A stretch of 64,000 nt of DNA, from contig MU008226.1 of NCBI GenBank assembly GCA_010909165.1, positions 11,530 to 75,529 of the forward strand, in the 5' to 3' direction. The translations under genes were made by a program, and so were the position numbers. Below the pieces are notes generated by a model. That model was not told where the DNA came from. It searched no databases and worked only from the letters and a program-made list of their open reading frames with translations. This stretch comes from Anthoceros angustus (Eukaryota; Plantae; Anthocerotophyta). Shown here piece after piece: positions 1 to 64,000 of the stretch. The stretch's first letter is position 1. Every line of letters begins with the position of its first letter.

Positions 1-95
1 TTGTACGTTGTATCCTGTATGTCTGGCACTCGGCCCTCCGGAAGGCTTAACGTTTCATTGTTTCATTGCATAGTTGTGTTGTTCAAATTTTCGTT
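1..95 (+). repeat. Diverged direct repeat, copy A (partner at ~6260-6385)
   Basis: Shares ordered blocks gtacgttgt-tcct, ccctccg-aa-gcttaacgt-tcatt and ttgcatagttgt-ttgtt-aattt with 6260-6385. Confidence 0.6.
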
Positions 96-599
96 CAAAA
101 TGCCTTTTTAGTTCACATATACCTAAATAAATACTGTAGCGGACATCATCACACTTCGTATCCGTCTCGTTCTGAAACACGGCTCTAACCTTTGGGTTCC
201 AGATGTGGGTCGATTTGTGGCAATCCCCGTTCAGGCGAGACACCAACATCTAGGCGGTGACAGACAATCTGATTCGAGATGAGTTCGTAGCGGATTTGAA
301 GTTGAAGGAAGCATGCTCCAGCATATGCAGATTACTTCACAAGAGCGATGACCTTACGGCTTGCATCTTTTTCTTCTATCTTCTTCTTTGACGAAGTTAT
401 GAAGTGGAAGTAGGTTCGTGATAGATAGAAAGATTTGCATCATCGTATGTTTTGATTATAAGTAAGACATGAAAATGCGATTACATTGCGATTATCACTA
501 CTTCCATTCAATTAGTACTCGGCTAACATGATTTGATGACAAGAGGTTATCAACTTTTTGCCAGCAAATCATCTAAGGAAGGCTGGGCACACACTCTTC

Positions 600-2330
600 T
601 CAAAATAGGGTCCCCTGCACCTTGAGCAAGACCATAGTCTACAAACATGGCTAAACCATCCACAAACATGGCCTAAACCACCAGTGCATAAGGAATCTTT
701 AGGTCATTCCATTGCACGCTAGAAGAGCGAACCACTCTCACTTCAGGGCTTGAGTTTGGAAGTCCTTCATGCATTGGCTTTTACGGACATCTGGTGACAA
801 TTAGTCCACATTTCCTACAAATGCTTGTCAATCTTCTCCCTATATTATGAGGACTCTAATTCCTTCCATCCCTTTTAACCTATTTTTCCAACCCTCGTTT
901 TGACAAGAGGGACAAGGATCTGGCCTCCCCTCTGCCAAAACTTCCTACGAGACTGGATCATTGTGAAACAATCTATCCTGTGGCAGCCTCTACACGCACG
1001 AGCGTCCTCAATTTGTGGATTTAGGGCCATGAATACATCTGAAAACAGGAGGCAAGGGCGGCAGTTCGCAGATCCCTATTTCTTAAGGCTGCAGCGTTCA
1101 ATGGCCTCCTACGGCTAAGGGTTGCGTGGGACTACAGGACACAGGCATGGAAGTCAGCCGAAACCTTGAGACAGGAATTTGGCGTGTCTCTCCAGGGAGC
1201 AAACCGTCTGCGTACCTGGCTAGGTGACTGTTGGATGAGCGACTATACTTGGCCTTACACCAAGACGAGCAGGTCACTGTTGGGTCCTGGTACACTATTG
1301 CCAGGAGGGGCCTGGATTGGAGGTGGCTTCCTGAAGCCGCAGTGTTCTTGGTGATCGAATCGGTGGGCACAGCTGCTGTTTGTCAGGAATTTCAACCTCA
1401 CTGTGATACTGGCATGTTGGTAAGGATTCATAGTCAGGTAGTGGTTGCAAGCCGATTTCTTATTCCTATCAAGGTCTTGCACGGCGGGCAGGACCTGGCA
1501 GCTTCAGGAAGAAATTCCTCAGGGGACTCTCAACGGTGGGTCTTCCAGTTTGCAAGGCTTGAGTCTGTACCACTGGCAGAACTCTCAACAACCATTGATG
1601 GATGGTGGTGGCCGCACCGACGACGTACACATGCGCAACCCAACCGGTCTCTACTGAATTATGTGTGGGGATATCTACCATCGGCTTATTTATACCATTC
1701 GTCAGAAAGTGAGTCATGGTACCAGAATTGCTCCTAGGCTCCACTTATCCCGACAGCTGCAGTAGGTGGTGCTTCACATGTTATGGAAGAATCCAGGTAT
1801 TCCACCAAAAGCCCAGGGCACCGCATGGCAATTCTTACAGGCTGCCCTCCCGAATGCAATCGTTGGGATGGCTTGTTCCTTGCCACAGGAACGGAGCACT
1901 GCTCATTATGCACAACTGGGGAGCTCACAAAAGCCAACACATCTTCTTCCACTGTCGTCTCCCTAAAATGGTTTGGGACAGGATAAACAGGTGGATTCTT
2001 CGAACCAGACCATCATTACCACCTGCCTTGTAGGAGCGCACTGCCCTTTTGGTCTTCACCCAACCAGGAACGCCCTCTTGGTCAAGGGACAGTGGTGGCC
2101 TGTCCTGTGGTTCATCATTCTTTTCATGCATAATGGAGAAACTGGACACCGGTGGTTTATGGTGGGCAAGATTTAGCAACTGACAAGAGACTCCTGCGCT
2201 CAATCTGGGAAGCCACTACGGTGGCAGGCGCTGAGGTGTTGCTCCATGTAATTCGGTTCGGGGCTCATATGGCAGGCATGAATTGGAGCTTATCACGCGG
2301 GCTCGGGGAATGGCAGCTCAAGGCGGATCA
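600..2330 (+). mobile_element. L1-clade LINE ORF2 C-terminal remnant (post-RT region and zf-RVT), frameshifted; boundaries approximate
   Basis: Fragments EHCSLCTTGE...HIFFHCRLPKMVWDRINRWI (zf-RVT CxxC...HxFxxC...VW pattern) at ~1890-2000, LWFIILF at ~2100, QAWKS at ~1145. Confidence 0.6.
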
Positions 2331-2736
2331 TCGATTAGCCGAGAGAGTGTCGAGCAGGCGCCCAGCCCTCGCTGCGTCTCATCTCTGCTGTCCACGACAT
2401 AAAGGATGTGGAGCTCAGATTTCGCCAACAGGCTAACCATTTGTCCATGGATTTGGTGCACGCAGATTTTGCAGTGGGTGTAATGGAAGGACTTTGTTGC
2501 AAGCTTGGACTCCAACAGCTGTCCGCGGGTTGCTGGCCTCCCCAGACATACATCGATTTTCCAACTCGCGGAAACTGTGCTCGCACATGATGATCCTGCC
2601 GAGGAGCATGCGACCATTCCGCCGTGCTCTCCACGGCAGGTTGGCTGTGGCAGTTCCTGGATGAGGATAGGGCTTTCAACGGGCTGGAGCACGACATGGA
2701 GCCTTCTCTGTCACCTCTCTAAGGACCGAACAAGGA

Positions 2737-3655
2737 GTGGTGCTCGCCAATGGTCCGAGCCGGAAGTCCGGAAACCTTTGGAGTCCCTTGTGGACCACCG
2801 CAATCAGGTTCTGGTGGACCAGGTTCGGAATGGAATTCCGATCTCCGACGTTTCGCAGTTGGTTCTGGATCCATCACACTGGAAGTTGGATCAGCATCTG
2901 CTGGAGGAGTGACGAGATGTGCACCCTTGGAAGCCTTGCAAGCCAGAAGCATTCGAGTTGATTTCAGGTCTGGAAAAGCTGCTGTTTGACGAATCTGTTG
3001 AGTTCACTGAAGTTGAGGGTGAACAGGTAGCTTCTCTTGACGCAGATGAAGCTCAATCGATGTACCAGGCCGATGGGGACGGGGAAGGTGGAGGCTTTTT
3101 GCACTGGTGACTGGCCAACGGAGAGCCATCAGGAAGTACTCCTCCACTTTCTAAACCGCGCTTACATCAATTGGAGGACTGTAAGGTGTCCGGTGGAAGT
3201 TTTGCCGGGAGTGGCGGTCTTGCTGGAGCGCAGTCTCCACGAGCGGCTCCGGAGCCTGGTTGAGGAAGAGATTTACACCCTGCATTGTTGGAGTTGAAAG
3301 AACACCCCATTTCGAGGATTGATGGGGTTTATTTCCCATATGGCTCGCTTGCACTCCTCGCTGAATTTGGTGTGTGTGGAGTTTGATATGTTACGAGACG
3401 TGTACCGAAGCCTGCGGAAGATGGTGCTGGACATGGGCCGGTGCTGGACATGGGCCGGTGCCGGACTGCCCTGACGGGATTCGAACTTCCCGTTCAGATC
3501 TTGGGGGAGGATGGACGTCTTCACCCAGTCTACATCACTCACCTCATGCCGACATAACATTCGCGGGGAGATGGAAGGACGTCATTTCCAAAATCCAGGG
3601 GGGTGGCCTCCTCCCCATGGAAGTTCGGCCTCCCCGATTATCTGTAGACGGGTAG
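2737..3655 (+). pseudogene. Degenerate ORF of unknown family, about 300 aa when stitched
   Basis: Protein-like segments in successive frames (WSEPEVRKPLESLVDHRNQVLV..., HPWKPCKPEAFELISGLEKLLFD..., WPTESHQEVLLHFLNRAYINWRTVRCPVEVLPG...); no family recognised. Confidence 0.3.
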
Positions 3656-4112
3656 CATGGGTGCGCAGTAGGTAGGAACAGCTTGGGTTCGATTGACGAC
3701 CCGGTTGAGGGAAAGAAGAGAATGACACCACAAGAAAGAAAGATGCAGTACAGTTCCTCAAAAGTGTATGTACAAGTGTAATGAATCTTTGTAAGTTAAC
3801 CACATGCATTGCGTGACGGAGAAACGTCGAAATGGAAGACAGAAACGTGCGAAACAATGCCTGTGCACACGAGTCGTGAATCGTAACTCGAGTGCCGTGC
3901 ATGCTGGAGGGTCTTGGATTCAAAGCATTCATCACCCTCCTCCCGACCGGTCGGCCAGCGTCTCCACCTCGCGCCACATTTTGAGGTCTGGATATCTTCG
4001 ACTCCTTGCACGCCGTTGTTCCTCGCAACTTGCGATCGCGTCTTCACCTTTGCGCCCTGCCACAGCTTGTTTGTGAGTACTCTTCCTTCTCTACACCAAG
4101 AAGCGAATCAGC

Positions 4113-4274
4113 ATGAATCATACGGTCAGGCTGCTGCTCGCCATTTTCGTAATGATCTTTGGCGCCCTTTGCGCTGTGTGTTGTCTTTTCGCCGGCAATT
4201 TCAAGAAAACAGCCTGTTGCCCCGGATCCGCAACCCGCAGCCGTAGCCTCAGCCGGGGCCTGAGGTCGTACTGA
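4113..4274 (+). CDS. 53-aa small ORF with one hydrophobic helix and Cys clusters
   Basis: Hand translation: MNHTVRLLLAIFVMIFGALCAVCCLFAGNFKKTACCPGSATRSRSLSRGLRSY*; below the ORF-track cutoff. Confidence 0.35.
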   Translation: MNHTVRLLLAIFVMIFGALCAVCCLFAGNFKKTACCPGSATRSRSLSRGLRSY

Positions 4275-5130
4275 AATTGTGTGTACAAGTATTCTTGGTA
4301 GCGTACCGGAACCTTGGCTTCGACTTAGCTTTACACTCCGGGGCAAAGCGGCTCCGCAGCATCATACTATATCCTCATTTGCGCCCTGCTGCGTGGTTTG
4401 ATCATATCTTGAATCAAGGCTTTGAAATCTTCCGCCGAGAATTTGCTTTTCATTTGCAGTGGAGCATTTTGCGTTTAAGATCTCGAAGGCCTCATTTGGT
4501 ATGACAGTGTGCTGTGGAATTAATTCTATGCAATGCCTGACTGTGAGTTCACAAGTACTCAGGTTCTGTCCCCTGGTCAGGCGAAGATGCTAACCAAGGA
4601 GTGGCGTTCTGTGATGATTGCCAATGGCAGGAACTCTGATTCCGTGCTAGGGCCTTTGCTTTTGCGGAACTGTTGTTGACATCCTTTACTGCCAGTTTCC
4701 GCTGCACTTCAATCGATATGCTTCCATGACTCAACTGCCTTGTATAGCCAAACGGCTGGCAGTAACGCTGGTGCTCACAAGTTGAAGGTGTGAACCCCTT
4801 GAAATTTTGTGTGGCCGTAGGGTTGAAGTAGTCCCAATTCGCGATAGGATCATAGTCACTGCATCAAGTTGATCAGCATTCTGCCGATCCTACCTAACAT
4901 GTGTCACCGTGAGGGCCATTGTAAAACTCTCACAGACATTGTGTTCCGATATTTGCTAAACTGTGATCTGTGTTTCATTTGCTGCTGTCCAGTTTCTTAT
5001 GGCAAGGCTTGCGAAGTGAGCGAGGGAAGATTAACCGTATTCTCCAGATACCAATGTCTTTGGGAAATTCCTCACACCGGCTGGCTGTTGGATAGAATAT
5101 GCGACTGTGCCGCCGTGGCTTGTTGTTCAA

Positions 5131-6118
5131 ATGCACGCCAGACCCGTTTTATGCTGCCTGAACATTCTCCTGATCGGCTTCGCAGCAACTACCATTGGAG
5201 TTCTATTCTGGTTGGAGCATGGCTCACCCAGGTTTCCATCATATGTTCCGATGGCGGTCTCAACTTTCTATGTCACTTCAGGCTTCTTCGGTTGTGTTGC
5301 ACAATTTCGGAGGGGCTGCCGAAGGACACATTGAAGTTGTTTCTGTCTCCTTCCTCCTTTCAGTGGGAGTCTTTCTCTTTATGACGCTGCGCAAGGACGT
5401 TGTGGTCCGTCTTCTTCTCCGATCTGGCCAGAACACCGTCAATGCAGCTTCTGAAGTGGTTCTCTTCTGCCAAATCACATTCTTCCTTATGATAGTGTCA
5501 CAAACCGCTGTCGTTTTGTCCAATTGCTTTTGCGACAAGCATAGAATTCGCCGGAGAACAGGTCAAGAGAGGCGGAGCGTCCGTTGGTCACGCGGCTTTA
5601 ACGATTGCCAGGCACACAGATTCCACATCCAGGCCCGGACCTATGCCATCCTGTAGGATCGAAATTAGCACGACTAATGACAGGGTATTTCGCGCTTCAG
5701 ATGTTTCGGTACCAGGTTCTGGGTTCCCTCTGGACGATTTTCGGCTGGCTCAACATCGTCGGGAGATGTCCCATGGGCCAGAGATTCAGCAGGAAGTCGT
5801 GCTGCGGAGATTTTTGCAAGGGAAACGGCGCCAATGCCTTTTGGTCCGAGAGCAGCCAGAGTGACGAAGGACTTGCAGGTGGAAAAGATGCGGCAATTAG
5901 CCAACAACTCAAAGCGACAATATACACCAGAGTCTGCGGGTGGATACTCAAGCACAGAGACCGTTCCAGATGTGGAATTTGAGATCTCGTCCCTCAGCAG
6001 CACTGAAGCGGATGATGATGCCGACAGCGTGTACTCTGCGCTGTCAGATATCCAAGGTGGTCAAAGCACGGCAGAAAGTCCATCGACAGGAACTGGCTCG
6101 TCCGACGCTAAGCAGTGA
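5131..6118 (+). CDS. Four-TM membrane protein (tetraspanin-like topology) with Ser/acidic tail; needs 2-3 frameshifts (pseudogene or assembly error)
   Basis: Hydrophobic stretches LNILLIGFAATTIGVLFWL, YVPMAVSTFYVTSGFFGCVA, IEVVSVSFLLSVGVFLFMTL and VVLFCQITFFLMIVSQTAVVLSNCFC; frame switch near 5325. Confidence 0.55.
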
Positions 6119-6259
6119 AGATGAAATAGGATGCCGGACCCTGAGTTCTTTTGCGTTTCAGTAAGGGCCGATTGGATCCCTCCTCGAATGACGATCGAAA
6201 CTCGAGTCGAACGTAAGAACCGTTGGTCTGATAAGGGTGTTCGCATTTGTCTACGTTTC

Positions 6260-6385
6260 ACCGTACGTTGTGTCCTCCATCTCTACCCTCCGAACAGCTT
6301 AACGTCTCATTACATAGGTTTTAGTGAAAGGAGCCGGATATATTTCCTTGCATAGTTGTATTGTTGGAATTTCCGTATGGAACAT
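6260..6385 (+). repeat. Diverged direct repeat, copy B, downstream of the four-TM ORF
   Basis: Block similarity to positions 1-95. Confidence 0.6.
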
Positions 6386-6744
6386 CGATCTGGTCATCGT
6401 TATACAAAGGTTTTATCGAGGGTTACATAATAATATTTCCTTCGCAGAAAACTTCATAGGTCACACATTTGGCGACATCGGCCCCCTATGTACCAATGTG
6501 GTCGGGTGTGTGAAGAATCTTTTACGTCACGATACACATGTTTTCTTTCTTAGGGTTGTGGGAACATTGGCGCTTGCACATTTCTGAGCATTCATTTGAC
6601 TAACCCTCGCGAACTTGAGCCATAAATTACGGGACCCATAAGCCCCTGCAACATCCATGTGCCCTTAAGCAACCTTGAGCACCCTTAAGCGACATTTAGC
6701 GCACCTTCAGTGTGAGGAAACACACTCTTGAACATGTAATCCTA

Positions 6745-6832
6745 AACCCCAGCCATTGATTTGGACACTTGATGAGCCGTTACATCTATAAGCCATCGAT
6801 TTGGACACGATGGCGAGCCGTTACATCTATAT
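6745..6832. repeat. Two ~42-bp tandem units
   Basis: agccat(t/c)gatttggacac...gagccgttacatctata occurs twice. Confidence 0.85.
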
Positions 6833-6884
6833 TCATCTAACATGAGCAAATATCCGGAGCCTTTGCTGGCGATTGAGACATGTC

Positions 6885-7062
6885 CAACAAACATGTGCAT
6901 GTGTGTTCAAGACATGTAAACATGTGTACTTGTGTAAGAAAAACCCAAGTTGTGCATGTGTGCAGAAAGCAGAAACATGTGTAGTGCAAGAAAAACCCAA
7001 GTTGTGCATGTGTGTTCGAGCAAGCGACATGTGTACTTGTGTAAGAAAAACCCAAGTTGTGA
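6885..7062. repeat. ~50-bp tandem repeat, 3 copies
   Basis: acatgtgta...aagaaaaacccaagttgtg repeated. Confidence 0.85.
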
Positions 7063-7440
7063 GACATAGAGTTCTATACGGTCCGTCATGCGATAATGTG
7101 AAACATATAAGATGAAGGAATCTTGAAGATGCCGAGGCATGTAAGTGTAGAATATTGGTGAAAAAAAGGTTGTCACGCATGCCACCGGTGATGACTTCAA
7201 TATTCCATACTATGTTATTATAAATGGTTTCTATCGATGTAAATATTTTCCCCAAAAAGCATTCAAACCGTTGTAAATATTTGTCCCCAAAAAAATGCAA
7301 ATCATTATAAACCTTTTCCCGCCAAAAAATTGTAAAAGCTATTGTTGTAAAATAATAATAAAATTTATTCAAATACTGCCTACAAAACTAAACAAGGGTA
7401 GGGATATTTGCAGAGTCATACTGTTAACATTCTCAATGAT

Positions 7441-7590
7441 GAATACATTTGCCTAGTCTGTGGATGTACATTTGCCTAGTCTGTGGATTTTTATTTGCCT
7501 AGTATATGGATACACATTTGCCTAGTCTATGGATACATTTGCCTAGTTTGTGGATACATTTGCCTACTCCGAGGATGCATTTGGCTAGTT
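7441..7590. repeat. ~21-bp minisatellite, ~7 units
   Basis: atacatttgcctagtctgtgg-type units. Confidence 0.9.
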
Positions 7591-8496
7591 TGTTGCAAGA
7601 ACTTGGTCAAAACATCGAAAGGTTATTATAAGAAGTCACCGAGACTACGAGGTCGGGTTCATATCCGGAAGATACTTTGCCATCAAGATCACGTCTCTAA
7701 CAACCATGAAATCTATGAGACATCCACATCAAGTTCTTGTAAAGTGATAAATGAGCCTGGTGATCTTGTGCAAGAAGCTTACTAGGCGTCAATAGCAATA
7801 GCTTGGGAAAGCAGCAAGCTTCAATGAGCATCAAGCTCCAATTAGCATATGCAATTTATGTGTTATCTTCATATGCAAAGCACCGAGTCCATAGTCTCCC
7901 ATAACCGATGATGTCTTCTCTTCTCATAGCATCACCGTGGCGCGACTTTTTGCCGCCACCGGGCTCGCACAATCCGTGTTGCTGTAGGAAGGAGTCTGCT
8001 CAAGGGAACAGACTCCGCTTGCGGCTTCAAAGTATTCTCCCTTACTTTACGCCCGGTCCCAACGCACTTAGTAGTTCACGCCTAACTACTCGCAAACACC
8101 GACAGCGTGATGGCTAAACGTTTATGACCTGTCATCGCTCCGCTCCTGCCTCCTCACACTCTCGCCACCTCTCCACTCACACTACACTTATCGCCTTAAG
8201 ACGCTGGTTACATGCCCTGACCTCCGCTGCTCCACTGGCCTCCGTCCGGCACAGACGCCTCAAGTCCTCCGGCTCACACCCGCCCGTCCGCTCGGCTGGC
8301 CGCGGCTCGACGAGCACGGGTCCCCGCCACCTTCCCCGCACACACCACAACACGTTAGGTCCGGCCACTGTGACCTCGATCGATCCTCCTGTCGCCGGCT
8401 CGCTGACTCAGACTCACGTTATCGCAAGAAGACACAAGGTCTGCAAGAACGCTGCATCAACACCAAGGAAAGATGATTTATTCAGGCAGCCCCTTT

Positions 8497-8504
8497 CTCT
8501 TATA
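8497..8504 (-). promoter_or_regulatory. LTR TATA box (TATAAGAG); also present at 18014-18021
   Basis: Conserved in both LTRs, followed by AATAAA, ~560 bp from the LTR 3' end. Confidence 0.55.
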
Positions 8505-8999
8505 CTACGCCTAGGTCGGCGCCTTTATTACACCCCTATTCCGAAATGACGGCACCAAGATGCCCTAATCGGCCTACCATCCTATTTCCTCCCCTATCTC
8601 CTTCGGCTGGGCTGGAAGGTCCCGGTTCCCTTGGGATTGGTGGTCCAATCTCCGCCCGACAATGGCAAGACCCTAATCGGATGATCCGCGAGGCGGACCC
8701 TCCTTTCTCCGAATCGCCGTTGGTTACGGCGGGCGGTCCGACGACCGCTACTACAACGTCATCCTCCTCGGCCTTCCTGGGTCCCTCCTGGGGCCACCGC
8801 GCCTCCCTAGCGTAAGGGGGCTCCATCGCCGAGTCCGGACCTCGAGGTCCGGTCTCGACTCCGAGTCCGAACCCAAGGGTCCGCTTATTTCCCGAGTCCG
8901 ACCGGCTGGGTCCGGCCTCGGGGTTCGGACCTCGGTCCGAGATTACCGGGGTCCGATCCAAACTCCGACTCTTCCGTGGACCTCAGATCGCTAGGTCCT

Positions 9000-11672
9000 C
9001 CTCCTACCCCCGACCCTTGTCTTGGTCCGGTTGGCTCTCTCTTGCACCGCAGCCCCTCACCCCTTCTCCGACGGGGTGGTGAACTTACCTTGGGGTCCGC
9101 TGCCCCGCCTCCTCTGGGCTCCTCCTCGCCGTCGTTTCCAAACAGGCCCCTAGGGTCCTGGCCCCTGCCCCCTTCTTCCTCCGAGCCTTCCAGGTCCGCC
9201 TATTGGCAGGGCGCCGAGGCCTCTACCGCCTGTGGAGCTCGGTGGTAATAGGCAAAGTCCGAATCCACTTGCCGGATTGCCTCTTCCACGGTGCCCGAGC
9301 ACTACTCCTTCGCCATAGGTGCTCCGGAGCCGAGCCTGCTGCCGCTTGTTGCTCCACCTCCCCGCCAGTTTGATAGCCGGAGCCGGCCGCGAGGTCCAGC
9401 TGCCGCCTCACCTCCCGTGCCGCCGTGCTCCACTTGCTCCAACTCCTCCGCTCGCTCCGCCACCGCTTGCCCGCCATAACGCAGCTGCCCTTCCGACTTC
9501 CTCACCGACCAGCTGTCTGCCTCGCCGCCCCGCCTTTTGTCCATTCTCCAACTCCGCCATCTCCCGCCTCCAGACGGCCGCAACATGCCAGATCGGGCTT
9601 CACCCTTCTTCCATCTCGGCGACGCCCCGCCTCCTGCTCCATCGCCATCGACTGGCCCGCCAAGAGCCGCCGATTTTCCGTTCACACCATGTCCCGCACT
9701 ACCATTCCTCTCAATGATAGTTTGAGTCAGCCCAAAGTCTCCTTGGTCCTCCATCTCCGCCGCCACCTCCCGAGCCGAGTCCGAGATCCTCCACCTCCTT
9801 GTCGCGAACTTCGGGCCGGGTCCGCTGCCCACCTCCGCCTCCATCTTCAGCAGAGCCGAGGAGCCTATCTCCGTCAAGTCCCTGGATTCTCCCATTGAGA
9901 ATTCCTTGCCCGACGCCTTGGAGTTGTAACCCAAGGTGTCCCGTCCTCCAACTCCGCCTCCCCCTTCTACCTCCTGCACTGCCTGAGGTCCCGATTTCCG
10001 GCCGGCCTCAGCCACCGTGCTTGCTCCGCCACCGCTCGGCCTTCGATTGGCCGTGGCCTCTCGCCTCCACCGGCCCGATCACTGATAGTGATCGCGATCG
10101 GCCTCGCTGGCCTCCGCCTCCTGGCCACCTTCACCGAGCCTCCAGCCTTGGTCCGGCGGCCTCCGCCAGTCCGCCTGCTCGCGCGCCCGCTCCTCGGCCA
10201 CGCCTGCAGAGGTCCTCCGCCCGCTGGGCCTTGGCCTCGCTCACCGCCTCCTCCACTGAAGGAATTTGGTCCGGCCTGCGGATGGACCAGACTCCTCCTC
10301 GCCTCCGCCTCAATCCGGCCGAGCTTCGCCTTCCTTCTCGCCTCCGGCTCCTCCAACTGCCTCGGAGGAGTACCATGCGCCCGGTGGCTTCTACCTCCGG
10401 GTCTTCGCCATCCCAGAGACCAGCATACCGTCCATGACGGTAGCTGTGACCCGCCGTGTTTCTTCCACGGCCGCCGTGGTGAGGCTCCCACAAAGTCCGT
10501 GAGCGCATCTCACGGTCCGCCAAGGACCTCCATACACGTCCGAGTAAGTCCGACTGGTCCGGACCTAATCAGACCCTTAGGTCCCGAGCCGAGCCCCGAG
10601 CTTCCCCTCCTTGGCCCTTTTGGCCGCGAGCTCCTTCTTTTTCTCCCGGGCTTGAGGAGGTGAGGGAGTCCGGAGCAAGCCTTTTGCCCTTCCGGCGATG
10701 ACCGGCCTGCGGCCGCTGCTGTCCTCCCGCCTCGGGCTCCCTTTTCTCGCCTCCCATCGCTTCCTCCGCTTTTACCCTGCAAGGTGGAGGTACCGGCACC
10801 GACGAGCCACAGCTGGTCTTGGCTCCTCCCCGTCCGGGCTCCTCATGTGTGGGCTGGGCCGCCTCGCTGGCGCCTGGTTGCACAGAGGAGGGAGGGAATT
10901 TCTTCCCATACTCGGGTGGGGGTCCGCCTGACGATGGAGTCCGGAATCCTCCCGCCGCCCTCCTCCCGAGTCCGCTTTTGACGATCGGCCTCCTCCCGCC
11001 TTGCCGCCCACTTCCAGGGCCTCCCCTTTTCCCGAGCGCTGCTCCTTCCTGAGGAGCAAATGCCCCCATACATGGATCGTGATGGGGATGCCCAGATGGC
11101 GGGGCTTCTGCCCCGAGCTTATGAGCCTCGCTAAACCGGGCGAAGATAATCCTTCCTCACCCGCCTCTTCCTCCGCAGCATGCAGAATACTAGATTATCA
11201 CCAAGGTGATCCACCTTGGTGAGTAGGTTCCAGTGGACATGATCCGCCACCGCCTTACTCGATCCAACAGTCGGATATCACCAACCACAGGGTCCGCTGC
11301 CCTGTGCCTCAGATCGCTGGTCGGCCCTATCTTCCCTTCGCCTTGAGGGGCTCGCACCACTCCCCTCTTCCTCCTTTGGGCTAGGCCTGTGACCTCCAAG
11401 GTCCATCGCCTTGGGGTCCTCCCGAGGTTCTTGGACCGCACCTCCTTATTGACCAAGATCTTCCGCGAACTGACAGTGACAAATGTCCGACCATCCGAAC
11501 ACATCCAAATGCCACTCCCGCACCAATTCTCCGCTCCGGAGCTGTGGCCCAAAGTCCGGATAGCGCGGTCACAATGTTGCGCCCACAAGGTTCCATGGCT
11601 CCCAAACTTCCGCAGGCTTTTGGGTGCCATCGCCTTCTCCTCCTTGGTGAGCCGCTTGTGGAGACCGCGCAC
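9000..11672 (-). pseudogene. Degenerate additional ORF inside U3 of the 3' LTR (copy at ~18650-21290)
   Basis: MRGLHKRLTKEEKAMAPKSLRKFGSHGTLWAQHCDRAIRTLGH...WNLLTKVDHLGDN... with the same peptides recoverable in both LTRs; family unknown. Confidence 0.5.
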
Positions 11673-12256
11673 GCTGCCTTCTTCGGCTCACGCCCGACCT
11701 CAACGGTGAGCCGCCAAGACGCCCGAGTGTCCCACGAGATACCGCCAGAGAGCCGGATCGGAGCGCAAGAGATCGCGAATTGTCTCGAGGTCGCAAAATG
11801 ACCTTCTTCGCCGCCGGAGTAACTCTGGAGGGCGCCCGTCTGAATAGAGGTCCGCATGGCTTATTCTCGACCTTACGCCCGCTTTCGCCTTACGCCGCTG
11901 CACTCGCCCACGCCAAGGCAGCCCGCGCGTGAATACTGCTATAACGGCCTGCAAGGTTACGGTCCTGCCACCAGATGCCCGCCTCCACTCGGTCGCCCAC
12001 GTGGCGCCGCCGTCCGTCCCACGCTCAACTCTAAGTTACTTCGGGCGATTTATCCCGCCTGGTCCGGAGTGGGTCCGACTTATCCTGCTACTGGCGCTAC
12101 CATAGTAGGTCCGGTACGCCTCACTCCGAGTCCGAGTATACTCCGAGTGCCCGAGTGCTATCCATGCTTATTTCCTTTTTCGCCTCATTTTATCCTTCAC
12201 TCCTACAAAAACAAAACCCTACCTATTTCTAACCCCAAGGAAGTCCGTAGTCCACA

Positions 12257-12271
12257 TACTCCTTCTCACTC
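12257..12271 (-). other. Polypurine tract
   Basis: Minus strand GAGTGAGAAGGAGTA abuts the TG of the 3' LTR. Confidence 0.8.
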
Positions 12272-12559
12272 ATGCCTCCGCCAACACGTGGTACTTTTTC
12301 ACCCGCCACCGCTCACCCGAGTGGGCGCACCACCATCCAACCGTGAACGGACCCATATACTGCACGACTTGGTAAGGTCCCATCCATCGAGGTGGAGTTT
12401 ACCCGAAGTGCATATGTCCGTAAAGGAGGGCCGATCTCCTCCTTCACATACTCCCGATTCCTAAGGCGCATGCCATAGTTTATGCTGATTCTGCATCGCT
12501 GCATTCGCTGCGCCTCTTCCCGGCCCTCCGATGTCACAAAACCCTAGCAACGCCCAGCT

Positions 12560-15500
12560 TGGCTCTCATCCGTTAAGCGCCTTTCCATCATGACCCGAGT
12601 GTTGGCACCTCAAACTCGACCGGCATAACGGGTGAGTGCCCATAGGTCGTACGGAGTTCGGCGTGGTTACCTTCTCGCCGCTCAACGCCCGATGGCGCTT
12701 TGTATCCCGCCGTATGCATAGTTAACCGTAAGCTTATTGAGGATGCGATAAGTCCATTGGTCTTCTCCATCCGCTGGCCTTGGATTGTAGTTTACGATGT
12801 GTGATGCCAAATAGTCCGTCATTGCGCTTATCACATCATTGAGGAAATGGGTTCCCGATCCACTACCGCAACGACACCCACCTTGTGATGATGTTTTCAG
12901 AGGAATTTGGCCACCGTGCTCGCAGAGTCCGCTCTAGTAGACCGCCCACCCACCGTGCAGTCCGCTGCCACCAAGATGTACCGCTTTGTGTGCCTCGCTA
13001 TCGTGATAGGTCCAACGTCGATGCCCCACTTCTCAAAAGGCGCTAGTGCTAGTATGGGCACTAACGGCCATTGTGTGGCCGGCTTCCCGATCCGACAAGC
13101 ATCACACTTCTTCACAATTGGTGTGTGTTTCCCCATACATGGTGGGCCACCAAGACCTCCAAGATTTTCTTGGTGGTGACTCAGATATAATGTCCACCAC
13201 CTAGTCCTTCGTGCATCCCTTTATTACCACCTCCGCTCACTGCTGGAGGTACCTTGCTCCACGCCATCCGGCCCCACCTTAAAGATGCAACTGTTATACA
13301 ACCGAAAGGGCGAGCGAGTGCACAAAGGCCCGCTGGACCCGGTTCGCCTGCTTGGTAGCTCCATCTCCCATAGGTACTGCTCCTCAGATAAGAGGGCCGC
13401 CCCGCCTCCCTTCTCCGCTGGGTCCGCTCCCGCCTTAGGGTTTGTCCTACTGTGCTCCTCCTCCTCTATCCGCCACCAATTCCTCATCCGGAAGGCCCCT
13501 CCGATCCTCGCAGATGTCTCCTTTTAACTGGACAAGAAGTCGCTTTGGTGTTGCTTCCTGCCTAGTCTCCACCTCAAATGTGAACTCCTCAGCAACATGT
13601 AATCCACCTCGCAATCCGTCCGACAAGTCTCGGCCTTGTTCACCAAGTGCTTGAGCGCCAAGTGATCAACATAAACACGAACTCATTGGGCGGTAGTGTC
13701 GAATTTTAACGCGATACCATTCCCAATGCCTCTCGCCCGTAGTAGTGTACCTCCGCTCATGCGTGAGCCGCCTTCCGCGTAGTAGATTGGGTGATCCCTC
13801 CGCTTATCATCTTTTGATCGAGCACTACTCCGGCGGCGGCCGACACATCCACACATGGAATCGCTTCCCCGTCCTTGAGTACTGGGCACCGACTGCAGTG
13901 GTCTGAGGTCTCGAATGCCGCCTCCCTCTCGCGCCTGTGTCCATTCCTCCTCCTTCCCGAGTAGCTCGCTAGCTGAGGCCCGCTTTGCAAAATCTTGGAT
14001 GAAACGCCTATAGTAACCCACCATGCCTGTGAACTCGTAACTCCTTCAAGTTCGTGGGCGAGGATGGATGACTTTCACCTTGTCTTGGTCCACCTCTATC
14101 CTCTTACCGACACGCGGCCCCCAACAAGATTCCTCCGCATAGTAGCATTTCTGATGCGTACATTGAGTCTCCTACATCGCTCCAAACACTTCCAGAAATG
14201 TCCACGTGTTTGTCCTCCTCTGCACACGTAAGTCGCCCAAGAACACCTCCATGAAGTCCTCAGAATTCTAAGACATTGGTCACCATCCGCATAAATGATC
14301 CGGTGCTCTGCATCCCGAAGGCACTGCTTGTAGTAAACGCCCCCACTCCGTGGTGAATGTTGTCTTATCCCACTCCCTTAGGTGTACCGGTTGTAGCCGA
14401 GTAGGCCCAAGAAGGAGTAGGTACTCTCCCGCCACCTTGTCCAAGATGTCGCCCACAAAGGGCATGGGAAATGGTCCTTTCCGTGGCGGCGTTAAGCTTT
14501 CTCCGCCCCGATGACAATCCGCCGCTTCTTCGCACGACAACAATGGGCGCCACCCACTCACTGCTCACGATTGGGAAGATGATGTCGCTTCCAGATACTT
14601 ATCCAGACTTCCTTGACCTTGAGCGAGTGCTTGGGATTCAGCTCCTAATCCGAACAGCACCGCCTCGCTTCAGATCTATCCTGTTCGCCCCATCGCTTTG
14701 GAATGCCTTCATGTCCGTGACCTTGAAAGAACACCGAATTCCCCAACAATCGTGGTGAGGTCTTGTTTCAACTTGGCATACCTCATGGAATTTTAGGAAT
14801 TTCGGGCGAACCTCCACATCTTCCACATCGCCGATTGACCGCCTCTTTCTCGCCGCTTCCACGCCCAAGCCATCATCCTCTACCCGGTTCATCTTCACGC
14901 ATTCCCCATTCTCGAAGAGTTCGTCGAGGTGAACGGGTTACTTCTTCGGGTCCTCCTCATCCGGGTTCCCGCTTTTGTTCGTCCCTCCGCGACTTCCACT
15001 AAGCAATTGATCACCTCCGCCCAAAGGTGTCCCTCGATAGTCCATTTCTTCTTCGACCACGAGATTTTGGGAAAGGGTAGTCCTCATTCGTATCCTCGCT
15101 CATCGTCCCCACTGCCTTCGGAGGTGTACCCTTGTGGTGCCGACGTTTCACCACAAGATGTGTCCTTACTCCTGTAATCGCTACCGCCCTTCCCTCACCT
15201 TCGGATCCCACCACGGCTTGAAGTGTATTTCCTTCCGTCCAAGTGTAGTTTTGTCTCGAGCGAGTCCCAGCCAAGGCCCTCAGACCTCACCCTGTGAGGT
15301 CCGGTCCGATGACGAAAATCTAATGTATAGGGGCTCCGCTATGGTGGCTTGACTCGGACAACTCGGCCACATGTCCGCCATCCCGAGGGTTTTGGTGGAT
15401 GGCTCAAGGTGGAACCCCCTGCCTGCGGCCTGTGATGAGGTTCACTCGACCCGTGTCAGAGGCACGCTTTTAATTACACACCCCGCAATTTCCACCGCAC

Positions 15501-17300
15501 CATCGGCGCCTGTGGTCCGTATGAGATACTACTTACCTCCACGTTCTTGCCCTTCCACCAAGGAGTTCCGCGGTTGGCTTCTCGATGGCCTCCTGACTTC
15601 GCCGATACTGTCTTTAACAATCGCCTAAGGGACACCAAGTGTTGTTGGTCCATCATCAAGTCGGCCACCTTGAAAGGGCCGGTGGTTCTCCACACGCCCG
15701 CCTTGACTCTTCCAGCTTTGCCACCGCCGTGGTGGTCGGACCACTGGGTCCTGGAGTTCTTCTCAAGCATCTCGCCACTTCTGGACCACATCCGTGGAAC
15801 GCGGCGTGTGGGTGAGTCCGCCTCCCGAGATTCCTGTGGCTTTTGGTTGGTCTTCCGGCAGCTTAAACTCCCTTTTGGCGGGCTTCCTTCGCAGGTGTTC
15901 CCTCCGTATCCGTGGGACTATCCCCATTTTTCTTCCTCTTAAACTGCCTCCTTTCCTTTCTCCTTCCCGACTCGTTGACACTTCCAAGACTCCAGTCCGC
16001 CTTCTCTCCTTAGCCGAACTTGCTTCACCACCTGTCCTGCCTCGGCCTCCCACTCCGCCAGTGCGCCTTCAATCAGGCGGGCGCTTAGGGAGGGAGGCGA
16101 GGTGGTCGGCTCCCGCTGGGCGAGCGCACTGCCCCGAGGGTTCGGACACAAGGTACCGCCGCCATGTGCCCCGCCTACATCCCACAGCGCTCAAAGTCCG
16201 CCTTGCCGAGTGGGGTATGGACGCGAGTAGTGCCCGGGTTCCCATGCCCAGCACCACCGCCGCCGAGAATTCGGAGGCTCCGTCAGACGGAGGTCGATGC
16301 ACGACGGACCAACTGTGGGGTACATCGTCTCGGGATACCGTGGTCCCGCTTCTTGCACTTGGTATGCATCCTCCCACTGCTCTCGACTCTTCCCGTAGTC
16401 ATACTCCACCGGTTCACGGGTCCGAGGGCAGGCCTTCGAATGCCCATGTTGGTGACACACCGCACACAATGAGTACGGACTGGTGGCCACCTTACGCTTT
16501 ATCCTTCACCGTTGATCGTCAACCTTCCACCCTCTTCATTACCCGTTCTAGATCTTCCCTCACCCGCTACTTCCTTCAAAGGAGCTGGTCGTGGACCTCT
16601 CGCACGGCAAGTGCATCATGACCTCCTTCTTTTCCACCCTCCACCGACTACGGGCTTCTTCTTCTTTATTTTTCCGGGTTCTTCTTCTTCATGACCTCCT
16701 CGGATTCTTCTTGAGTCCTCTTCCTCTTCCTCCGACGCCTCGGTCTCATCATCCTCCTCGTCCGAGGGTTCTTCATCTCGAGTCCGACCCCGCTTCTTCT
16801 TTTCTTCTTTCCTCCGGAGGAGTCCTCGCCGCCGGTGCATCGATTCTTCATAGTTCTCCGCCCGACCGCCTTGCTCACATCTTTTCTTCGCCAACAAGAA
16901 GACGTGCTTAGCCATTGGCTTGATAAGCCACCGCAACCAACGCATCACCGTGCATGTGTAGTGGGTCCCACAGTAGAACCGCTCGATGTACGATCCCAAC
17001 TTCCTCGCCTTGTGTTCTCGAGTTTGACAAGACGTAGCCTTCTTGATCGATTCTGGAATCTTTCTAAGAAGGCATCCTTCAATGCTCAAGGTTTGCGGTG
17101 CGCTCGAGGCGCATTTCCTCCGATACCACCGAGTCAGACTCGCAGACCCTTGGAATACAATGAGTGATCCGAACCTTCTCCGCTGAAGTTTGCCCACACA
17201 AAATCCTCCACGAAGGTTTCGCCTCTCTCTTACCTCCAAAGAGAGAATACGCTTGCTTGGTCGTTGTTGCCATCGCGATCGTAAGGGGTGAGGAACCGCC
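12560..17300 (-). pseudogene. gag-pol of the Ty3 element (frameshifted)
   Basis: Zn knuckle CAVCHQHGHS-KAC ~16450; protease ~15600-15760; RT SEWVAPIVVV, PFPMPFVGDILDKVAG, DKTTFTTEWG; RH VGYYRRFIQDFAKRA, DHPIYYAE; INT KKCDAC, PFEKWGID. Confidence 0.9.
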
Positions 17301-17467
17301 ACCACCGCCGACTTGGGCCGCTCCTCTCGATCCGACAACCCACCACGCTTACTCTGGTCTCGCCTCGAGCTCGTTGCCTCACGTCGCGCCGGAGCGCCAG
17401 CACGTCCGACTCAGAATCCCTTAACTACCTCACGCCCTCCACGCATCCACGCTACGGAACGATTTCA

Positions 17468-17481
17468 TTCCAACGGCGCGC
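17468..17481 (-). other. Primer-binding site, TGGCGCCGTTG-like (Athila type, degenerate)
   Basis: Minus strand ...gccACA then gcgcgccgttggaa. Confidence 0.55.
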
Positions 17482-20400
17482 TGTGGCGACTTTCGGCCAC
17501 CGGCCGACAATCCCGTCGTTGTAGGAAGGAGTCCGCTCCCAAGGGAATGATACTGCTTCTGCCGCGCTTACTTTACGCTCCCCAACGCACACATAGTTCA
17601 CGCTAACTACTCACCGTGACAGCCGGTATGGCTAAACGCTTAAGGACCTGTCGGCCTGCCTGCTCCTGCTCTCACACCTCTCGTCCACTCCTCTCCACTC
17701 ACTACACTTATCGCCTTAAGGAAAGACGCTGGGTTACATGCCCCGACCTCCTCCGCTGCTCCACTGGCCTCCGTCCGGCTCAGACGCCTCCCGAGTCCCT
17801 CCGGCTCACGCCCGGCCCGCTCGGCCGGGCCGCGCTCGACGAGCACGGGTCCCACCCTCCCCGCACACCACAACACGTTAGGTCCGCCACAGACCTCGAT
17901 CGATCCCTCCGAGCTGCCCGCTCGCTGACTCAGACTCACGTTAGCAAGAAGACACAAAGGTCCGCAAGAACGCGCATCAACACCAAGAGAAAGATGATTT
18001 ATCTGTGGCAGCCCTCTTATACTACGCCTAGGTCGGCCTTTATTACACCTATTCCGAAATGACGGCCACCTCAAGATGCCCTAATCGGCCGCCTACCATC
18101 CTATTTCCTCCTATCTCCTTCACGGCGGTGGGAAGGTCCCGGTTCCGCCTTGGGATTGGTGGTCCAATCTCCTCGACACCAAGACCTAATCGGATGATCC
18201 GCGAGGCGGACCCTCCTCTCCCGAATCGCTGTTACGGCGGCCCCGACGACCGCTGCTACCACAACGTCATCCTCCCCTGGCCTCCTGGTCCTCCTGGGCC
18301 ACCGCGCACTAGCGTAAGTCGGCGGGGCCTCCTCATCGCGAGTCCGACCTCGAGGTCCGACTCGACCCGAGTCAACCTGGGTCCGGTTTATTTCGAGTCC
18401 GGCCGGGTCCGGCCTGCTCCGGGTTCGGACCTCGTGGTCCGATTACCGGGTCCGATCCCAAACTCGGACCCTTCCGTGGACCTCGATCGCTAGGTCCTCC
18501 TCCTTACCCCCGACCTTGTCTTGGTCGGGTTGGCTCCTGCACCCCGCAGCCCCCCACCCCTTCTCCCGGATCGGGTGGTGGTGAACTTACCTGGGGTCCG
18601 CTGCCCCGCCTCCTCTTGGCTCCTCCTCGCTGCCGTCGCCTCCAAACAGGCCCCTAGGGTCCCCGCCCCCGTGCCCTTCTTCCTCCGAGCCTGTGGGTCC
18701 GCCTATTGCGGGCCGAGGCCTCTACCGCCTGTGGAGCTCGGTGGTAATAGGCAAAGTCCGAATCCACTTGCCGGATTGCCTCTTCCACGCGCCGAGACCC
18801 GATACTCCCTTCGCCATAGGTGCTCCGGAGCCGAGCCTGCCCGCTTGCTCCACCTCCCGCCAGTTTGATAGCCGGAGCCGGCGCTCGCGAGGTCGCCAGG
18901 CTGCCACCTCGCACGCTGCTCCACTTGCTCCAACTCCTCCGCCTGCTCCGCCACTTGCCCGCCATAACGCAGCTCTTCCGACTTCCTCACCGACCAGTTT
19001 CTTGTCCGCCTGGGCCTCTGTCCATTCCGCAACTCCATCTCCGCCTCCAGACGGCGGGCAACACGATCGCTTCACCCTTTTCCATCTCGGCGACGCCCGC
19101 TCCCCTGCTCCATCGCCCATCGACTCCCGCCGCAGAGCCGGAGCCGCCGAGGCTGCTCACCATGTCCTGCAGACTACCATTCCTCTCAATGATAGTTTGA
19201 GTCAGCCCAAAGTCTCCTTGTCCTCCATCTCCGCCGCCGCCCACCTCCCGAGCCGAGTCCGAGATCCTCCACCTTGTCGCGAACTTTGGCCCGCTGGTCC
19301 GCGCTTGCCACCTCCTCGCTCCATCTTCGTGCAGCCGAGGCGCCTATCTCCCGTCAAGTCTGGATTCTCCCATTGAGAACCTTGTCGCCCGACGCCTTGG
19401 AGTTGTAACTCCAAGGTGTCCTTGCCGCCCTCCAACTCGCCGCCTCCCTTCTACCTCTCTGCACCCGAGGTCCCGATTTCCGGGCCTCGGTTTCGCAGCG
19501 CTCTTTGCTCCACCGCCGGCCTTCGATTGGCCGTGGCTCTCGCCGCCTCCACCGGCCCGATCACCGATAGTGATCGCGATCGGCCTGCCTGGCCTCCGCC
19601 TCCACCTTCACCGAGCCTCCATTGGCTCGTCCACGGCCCGCCAGTCCGCGCCTGCTCCGCTTGCGCCCGGGCGCCTGCTCCTGGCCTCGCCCGCAGAGGT
19701 CCTCCGCCTGCTGGGCCTCCTTGCGCTGCTCCTCCACTGAAGGAATTTGGTCCGGCCTGCGATGGACCAGACCTCCTCGCCTCCCGGCTTCCTCTCAATC
19801 CGCCGAGAGCTTCTTCCTTCGCCTCCGGCTCCTCCAACCGCCTCGGAGGAGTACCATGCGCCCGGTGGCTTCTACCTCCGGGTCTTCGGCCATCCCGAGA
19901 CCCAGAGCATACCGTCCATGACGAGGACCCGCCGTGTTTCTTCCACGTCACCGTGAGGCTCCCACAAAGTCCGAGGAGCCGGCATCTCACGGTCCGCCAA
20001 GGACCTCCATACCGTCCGGAGTAAGTCCGACTGGGTTCTCCGACCTAATCAGACCCTTAGGTCCCGAGGCCGAGCCCCGAGCTTCCCCTCCTTGGCCCTT
20101 TTGGCCGCGAGCTCCTTCTCCGCCTCTTCCCGGGGCTCTTGAGGAGGTGAGGGAGTCCGGAGCAAGCCTTTTGCCCCTTCCGCCGGGCGATGACTGCCCG
20201 GCCGCTGCTGTCCTCCGCCTCCGGCGCCCCTTTTCGCCTCCCATCGCTTCCTCCGCTTGACCCGCAAGGGGTACTGCACCGACCGAGGTGCCGCTGGTAG
20301 CCGTGGTCTTGCGCCTCTTCGGCTCCCTCCGTCCGCGGGCTCACCGGTGGTGGCTGGCGGGCCGCTGGGGCCGCCTGGATCGGCCGCCTGTTGTACAGAG

Positions 20401-21806
20401 GAGGGAGGCGAATTTCTTCCCATACTTGGGTGGTGAGGGGTCCGCTCCACGATGGAGTCCGGAATCCTCTCCGCCTCCTCCCGAGTCCGCTTGGCTGACG
20501 ATCGGCCTCCTCCTGCCGCCTCCACTTCCGTAGGCCTCCGGCCCTTTCCGAGCGCTCAAGCTCTCCTTCCTTGAGGAGTTCAAATGCCCCCATACATGGA
20601 TCGTATGGGGACACATGGCTTCGGCCCCGAGCTATGAGCCTCCTCGCTAAACCGGCAAAATAATCCTTCCTCACCGCCTTCCCCGGCCGCAACAAGCAGA
20701 ATACCAATCAGATTATCACCAAGGTGATCCACCTTGGTGAGGTTCCTGGACAATGATCCGGCCACCGCCTTACTCGACCGCCCAACATGTCATCGCCCAA
20801 CCACAGGGTCCGTCAGGCCCTGTGCCTCAAGATCACTGTGGTCGGCCCTATCTTCCCTTCGCCTTGAGGGGCCCGCACCACTCCCCTCTTCCTCCTTTGG
20901 GCGGTTGTAGGCCGCCTCAGACCTCCAAGGTCCATCGCCTTGGTCCTCCCGGAGGTTCTTGGACCGCACCTCCTTATTGACCGGCCAAAGATCTTCCCGA
21001 ACTCCTGACTGTGAGTGACACTATGTCCGCACCATCCGAACACATCCAAATGCCACTCCGCACCACCCTCCCGCCTCGGAGCTGTGGCCCAAAGTCCGGA
21101 TAGCGCCGGTCACAATGTTGCGCCCACAAGGTTCCATGGCTCCCAAACTTCCGCAGTTTTTGGGTGCCATCGCCTCCTCCCTTGGTTGCCGAGCTTGTGA
21201 GAGCCACGCACGCTGCGCCACGCTCCGACCTCAACGTGAGCCGCCAAGACGCCCGAGTGTCCCACGAGATACCGCCAGAGAGCCGGATCATGGAGCGCAG
21301 AGATCGCGAATTGTCTCGAGGTCAGCAAATGACCTTCCTTCGCCGCTTCCGGAGTAATCCGGGCGGGAGGGCGCCTTCCGTCCAGAATCGCCAGAGGTCC
21401 GCATGGCTTATTCTCGACCTTACGCCCGCTTACTCGCCTTACGCCGCCAGATGCTTTACGCCGCCCGCGTGAATACCGCTATAACGGCCTCGCAAGGTTA
21501 CGGTCCCACCGCATGCCTGCTTCCACTCGAGTTGCCCACGTGCGCCGTCCGCTCCCACGGCTCAACTCCTAAGTTACTTTCCGGGCGTCTCCCGCCTCGG
21601 TCCCGGAGTGGGTCCGGACTTATCCTGCTACTGTGGCGCCTACCATAGTAGGTCCGGCACGCCCTCACTCCGAGTCCGAGAGTATACTCCGAGTGCCCGA
21701 GTGCTATCCATGCTTATTTCCCTTTTTCGCCTCATTTTATCCTTCACTCCTACAAAAACAAAACCCTACCTATTTTCTAACCCCCAAGGGAAGTCCGTAG
21801 TTCACA
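17482..21806 (-). repeat. 5' LTR (~4.3 kb)
   Basis: TG...CA termini; colinear with 7936-12256. Confidence 0.88.
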
Positions 21807-21854
21807 AATACCTAGAGTTCTCCGAGCACACATTAGCAGCCCATCAGCACCTTG

Positions 21855-21985
21855 GAGTCCAAACACACATCACCAACCCATCAAGAACTCCGAGTCCAAA
21901 CACATCAAGAACCCATCGACCCTCAGGTCCGAACACACATCGAACCCATCAGCCGGAGTCTCGAGCACATCAAGAGTGGCCATCA
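21855..21985. repeat. Degenerate ~35-40-bp tandem repeat
   Basis: gagtccaaacac(ac)atc...acccatc-type units, 3-4 copies. Confidence 0.65.
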
Positions 21986-22854
21986 GCTCCACATCGCCTT
22001 GTGGCTTCATCCTTGCACCCGGTTGCAGCTACCTAATTCAGAAAAACGAATCAACAGAGGCATACCGTAGCCCGTGCTGTGCAGTGAGTATCATCTTAAC
22101 TGCCAGAATATGGTAGAGCTTGCCTCAAATCGGTGGAGATATCTCGCATGTGGCTGCAAACATTACAACGTCCTGCACATCGTGCCTCATGTAGATAGGC
22201 CCTTCCTTCGACTCAAGCTAATGAGCCATGTAAGAGCCATGGAAAATCGAAGATAATACCTTCGCCACCATTCCAAAATACTAGACATTGCAGAGCTCTC
22301 CTTGTAGTCCTTCCAGGGCCACACCATGAGGGAGAGTGCAACGAAATACCACCCTTGCCCAACCATGCAAGAGCTGTAGCAGAGGCATTGTCGTGGCGAT
22401 GCCATCATCTCATCATCCGAACCCCACCGTGTCATTGGCTATCATCACATGGAATGTTTTTGAAGGTCGAGAAGTTCAAACTAGTGTATAATGAAGATGC
22501 AAAGGATCATGGGCTTGAAAACAGATACATTTATAATGCACATAATGAACTAACTTTTTATTGCTCTGTCTGGATGAACCTTTTACTTTGTGTCACCCAA
22601 AATAGTTGAGTTACTCCGACAATAAGATGGTTGTAGGGACTAGTGCACGACGAAAACAATTTTGTAAGGAAATACGCACGCAGAAGTACATTATGAGTAA
22701 GAAGTCTTGCATGAGAGGCATGCAGCCTGATCTAGTTAGTAAGTTGGTGGTAAGACTTAGCTTAGGACTTAAGGAAGAAAGTGTGCTTTAGTAGTTACTT
22801 TGGAAATGATATAAGCCTCCGCAAAAAGGAGATGAGGCTAGCCCTAGAGAGCAT

Positions 22855-23070
22855 CATGTGATCCTAGCATTGGGAGCTATACTGTGAGGATAGGACTTTG
22901 GAGCCTAGAGGCCCCGGAGCCTAGAGTGTGAGCATGTCTAGAAGGATCCTAGCACTTGGGAGCTTGCTGTTGTGAGGATAGGACTTTGGTGCCTAGAGGA
23001 TAGGACTTTGGTGCCTAGAGGCCATGGAAGCCTAGAGTGAGGCGTGCTAGAGAGAGAGCGTGAGGAGGAG
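22855..23070. repeat. Internally duplicated LTR-like sequence
   Basis: gatcctagca-ttgggagct...gtgaggataggactttgg-gcctagagg repeated; extra ggataggactttggtgcctaga unit. Confidence 0.7.
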
Positions 23071-23329
23071 ATCGAGGGAGAGCTAAGCTCCTAGCTTAGG
23101 CAAAGATAGAGAGCTCTCTCGATCTCTCATGTATTCTTGTTGACTTCCGGAATAAACAGCAGACGGCGCAGCTTGTCCTGACCGCGAGTTGTCCTCCAGA
23201 AGGACGGGCAGTGCTACTTGGAAGCCCAAAGGTCTTTGGCCTCGTGATGTTTTGTAATCATGCGATCCCCACCTCCTCGCTGAAAAGGAGGTGTTGCTTC
23301 ACGACTCACTTTATCTCGCCTGCCCCAAG

Positions 23330-23525
23330 TAAGACGAAAGAAAATGAAATAAAAAAACGTTGAAGGCATCTCAAGTTATGATTCGAGATCGGATCCGGCT
23401 CGAAACCCGGAGATGCGCGATCCAGGAAGGCTCCATAGAGCTTAAGAGCGACAAGGCCGCCTCGCTAGTGGAGTCGCATTCCCGAGCATCCATGGAGGGC
23501 ACCATCGTGTTGTCATGGATCTGGT
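23330..23525 (+). repeat. Interspersed repeat, partner at 28405-28621
   Basis: Shared ggaaggctccatagagcttaaga...gcatccatggagggcaccatcgtgttgtcatggatc. Confidence 0.85.
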
Positions 23526-25784
23526 TGTGGTGGCAATCTTTGAGTGCTTATTACGCATGGCAAAGCACGCACAGAAGCTCGATTTCCTCCGGGCCCAAGG
23601 AGTTCCACTTCTAAACCTCTCCATTTTTATGACCTCATAGAGCTCTTCGCATCTCCCAGAGTATGGGCCTTTAGTTTTATCGATTGGGATCAAGCCAACT
23701 CTTGTTGTGTCCTCTCAGGCGCGAGAGAGATCAAGGTTCACACCGAATTTGAGCAGGCCCAATATAGCCAAGGACTATCTTTGTATGGAAACAATCACAT
23801 GGCATCGCCCATACAATTCTCATTACAAGAACATGAGGTACGTCGAACGTCTTGTAGTCGAGCATCCACTTCAAGTGACAGGCGCTCGGATGTGACGCTT
23901 GTCCGCTTTTGCGAGAGTAGTCGTCATGGAGCTCTGAACAACAAGATTACAGCAGCTTTGAGAAACTACGAGCTCAAGAGTTGTCCTTCATGATGAGATC
24001 CATTTGGGAGGAAAGGATCAATCACATTGGGCTGAGTGGATCCGAATGTAAAATGTCCGCTCGACCATGAACATCATGACCGATGATGATGAGCAAGAGG
24101 TTTTTACCTACGGAGGAGAGGAAGCATTGATGGAGAGAACTGAACTTCGTCGCGGAGGTAAAGTGTTCTAGCAATAGTGTCCTTCGCTGTCCAATGCTTC
24201 TAGCTCGATGCCGAGCTTATGACATGATGGTGCCTAATAAGTCTACAATCTTTCTCAAGGCTGCGAATTCAAGCACCTCATGGATGCGATCCTGGTGGAG
24301 GTTGTGGCTCCCTTTGGAGGACTATGTCCCGACTTAAGCTTCTCGGCAGTGAAAACTACAAGGCGGACAGAGAAGTGCGCGTGCAGTGGACATTTTCTCG
24401 GTAAAGTCATCAGTCATGTGCGGATCAAGGCGAAGAAGTGAAGGCGATGCGGACTTTCTCCATGTCCTGCTCTCCGCCCGGTCCCGATGGGGCGATGCGG
24501 TGATGACAACCTAAAGGGCTTTACGCCAAGAAAGACGTTCTGAAGAAGTTTCGTTTAAGGCATAACTGCAATTGAAGAACGCTCATCCTAGCGAGCCACA
24601 GGGATCTCTTCATTGCAGCGATACTTCGATCACGGTTGAGTGGGCTATGTCGAGCCGAGACACCCTCACATCATGAAGAACTGACAAAGAAGAGCTTGAC
24701 ACTGGTAGGGCACAGTCGTTTAGTGGCGGAGTCGGATCTTCCACAACTTCCTTACCTCGTGAATATTGTGAAGGAGACTTTCCGGCTTCACCGGTGGTGC
24801 CTCTGTTGATCCTCATGAATCCGTGCTTGCCAAGTTACGGGTTACGAGATACCGCAAAGTCTAGGGCTGGTCAATATATGGGCGATGGGCGTGAGCTGAT
24901 GCAGGAAGATGCCCTCTCGTTCAACCCGGATAGATTCCGGGGCGTTTGCGTCTTCACCGATCTTGAACCCTAATTTACGACGAAGGCATATACTTCACTT
25001 AGATCTTGTCATGAGTTTACGGATGGGACCTTGATGTCGAGGGAAACACTTGAGCTTCTTCCTTTGAGCAGGAAGGAGAGGTTGCGGGCATGACATTAGG
25101 CCTCACTTTGGTCGATGCTCTTTAGCTCGACTTCTTCAGCGTTCACTTGGTCTCCCGGGATGGGAAGAAGCGAGCATTTGGACATGTCGAGGCTTTGGAC
25201 TCACGCTCCTGAGCTCGACTTGATTGCAGTCCCATCTCAACGACCGTCGCCTCACATGTACGAAGCAAAATGTAACCCATCTCGGTATGTATAGTTTGGT
25301 TGCAATGCGGTGGGTGGACATGGAGTTTAGTTGCTCTTTTACTTATCCTTGAGATGTGCCTTTGATGTTCTTTAGTAGATGGGTTTACCCATATAGTAAT
25401 GGGTATATTCATATAAAGTTTAGTACAAGATACTCAATATAATTCACGCAATCTTTAACTTTAAGTCTTCGTCCGGTATATATACACTTCTACTCATAAT
25501 AGTCTTTGGCATTGTTTGTCAATAAGCTAGAAACTTCAAACTCATTGCAAGAGAAATACAAAGCAACTCCATGGATTATTGTGCAAGGTGATAGGCAACA
25601 AGTCTGGAGGTTGTTCATGTTGTAGGAGAAGATTATCATCGCGCATTGTGTTCACATGAAGTGGTAGAGAAATATCATTGCCGTAGCTTCTTGGGAGCAG
25701 GAGGTTCTTACAAAATGATTGTCAATGTAGAATAAGAGTTGGAAACCCTCACATGGCTCTAGGGCGCCCTAATTGAGTAGAGGA

Positions 25785-25980
25785 ATTCAACTAGTCTTTG
25801 AAGTCCAATACATATCATCCTAGTAAGAAAGAGTAGAAATTCTGGTCTTTAAAATCCAATACATATCATTCTTAGTAAGAAAGAGTAGGAATTCTACTAG
25901 TCTTTAAAGTCAATACATATCATCCTTGGTAAGAAAGAGTAGAGGAATTCTACCGGTCTTTAAAGTCAATACATATTTAT
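25785..25980. repeat. ~55-bp tandem repeat, 3.5 copies
   Basis: gtcttt-aagtc-aatacatatcat...gtaagaaagagtag-aattct units. Confidence 0.85.
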
Positions 25981-27299
25981 CCTACGAAAGCATGTACTCA
26001 ATATGAGACTTGTTTTTAGTGTGAGGAGATCCACCAAACCTGCTTTGCATAGCCCATGGTATAGCTGTGTAATTCTCGAATTAAAATATAAGTTCTCCTT
26101 CAACCATTCCTTTGCATTTTTCCAGAAACCTTTTGTTCTTAATTGATGGCGTCTCATATGAGGTGGGTGCATTTGCAGGCTGGATGTCTCAGAAGGGTGC
26201 ATCTTTAGGCTGGTTTTCCTCGTTGTCTTCGTCCTACTCTCTTGGTGACATCATGAAGAAAAATTTAGTACAGGTAGCAAAATCTTAAATTAGGGTTGCA
26301 TCATTTACTCGCTTTGGAGTCCTCTTACCTTTACGACAAGCATCTTCTCACAAGTCTTCCCAAATTTGTTCCAAGGTAAACACCGAGCTTCCAAGAACCA
26401 TTCCTTGGTTGGTCCTCTTTCTCCTTGCAATCTTCCAAGCTCCTCCATTCTTCCACAAGTGTAAAAGCCTCTTTTGGGCGTTCATTTAGGTGATCTTTAG
26501 ATTCACGGATTGGTGATTGCTAGAGGGAGCTGTCATGATCTCTCTTTTTCAAGCAATGGCCCAGCCAATGTGCTTCAAGTAAGATGGCGATTAAATTGCA
26601 AAACATTGTTGCTATATACCTTTAACCGCTCAAGCACATGTAAGTGTAAATAAGCTCACTCTCAATGTTGTTATTTTATAGTCCACATCGAGCTGGACTG
26701 GACTGCAACTAAATTTGCTTGTCCACAAGCGAGACCTGCAAGAATTGGAAGAAAGGCTGCCTATTTAAGACTTGCAATTAGACCAATATGACAAGTGAAC
26801 ATTAAATATGGTAAAATAACCATATGCGTGAGCAACCCAAATAATGGTTAAGAATCCACAGGGGAATTTCAATCAATATGAAAACAGAGAATATATGCAA
26901 TCACTATATTAATATATGGTTAAAAAAATCCATAAATAATTGAATAAATAAAATATAATTTATACCAAACAATAAATATAAATAATCAAAATAAGGAATA
27001 CTAAAATCAAAATACATACCCTCAAGCCTCCCCAACCTCAAACTCTAAAAAGAGCCCTCACAAGCTCCAACCCTAAAGGATTCTTTCAAGCTCGAACCCT
27101 AAAAACCGGGAGAGTAAGCAAGCATACATACTATGGTAAACCAACCGGATGAGTTCAAAACCCCAATAATGATCACAAATCTATATGAACATTTCAAATC
27201 AATATTACGATAGAAAAGCATATTTCTAATTATTATATTAATATATAGCTCAAAATATAGAATAAAAATAATAGTCAAAGACAAAAATAACAATCAACA

Positions 27300-27574
27300 A
27301 CCAAAATAGTAAATACTAAAATGAAAATACATACCTAAAAAGAGCCTCCCCAAGCGGAAAACCTAAACTCGAACCTAAAGACGCTCCCAAACGAGCCGCC
27401 GTACGCGGGCTCCGGAAAGTACGGAGCCGTCCACAATGTGGCCCCGCTACTGGGCCTGTGTGTTTTCCGGGCCTTTTGTACCCGAATGGCTTGTAGAGAG
27501 AGAGAGCGGGTACCGGTAACCGGCCGTCAAGGTGCCATCGTGGCACCCAAAAAGGTCGGTCCGCCCCGCCCCTG
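27300..27574 (-). mobile_element. Possible hAT-type DNA transposon left end
   Basis: Minus strand begins CAGGGGCGGGGCGG; GC-rich subterminal region then AT-rich body with GTATGT donors; matching TIR not found. Confidence 0.3.
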
Positions 27575-28150
27575 ACTCCTTGCCTCTAGCTAACTGCAAA
27601 CATTGACTGTGGCCAATCCAGAGGGCTTGCGTCAATGACACTCTCTGGACGATGCTCACAGATGCCCACTGCTAGATTGCCGGGTTGTGATACAGTTGCC
27701 GTACAGACACGGTCTCCCTTCTCATACTGGAAATTTCTTTGCATTCGTAACTATTCCACACATTGGTACCATATCACGGTCAGGGGTCTTCTTGTGGTTT
27801 GTGGAACCGCGTCTCACGATTCCAAAGTCTTTCAGGACCTCTGAATTGAGCAGACTGGCCAATGCCAAGTTCAGTTGCCACCAACCTTGAAATGCCACAA
27901 CACAAGATAGGCAACAACATCGTACACTCGCGGTTCCAATCCAAACACGGTCCCTTATTCTATACAAGCGTTTGACAATTTGCTTCCAGCATCTCCTCTG
28001 CGAACAGACCACAAAAGTCTACTAAATCCTTGTTCATTACCAAACTCCGTGAACAATGGGTAACTTATTTCATTTTATTTTAGCTCAATATCTAGCGAGC
28101 TTATACCTCAAAAGAAAACCCACAAGGAGTCAGTCCCCACTCGAGGACCG

Positions 28151-28355
28151 GCGTCAAGGAACTTGGTACTTTAACAACTTGTACACTTGAGGAGCGCGGC
28201 GTCATGGAACTTGGTACTTAACAATTTGTACCATGGTGTGCCTAAGTTACTTGTACCAAGGGCATCCACTCCCTTTAGACACCCCATGTAAGTAGCGATC
28301 TAAATTCAGGATGCTTAATGACGGCGTTCTTATAAATGTGTGTCCATTTGGACAC
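28151..28355 (-). mobile_element. 5S-like SINE family copy 3; 3' part duplicated, tail absent
   Basis: Reverse complement aligns to 42812-43024 (aagaacgccgtcattaagcatcc...gatcgctacttacatggggtgtctaaagg). Confidence 0.8.
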
Positions 28356-28404
28356 GGGAAGCGGGCTAGTGTTGTGTGGAGATTTAGTACCTGCCACGGA
28401 TTTC

Positions 28405-28621
28405 GCCTGGCCAGGTAAGACAAAAGGAAATAAAATAAAAACGGTGAAGGCATCTAAAGTCACGATTCGACATCACATCCCGGCTCGAGACCCGGAGATG
28501 CAGCTCTATCCACAGGGAAGGCTCCATAGAGCTTAAGAACGACAAGTGCTGCTTCCTGCTAGTGGAGCTGCATTCCTGAGCATCCATGGAGGGCACCATC
28601 GTGTTGTCATGGATCCTGGTT
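28405..28621 (+). repeat. Interspersed repeat, partner at 23330-23525; truncated by the gap
   Basis: Direct similarity. Confidence 0.85.
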
Positions 28622-28742
28622 NNNNNNNNNNNNNNNNNNNNNNNNNNNNNNNNNNNNNNNNNNNNNNNNNNNNNNNNNNNNNNNNNNNNNNNNNNNNNNN
28701 NNNNNNNNNNNNNNNNNNNNNNNNNNNNNNNNNNNNNNNNNN
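28622..28742. other. Assembly gap (121 N)
   Basis: N run. Confidence 1.
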
Positions 28743-28898
28743 GATCTGAACACCCGCAAGGTCGATGTGCAGCTGACCGAGGCGGAACTCGACGAACGCC
28801 GCAAGAACCCGGCGACTCAGTACCCGGCCAATCAGACACCTTGGCAGCAGATCCATCGCGAAACGGTGGGCCAGCTCTCGACCGGTGGCTGCATGGAG
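28743..28898 (+). other. Bacterial-type IlvD/Edd-family (sugar-acid/dihydroxy-acid dehydratase) C-terminal fragment
   Basis: DLNTRKVDVQLTEAELDERRKNPATQYPANQTPWQQIHRETVGQLSTGGCME, containing the QTPWQ..R..VGQL.TG motif; mostly G/C-ending codons. Confidence 0.8.
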
Positions 28899-28904
28899 GA
28901 GGAG

Positions 28905-29712
28905 GATTTCACAAAGTAAAGTATCACGTCTTGCGCTTCCATACTCATGAGTCCTTTGCCATTCTGAGGAATTTGTGCATGTGAGCCAATCTGGTAGAGA
29001 GGAAGTCGCGGTGGTCGGAGTGCTTGGTGGAGGACTTGCTCATTGCAAGTGCCTAAGAGTTGCTCCCCTTGTGAATGGTTGCTGTGAAATTGCTTTGCTT
29101 TGGGTGTGTGGCCCGAGAACTCTCGGCTTGAGGGTAGACTACAGGAAAGACTCCCTGGAGGTTCTCATTGTCAGTGTCAAACTCATAGCAAGGAAGAACT
29201 TGCTGGTGGAGGCCGCGGTTGTGCCGTAAGGCGAGTCGAGCATGGCCGGCGAGGTTAGAATAGGAGGAAGAGGATGAGGAAGATGAGTAGAGGATTAGAG
29301 TGTAGGCGTTGGGAAGGCCACAGGCGAGCCTAAGGGACGAATCCCAAATCTGCAAGTAAAGGCGCTCCACAGGTGGAAGAGTGGTCTTAAGTAGGGACGA
29401 AATTGCGGTGTGGATCGAGGGGGTCCACAGGTGATAGGCTCCCTGCTAAGGCGGGACACCTGGTGTGTGTCGTTGTAGGTCGAGGATTGGTAGTTTTGAG
29501 GCGGTGCAAGTGGCGCACTGTAAGAGGTGAGTAGAGGCGCCTTGCTTGTTTAGAAGGTGAGAAGTTGTGTGTAGGTAGCGATCGGTCATCACACGACCTC
29601 GAACTTTCACACGAGTCTCATGGGGCCGAAACCCAGCGTCTGAGCGGCGATTGGGATAAGTGGTAGCTAGAGTGGGAGGATCTTGGAAGCCTCGGGGTTT
29701 TCCCTACCACAA
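28905..29712 (+). repeat. LTR/UTR-like repeat, inverted partner at ~41390-42245
   Basis: Long colinear match (gtaaagtatcacgtcttgc..., tgtgaatggttgctgtgaaattgctttgctttgggtgtgtggc, gtgtcgttgtaggtcgag). Confidence 0.85.
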
Positions 29713-30250
29713 GAGAAGAGACTTGCAGCTGACGGAAACAGGGGCGGTGATCGGGGGAATGCACGAAGGATTGGGTGGAGGACATTATGCAGTTCAAGTT
29801 ACCACCAAAAAGATTTTGGAAGCAGGGTACTGGTGGCCCACAATGTATGGAGAGACACACCACTTTGTGAAGAAGTGTGATGCTTGTCAGCGGATCGGGA
29901 AGCCTACTCCGACAACACAATGGCCGTTGGTGCCTATTCTGACGCTAGCACCTTTCGAAAAGTGGGGTATTGACTTCGTTGGATCCATACAGCCTACAAC
30001 AAGACATACACAGAAGAGATACATCCTGGTGGCAACCGATTACTGCACCAGGTGGGTTGAAGCAGTGGCGACACGGACGGACTCAGCAAGTACCGTAGCG
30101 AAGCTCATCTATGAAAGTATTAGAACCTGGTACGGATGTCCGTTGCAGTTGGTAAGTGACAAGAGAACCCATTTCCTTAATGATGTGGTGACAGCCATGA
30201 CGGAGTATTTTGGCATTAATCATCAAAAGGCGGCACCTTACAATCCATAG
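29712..30250 (+). mobile_element. Ty3 integrase fragment, closely related to the 7.9-21.8-kb element
   Basis: MHEGLGGGHY...ILEAGYWWPTMYGETHHFVKKCDACQRIGKP...PFEKWGIDFVG...DYCTRWVEA; truncated at APYNP. Confidence 0.95.
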
Positions 30251-30467
30251 TTACCTTTTCTGCTGTCCTGAATGCCCATAGGACTAATGGTAACTTGGTA
30301 TCCCAATCATGGGCGTAATTCACCGTGAGCTTATTCAGGATCCGGCAGATAAGTCCGTTTGTTTTCTCCGTCAACCCATTAGCCTTTGACTTGGAGTCTC
30401 ACGTTATCAGGGGGGATTGGATTACACTTATATTTGCCTATTAGATTTGTTTTACTTTGCTGTCTGT

Positions 30468-31080
30468 TGAGGAAGTGCTTATATGAATGCAAGTGCTTAC
30501 CTTGTGTGACAGCTGTCATGCCATGTGACACTAATCTCTGCACTTGGGTTTAGTGTTTGATTAGCAATAATTAATCTTATTACTTATCTTTAACTAAGTA
30601 ATTAATATTAATTAAATTAAAAATACTTATATTAATCAAGCGTTGATTAGTATTAATTAAACATGGTTAGCAATAGCTAAGTGGATAAGCACAAGTAACA
30701 TGCTTTAGCGTATTCCTTGCATATTATAGTGTATTCTTAGAATATTTCCGGCATATGCTGATGCCAATAGGATATCTTAGGAATATGATGATGCCAAGGG
30801 CTAATATATATCGACCCTTTCACAAAAGACAAGCTCAAATCAGAGCTTGTCCTCTAGATATGCAGTGCAAGAGTGTTGTGAGGAGGCCAAAGCTATGACT
30901 CTGAGAGTGATGTGTGAGGAATTTGTGTATTGTTATTGTGGGAGAGTGTGTTTGTGCACGATATCGAGCTACTCTCTCATTGTTATTGGTTTACACATAT
31001 ATTTGCATAGATGGTTGTTTTGCTTGTTTGTTTATTGAGGAAGTGCCTATATGAATGCAAGTGCTCATCTCATGTGACAC
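30468..31080 (+). repeat. ~610-bp unit bounded by ~45-bp direct repeats
   Basis: tgaggaagtgc(t/c)tatatgaatgcaagtgct...tgtgaca at ~30468 and ~31036. Confidence 0.6.
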
Positions 31081-31648
31081 AAACAACAATCTCGTTATCA
31101 TTTGGTTTCACCCCTACTCAGGTGTAGCCATCTGCGTTGAAAGAAACTTCTTCGCCACTCCTGCAATCACCCCTCGTAGGCAGTGATCACTGAGGCTTTG
31201 TCGATTCCGCAAGGTGTTGGGTTGGGGCACTCCATACGCTCTTCAAATTTGCAGCCTGAACACAAAATGAGGGCTTCTGAGGATCGCTGGCTTGGTAGGG
31301 CGTCTTGAGGCCATTGCCACGCTTCTCCTTATGGGCATCTTTGCTGCAAAGATGCCCATAAGAAACTTTCGAGCATAACAATGGCCGTAACTTTGTCTTT
31401 GTCATCCCTTGCCTCGTTTGTCTTTACTAGCCACGTTTAACCCTAGACCGTCGAGCCCTAATTTTGGCCTTTTTTGATGATTTATCAAATTTTTAGCATA
31501 ACTAATTCTAGAAAAAATGGACCGCCCTGCTCTTGCCTCCACAAATAGCAGCCTACTTGGATCTACACAAACATGTGGTTGAAAAATATGAAACCCACCT
31601 TGGCTATCCACCACTAATTTCCAAGCTATTTTCGATAGAGTTGGCAAT

Positions 31649-31850
31649 GAAGAAGAAGAAGAATTTTATTTAAGTCCACTAAGGGATTTACATGGGACTT
31701 GGTATAACAACTTGTACCATGGTATGCCTAAGCTACTTGCACCAAGGGCATCCATTCCTTTAGGCACCCCATCTAAGTACCGATCCAAGCGGGATGCTTA
31801 ATAATCACGTTCTTATAAATGTGTCCATTTGGCCTAAGCCATTTGGACAC
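31649..31850 (-). mobile_element. 5S-like SINE family copy 2, with (TTC)n tail
   Basis: Reverse complement aligns end-to-end with 42812-43024; (GAA)5 on the plus strand. Confidence 0.85.
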
Positions 31851-32454
31851 ACATGAGGAGAAGCATTTTCATCTGGATTATAATTTCCACCACTCATCTA
31901 GTTGAGCAAATATAATGAGGAAAAGTCAGAAGCACAACCATCACGTTGCCAAAAAAATGGGCCAAATCCGATGCTCCTAGGCCGGTCAAAACATTTTTAA
32001 AAGTGAAAAGTCTTGGCTCCCAAGGTAACCAGAGGTCACAAAAAATGTTTCACTACACACAACCGTATATGATAAAAGAGGCTTGCCAGCTGGCTTCTAC
32101 TCTACATTCGACCTCCTATTGCTGGTTGACATACCCTACCCGTCTGCACATTTCATCAAAACTTGGCCACCATATATTCCATTTGACCTCGGTCACGCTC
32201 ATTGGCCTAGGGACGCGGGCATTGCCTGCAGGTGACGGCCCAAGGTGGAAAAAAGACAGAATGAAGGGTGGGGGGACGCCCCGTTTCACCATATGGTCGC
32301 GCTAAACCTAAGGCCGAACTAGTATGGTTGTGTGTCAGCTCTTTCCATTCATGACTTGTAGCAGTGGACACATGGTATTGTTTTTCTAATGTGAACAGGA
32401 CCATGGCTAGCAGGCCTTCAACATACTTTGCTCGAATGTCGCCGGACTTCAAAG

Positions 32455-32515
32455 GAGCAAAAAATCAAGGAGCAGAAACCAAAAATCAAGGAGCAGAAAC
32501 CAAAAATCAAGGAAA
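32455..32515. repeat. 21-bp tandem repeat, ~3 copies
   Basis: aaaaatcaaggagcagaaacc units. Confidence 0.9.
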
Positions 32516-32725
32516 TAAACGAAGGGCGAACGACTCAATCTGAGTCGATTCGTCCATAGTTAACCTGCCTTTTCACACCGTACTTGTAACTTCATACCCC
32601 TCGTGAAAGCAACTCCGAACTCGGTCGGCTAAATGGATAAAAATAGGTTTCATTAAGCATGGGATGGTACGCTTATGCCTGGCGGCCGTCTTCCCCTTGG
32701 ACAGCCCATATTGAAATTCTCTGAG

Positions 32726-35700
32726 ATGAAGCAGACAATGCAGTCGAGAGCCAAAGCATGCGGGAATCGCCCAGAGAAGCGGGCACGCCTGGTTCCTGAC
32801 GCTGGGGCAGATTGTTTACATGTCTTGGAGGTTTGTCTGTAGCTTGACTGTGAGCAGCGCCCCAGTGTATTCGGCTTAATCATTGCCGCCATCCGGAAGT
32901 GTCTGAATCTGCCACTGTTTGCAGTCCCAGCCATCGTGGAGCGGTGGTGGCAGTATCCTGCAGTGACGGAAGGTCTCGCTGCTGGGACTGCGGTCCGCCA
33001 ATGGGTCACGGTCATGTGATCTTGTCTTCTCGTTCACATGGATTGGGTAAAGTGGTGTCACCCCCTTGGAGGGAGGATGACAAAGATGGGCACTACATTT
33101 TCGAGCTGGCCGAGAATATCACATCTCGTTGTAAGGTTCCCTAGACTTCTATTTGATCTGAGTTCACGTCGAGATTTGTTACAGTCTGACTAAGATCGTG
33201 TTGCATCGATTTGCAGACAAGATAATGAGTAAAATGGGCGAAGGTGTGTCACCATTTTTTTCTAAAAGTCCGTGTAGGGGCCACCATGTGAATCTCGTGT
33301 TTTACTTTTCTGGGTCCCTTTGACTCCTAATAGGAAGGGAGTTTGTCATGCTTGAACCATGAACTAAATATTTCGACTGAATGGTACTTCCTTCCCATTT
33401 CATTCAGCACGTAAATCTTCACTGACCACGTAAATCTTCGGCTTTGGCTTGAAGTGCCAACCTGTAGTTGTTTTTTGTCATTGGTCACTCATAATTCGTC
33501 TGCTTACCACTGATTGGGATATTGTCGTTGTTGACTTCTTGTTTGTGATAACTTTAGACTTCTGCATGTGCATAAACGGAACTACAACTATTTTGTTTGC
33601 GCAATTCGAGCCCCTTGTGTGCATCAGACATCTGAGTCGCAGATTGCAGGGACCTTTGGTCGAGTATTGGAATGCTGGGATCGTATAGCTCAGGAGTATG
33701 TGGCTGTGAAGGTGATCCGGAATATTCAGAAGTACCGTGACGCTGCTATGATTGAAATAGATGTACTTCGGGTTCTTGCCAAGCATGACAAAACTGGATC
33801 ACGGTCTGTCTGAAGCTCAGTGGATTTGTGCTTGCCTCAAGGACATGTGTCTTCAGTGGAAACGTTATGTTTATGGATGGCCCGATTTGCTGTGGCAGGC
33901 ACTGTGTTCAATTAAAGGACTGGTTTGACTTTCAGAATCACGTGTGTATTGTAAGTACAACACAGCTTGATTAATTGGGTGTTTTTGTCTTTTGGATTTT
34001 ACATACTGGAGTCTTAGGGGACCTTTAAACTTCTTTGTTTGCCAAGATTGTTGGTTTCTGTTCTGTTTATCCATGGGCAGGTTTGTGAAAGACTGGGACC
34101 AAGCTTGTACGATTTTCTGAGGAAAAACAGTTATCGGTCTTTTCCTGTTGACATAGTCCGGGACTTCGGCCGACAGCTTCTAGAGTCGGTAGCTTGTGCG
34201 TGCACTCCTCTTCCTTTGAATCTCTAGATCATTGTAAAACTGATGGCTTCAAGATCTGTTTCAGTTTGTCTTATGTGTCTGGTGTTTCTGGCCGATAGTT
34301 GTTTTCGAAGAGTCTGTGAGCTCACAGTGTCCCTCATTTTGCGCTCCTTCTTTGCTTTCAGATATGCATGAGCTTACTCTTGTGCACACAGACTTGAAGC
34401 CAGAGAACATACTCCTTGTGTCCTCAGAGTATGTAAAGGTACCTGAGCACAAGGTGTGTGTAACACATTATGTTCAAATGGTGTGTTTTCTTTGCACTAG
34501 CTGAACGTGAGCACGATGTGATCTTGAAAGAGTGCTTGCTGTGATCCTGTGAGTTCATTTTCACCACCTGAGTCATAGGTTGAACAGGGTTTTGATGCAG
34601 TTTCTGCTCTTAAACTTACAAGCATTCTTCTTTGTGGGCAGAGAACCTCACAACCAGGCAAGCACTATAAGCGAATTCCCAAATCAAGCAACATTAAACT
34701 TATTGACTTTGGTAGTGCAACCTTTGAGAGTCAATATCATTGTTCTGTTGTTTCAACGAGGCACTATCGCCCTGAAGTTATACTTGGTGAGGTTTCAAGT
34801 ACGTTTCTTCAGGGCTGCTGCGTTCATGTTTCTCAGGGTATAGGCATGAGCTACCGTCCTGAAACCTGTTGCTGCATTGACACAGGTGCACACATTTGCC
34901 AGGTTTAGGATGGAGTTACCCTTGTGACCTTTGGAGTATTGGCTGTATACTCGTTGAATTGTGCTCGGTATGTAATCTTCTCAAGTCATTGGTCTAACCA
35001 GCAAGAACATGGGCAGTTGTCTGGTGAACTTAGGACTGACCTTTTGCTGCCATATTTTGTCCCCATTGCTATAACAGGGGGATGCACTTTTTCAAACCCA
35101 TGAGAATTTGGAGCACTTAGCGATGATGGAGCGTGTTCTCGGGCCAATGCCACACCAAATGATCAGAATGTCAGAGTAAGCTTCATCTTGAATAATTCAG
35201 ACCACTGATTAGCTGTGATTGATCTGAGGGTGCACAATACACACTACCTTCTTTTGTGGCTGAAGCATGGTTGGCTTACTTTCCCAGAGTTGATTTCTGA
35301 TCCTTCTGTAAGAGAACAGAGCAGATTTTTTTCTCTTGTCACATGTATCTGATGTCTTGTGCACGAATTCTCATGCAGGCGTCGTGCTGATAAGTACTTC
35401 AAGTATGGACGTGAGCTGAATTGGCCTGAGGGTTCATTGTCAAGAGAAAGCGTTCGTGCTGTGAGGAGACTGCCCCGCTTGCGGGTAGGCACTAGCTAAG
35501 CATGTGAATTTTCTGCTTAAGCTCTGCATCTTGTTGCTAGAAGTCACCTACTATAGTGATATTTCTCCTGTGGCTGCATCCTACTCAAAGAGCTTGTGTC
35601 ATGGAGCACATCTCCTTCCTGGTACCTTAGTGCTGTCTTTGTTTAGCATGGCCCATAGTTTTCTACTGCTGACCATTTTTCACATGCTGAGGCAATTGTC

Positions 35701-35864
35701 CTGTGCAGAATCTAATAATGCAACATGTCGATCATTCAGGCGGGGCTCTTATTGACCTCCTTCAAGGTTTGCTTAAGTTTGATCCCTCTGAAAGATTGTC
35801 TGCTCATGAAGCTCTGAAGCACCCTTTTTTCGAGTCGACAAAAGGCATAGCATGGATGATGTAA
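32726..35864 (+). CDS. AFC: LAMMER/CLK dual-specificity kinase. Exons: 32726-32830 (tentative), ~32925-33130, 33217-33243, 33650-33803, 33899-33950, 34081-34195, 34362-34453, 34642-34786, 34903-34967, 35078-35175, 35379-35484, 35709-35864
   Basis: [67 protein letters not shown]; GT-AG introns with consistent phases from exon 2 onward. Confidence 0.97.
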
Positions 35865-36899
35865 ACATGGCAGCACGTTGAAGGGGTTTCTCCAAAACGG
35901 TATTGCAAGTTCTGCAGTCTAATCACAGTCCTTGTCTGACTTTTCTCTCCTCTGACATTTAAGATGCCTTTGGAAGATATTTCAACTGGCATGTTCCACG
36001 AAGAAGTGGTTAAGACAGCTTGGTTGAGGCATAAGCAGAGATGGGCGTCCAGGAAACTCTTTATAGGTGACAAAGACCCAGGCCTTGAGGTTTAGGACTG
36101 AAGCATCCTCAGTTCTTCTTGTATGGATTTCCATAACCTTGTTGGTTTGTGCCTCTGAGTACCGGTTTGGCAAAAAGGTTTGGCTTGGGCTCAATTCTGC
36201 TATGGAGTTGCAAGCGGGCTTTCTTGTCTCAGAAAATATGGGTACGATTAGTATGTTAGGAACGTTCGGGGTACTACACTGGATACCAAGAAAGCACATA
36301 CTTTTTTCTAAATTCTTTGCTCCATCCGAGCTGAAAATCTTCTTTACCGCCCCGTGCACCTTGTAACGGCCACGTACCTCCACAGCATATACCGCTCCTA
36401 TTACAGACGAAATATCCTCCTTTTGGCGTCGAGAGACCATTTCCGTTATTAGGAGCACTGGTTTCATATATGCTCACCTGTAAGAGTGAGATGAAGCAAT
36501 GTCTAAAAGTTATGTTGGAGCGGAGCGTGAGCTGCGCTGCTGGTGGGGTGGCCACCGACGAGAAAGTCTGCAGGGTGGACGCGTGGTGTGCGAGCGGAGC
36601 CATAACGGGCCTATTGGGACATTGCGTAGGATGTTGCTTACCTCCCTTGTGTGAGTCACATGTAAAACATTTTAATTCTAAAGCATTTGAGGCCACACGA
36701 TATACAATCTATGTAGTCCACAGCAAAAGGGCTAATGTAAGGTCCTTTAGGGCGGTCTAATACATGATCTCGTGCCAATGGGCCACTATTGTAAGGCAAT
36801 CCAGTGGCCTCCTTGTTGGTTATTGACGTTGTAAGGCCCTCTAGGGTACTCGAATGAGTGGAATATAAATACCGATCTTCTCACTAAAAAGATCGATTT

Positions 36900-39650
36900 G
36901 CACTTCGTTAAGTAAACTATTTCACGTAAGCGGATATCCTTCCCTGCCCTATCGAACCTATTCCTTTGTATTGCTTTTATGATACAAAGATGCATTAATT
37001 TTATGATACAATAACGTTGAGAATCTTGAGCTAAGTCTATTGCACAAATTTATTTTGTTGGATGGTAAATCGTCTATCTATGTTGTCTCATTATAAATCT
37101 TAGATGCAAGTTATTTTATGTTGTCTCATTATAAATCTTATATGCAAGTTATTTTATGTAATAAAAATAAATGAGTGACCAATACCTGTCTGAAAAGGGA
37201 AATCTTATTGGACATATAAGAGTTATAGATATGAAGGCTATTGACAAGCGCATAACACAAGGGCCTAAAACAATCTTGAAGAATTCTAAGCAATGTTCGA
37301 GTTTTACAATCATTTGAGAAGTAATGAGCTTCACGGATGGGAATTTGTGATGATGTATCCATTGATGCTCAAAGTGAAACGTTGTCTTTGGAGATCGATT
37401 GTGTCAAGAAGAATCTCATAGAAAGGGTATTAAGCAGATTATCAAATAAATAGATAGAAAGAGACTTTCCCATGGATATCACACATTTAAACTCGAGATC
37501 GTGTTGATGTATTTTTATATTTCGGACTACATGAAATTACAAGAGAGCATATATACTTCCATGATGACTAGAGAAGAAGTACGTAAAATGCGTGGTCTGA
37601 GTTGACAACTATATAACATGAATAGAAAACAAAGGAGGTAAGTGATATATATACATGCTAAAATATAATATTTTAATTAAAAAATAAAAATATGGCACTA
37701 TGTACAAATAGAGTAACTTATGTAAATTGTGCATAAGGCTATCAATAATAAAAAGAAATAAAAATAATATATTACATATAACTAGGCAGAAAGATTAATG
37801 TATTCAATTTTGACTTATAAATATGAATTCATAAATAATAGGAAGAAAAAATTAAAGTAGACTTAGAAATGCAACTACAAAGACTCGACGTCAAGCTGAG
37901 CTTGAGCTACGACGTGAAGCAACAATGAATAAATACCAGGTTGAAATACTTGAAGATATAACATAATTCTCTGGATCCTAGATATTGACATAAATTTAAT
38001 TTATTAGAAGCTCTTTGGAAGATAAGAAAAAGCAAGAGTTATTTTTGCTACAATGGAGCTAGCATGTTTACATTCATGTAAAGCTAAAGTGTATTTCTAT
38101 GGTCGTGGTGTATCTTTCTACAAATTAGCCATAGTATTGTTCTTGATGTGCATTCAAATAATAGTCTTTCTTGCTCAAATTTTTGTAGCCTCTAGAGTTA
38201 AACATAAGATTGGCAATAATGTGCAATTTTAAGATCATTGACTCTATTCACAGGTCCTCTTGTATTGAGAAGGCCAATGAAAGTAGAAGATGTTTTTCTG
38301 AGGAATTATGAAGAAGGCATTATTCCACTACATAAAATGTGCCAAACAAAAACATTTTCCTCTTGGAGCTTGAGAGTATTACAAGAACAACAAAAATCAC
38401 GCACAAAGATTTCTTTCTACTAAAAGATTTTTCAAAAGGGATGGTGTCAAGGATTGTTTTGGAGCAAATGGCATGAAATCGTGATCGATAAGCAATATCA
38501 TGGACGATTACTCGAGACACACTACAATTGAGAGGTATGTGTTTAGTTTTATATATACACTAAATATATATCTTGCAACTTTTGACTTCACTTTTGATTA
38601 TACGCTTTCAAGATATGCAACTTTTGCCACTTTTGATTATACTCTTCCAAGATATAGCTTGTAGACATCTTTTATGGAAATGATTGATTTGATAAGTATA
38701 GTAATTATAATAATCATACATTCATTGAATTTTATTACTAAGTATTTTATATAATATTTTATAAAACTATTCAATCATTAGAATTAGCAACTTATTATCA
38801 CATCAACTTATGATACTTTAGGCCATCCAACAATTTAAACAACTTGAAAATTTTGGAGAAAAGAAAAGAAAGGATAATTTGAGCAAACAAGCTTGGGGAC
38901 AATGGCGACTAGAAGAAGCAAGAACCCTCAAATTCATGATTGAACTTGAAGAAGACCGAATTGGGTGTGAGCATATAGGTTTAAGTGCATGCCTCTAAAC
39001 TGCAATGTGCTATATTTATCTATTCTAGAGTATATTAATGGTTTTACAAAATTAACCTCAAGTTAAACATTTCATGCTTTCAAGCAATTGTTTGATTTTG
39101 CTCATTTTTAAATTAAATTTCATATCTCATACATGTAAAAGCCAAGGTAGAAGGTGCCTGAAAGATTAACAAGAATGACAACCTGCATTCATGGTCATAT
39201 AGGGCACTATCCAGCTTTCGTGGATGGCAAGATGCAATAGAACATCAAAGAGTTGAGATTTCTAAGAAGGAAAGTAGTGTGGTGTAAAATTCATAATTGG
39301 CTTAATGAGAATCTTGATGTTAGTATAAAAGTCTAGCATTTCTTCATGACGCAATTCAAAGTAAGATTTCATAATAAAATTGGATTTTCACATCATATAT
39401 GTAAAGAATAATTTTTACATAATACTTTCTAATTTGACTAGATAAAATTTAACGATCACCCCCATTATACTTACCCTAGTTGGTAGGCACCGCACCTAAT
39501 TGGTTAGGTGTATCTTTCAATATTCAATTCAATAGAAGGATGGTTTGGTGTGGAATAATTGTTTATCAATCATACTAAAAAGTAAAATTTATTTATGAAT
39601 AAATTTTTATTATATTTTAATTTTATTAGGTGTGTACCAATATATGTATC
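36900..39650 (+). other. AT-rich relic with short exon-like fragments, probably a decayed DNA transposon or Helitron
   Basis: Low GC; coding-like pieces (QRLDVKLSLSYDV / RRQAELELRREATMNKYQ-like) flanked by GT donors; no diagnostic domain. Confidence 0.25.
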
Positions 39651-42600
39651 TACTTATACCTAGATGTGGAATGCAATTTTGGGTCACGCTCAAGTGGGTT
39701 CGTTTTGGAGAAGACCCAATTTCTTTTGGTGAACGGTTTGAAAGGAATGTGTTAGAACTTTTTTTGGTTCTTTTGGAGTCGTAGGATAGTGTTAGGAAGG
39801 AAGGTAGAAAGCTTAGGGAGAAAGCGGGCAAAATGGCCTTCAAGAGAGGAGAGTAGGTGCCAAACCCTAATCAACGGCATCTCTGTCAGGGTGGGTGCCT
39901 CACTGGTGGTGGGGTGGCTACCTATTAATGTAGGTTGTTCGAGTAGAAGACATGGTAAAGGACTATATATGTGATTAGTGGGCGGATTAGGATAATTATG
40001 TCTTAAATAGGGTAGTTAAAGACAATCCAAGATAATTAGGATAATTAGGATGAATTTGGTAATTAGAATGATTAAGAGAAATTAGGAAATTAGATAATTA
40101 GGAAAATACCAATTCAGGATAAGGCAATAAGGGAAATTAATATTTCCGATATCGATGGTGAGGAAGGTGCGATGTGGCACCCATCTAACAATCAAGGTTT
40201 GGGAGGCATTACTTCAACCGGACCCCCACTCACCTTTTCTCTTGCAGCTTGGAGTCCCCACAATTGCATGTCAATGTAAGGGAGGCGGCCGTGGTAGCTG
40301 GGCGCGCGCTATGGTGGCGAGCACAAGGGCAGCGTACAATGGCTACGCCGAGGAGGAAGCGCCTGCATTGTGGCAAGAGCACGAGAGGGCACTAGGAGTA
40401 AGCCCGGGTGGCGGTGGCGCAGATTGGGTGGTTGCATTGGAGCGGTTGTAAGAAATTGTATGGCGAAGGAGCGACGGGCTAGAAGAAGAAACCCCTATGA
40501 CGGTGAAGAGGGAGAAGAGATTGTGTGTAGTGGACAAGTTGTTGGGGAGGCTGTGGCCTAGGGCGGAGGCTCAGCAGAGCCTAAGGGCTGTGGTTTGAGG
40601 CCAAAGCACTAGGAGGCCGTTGAGAGATGAGTTGTGGCAGAGAGGGCGCCAGTTGCCTGGGGTCTTAGGAGCTTGTGGGCAGTTCGGGAGGAATTTGCCA
40701 CTTTTTGTGGCAATTGGGACTAGGAGACACCTCTTGAGGGAATAGGGGTAAAAGGCTTGGCAAGGGTGTGCAAAGGGCTGTTGAGGGCTCTGTTTGGCTA
40801 TTGAGGCTAAGGCTGGAGTGCAGGTAACCTACCATGGGGAAGTAGGAGTCACGGAGGAAGGAGTTTTCTCCTCAATTTCTTGAAGGGAATCAGGAAGGAG
40901 ACATGGTGAAGACTCCTAGGGTGAGTAGAGCAAAGAAGAAGGGGCCACGCCAAGCGGAGGCCACCTCAAGTCAATCACCCTTGAAGGAGAAGGGGCAGCT
41001 AAAGGCAAGGAGGCTAAGGCGAGACTCGAATTCCCAAGAAGGGGCTGGAAATGCCCAAGTTTATGTGCTTTGCGGATCGGATGTTCCCAAAGGACTTGAT
41101 GGATTTTAGACCGAGCTAGGAGAATATCCAAGCGGTGGGTGTGTAAGCCTTGGGCCTACTCAAATGCAGGTTGATTGAGGTGCTACTGAGCCTCCATCAA
41201 TCGGAGGATTATTTAGCAACCCTACTAGAGAGGAACGGGACTAACCCTCGATGGGACGGTGTGCAGCAGACAGTGTATGGAAGACCTCACAACGAGGATA
41301 GCGGGATAGTTCTCATGGAGAGAACTGGTAATGAGAAGAGGTCTCCTATGCCACCTTTGCTTGATGAGGCCGTAGCTCTCATGGTGGGATTGTGGGAGGA
41401 AAATCCCGGGCTTCCGAGATTCACCCTCTAGAGGTCATACTTATCCCATCGCTTAATACGTTGGGTTTAGTCCCATGAGACTTGTGTGGACCGTCGGATT
41501 TTGAGAGATCAATCGCTGACTACACCCACTCACAACATCAGCCCCTCAACAAGCAAGGCGCCCTCTAACTTCCCTCTACAGATGCACCACTTGCCTTTGC
41601 TCCAAAATTCACCAACTCGACCTACAACGACACAACACAATGAGGCCATGCCTCAGCGGAAAGGAGTCCACCACAGGCGCCAGGGACCCCGGCCACGCCC
41701 GCGATTTTGTCCCCACCTCCTCCAACGATGGAGCGCTTCTTGCAGATTTGGGATTTCCCCGTAGGCTCGCCTTGGGCCTTCTGCTATTTCCTACACTCTA
41801 ATCCTCTACTCAACATTCCACTCCTCCTCATCCTCAACGCTCAGCTCGACTCAACTCATCATCCTCCTACTCTAACCTCACTTCAAGCTCATTGGCCCCA
41901 ACTCCCTTACAGCTGGCTTGGGGTCCACCTACAAGCCAGCAAGTTCTTCCTTGGGCGGTTGCTTTGAGTTTGACACAGGGCAGTGAGAACCTCTAGAGTC
42001 TTTCACGTAGTCTACCCTCAAGCCGAGAGTCCCTTGGGCATTGCCACACACCCAAAGCAAAGCAATTTCACAGCAACCATTCACAAGGGGCCCGCAGGAT
42101 CGAGCCCTCTACCAAGCACTCCGACCACCGCAAACTTCCTTTCTACCAGACACTGTGTTAGCTTTTAGTCGGCACGAAATTCCTTCACCAGGAGCAAAGG
42201 ACTCACGAGTTTGGAAGTGCAAGACGTGATACTTTACCTCTCAAAACTTGTCCTCTTATGTAGAACATATATATACGGCCTCCCTTAGTCTAGACTCCCT
42301 CTTCCTTGATGGCTGCCAGCTACACAATTTAATATTTCTTGACCTTTCAAAAGGCCTCATTAATACTTTCCTTGGAAACTTAACCCAACCGTTAGCAGGC
42401 CTTTAAATAATTCTTATCTACCTCACCCACTTGCAACCATCATAGCTTCCTCTTTAACACTCCTAGCTAACAATAGTCCTAGCTACAAGCAATCCTCCAA
42501 GGCGTCAAGCTGTGATCCTAAGAGAGTTGTCAAGTTTTTAAAACCTTAGGGGAGACCTTACCCTTATCTTCCCCCACACTCCTTATTACCATCCATTCTA

Positions 42601-42811
42601 GCTCAATGGGCTCAAGAGTAGAGCCCTCTCGTCCTCCTTGAGGGAGGATATAGCTTCGAGTTTGTTAAGATGGATATGACTATGTAAAGATGTAGGTGAT
42701 TGAGCTTACTATAAGTATATAGAAGTGGGTAAATGAAACATATACCCCTATTGAGTAGAAAATGTGAGTGACACTTTTAGGGTTTAACAGGGTGAGACCA
42801 GCTAGCTATAG

Positions 42812-43024
42812 GCCAAATGGCTTAGGCCAAATGGACACACATTTATAAGAACGCTGTGATTAAGCATTTTGAGCTTAGATCAGTACTTAAATGGGGTGCC
42901 TAAAGGAGTGGATGCCCTTGGTGCAAGTAGCTTAGGCACACCATGGTACAAGTTGTCAAGTACCAAGTCCCATGACGGAAATCCGTCCTTACTGGACTTA
43001 AGTAAAATTCTTCTTCTTCTTCTT
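42812..43024 (+). mobile_element. 5S-rRNA-like SINE copy 1, complete
   Basis: 5S A-box/C-box-like core at ~42847-42900; (TTC)n tail; CTATAG TSD at 42806-42811 and 43025-43030. Confidence 0.85.
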
Positions 43025-43297
43025 CTATAGCAAGTTCAGCTCTTTGACTATTGTCTTTGTGTTGTTTGCTCAAAGTTGCTCTTCATTTGTGTTTTAAGGC
43101 CTTGTATAGGTGGTCTTAGTTTTGCAATTCTGAACACTTGCTTTCTTGACACTTCTTACCCTCTTGAAGCATGGTTAGCTTCCAATCTCAACATTTCGCT
43201 GGCCATCCATCCCCTAGTAAGATAGTTCTGACCCTCTTGGCCGCAGGCATGTCTTCCACACATGCTTTCCTTACCCTAGGGGAGGAGGGTTTCACCT

Positions 43298-43410
43298 CCT
43301 TAGCCCCTTGTTCTCCCACTAATTTACCAGTGGCCTCCTTAGCACCTTGTTCTCCCACTAATTTACCAGGGGCCTCCTTAGGCCCTTGTTCTCCCACTAA
43401 TTTACCAGGG
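43298..43410. repeat. 33-bp in-frame tandem repeat x3 (GKLVGEQGAKE-type, minus strand)
   Basis: ccttgttctcccactaatttaccag repeated three times. Confidence 0.9.
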
Positions 43411-44849
43411 GCAGCAACCCCTGACCTTGCTTCCTCTGTAGGGGGAAAAGTATTGGCTTCCCCCATCGCCTCATTCCCCTTAGCAGCCCTCGGACCTACC
43501 GGGAGGTCCCACCTATGGTGGTAGGTAGGTCACCACCACGATGGGTGCCTTACCTCACGGTGAGGGTACTCCGGCCACGGCAATGGGTGCACGACTCGTC
43601 GGTGGGTCTCATACCTTCACTGAGGTAAGCTCCCACCGTGCAATCACCCCTTTCCTCGCCATCGGCAGCGCCTATCACAAGGGCTCCCCTAGCTGCCCTG
43701 TCCTTCCTGCTGTACTTCCTCTTCCTCGGTAGCCTCCTCCCACTCGGACTCCTTGGAGTCCATGTCACTCTTAGCTTCTTCAAAGTCTAAGGATCCGACC
43801 ATCGTCATAAGGGCCTCCCTGTCATCATCATGTGGCCCGCATCCTCCTCTTCACAATATTTTTTGCAATGAGCTTACACTCCAAACTACCACCATGCTTC
43901 ATGAGCTTGGGTTTCCTTGTTGAAACCCTTTCGGCATCGGCTTCTTCGCAACCTCATCCTTGCAGCTTGGCCCTTAGCAATCCCATAAGGAGAACAAACA
44001 CCAAGATGCAAGAAAGAAAAAAGAAGATAAGAGGAGAAGAAGAAGACATGGGAGATTGCCCTTTGCCATGCTTTTTAAGAACTCACTATCTACAACAAAT
44101 AGAAAAGAAGAGATCATCATAGATTCTACAATAGCTCAGCTAGAAGGCAAGAGAATTCACCCAAGCACTAAGGAAACTAAGGACGCCCCCCACCCCTCTA
44201 AGAAGAAATTCACTCTCAAAACCCAGCCAAGGCACACCAAGACCCGAGAAATTGGTAGCACAAGAAAGAGAACACCAAGAGATGGCGGCCTCACTCCTAA
44301 GATGGCACACACACAAGCAGAGGGCGCATACACAAGCTCTAGCTCACTCCCCCCTGTACTTTAAGACAACGCTCCAGTCTTCTCATGTGACAATTATAGC
44401 AACAGAGCTTGCCCAAATTGAATCCTAAATTGCAGCCATGAAATTAAATGGTTATTGCAAGCATGCAGCCATATCCCATCCATTATTCCACACAGCCAGC
44501 CATAACTTCTAATTTCTATCGAGCCATCATCAATGCATGAATCTAAGGCTTCTCCTCATCCATCTTGCACAAATTCAAGACCTTAGCTGGTTTGCACCAA
44601 GAAGGCTCTTAAGTCATTAATCCTTCAGCTCAGCAAGAAGAACATTCCACCATCTCCTTGGCCCTAGGCGCCCATAGAGACCATCTTGCCCAGCAAAACC
44701 CAAGGAAAAAGCTCAATCCTCAGCCTCCAAAACCCATGCGCGGGCTGCCTCGACCCCTACTAAGCACTCTCCCAATCAGCTCGACCCTCTAGCACTCTCC
44801 CAATGAACTCCCGTGTGTCTTCTCAAATATGAGCTTATATTCCTCACAC

Positions 44850-44905
44850 AAAAAGCACCCCATTTGGCTGATCCGTCCTTAGCACGCTTAATTCTTGAGT
44901 TTTAC
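44850..44905 (-). promoter_or_regulatory. 5S internal-control-region-like motif followed by T5
   Basis: Minus strand aaaactcaagaaTTAAGCGTGCTaaggacggatcagccaaATGGGgtgcTTTTT. Confidence 0.55.
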
Positions 44906-46519
44906 ACTCCAATATCCAACACACCAAGTTCCCTTGTGCATGCCTGCTAAATAAATTTTACTCATTCCCTATTGAACTCCTCACCAAGCTCCTTACCAAC
45001 ATTTCTCCTTAGCGAACTCCTCCACCAACTCTCGTATTAGCCTCGTTGCTGCCCAACTCTTTCGCCACCACAACGGCATCCCTTCACATCTACTTGCAGC
45101 CCTACTACAAATTCCGCCTTCATGATGCACACCCTGTTGCGATTCCTTCACCATGTTGCAGCCCACCTGCTGCCTTCTTGTGGCTGTGTTACACCTCCAT
45201 CTTGCAGCCCAGCTGCAAATTTAGCTTGCCATGAGCGCTCTACCACGACCTCCTAGTTTGCTTTGCGGTCCTATCATGCCATCCTCACACGCGTTACTCT
45301 ACAAGCACTTCCACATGCTTCGGCACCACCATGGCCTCCTCTTGCAAATGATTAGCATTCGGTGCACCATAACTTCAGCTTTCTTCCCTGTCTTCTTTAT
45401 CCTTTGCCTTGTGGCCTTCATCCTCCTGCAACATGTGCTAGGCACTCTCCAATTCCCCTTCCTTCACCCCCAAACTACGGCGGGTCTCTCTTAAAACATC
45501 TTGGACACTCCCTCCTTGCTTGGCATGGCCCCTTGGTGTCCATACCATAGTAGGTATGGTACCTACCCTCATAGGTGCAGCACCACCATGGTAGGTATCG
45601 TACTACCATGGTAGGTTCCACCAACCACTTCTTTGCCCTCACATCTTATGTTCCTGGAGCCTCTCCTTGGGACTCCTTGCGTGTTGCCTCTTGCTTTGGT
45701 GCAAGTTGACATAACATTCCTCAATCAACTCTAAATTCAATAAGCCCAAATCTCTACCATACACCCAATCTAGCTGAATATTCTCCTCCGCTGTCCAAGG
45801 CCTAAAATCTGCAAGGTCCTTTAAGGTAATTGCCCTGCAAAGCATGTGAATTGTGGCATATCTAGCTTCCATCCTTGGTGTGGAGTTCCAACCTTAGGCT
45901 TGACCTTTGCACCCTGCTCCTTTGTGGGTGGCTTGGTCTTCGGCCGCCTCCTTTCCTTCACTTTGGAAGGCCTTTTCATGGCTTTCTTGTTGAGCTCTTG
46001 CACAAAGTTGAGAAAAAGGGTCACTTCTCCTGCAACTCTTACTACTTGCATTCCTACTGTTGTTGACCTTCCTCCCTTACGGTTTTCACACACAATCCAC
46101 CTTGACCTCGCCCTTGCTCACAATTCTCCTTGCTCCTTCAACCTTGCCTTCCTAAGCACCAACTCCACCTGCTGTATAATAACTAACCACCTAAATAACT
46201 ACTAAGAAAACTTACTTAGTGCCCTAGGTATAAAATAATGTTTAACTAAAGGTGCCCTAGTGAATAGTGCCATAAACCTACTATATTTTATCACTCCCAC
46301 TCACTATGAATTGAGGGTGATTAAGTAGAGTGCTTTTACGGCTTCAAAATGAGCCAAATAGGCATAAAATTGAAAACTAGTTTTAAGGTAAAACTAACTT
46401 GAAAGCATAAGGCAAATAAGGTAAATAATCTAAACCCAATTGGGGTTTAGATCTGGACCTTTTGTCTATAAGGAATGTTCTTCATCTCCTCCTCCTTGTG
46501 ATTGCTTGCAGGACATTGG

Positions 46520-47645
46520 TCTTTGCTAAGCCTTATCTAAAGAGGCGTTGCAATTGGCCTGCAATCAGTCATTCCAAAACGATCCAAGAGTTCCTCAATG
46601 TACTTGAGTTGTCCAAGCTTGATTGTTCTCCTCACCTGTCTCTAACCACTTGAATGCCAAGGCAATAGTTGAGCTCCCCAAGTCCTTCATTTCAAATTGT
46701 CTTGACAACATCTCCTTTACCTCATTGATGGCATCTATAGATGCTCAACAAAATGAGGTCATCCACGTATATGGCTAGAATAACCATAGATTGGAGAACT
46801 TTGGATATGTAGATGCTCTCATCGGCATTGTTGAAATCCTTGCTCCTTTAAGAAGGCATTGATCTTCTCATACCAAGCTCTAGACCCTTGCTTCAATCCA
46901 TAGAGAGCTTTCTTCAATTTGCACACCAAACTCTCATTGCCTTTTTCGATATACCCTTCAGGTTGCTCCATATAAATGTCCTCCTCCAAATCTCCATTGA
47001 GAAATGCAGTTTTACATCCATTTGATGAATCTCCAAATCATCAATTGCTCCACAAGTAAAGTCCTTATTGACACAAATTTGGCCACTGGAGCAAAGGTCT
47101 CATTGTAATCGATGCCTTGTTCTTGGCTATATCCCTTCACCACCAATCTTGCCTTATATCTCTCAATCTGACCATTAGAATCTCTCTTGATTCTAAACAC
47201 CCATTTGCTCCCAATAGCATTCCTTCCCAGCAAGGAGGTTAATACCCAAGTGTCATTCTTCTTCAACGACTTCATCTCATCATCCATAGCTTCTTTCCAT
47301 TGCTTTGCATCCTTCCCTTGTAGTGCTTCAGCTATCGTTCTTGGTTCCCTCCCATATTCCATAGCAATGGATGCAAACTCTGGTCCTTCTCTCCAATCTC
47401 TTGGTGGACGACGCTCCCTTGTTGGATATCTCCTCGGAGGAAGAATTTCTTCTCTCAAGGGTTCTTCCTCATTGTTTCTCTAGGGATCATTTCATTCCCA
47501 TCAATCGAATGACGTCTTTTCCAATTGGTTCTTGAGGTATCACAACCTCATGAGCATCAACAATAGGAAATTTCTGCTATCTATAGTCTCCGCCTCATCA
47601 AAACCACATCTCTACTTATGATGATGCGCCTAGATGCCTTATCAT
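46520..47645 (-). mobile_element. Ty1/copia fragment (INT end to RT N-terminal half)
   Basis: EPRTIAEAL...WKEAMDDEMKSLKKNDTW...KWVFRIKRDSNGQIERYKARLVVKGYSQEQGIDYNETFAPVAK; YVDDL-coding region near 46760. Confidence 0.95.
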
Positions 47646-47799
47646 ACAATCCACAGTGAGCTCAAAGATTGAAAGTCTCGAGCCGAGGAGTACCCAAACG
47701 AATGGTGAAGGCGAGGGTTGGGAAGAGTCCGGGTCAAAGTAGTAGCAATGAGGAGCTGAAGTTGTTGGCTTAGTCTTTGGGTCAAGCGAGGAGCTCCCG

Positions 47800-48620
47800 C
47801 CTTTCTCGCTGGAGAGTGTCGGGAAGCCGAGATAAGTTTCTCTATCCACCAGCCCAATACCTTGAGTGCTTGTGGCGGTGCTTTGGGAAGTCCTTGGTCA
47901 ACAGGGTGATATTGTCGCTTGTGTTGATGTAACAAAGTGAGACTTGCTTGTTGGCCACCACTTGTCGAATAAAGTGATGTTGGATCTCCACATGCTTAGT
48001 CCTTGCGTGCAACACTGGGTTATGAGTCATAGCTATCGCGGATTGGTTGTCGCAGTGCAGCTAGGTTGCCTGATCTTGTTTCTCGTCGATGTCGTCGGCG
48101 AACCGAATCCACAATATCCCTTGGGCGATAGAGTTGTGCGCACTCGGCCTCGGTAGATGAGGTGTGATAGTCTGCATCTTCTTGCAGCCCACGAGACCGC
48201 ATACGTTGATAATAATGCGAGAGCGTTGACCTCCTGAGTCGGGGTCACTAACTGCATTTGAGAAGGAGATTAGAGTGAGTTTGGATGAGTGATCACCTAT
48301 GTAGAGAAGTCCGTATGATTTCGTCCTTTTTAAGTAACGAAGTATTCTCTTGACGCAGGTCCAGTGCACTTTGCCGAGATTGGAGAGGTATCTCGATGCT
48401 ATATTCACGGCTTGTGCAACATCTGGTCTCGTCCAGATTGATAAATAGAGCAGGCTTCCAACCGCCTCGCTGTAGGGGATGCTTCTCATCTCCTGTATTT
48501 CTTCTGCAGTACTGGGGTAGTCTGCTGCTGATACTTTCTCTCCGGAGGCAATTGGTGTAGACACTGGCTTAGCGTCCTTCAGGTTGAATCTTTCCGATCG
48601 CCACGTAATGCTCTTGATGG
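47800..48620 (-). mobile_element. Second Ty1/copia fragment (RT C-terminus and RNase H)
   Basis: PYSEAVGSLLYLSIWTRPDVAQAV...HWTCVKRILRYLK; HARTKHVEIQHHFIR. Confidence 0.92.
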
Positions 48621-49222
48621 ATAAAAGGTGTGCTCTTCCTTCTTAAATTCAAACTGCTTCTAGTCCATAGCGCAGAGGTCCCATGTCGACGACGCCGTAC
48701 TCCATTGATAGCGGTGTCCTTGACATCTTGTATAACTTAAAGGTTCTTGCCAATATAAAATTGTCGTCACGTACAAGGTGACTATTACCGTCTTTGTCTT
48801 CAAGATGTAAACGGTATCGGAGATGAGAGGATGAAGCCACATTTCTGTATCTAGATGTCCACAATCTCATTCCATACTTGTGCAGTTGTTTCAATCAGAA
48901 TGGATTTAAGTAGCTTGATTTTGTCACTCCTTCACAAACCACAGTGGTCAAGCATGTAAATGTCTTTGTGTAGAGTCCCATACAAAATCGCATTGACACG
49001 TGTATGTGCAGGTGATGATGGGCTAAGGCTAAGAACATGATAATCCTTGAAGGGGTTAATATACCCTAAGGGGTTTTCATCCAAATATGGTCGGAAGGGG
49101 GTTTGGGAAGGGTCCCATGCAGTTCCTTTGGGCAACATCGCTCCAAAAAAGCCTGAAAATAAGGGTGGATAATGGATGGAATCGACGTCCGGGCAAGGCT
49201 CCATCACACAAAGGGTGAGGGG

Positions 49223-52200
49223 TGATGGATCATGTGGCGACCATGATGGTGAAAGGAGAGGGAGAGGAGGAAGGTGTAACTCTCTCCCATTGAGATGAGG
49301 CTGGAGGATTTATATACCCTCCAGGGCTCCTAGGAAGCTCCGAAGCCCCTAGGAAGGAGCACAAGAAGCTTCCTAGTGATTAGCTAAACTAATGATATAG
49401 CGACACCTAACTTAGACTAAGTGTATTAGTCTAAGTACATTGAGCTTTAATACCCTTACAACCTCCCACTTAAAGGCCAATTTACCTTCGTGAAGAATGG
49501 ACTACCTCATGCCCATCGTGTCCAGAGCTTGTGCAAATTGCTCGTAGAGTCCCTTGGTAAGAATATCTGCGGGGTTACGGTGTGAACCTTGACAAGTTGT
49601 ACCCTCTTGTCGTCCAACACCTCTCGAATGAAGTGATACTTCACATCCACATGTTTAGTCTTCGCATGAAACTTTGGATTCTTTGCCAATTGGATAGCAC
49701 TCTGGCTATCACAATGCAACAGCGACTCAACCTTGATCCCCAAGTCTCCCACTAAGCAGGCAAGCCATATGGCTTCCTTGCAAGCCTCGATTCTTTTAAC
49801 ATACTCGGCCTGGTAGATAGCGTAATGCACGCAAAGAGATCGCCATCGCCCCTCCGTGCACATGAAGACATAACGATGTGGACCTCCTTTTCATCATATC
49901 CTGCATAATCGGCATCAACCACATGCATCTTCACTACCAAAACATATGCACAAAGCTTTTGTACCATTCGGATACCTCATAACTCCTTTTCGCCTCCCAA
50001 TGCTTCTTGCAGGTTTGACATAAACGCTAACCACTCCTCAAAGGCAATGTCGGGGCGTGTAGCAATCATTGCATACATCAAACTCCCTACGGTGATGAGT
50101 ATGGGACCTTCTCCATTTCGACTTTGTCCTCCTCGAGCTTGGGCAATCCGCTTGAAAGTTTCACATATGGAGGCAATGGAGTACCCAATGGCTTCCCTTC
50201 TCCATGTTGAAGCGTTGAAGCACCCTAATGTATTAAAATGCGAGACAAATAAAGCGGCGCTTATGTTCACGAATCGCATGCCAAGTATGGCTCGCCTCTC
50301 CCAAGTCTGTCATTTCAAAGTGAGCATTCAACTTTGACTTCAGAAATCTCATCAGTCTTGACAATTAGCATATCATCCACATAGAGGATCAAAATGAGCA
50401 AGCTTTGATCCTTAGCTTGCTTTTAGAGGCAATGATCCTCATCGCTCGTTTGTAGCCTTGAGAAAGCATAAATGAGTGGAACTTGTGATACCACTCTCAG
50501 TGCTGTTTCAAACCATAAAGGCTCTTCCTCAACACGAGATTCTCTTTGCCCTTCTCAACAAAACCTTGTTCTTTGCATGTAGACGTCCTCTTGAAGGTCA
50601 CCATGCAAGAATGCCGTCTTGACATCCATCATACAAGTTCCATATCATTCCAGCAGCAAGCGAACACATATAAAGTTGTCATTTTGACTCTTGGTGAGAA
50701 AATCTCATCAAAGTCAATGCAGTTGTTGCTTGAAACCCTTAGCAACCAATCGTGCCTTGTACTTTGGTTTGCCATCAGTATGACCTTCATCTTGTACACC
50801 CATTTGCAGTAGTGCCTTCTTATCCTTAAACAGAACCAACTCCCAAGTTTGGTTCTTATGCGTAATTCATTTGCATGGCCTTCTCCCACTTCTCTTTGTT
50901 ACTCATTGACATGGCCTCTTTGTAAGAAGAGGGTTCCTGTCTGTCGGCATGACATAATCCGAGATGGATCATACAGCCGGGAGGTGTAATCTGCACGACC
51001 TCGACACGAGCACCTCTATAGGGGCTTGTTCGACTCTTGGTTCATCTCTGGTGGAGGAATGTGCTCACACACATTACCACGGTTCAACGCCCATGATGAT
51101 CATGTCCATCTTCTTGGAAGATCACCCTTCACCTCCACGGTTGGAGTAGGCTTCCTGTGCATCTTGTTCTCATTGAAGAACACGTCGTCTGAACAACCTT
51201 TCTAGCCTCGGATCCCACAAAGCGGTATCCATCTCACGGAATCACCATAGCCAAGAAAAATACATTTCTTGGACTTAGGTGCCAACTTGTCCCGAAACTC
51301 TTTTGGAACATGGCGGTATGCCTCACCCAAACACTCGCGGATGCTTGTAGGATGGTTTCTTTCCGGACCATAGCTCCTCGGAACTGCTCATCATAGGAGA
51401 TCTTTTAAGATGAAACATATACGCCCAAAACCCATTAGGCAATCCGAGTTTGACAACAAACTCGCATCCTCTCCGAATGGTTACATTCATCCGCTCACAC
51501 CATTTTGTGGAGGAGATATGTGATCAATTCTCTTTTGATTCCTTGGAATCACAGAATGTGAAAGCTTTAAAACATACTCTCCACCATTATCAGACACTTC
51601 AATCGGTGGTGATTCTCTACAAGGGTGACAAATTTACGAAACGTGAACTTCATCCTTTCCTCAAAGGATAAACCCACACCTTGCGTGAAATCATCTATGA
51701 AAGTGACAAAATAGGAGGCACCGCCTAATGCGATGAGCATAGGTCCACATACATCATCCGTGAACCAACTCAAGAGGTTTACTCTACTTTTACCTTTGTT
51801 CGATGTGATGATTTTATGCATTTCCCATATAAGCAGTGCTCACACATCGAGAGATCGGAAGTTAAACGAGGATATAACGAGCGAGATAAAACCTTCATTC
51901 CCGAGACATATGTCCTAAGCAATGCCACAAGGAAACATTTGGTGCTCTTACCATCACATGATCTTTGGCGGTGTTTACACGAAGTGAGTACAAAGTGCCA
52001 CACGATCCACGAGCTAACACAAGAGAACCTTTGGAGATCTTCCAAGAGTGATCCCAAACCAGGTGGTAACCAACATCATCCAAGCATCTGCGCTAATCTC
52101 TTTTATCAACTTGAACATGCCTAACGCTTGACATGAATGAAGATCCGTTGTCAAACTTGAGTTGCACATCACCTACGCTGCGATCGGCATGCGTAGTTAT

Positions 52201-53986
52201 TTCAAGCCTAACGCATCCTTTCCTTGTAGCATCATCGTGCTAAACCACTCTCTATGAGGAGTAACATGGAAAGATGCAGTCAATTATCCAATTGCGGAAT
52301 AAATGACTATCCACGGTATTAATTGTGCAAGTAAGAAGAGATAAGGACATCTCCGTCCTCAACAAGTTTAACTCTTCCAACCTTGATAGCTTCTTGTCGT
52401 CACGCTTCTTCTCTTTTCCTTGGTCCTTTTGAACTTCGCACTCTCTTTTGAAGTGACCCCTTTTGTGACAATAGTGACACTCCACATTCTTACGACTACG
52501 AGATTTGCTACGAGAAAGCTTACGTCGGTTGCTTCCCTGGACCTCCCTCTCACTATGAGGGCCTTTGGAACCTTTGGAAGGTTCCATGTTTTCTGTTCAC
52601 CTCCTCGGTTAACGCTACCTTCTACATTTACAATGGTAAGACCACTAGCAGGGGCAGAATTACTCGAGGTGTACGAAAGGTGTCCCAACTCTCTGGTAAT
52701 GTGACCAACAGAAACATAGCTCTCACGGAATCTGGGAATGTGATACCTTGAGATGAGAGCTGGCTGAAAATGGTATTGAAATCATTCAGATGATCGGACA
52801 TCCTCGTCCCTTCCTTCATCTTCAAGTCCACCAGCTGTTTCAACCAATACACGAAGCCGCACTTTGCTTCTCATACAGTCACTGCAACACACGCATCGTA
52901 ACTTGTGGTCTTATCTTTCACATTGAAGTACCTTTGTTTTGACAATGTTAGCATGATAGTAGATCTAGCAAGCTCATCCAGTCACCACTCATCACATGTC
53001 ATACTATCGGTTTGGCCCTAACAACTTTATGGGCTTGATGCTTTTTACGCACTAGAACATTATACACTTGTTCTTTCGAGCGGGAAGTTAGTACCATCTA
53101 ACTCGATATTGAACATGGCGTTTTCGATGATGAAGACATCATGATTCAAAAATCGTCCGGATAAACACTCGACTCGCCTTGTCGAGAAAAGTCAAAAAAG
53201 AAAAATCCATGCGGCGTGTATTCGTTGACGTTCCAGTATTCGCGAATATTTTGGTGAATTTTACCTCCGCGGCGTTCGACACCGCACTTTGTGCGGGTTC
53301 TTGGGCGCCCGCGGCGCTCGCCCCGCTGCCTCGCGGCTCGCCCGCCTTGCCTCGCGCCACGCGCCCAGCGCCTGGCGCTCCGCGCGGCCCGCCCGCGGCC
53401 TTCACGGCCCGCGCCCGCGGCCAGCGCCCGCCGGCGTGCGCCCGCGGCTGCGTGCGCCGCGCCTGCTGCTTGGCGCCTCGCCCGCGCCATGCCGCCGCGC
53501 CAGCGGCGCCGCACCCAGCCCGGCGGCGCGCGCCCGCGCCTCCCAGCTGGCCGCGTGCCGCGGCGGCTGGCGTCGGCGCCCGCCTTGACTCGCGCGGCCT
53601 CGCCGCTGGCGGCCTTGCGCGGACCTCGCCCGGCTCCGCGCGCTCGCGGCTGCGGCGTTCGCGCTCGCGATATGGATCACCAATTCCACGGCTGCTGCCG
53701 ACCCTAGAAAATTCTAGCATCACAACACAACCAAACCAAAGCTCGATGCGGTTGAAGGATCGTGTGGCGGATGGTGGAAAGAGGAGAGAGAGGAGGAGGA
53801 GCAAGTGTAACTCTCTCATTGAGATGAGGCTGGGGTATTTATACCCTCAGGCTCCTAGGAAGCTCCACAAGAAGCCCCTAGGAAGGAGCACAAGCTTCCT
53901 AGTGATTAGCTTGATACTAATGATATGGCGACCTAACTTAGACTAAGTGTATTAGTCTAAGTACATTGAGCTTTAATACCCTTACA
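49223..53986 (-). mobile_element. Full-length Ty1/copia element (~4.76 kb), LTRs 49223-49460 and 53753-53986
   Basis: LTR pair starting TGTAAGGG; PPT AAGTGGGAGGT; degenerate Met PBS ~53741-53752; TSD AGGGG/AGGGC; gag LLVTLPESWD, CHYCHKRGHFKREC; INT DVCGPM..YFVTFIDDFT; RH EAIWL..CDSQSAIQLAKNPKFHAKTKHVDVKYHFIRE. Confidence 0.93.
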
Positions 53987-54479
53987 AGGGCGTGGATCTG
54001 ACCATCGGGGCATAATATGACCCATGTTTGCTTACCATAATGTAACGGGCGACAAAGGGGCAGCGTTGTTGAGGTATAGTCTAAATAAACAAGGTCTTTT
54101 GAAGACATTGCAGGCAATCTTCACAGTCATCATTGGAAAAGAATGGTGCTTCTTTTCCAACCGTCCGTCTAGAACCCCTAGTCTGTTGTTTTTGTCAAGA
54201 ACGGGCCGTTCAGGGCGCCGGTGGGCCGGCGCCTTGAACTATCGGGTTCCCACGATGTAGGATTTATGCGTGGGTATGGATGGGTTTCATATTGTCTGAC
54301 GAACAACATGCAGAGTACATAGGACTGGTGCGGAAAAGGGTTTCCACTGTCCTAGAGGTTGGTCAAAAATGGCAGGGCGCCGGCTGTCCGGCGTCCTTGC
54401 ATATGTCCATGTCGCCGACACTGCATCCTACGGCCAGGAGAAGTGACTCCTACTTGTTCACCTTCCACTCACCGTAGGA

Positions 54480-54781
54480 TAGTACCAAAAGGTCATTCCC
54501 TATCACTAACGCGAGCTCCCCACTTTGACCCTAACACATGGCGGTCACCACAAGTGGACAGTCAGTAAATAAACCCTCTTGTCTCCCGATGTCCAACGCT
54601 GATTGCCTCCACTTCATAAACCTTTTCACTCATCTCCCGAATTGACACCTTCCTCGTCCAAGGGCCCGATGTCCTCAACGTCATCGTCCGGCATCTTCTG
54701 CGCACTGGGTGGGCCGATGAAGCCCGCAATTCATTCAACTTATCCTGATCGCCTTTTGTCAATAATACGGATGTTTTACGG
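54480..54781 (-). pseudogene. C-terminal part of the Sola/DUF7869-like ORF (acidic linker and chromodomain-like start)
   Basis: KTSVLLTKGDQDKLNELR continues in frame from YYGFSLNSR at 60974 once the copia is removed; VYEVEAISVGHRETRG. Confidence 0.5.
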
Positions 54782-57700
54782 TGTGGAGATACCTCATGCA
54801 TCTAGCAAGAAAGGCCAAGATGCAGGCATGGAGCAATGGAAATAAAACAATGTGTATTTAATAATGAGCAGAAAAATGTTATATACAAAAGTAGCCTAAT
54901 AACCCTAAATAGCATAACCTAAAAGTAAGTGGGATATTTAACCGTCGTGGTTATTAATCCAACACTCCCACTTAACCTCGACGGGTTAAAACCAGTATAA
55001 AGTCCACCAAAATAAGTTCTGGTCAGCACCCCATCCGGGTACTGATCGGCACCTGGCCGCTTAACTGCAGAGTTTCGATATGAAGCCCGCTACAAGCCAC
55101 GCTCCCGCTTTTCCTTGCACTATGTCTACCAAAATACATTTATAACAAAGCCATTGCGAGATTCAGATAAACACGGCATAAACACGGCTCCGCGCGAACA
55201 CAGCTGTTACCAAAAGTTGCGATCTTCACATCGCTGGTGGCGCCGCGACCTGAATTTCTTCACAAACATGGTGCAACTTGAAAGCGTGGGTTTTCTAGCC
55301 AAGGGCACTCGAGTGCGGATCTCGTGAAAAATCTCAAGGCTCCTGCAAATCTGCAGTACCAGAAAAATCTGGCCAACCACGGCACCTGTTGTCGGACTTA
55401 GCTAGGGCTGATGGCAAGTGCAAGGATTCGAGTTCTTTGGAAGAGGCGAGGGCTCGTCTTCTTGAACTCATGCCAAGTGGAGACACGGGTGGAGGAAAGG
55501 GAAGATGATAGGCGGTGGAGGAGTATAGAGAAATGTTGAGGGAACTCAAACTCGGGGCCTATACACCGTGAAGCGAAACGAAGGACATTAAGGTGAGCAT
55601 CTCGTGATAGCAATCTCCATGTCACGATTAGGTAATTGTGAGGCTTCATTGAAAACATGGAGGCGATGGTGACTAACCTAGATGGTGCTCCCACTGCGGT
55701 GAACAAGACAACCAAGGCGAAAAAGGATCACGGTGGAGACTAGTTACATTGCAAATTCGTGGGTCACCATGTAAGCATTCAATCAGCGTAAAATACTTGC
55801 TGAAATCTACGAGACCTAAACCCTCTACATGTGTCGATGTTTGTGTTTGGGCGGTGGTTTAGTGAGGACATCGTGTATTTCCGTCGGTGTGGATATAAGC
55901 AGGTGACAATTCCCCTAGCCTTGACATCCCTAACGTAGTGATGTGCAATTTCTATATGTTTCGTTCTAGCGTGAAATCTAGGGCGATCAACAAGGGCTAG
56001 GGCGATTGATTATCACGGCGGTGTAGTAGGAGTAGCTGCTCACGATTAGCGAGGAGAGGAAAGAGCGTGCCCATTGACTTCTTTCGCGGCATCGGTGAGA
56101 CATTTATATTCTTGATGCTTGAGAGAACGTCTTTGTTTCTGACTCCATGTACGTGCGAGATAAGAAGAAGACATATAGACAAGCTCTTGCGTGTGTCCCC
56201 ATCGGATGCCAGTCGGCATCGAAAGGGCGACAAGGTGTTCTCTGTTCTTTTGTAGCATAGTCCATAATTATGTGTCCCTTTAAATAACGAAATACTCGTT
56301 TGATGGCGATCCAGTGATTACGGCCGGGGATCCAGTGAGAGGCGTGTTCACATATGTGATGTCCGGCCAGTCCGATTACTTACAAACAATAAGGCCCATG
56401 CGTGCGGTATGGGACATCTTTCATGTCGCAATGTCAGCAGCAGAACGGATGTCATCCTTGGTGAGCTTCACTCCACTTGCACAAGGTGTGTTAGCGGGAT
56501 GTACCTTTAATCATCCATGTTAAAAGCGTTGGAGAATTTAAAATGTATTTACGTTGATGGATGATGATCAAACCCTCCGCGTACTCTCAATACTTGTATA
56601 CCCAGACAATTTGCTCCCTACATCATCATTTCAAATTGCATTGGTAACATGTCTTGAACTCGTGCTAACAAGTGGTATCATTTCCGGCAAATATGGCATC
56701 ATCAACGTAAGCGAAGAACATAAGAGGTGCCATCATCATAGATGTAAGCGAAGGATCTGCGGGGCTTTGTAAAATCCAAGGCCCCTTAGGCGGTATCCGG
56801 TCTTGCATTCCACCGTTACGCACTTTGTTTAAGACCATAAATACATAATCGGTGACCATAGTGCGGATGATCGGTCTTCATAGCCTTGCATTCCATATAC
56901 AATTCTTCTTGAGTATCCCATGTAAGAAGGCCGTTTTACATCCATTTGCTGCAATTCTAAATCACGTTCGCTAAAGCAAGCATGAGGCGAATTGATTGAG
57001 AGCGCGGAGAAAATGTCTCCTGGAAATCCAGACCAGGTATTTGTGTGAATCCACGTGCGCAGAGCCTTGCTTTATAACGTGCTATGTTACCATCAGCACC
57101 TAACTTATGCTTGAATACCCATTTGCAGGTTATTGGTTTGCGCCCCTTAGGACGAGGAACAAGTTTCCAGGTACCATTTTTCATAAGACTGTTGAATTCA
57201 TCATCCACATGCCTCCACTTATCTCTATCAGACCGAAAATGCTTCTTTGAGAGTGACAGCTCGGGAGGGATGATGGGCAAAGAGGCATTGTGACGGATGG
57301 GATCAGACTCCCACCGACTTACAGTCAATAGATGTGTAACGGGCTCTAGCCATTCGAGGAGGGCGATGAGCACGTGTAGACCTCTCTGTTCATGTGTAAT
57401 ATCGGTGGGGTAATGTCTCTTCTTCACCGGAAGAATCGAAGCTTGGGAAGCTCGGGTTCGAGTTCGATTCTACTGTGCTTGGATTGTGGGGAGGCTCATG
57501 ATCCGAATTTTCAGCATTGTCATGTGTGTTACGCATCGGGCTCGCATCTAGTGGAGTATCGGAGGAGCGGTGGGAGATGACACCAGATCGACCTCACCGT
57601 CAACATCATCTGGATACTCACCGAATTTTCGAATACAATTCGTAACCCCAAAAGTGCACGTAAATAAGGAGAATCGGTGATGATGGAACCAAATGCTCAA

Positions 57701-60700
57701 TAAAGGTAACACTACGGGCTACCACCGGCTGCATATTTGCATATCAAGAAGCTTGTAGCCCTTAGTCACTTCGTAGCCTACAAATACAAGTTGTCTCGGC
57801 GATTGTCAAGCTTACGTCTCTTCTGCGCACATAAGCAAAGGCCCGAGAACCAAATATGCGAAGATGTAAAAGACTTGGCTTTCTATTCCAAAAGAGCTGA
57901 AAAGGTGTGCCACCAGAAGCGAGCGAGAGGTAAGGCGGTTCAAAATGTAGGTTCTTTGTGACAACGACCTCATTAAAGGATTGGGCGGGACCATAAAAGC
58001 ATGGGCGCGTCATCCCCATCGTAGTCTGGTTTCTTCTTTCCGCCACGCGTTACTGCGTGTATGGAACTATCGGTGATGAATAATGCCTTGTGTTTCCGTG
58101 AAATGCTCAAAGGCGAGCTTGTAAATTCCCCTCCGTTGTCGGTGGAACATCTTCAAGATACGACCATGCCTTTGAACAACCAACAATGCCCGGTCTTGAA
58201 ATATCGAAAGGTGTCACTCTTATGCTCCATAGGGTAGGTCCATGTATATCGCTATAGTCATCGGTGAGTAAAATAATATAATGCTCCACCAAGGGATTGT
58301 TCTTGAAGTCTCCCGATGGCATGTACTAACTCGAGGCCAGTGGATCGAAATGCGAATTGTAGGAAAAGGAGTCTCCATTTGTTTTGCCAAAGCACAAACT
58401 TCATATGGCGGATCTTTGAAGCTTGAGGAAGGGCTCTGTGAGCTGATAAGTCAACAAGTTTAGAACGGTTTGCATGCCCAAGGCGGGCATGCCAAAATGA
58501 CTTCGAAATTGTCAAGGGACCAACAAATGGAATTTGCTTGTTCACGGATACAAGAGATATCCGACGATACAATTACGAATCTATGACTTTGAAAATACAG
58601 AGAAGGTGAGCTACGACGAGCAAAGCAACATGTGGTTTAAACGTAAGTATGAGGTCCTTCATCCATTATCTTACTAAGTGACATTAAATTTTTAGCCATC
58701 TTAGGAACATAAAGAACATCCGGTAGAACTAAGGCGGTATCATCATGAAGTGGGAACTTACGATGCCTTTACCATGTATGTGCAGCTGCTGGGGATTCAT
58801 CACCTAAAACACTCGTTAAATAGTGGTAAGAGTCAAGCTAGTGAATTGAAGCTCATCACGACATATGTGGCGGTGGCTTATCAAGGTATGTCTACCTCAC
58901 TCGTTTGAGTGCTCGGATCATTAATATTTTCTACGGTTTGCTTGAGAGGTTGAAACCTTCTCTTTGATTGTGATGTGGCGGTCTGTAGGTCGAGGTGTTG
59001 CCACGAGGCTCCCGGCCTTTTTCTTCACTCTCTCGGCCCGGTGCCGAGTCCCACACCAATTGCGTTACCTTGTCTCCTTGATGCGGAAGGTTGAGCGGCA
59101 TTGCGGCGGTGGTTGACCTCTCCCTCCTCATGTTGAATCGACCTCCTCTTGTCGCGAAAAACTTTGTCGGTTTAGAACGGTATGTTGTCCCCTTGATGAC
59201 ATTTGGCGGCTCATTTCCTCTTGATATAGAGCCCCAATAACAGTGAGCTTGACACTCGCCGGCTCGAATGGGACCATTTTGTGTGGTGACAAATGTCAAT
59301 GGCGGGAGGCGGTGGTGAGAAGGCGTGCTACCGCATCCACCTCTTGCATAGTTGTGCCAAGAGCAGCCATTTGAGCACGCAAGTGCCTAAACCGACTAGT
59401 GAATGTAATCTCCTTCCTTCATGCAAGGTATAAAATTGCTGCGATAAGCTCATCATTGTTTCAACTTTGTAAGTTCAAGTGATCCCAAATTGCTTTTGCA
59501 TTGGTAAGGAACTCAATTTGGGGACAAGATCGGACTCAAGCCCATTGACTAGGAGGGCTACAGCAATTCTGTTGAGTTATCCCATGCATCTTTCTTTTTG
59601 AGTAAGCGGTAGCTCCTGCTGTTGTAGGATTAGAAGGAGTGCCGGATGCGGGTTTGTCCCATCAACTACATCCCGGACTCCACGAGCAAGTAAAGTGGAT
59701 TTCATCCCGACACTCCAAATATCAAACGCGTGCCATTAAATCTATCGTGCTCTTGAGATCGAGGTAAAAGTAGGTGACATGGTATGCGTGTGGTAGCTAC
59801 ATGCATAAAAGATGGAGGCGGCAAAGACTAACTAACAAGGAAGCGTAACTAATGCAGAAATGAATAGTAACCATTCAAATCTTAGTGTGTAACTATCAAG
59901 ATACGAAACGTGCCTAAAAATAAATATAAACTAGGGCTAAAGGGAGGCGATTGGGATTCAGAACATGAAGGGAAAGTGACATACTCAGTGTAACCGTCTC
60001 TTCATATCGCAATCAGCGTGGAGCAATTGAGCGGTCTGACAATCCGACAACAAATCCCTAATTGCAACTCCTCTCCTTGCGGCGGAAACAAATCACGGGA
60101 TCGTGATAGGTGGGCAACAATGCCCAAGATTTAGATTCTCCGCAATGGATGGCTTGTCTGTCATTTTCTCAAGGGAAGGCAAATTAGAAACCCCAAGAAG
60201 AATGAGCAGTGATTGTCAATTCTTGCAAATAACGAAAACACTTCTTGCGCAATTAAGTGCACGTTGCAGCGCTTCTCTTGCTCATGCAAAGCCTCTAGAA
60301 AAATGTCCTCTTGCACGCAATTGAGCCACACATTTTCAATCCGATTACAATGAGATTCTACAAGAGAATGGATATCCTCATGTGCGGATTTTCGAATCAA
60401 AATCTTCGCCTTCTATAGCATCATCAAGAAACTCCAAATTAGATCAGCCTTTTATTGTCTAAATGCTGATATTTAGATTGTGTTTTAAATTGATTCTTGG
60501 TCACTTGTTTGGAGTGACTTCCACAAGCTGAACTTCTTGATGTCTATTTAATCTTTGCTCTGTTTAAAATTATGGAGCCTTCTTTGCTCTTCTTGCCTCT
60601 TCCGATCGCGGATTATTTCTCGATAATTATCGAGAAAATCGCAATCCAGGCGACTTGGGAGTGGGTGGAGAGATTAGTGGTCCTGGTGCCTTGAAGGAAA

Positions 60701-60973
60701 TTCACCACGCGAGAACACACGTTCTCCACGACCACGAGGCATTGCAAGATACAAAGGATTCGAGACACCATCAAGGTGCTCGATACCATGTGGAGATACC
60801 TCATGCATCTAGCAAGAAAGGCCGACGCGAGAGGCATGCGAGCAATGGAAATAAAACAATGTGTATTTAATAATGAGCAGAAAAATGTTATATACAAAAG
60901 TAGCCTAATAACCCTAAATAGCATAACCTAAAAGTAAGTGGGATATTTAACCGTCGTGGTTATTAATCCAACA
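54782..60973 (-). mobile_element. Full-length Ty1/copia element (~6.2 kb), LTRs 54782-54964 and 60789-60973
   Basis: Near-identical ~185-bp LTRs (TGTTGG...CACA); PBS TGGTATCGAGC 60778-60788; PPT 54965-54979; TSD ACGG(G); INT FWHARLGH; RT GTWKLVPRPKGRKPITCKWVFK...YKARLCARGFTQIPGLDFQETFSP. Confidence 0.95.
55021..55085 (-). promoter_or_regulatory. 5S rRNA-derived core (A box, IE, C box) in the copia 3' UTR
   Basis: Minus strand atcgAAACTCtGCAGTTAAGCGgccaggtgccgatcAGTACccGGATGGGgtgctgacc versus plant 5S AGAACTCCGCAGTTAAGCGTGC...AGTACTAGGATGGGTGACC; not a full 5S gene. Confidence 0.75.
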
Positions 60974-62033
60974 ACGGGAATTCAAACTGAACCCATAATA
61001 CAGGATGACAGTTTTATTGATGAAGACTTCTTGAATATTCTTCGGGAAATTCGCCTTCCCACCCTTTTTCCTTCCAATCCCGGTATCGATGGATGGGACT
61101 CGAATCACATATTCTTCCACGTATCTGCCTTCATATGCATCTGTGCTCGATCTTGTACCGATGAACCGAGCGAGGCTCTTCCACATCAACCTCAGTTAAC
61201 TTTCCCAACCCAAGGCCGATTATGCGTATCGCTGGTGCAAGGTACTGCGATGAACATCCCTTCCTTTATGTCTTTTACATCTCCATTCAAACGCGCCATT
61301 TCCTGCTGCTGCCTTCCCAACTATCGGTAAGCCCCCAAGTACATATCCCGTTGGGGGAGTTCTCTTAGCAACGCCTCCTCAAGGATAGCTTCATCGGGAA
61401 CTTGGAGTGGTTGTGCTGTGTCTTCCGATTCTGCCCGAGAGAACCATTTCCACGGCTCTTCTAGTGCGAGCCCAATATTGTTCTCCACGATAACTGCAAT
61501 TTCTTCTTGGTCCACCTGATGCTTCCCACCATCCATAATCTTTCCCGGTCACATATGGCGCTCGGCAGGTCCACAAATGTGCTACTCCTTCCGTCGGAGA
61601 TAACCCTGCCGACGTCCCTTTCTTGTCTCGAGCTAGAAACCGGCGTATCTTGACTATTATATCGTTGGAGGGGACAAATTTCAAAAACTCCAACCCGGCT
61701 TCGGTTTCTTAGTACATCGATGTGGAATATTGCTTGCTCCTAATTACTGTCACAAGCCCACGGTCTGGTTTCTCTTCTCTGGTGATTTTAAGCTGGTCGG
61801 AATGATAAGTTGTTCAATTTTCTTACCGATGAATATGCCTGGCGACCATCGCCTTGTCTAATCGGCCATACATATGACCGGAAGTCCGGGACCTCCTTCA
61901 AAACTTTGATCTCCGGTATAGGCGTGTATGCATGAACCCGTATGTCCGACAACGCGGGAAGAGTGTGTGCCTCCTTGTGCTTCAAGCTTTTGGAAAAGCA
62001 GGAGAACATCTGGTCGATTTGGTCGTGAGTGTG
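60974..62033 (-). pseudogene. Sola/DUF7869-like DDE transposase relic
   Basis: HTHDQIDQMFSCFSKSLKHKEAHTLPAL resembles the (G)HTHEDIDQxFS motif; further frameshifted coding segments downstream. Confidence 0.55.
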
Positions 62034-62046
62034 TAATGATATACAA

Positions 62047-63070
62047 TGTTGATATCATAGTTAGGGTTTAGGGGTTTAAGTTATCCATATATTACCAAGA
62101 TATGATAAGCTAGGGTTTACTAGATATGGTGTCGTTTCATTAGGGTTACGTCTCTAAGTGAATAGATACAACGTTTCATTAAATTTAGTTTAAGTTGTCT
62201 TTTCATGCATAAGCAACTTACTTCTTTCTTGATCCAACAATGTAATTATTCTATAATGTTTAATTGATCTACATTAGTCCATAAAATCTTCATGGTATCG
62301 AGCTACCTAGTGTAGGTTGCATTCAAATGAATGCACATTGAAATTGTGCATCGAAAATATGCACAATGCTTTCTTTGATTGTTTTCTTGTTTTATAAATA
62401 AGTTAAAATCAAGAAACATAAGATAGAAAAAGAATGGGTGCATTCTTGTTTTATTTCTATTTTTATTTTGATGAATTCATATAGATTAAGATCGGAGATA
62501 GTCTAGCGCACCTCAGTTGAGTTGCTACTTGAGCAATTCAATGGAGGCACTAGAGCGGTGGTGGCAATTATATGTAAAAATCATATAAAGAAACAGAAAA
62601 TGCAGGAATTGCATTGTATATACAATCGTGGCACATAGCCATGGAAAATTACATCTACCAAAATCCCGGTGAATCCTAGGAGGAACAATCAAAATCCAAG
62701 GCAGGATCGAGGCAGAAATGCCGAGAGACAAACCATGGCACATCAATTACATGGGCGCATCCTACGGTGGAACTTGCCCGGAAATCAAGCACAAGGAGAC
62801 ACATTGCGAGCCTTCAACACACTTCTCGAATTCTGTTCCCAGCTTGACTTGACATTCACAATTGACGGTAGCGGTGCAACATCACCACTTCGAGAACATA
62901 CACCAACGCGGCTTCCTCTGGCAGTTGTACAATGCAGTGTAAACACAATTGTTCAGCGTCTTGAGGCTAACAATAGGAATGTTGAAAAGCAGATGTCGTC
63001 GATTGGTCATGTCGCTTGGCTAGCATTGATGCGATTTGAAAGAAATACACAGATTACAAGCTTGTAATGT
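62047..63070 (+). mobile_element. LTR retrotransposon 5' end: LTR 62047-62292, Met PBS 62293-62303, gag/protease-like remnant
   Basis: TGTTG...TTCA followed by TGGTATCGAGC; IDGSGATS resembles the copia protease motif DSGATS. Confidence 0.7.
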
Positions 63071-63599
63071 TGAAACGAGTTGTTGGCCAACCCGGCATTG
63101 AGGTGACATGCAAACACGTAAGTAAAACTAAGCATGAAAGGAAGTTTGATACACCTAACTCTTGCCCTTCATGCTCCACTTACGCATTCAATAAGTTTGA
63201 GATGAGAAACTCTAAGATAGGCGCATAGCGTTTGGGAACAAACCATAGTGCACAGGAGCAACCACAAAACCAACACGCATTGTAAGTAGAATGTATGGAT
63301 GGTGAGAATAGTGGCTACAGTGCCCATGATAGTGTTCATGCTAGTGACCGTGAGAAGACACATTAGAAAGCTTCTTGTAGAGGACAAACTCTTAGGAGTT
63401 CAGCAACCCAAAATGGGTGACACATCCTCTACACATAATTTTGAAGCGTGAGTCCTTCAAGGAGAAGGACGGGTTCAGAAATGACTTTGACATCGGCTTA
63501 TAAGAATGGGGCGTTCTCGAAATGAGAGGCCTCCTCAAACATGCTCTTGGAAAAGTAGTGAAACCAGACGAGGATCTTGGAGAGGAAGAATGGTTAGCT

Positions 63600-64000
63600 A
63601 AGGACAATGAGCCAAATACCTCATCTGTGATGGCCCGAGATGTTGAGGCGAGGCAGTGAATACTTGGCCGAAATCATGAATCGTAAAGGAACTCTCACAG
63701 CGAACATGGTAAGCGCAATGTGGCGGCTCTAAGGAATTTTGAACCTAAGGATGAAGGACGGTGACTCGGTGGAGAAACACGTGAGTACCTTGGGACCCTA
63801 GCCTCACGGTGCCTCAAAGTTGCCATTGGAGATGATGAGATGGTGATGAGGCTCCTTCTTTCGCTTCAGTCATGGTCACATTCGTGACTTCTCATCTGTT
63901 GCTCAAACACAAGCTACGTTGTTAGCTAAAAGCAAGGCATAGAGATGCACGAAATGAGCTTCTCACATCGTGAGTTCCATGCAAGAAGAAGCGGGGACCA
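63600..64000 (+). mobile_element. Ty1/copia gag (UBN2-like) fragment running off the window
   Basis: NLRMKDGDSVEKHV...IGDDEMVMRLLLSL-SW pattern. Confidence 0.7.

Follow-up and report, generated by a model that had tools for sequence, protein, structure and literature searches.

No 5S-derived SINE is known in plants according to a review from 2024 (PMC10946416), as the original prediction had supposed, and our literature search recovered no later report of a SINE3 from a plant or a hornwort and no paper on hornwort SINEs. Promoters of 5S type are nevertheless found in several other mobile elements. The Cassandra TRIMs carry a core of about 70 bp from the 5S control region, with variable letters between the boxes (PMC10853983). 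In the Ajax TRIMs described by Kojima the 5S part has been reduced to the promoter (box A, IE and box C) and its predicted fold differs from that of 5S, and some SINE3 families have, according to the same author, also kept the promoter only while their upstream part has diverged (PMC10886601). Since both Ajax and some SINE3 families keep the promoter only, recognition by a covariance model is not strictly defining for SINE3. Among plant elements, the LTRs of Cassandra are the only known carriers of 5S promoters. Cassandra has been proposed to originate from a SINE3 that was inserted into an LTR, a proposal for which plants have so far offered no SINE3 in support (PMC10886601).

Here we describe a short repeated element from a hornwort, identified in a window of 64 kb, by which we mean the whole stretch of DNA that was analysed and to which all coordinates refer. 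We consider it probable, although far from certain, that the copy termed c1 belongs to a high-copy, 5S-headed SINE of the SINE3 type, that its head has kept only the control region of the 5S gene, and that this head came directly from a 5S gene and serves as a type-1 Pol III promoter. The positions of the element, its parts and the related sequences are collected in Table 1.

Table 1. Coordinates of the SINE copies, their parts and other 5S-like modules in the 64-kb window
Feature	Position	Strand	Remarks
SINE copy c1	42812..43024	+	213 bp; about 5 nt short at the 5' end relative to the family start GTGTGTCC
5' target-site duplication of c1, CTATAG	42806..42811	+	exact 6-bp repeat
5' leader with 14-bp duplication	42813..42840	+	CCAAATGG CTTAGG CCAAATGG ACAC
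5S internal-control-region-like head	42845..42901	+	5S positions 37-92
AGAAC in head	42848-52	+	5S-spaced motif
A-box core TTAAGC	42860-65	+	5S-spaced motif
TTTT in c1	42867..42870	+	copy-specific C>T changes; family majority is TCCT
IE-like TTAGAT	42875-80	+	head of c1
C-box-like TAAATGGGGTGCC	42888-42900	+	canonical plant C-box is AGGATGGGTG (PMC10853983)
3' stem-loop region	42964..42999	+	GACGG-AAAT-CCGTC and GTCC-TTACT-GGAC; may be what the reverse transcriptase of the partner recognises
(TTC)n tail of c1	43008..43024	+	AAGTAAAA directly before; AATAAAA at that place in c2
3' target-site duplication of c1, CTATAG	43025..43030	+	its first C also closes the (TTC)6 run
SINE copy c2	31649..31852	-	204 bp; complete 5' end (GTGTGTCC); (TTC)5 tail
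SINE copy c3	28200..28355	-	head and body homologous; without the 14-bp 5' duplication; 3' part different
Orphan 5S-ICR-like module (mod44)	44850..44903	-	about 55 nt; TTTTT directly after
Copia-borne 5S-ICR-like module	55030..55083	-	LTR pair 54800-54964 / 60807-60973; just internal to one LTR

The sequence of c1 matches its original description in the size of the element, the 6-bp direct repeat and the (TTC)n end, and the string of motifs quoted there was found at 42847-42901. The target-site duplication is exact over its 6 bp, and the tail is a (TTC)6 run spanning 43008-43025, the terminal C of which overlaps the 3' CTATAG. At the other end, c1 lacks about 5 nt of the family start, which is present as GTGTGT-CCAAATGG in c2 and in the consensus of the flanks in run X1 (see below). 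The internal TTTT would, as judged from its letters, halt Pol III early, and it is because of this run and the shortened 5' end that c1 is probably transcriptionally dead.

Two more copies had been reported for the window, and both were recovered by blastn with c1 as the query: c2 at 31649-31846 on the minus strand (87% identity over 210 nt) and c3 at 28200-28351, also on the minus strand (89% over 152 nt). No further match of the element rose above noise within the 64-kb window. The 14-bp duplication in the leader is common to c1 and c2 (31819-31846 on the minus strand in the latter). The target of c2 is rich in TTC and has TCAT duplicated at 31853-56 and 31647-50, which gives a target-site duplication of at least 4 bp as compared to 6 bp for c1; with tails of (TTC)5 and (TTC)6 and a 5' truncation in c1, the two copies thus display the variable-length duplications and the simple-repeat tail of SINEs. 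The third copy, c3, starts with GTGTCC, has a simple hairpin in its leader (GTGTCC-AAAT-GGACAC), measures about 156-246 bp and ends near a run of TTTTCTTTT at 28110-28118; it has neither a TTC tail nor any other clear tail. In its 3' part (28110-28200, minus strand) an internal segment of about 35 nt is duplicated (GTACAAGTTGTTAA..GACGCCG) and the stem-loop is another one, GTCCTCGAGTGGGGAC. This copy may represent a subfamily with another tail or may be a rearranged copy. All three copies are short and non-coding (213, 204 and about 156-246 bp), in agreement with the size (about 100-600 bp) and dispersal of SINEs, which are present in many copies.

Abundance was assessed with contigs of one public sample (runs X1 and X2) that were placed on positions 41500-45500 of the window at a likeness of at least 80%, with 42999-43034, which includes the tail, masked. 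Run X1 yielded 2520 contig records on this 4-kb stretch, nearly all of them at 42813-42976, where the summed depth was 64,414, as compared to 0-700 in most flanking bins. A separate abundant repeat of about 270 bp (41902-42169; X1 depth about 5,800-6,300) is located about 650 bp upstream of c1. In 58 of the X1 records the match breaks before 42813, and the outer flanks are diverse (agreement 0.44) with a consensus ending in ...TGTGTGT; in another 22 it breaks past 42976, again with diverse flanks (agreement 0.48). Pieces from other copies in X1 carry ...AATAAAATTCTTCTTC..., and the majority letters of this run differ from c1 at 42855, 42868, 42869, 42882, 42890 and 42957. We refer to c1 with these six best-supported changes, which come from the contigs of a single run (X1), as the read-majority version. 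Run X2, classified as RNA by guess only, yielded 95 records in which the element is always enclosed in longer contigs of up to 6.5 kb; these would be read-through products and not proof of a Pol III transcript. The element is a dispersed family with copies in the order of thousands and a common 5' boundary. The high copy number that had been proposed is thereby borne out, both by the three copies in 64 kb and by the roughly 2,500 X1 contig records, and we have little doubt that the element is a high-copy, SINE-type retroposon.

To compare the head with genuine 5S genes, we scanned genome contigs for the conserved plant C-box string, which identified 35 small plant-contaminant contigs; the reference genes were full-length according to Rfam (103-116 bits) and represented 14 distinct sequences. 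Positions 42845-42895 of c1 aligned without gaps to positions 37-87 of plant 5S, with 32 of the 51 sites identical, and the read-majority version with 34 of 51. AGAAC, TTAAGC, GTACT and ATGGG in c1 are all at the 5S spacing. The Smith-Waterman score of c1 against 5S was reached by 9 of 2000 dinucleotide shuffles and that of the read-majority version by 1 of 2000, so that the line-up with plant 5S, originally made by eye, holds against Rfam-verified genes and, for the element itself, exceeds what chance would give. The same test gave 26 of 2000 for c3 and 821 of 2000 for c2, the score of which, taken alone, is not above that of shuffles. When both strands of the window (128 kb) were searched by nhmmer with a profile of the 14 sequences, c1 ranked second (42845-42900, plus strand; positions 37-92; E=1.6) and c3 was found lower down (E=24). 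The direct similarity to canonical plant 5S is modest, with 63-67% identity over 51 nt, and weak when judged over the whole window, and outside positions 37 to about 92 the SINE head shows no likeness to 5S. Only the A-box to C-box part of the 5S gene is kept in the head. One motif of the original line-up needs amendment: AGTACT is present in c1, but it results from a private G>A change, the family majority being GGTACT (42882 A>G).

The 5S-like part is located in the 5' head, in sense orientation, and shares its strand with the tail. Near the 5' end, A box, IE and C box follow each other in the order and at the spacing of 5S, as in SINE3. Position 1 of 5S falls on 42809 and the family 5' end (its first G) on about 42807, so that the distance from the start to the A box in the form represented by c1 and c2 equals that of a 5S gene to within about 2 nt. 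This register hinges on the 14-bp duplication, which is absent from c3, where the leader is 14 nt shorter. The read-majority version is free of T4 runs on the sense strand and has one on the antisense strand, and T4 or T5 runs are located 63-68 nt downstream of c1 and c2.

The covariance model for 5S rRNA (RF00001), proposed as a check of the prediction, did not support it: no match to c1 was obtained at the gathering threshold in the window or at E<=10 in segments of 431 nt and 129 nt around the element, where the only matches at E<=10 were chance matches to snoRNA and sRNA models, with neither 5S nor tRNA among them. The predicted RNA fold of c1 is no better than that of shuffles (z = -1.08) and is not 5S-like, and the consensus fold of the three copies has zero compensatory pairs. 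The Rfam 5S model also misses the copia-borne module and mod44 and is thus blind to fragments that comprise only the control region; its silence on the SINE therefore points to the loss of the 5S fold and does not speak against a relationship of the promoter region. Among the properties used to define SINE3, significant similarity of the head to 5S was found with the shuffles and with the SINE-free profiles described below, the direct nhmmer search of the whole window giving E=1.6, whereas neither recognition by a 5S covariance model nor similarity to the whole gene was found.

The two additional modules place the SINE head in a broader context. The best match to 5S in the window is the copia-borne module (nhmmer E=3.6e-4, positions 33-87; 72.5% identity over 51 nt), the score of which was reached by 0 of 2000 shuffles; it belongs to the internal region of the element, adjoining the LTR, and is followed by TTATTTT. 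The orphan module, mod44, sits in sequence that is unique within the window and ranked third with the 5S profile (44879-44902, minus strand; E=3.1), with 3 of 2000 shuffles reaching its score. Its A-box half is 5S-like (TTAAGCGTGCT) and its C-box half SINE-like (GGATCAG..AAATGGGGTGC), so that it forms a bridge between 5S and the SINE head; it may be what is left of another 5S-headed element, or else a small Pol III unit. Common to mod44, the copia module and the SINE heads are GATC(A/G)G and ATGGGGTGC, where plant 5S has GAGTAG and ATGGGTGAC, and judged by these letters the SINE head is closer to the two modules than to canonical plant 5S.

We also built profiles from two 5S genes together with the copia module, mod44 or both, with no SINE sequences included, and searched the whole window after masking the sites used for training. 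Every combination gave the three SINE copies as matches 1-3, and the next match had E>1.5. For c1, the E-value was 2.4e-5 with 5S, copia module and mod44, 1.4e-4 with 5S and mod44, and 5.6e-3 with 5S and the copia module. When 5S was left out and the profile consisted of the copia module and mod44, c1 still had E=4.6e-4, as compared to E=1.6-4.8 for 5S alone. The ranking indicates that the SINE head is one of several sequences of this genome that resemble the 5S control region, at least one of which is significantly 5S-like by itself. Pattern searches elsewhere recovered no SINE core in metagenome or viral contigs, and no module and no plant 5S in viral contigs. The module pattern had 7 matches in metagenome contigs; these contigs were GC-rich and bacterial-looking and the matches lacked a 5S context, and we attribute them to chance.

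Taken together, the head is highly likely to descend from a 5S internal promoter, be it directly or by way of another element. The original claim of a SINE with a 5S-derived head thus stands as far as a dispersed high-copy retroposon with target-site duplications, a (TTC)n tail and a head related to the 5S control region is concerned, with the qualifications that the likeness covers the A-box to C-box part only and that it is closer to the other 5S-like modules of the genome than to 5S itself.

The alternative that fares best accepts a genuine SINE-like retroposon but has its head acquired second-hand, from a 5S-like module on LTR or other elements, or has these elements take the module from the SINE. 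The derived letters that the SINE has in common with the copia module and mod44, and the far better E-value of c1 with the profile of these two modules than with 5S alone, are what such a transfer would produce. On the other hand, the comparison was with the 5S genes of other plants, so the common letters could simply be those of the genome's own 5S; three types of module do not give the direction of transfer, and the hypothesis of Kalendar and Kojima has the opposite direction, from SINE3 into LTR (PMC10886601). We consider a second-hand head unlikely, though it is the most serious of the competitors, and infer direct descent from a 5S gene rather than from a 5S module that was already present on another retroelement. 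A related and tentative idea, which we consider less likely than not, is that the genome has one derived 5S promoter cassette (GATCAG plus ATGGGGTGC) that moves between kinds of retroelements. It is possible, on this idea, that the same cassette heads a SINE of thousands of copies, sits in an autonomous-type copia element beside the LTR and also occurs by itself, in a unit of some 55 nt ending in TTTTT. If true, the plant would preserve the step of capture from SINE3 to LTR that has hitherto only been hypothesised for the origin of Cassandra.

A SINE-like retroposon with another promoter, in which the likeness to the 5S control region arose by chance or convergence, is improbable. The lack of an Rfam match, the modest identity, the score of c2 and the private origin of AGTACT in c1 all fit such a coincidence, but it would have to account for an ungapped alignment with every motif at the 5S spacing, on the correct strand and in the correct register, for a score that only 1 of 2000 shuffles of the read-majority version attained, and for the first three ranks of the SINE copies in 64 kb with profiles to which they had not contributed.

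Still less probable is a tRNA-derived SINE, the type to which nearly all described plant SINEs belong, or a set of 5'-truncated LINE 3' ends. Weak A-box-like strings can be pointed out (TGGCTTAGG and TAGCTTAGG), yet a scan for tRNA A and B boxes yielded nothing convincing, the best B box having 3 mismatches in 9 specified letters, and no tRNA was detected in the element by ARAGORN or, at E<=10, by Rfam. A tRNA-like head, which would have spoken against the prediction, was thus sought by three routes and not found. Random truncation of LINEs would hardly produce the 5' boundary at 42813 that 58 contigs have in common.

The least probable reading, a solo LTR or the LTR of a Cassandra-type TRIM with a 5S promoter, can appeal to Cassandra as a known plant carrier of such promoters, to a family start with TG and to the location of c2 and c3 3.3 kb apart in the same orientation, but the element ends in a length-variable (TTC)n and not in CA, its duplications are of 6 and at least 4 bp and not of a fixed 5 bp, neither a PBS nor a PPT is seen beside c1, no LTR-type direct repeats enclose any of the copies (search of 26-50 kb), c2 and c3 differ at both ends and are antisense to a gypsy integrase fragment (29660-30250), and the X1 flanks are diverse on both sides.

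The element has no terminal inverted repeats. The whole window is rich in transposable elements; degraded genes of LTR retrotransposons near the copies include an integrase core with a zinc-binding domain at 29660-30250 on the plus strand, and the remnant of a copia-type reverse transcriptase is located at 47012-47458 on the minus strand. As to a LINE partner, the 3' region of the element matches nothing else within the 64-kb window, and the 10 ORFs of at least 117 aa scanned between 21.8 and 54.4 kb contained domains of LTR elements only and no non-LTR reverse transcriptase.

Returning to a SINE with a head directly descended from 5S, its amplification could be pictured as follows. We infer from the promoter motifs that the element uses Pol III and TFIIIA. 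TFIIIA would bind the control region and bring in TFIIIC, TFIIIB and Pol III, which would start about 50 nt upstream of the A box, that is at the element's own 5' end (GTGTGTCC), and would transcribe the body, the (TTC)n tail and the flank as far as the first run of T4-5. The reverse transcriptase of a non-LTR element, presumably a LINE, may recognise the 3' stem-loop and the (TTC)n end and copy the RNA into a nicked, often TTC-like target, and the insertion would leave short target-site duplications of variable length and an occasional 5' truncation. The 5S genes of Arabidopsis are reported to depend on TATA-like elements upstream as well (Cloix et al. 2003, Plant J); these would be left behind on retroposition, which is a caveat for a retroposon with an internal promoter only.

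The gap in the proposed origin of Cassandra would be closed by a 5S-headed SINE that is present in many copies in an early-diverging land plant. Such a SINE would be a second, independent case in which a plant element captured a type-1 Pol III promoter, and a test system for whether the internal promoter of plant 5S works without the upstream elements of the gene. Programs that search for SINEs by tRNA boxes and by tails of poly(A) or poly(T) would overlook the family, so that hornwort genomes probably contain thousands of copies that have no annotation or a wrong one.

Compared with described systems, the hornwort element most resembles the SINE3 elements of animals and fungi (zebrafish SINE3, AmnSINE1, the lepidopteran HaSE3, the MEG families of bats and AfuSINE3 of Aspergillus), which are likewise short non-autonomous retroposons. 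In both, the 5' head has the A box, IE and C box of 5S in sense orientation, the body is unrelated, a simple repeat forms the tail, and target-site duplications are present. It differs from them in its land-plant host, in retaining only about 55 nt of 5S (37-92), in receiving no score from the Rfam 5S model and in its (TTC)n tail, and its origin is likely to be independent of that of the animal and fungal SINE3. With the Cassandra TRIMs of vascular plants it has in common that a plant mobile element carries the core of the 5S control region, but in Cassandra the module is located inside paired LTRs, in an element with PBS and PPT and 5-bp duplications, whereas the hornwort element consists of one unit, which has a microsatellite as its tail and duplications that vary; the copia module differs from Cassandra as well, being located in the internal region beside the LTR rather than inside it. 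The Ajax TRIMs of nemerteans are similar in that their 5S part is confined to the promoter and the fold is not 5S-like, but Ajax is an LTR element of animals and the hornwort element a retroposon of the non-LTR type in a plant. The tRNA-derived SINEs of flowering plants listed in SINEBase are comparable in size, copy number, dispersal and target-site duplications; they have a tRNA-like head with a B box and a type 2 promoter, whereas the hornwort element lacks both features and its motifs point to a promoter of type 1. As far as the literature searched shows, it is the first 5S-headed SINE from plants.
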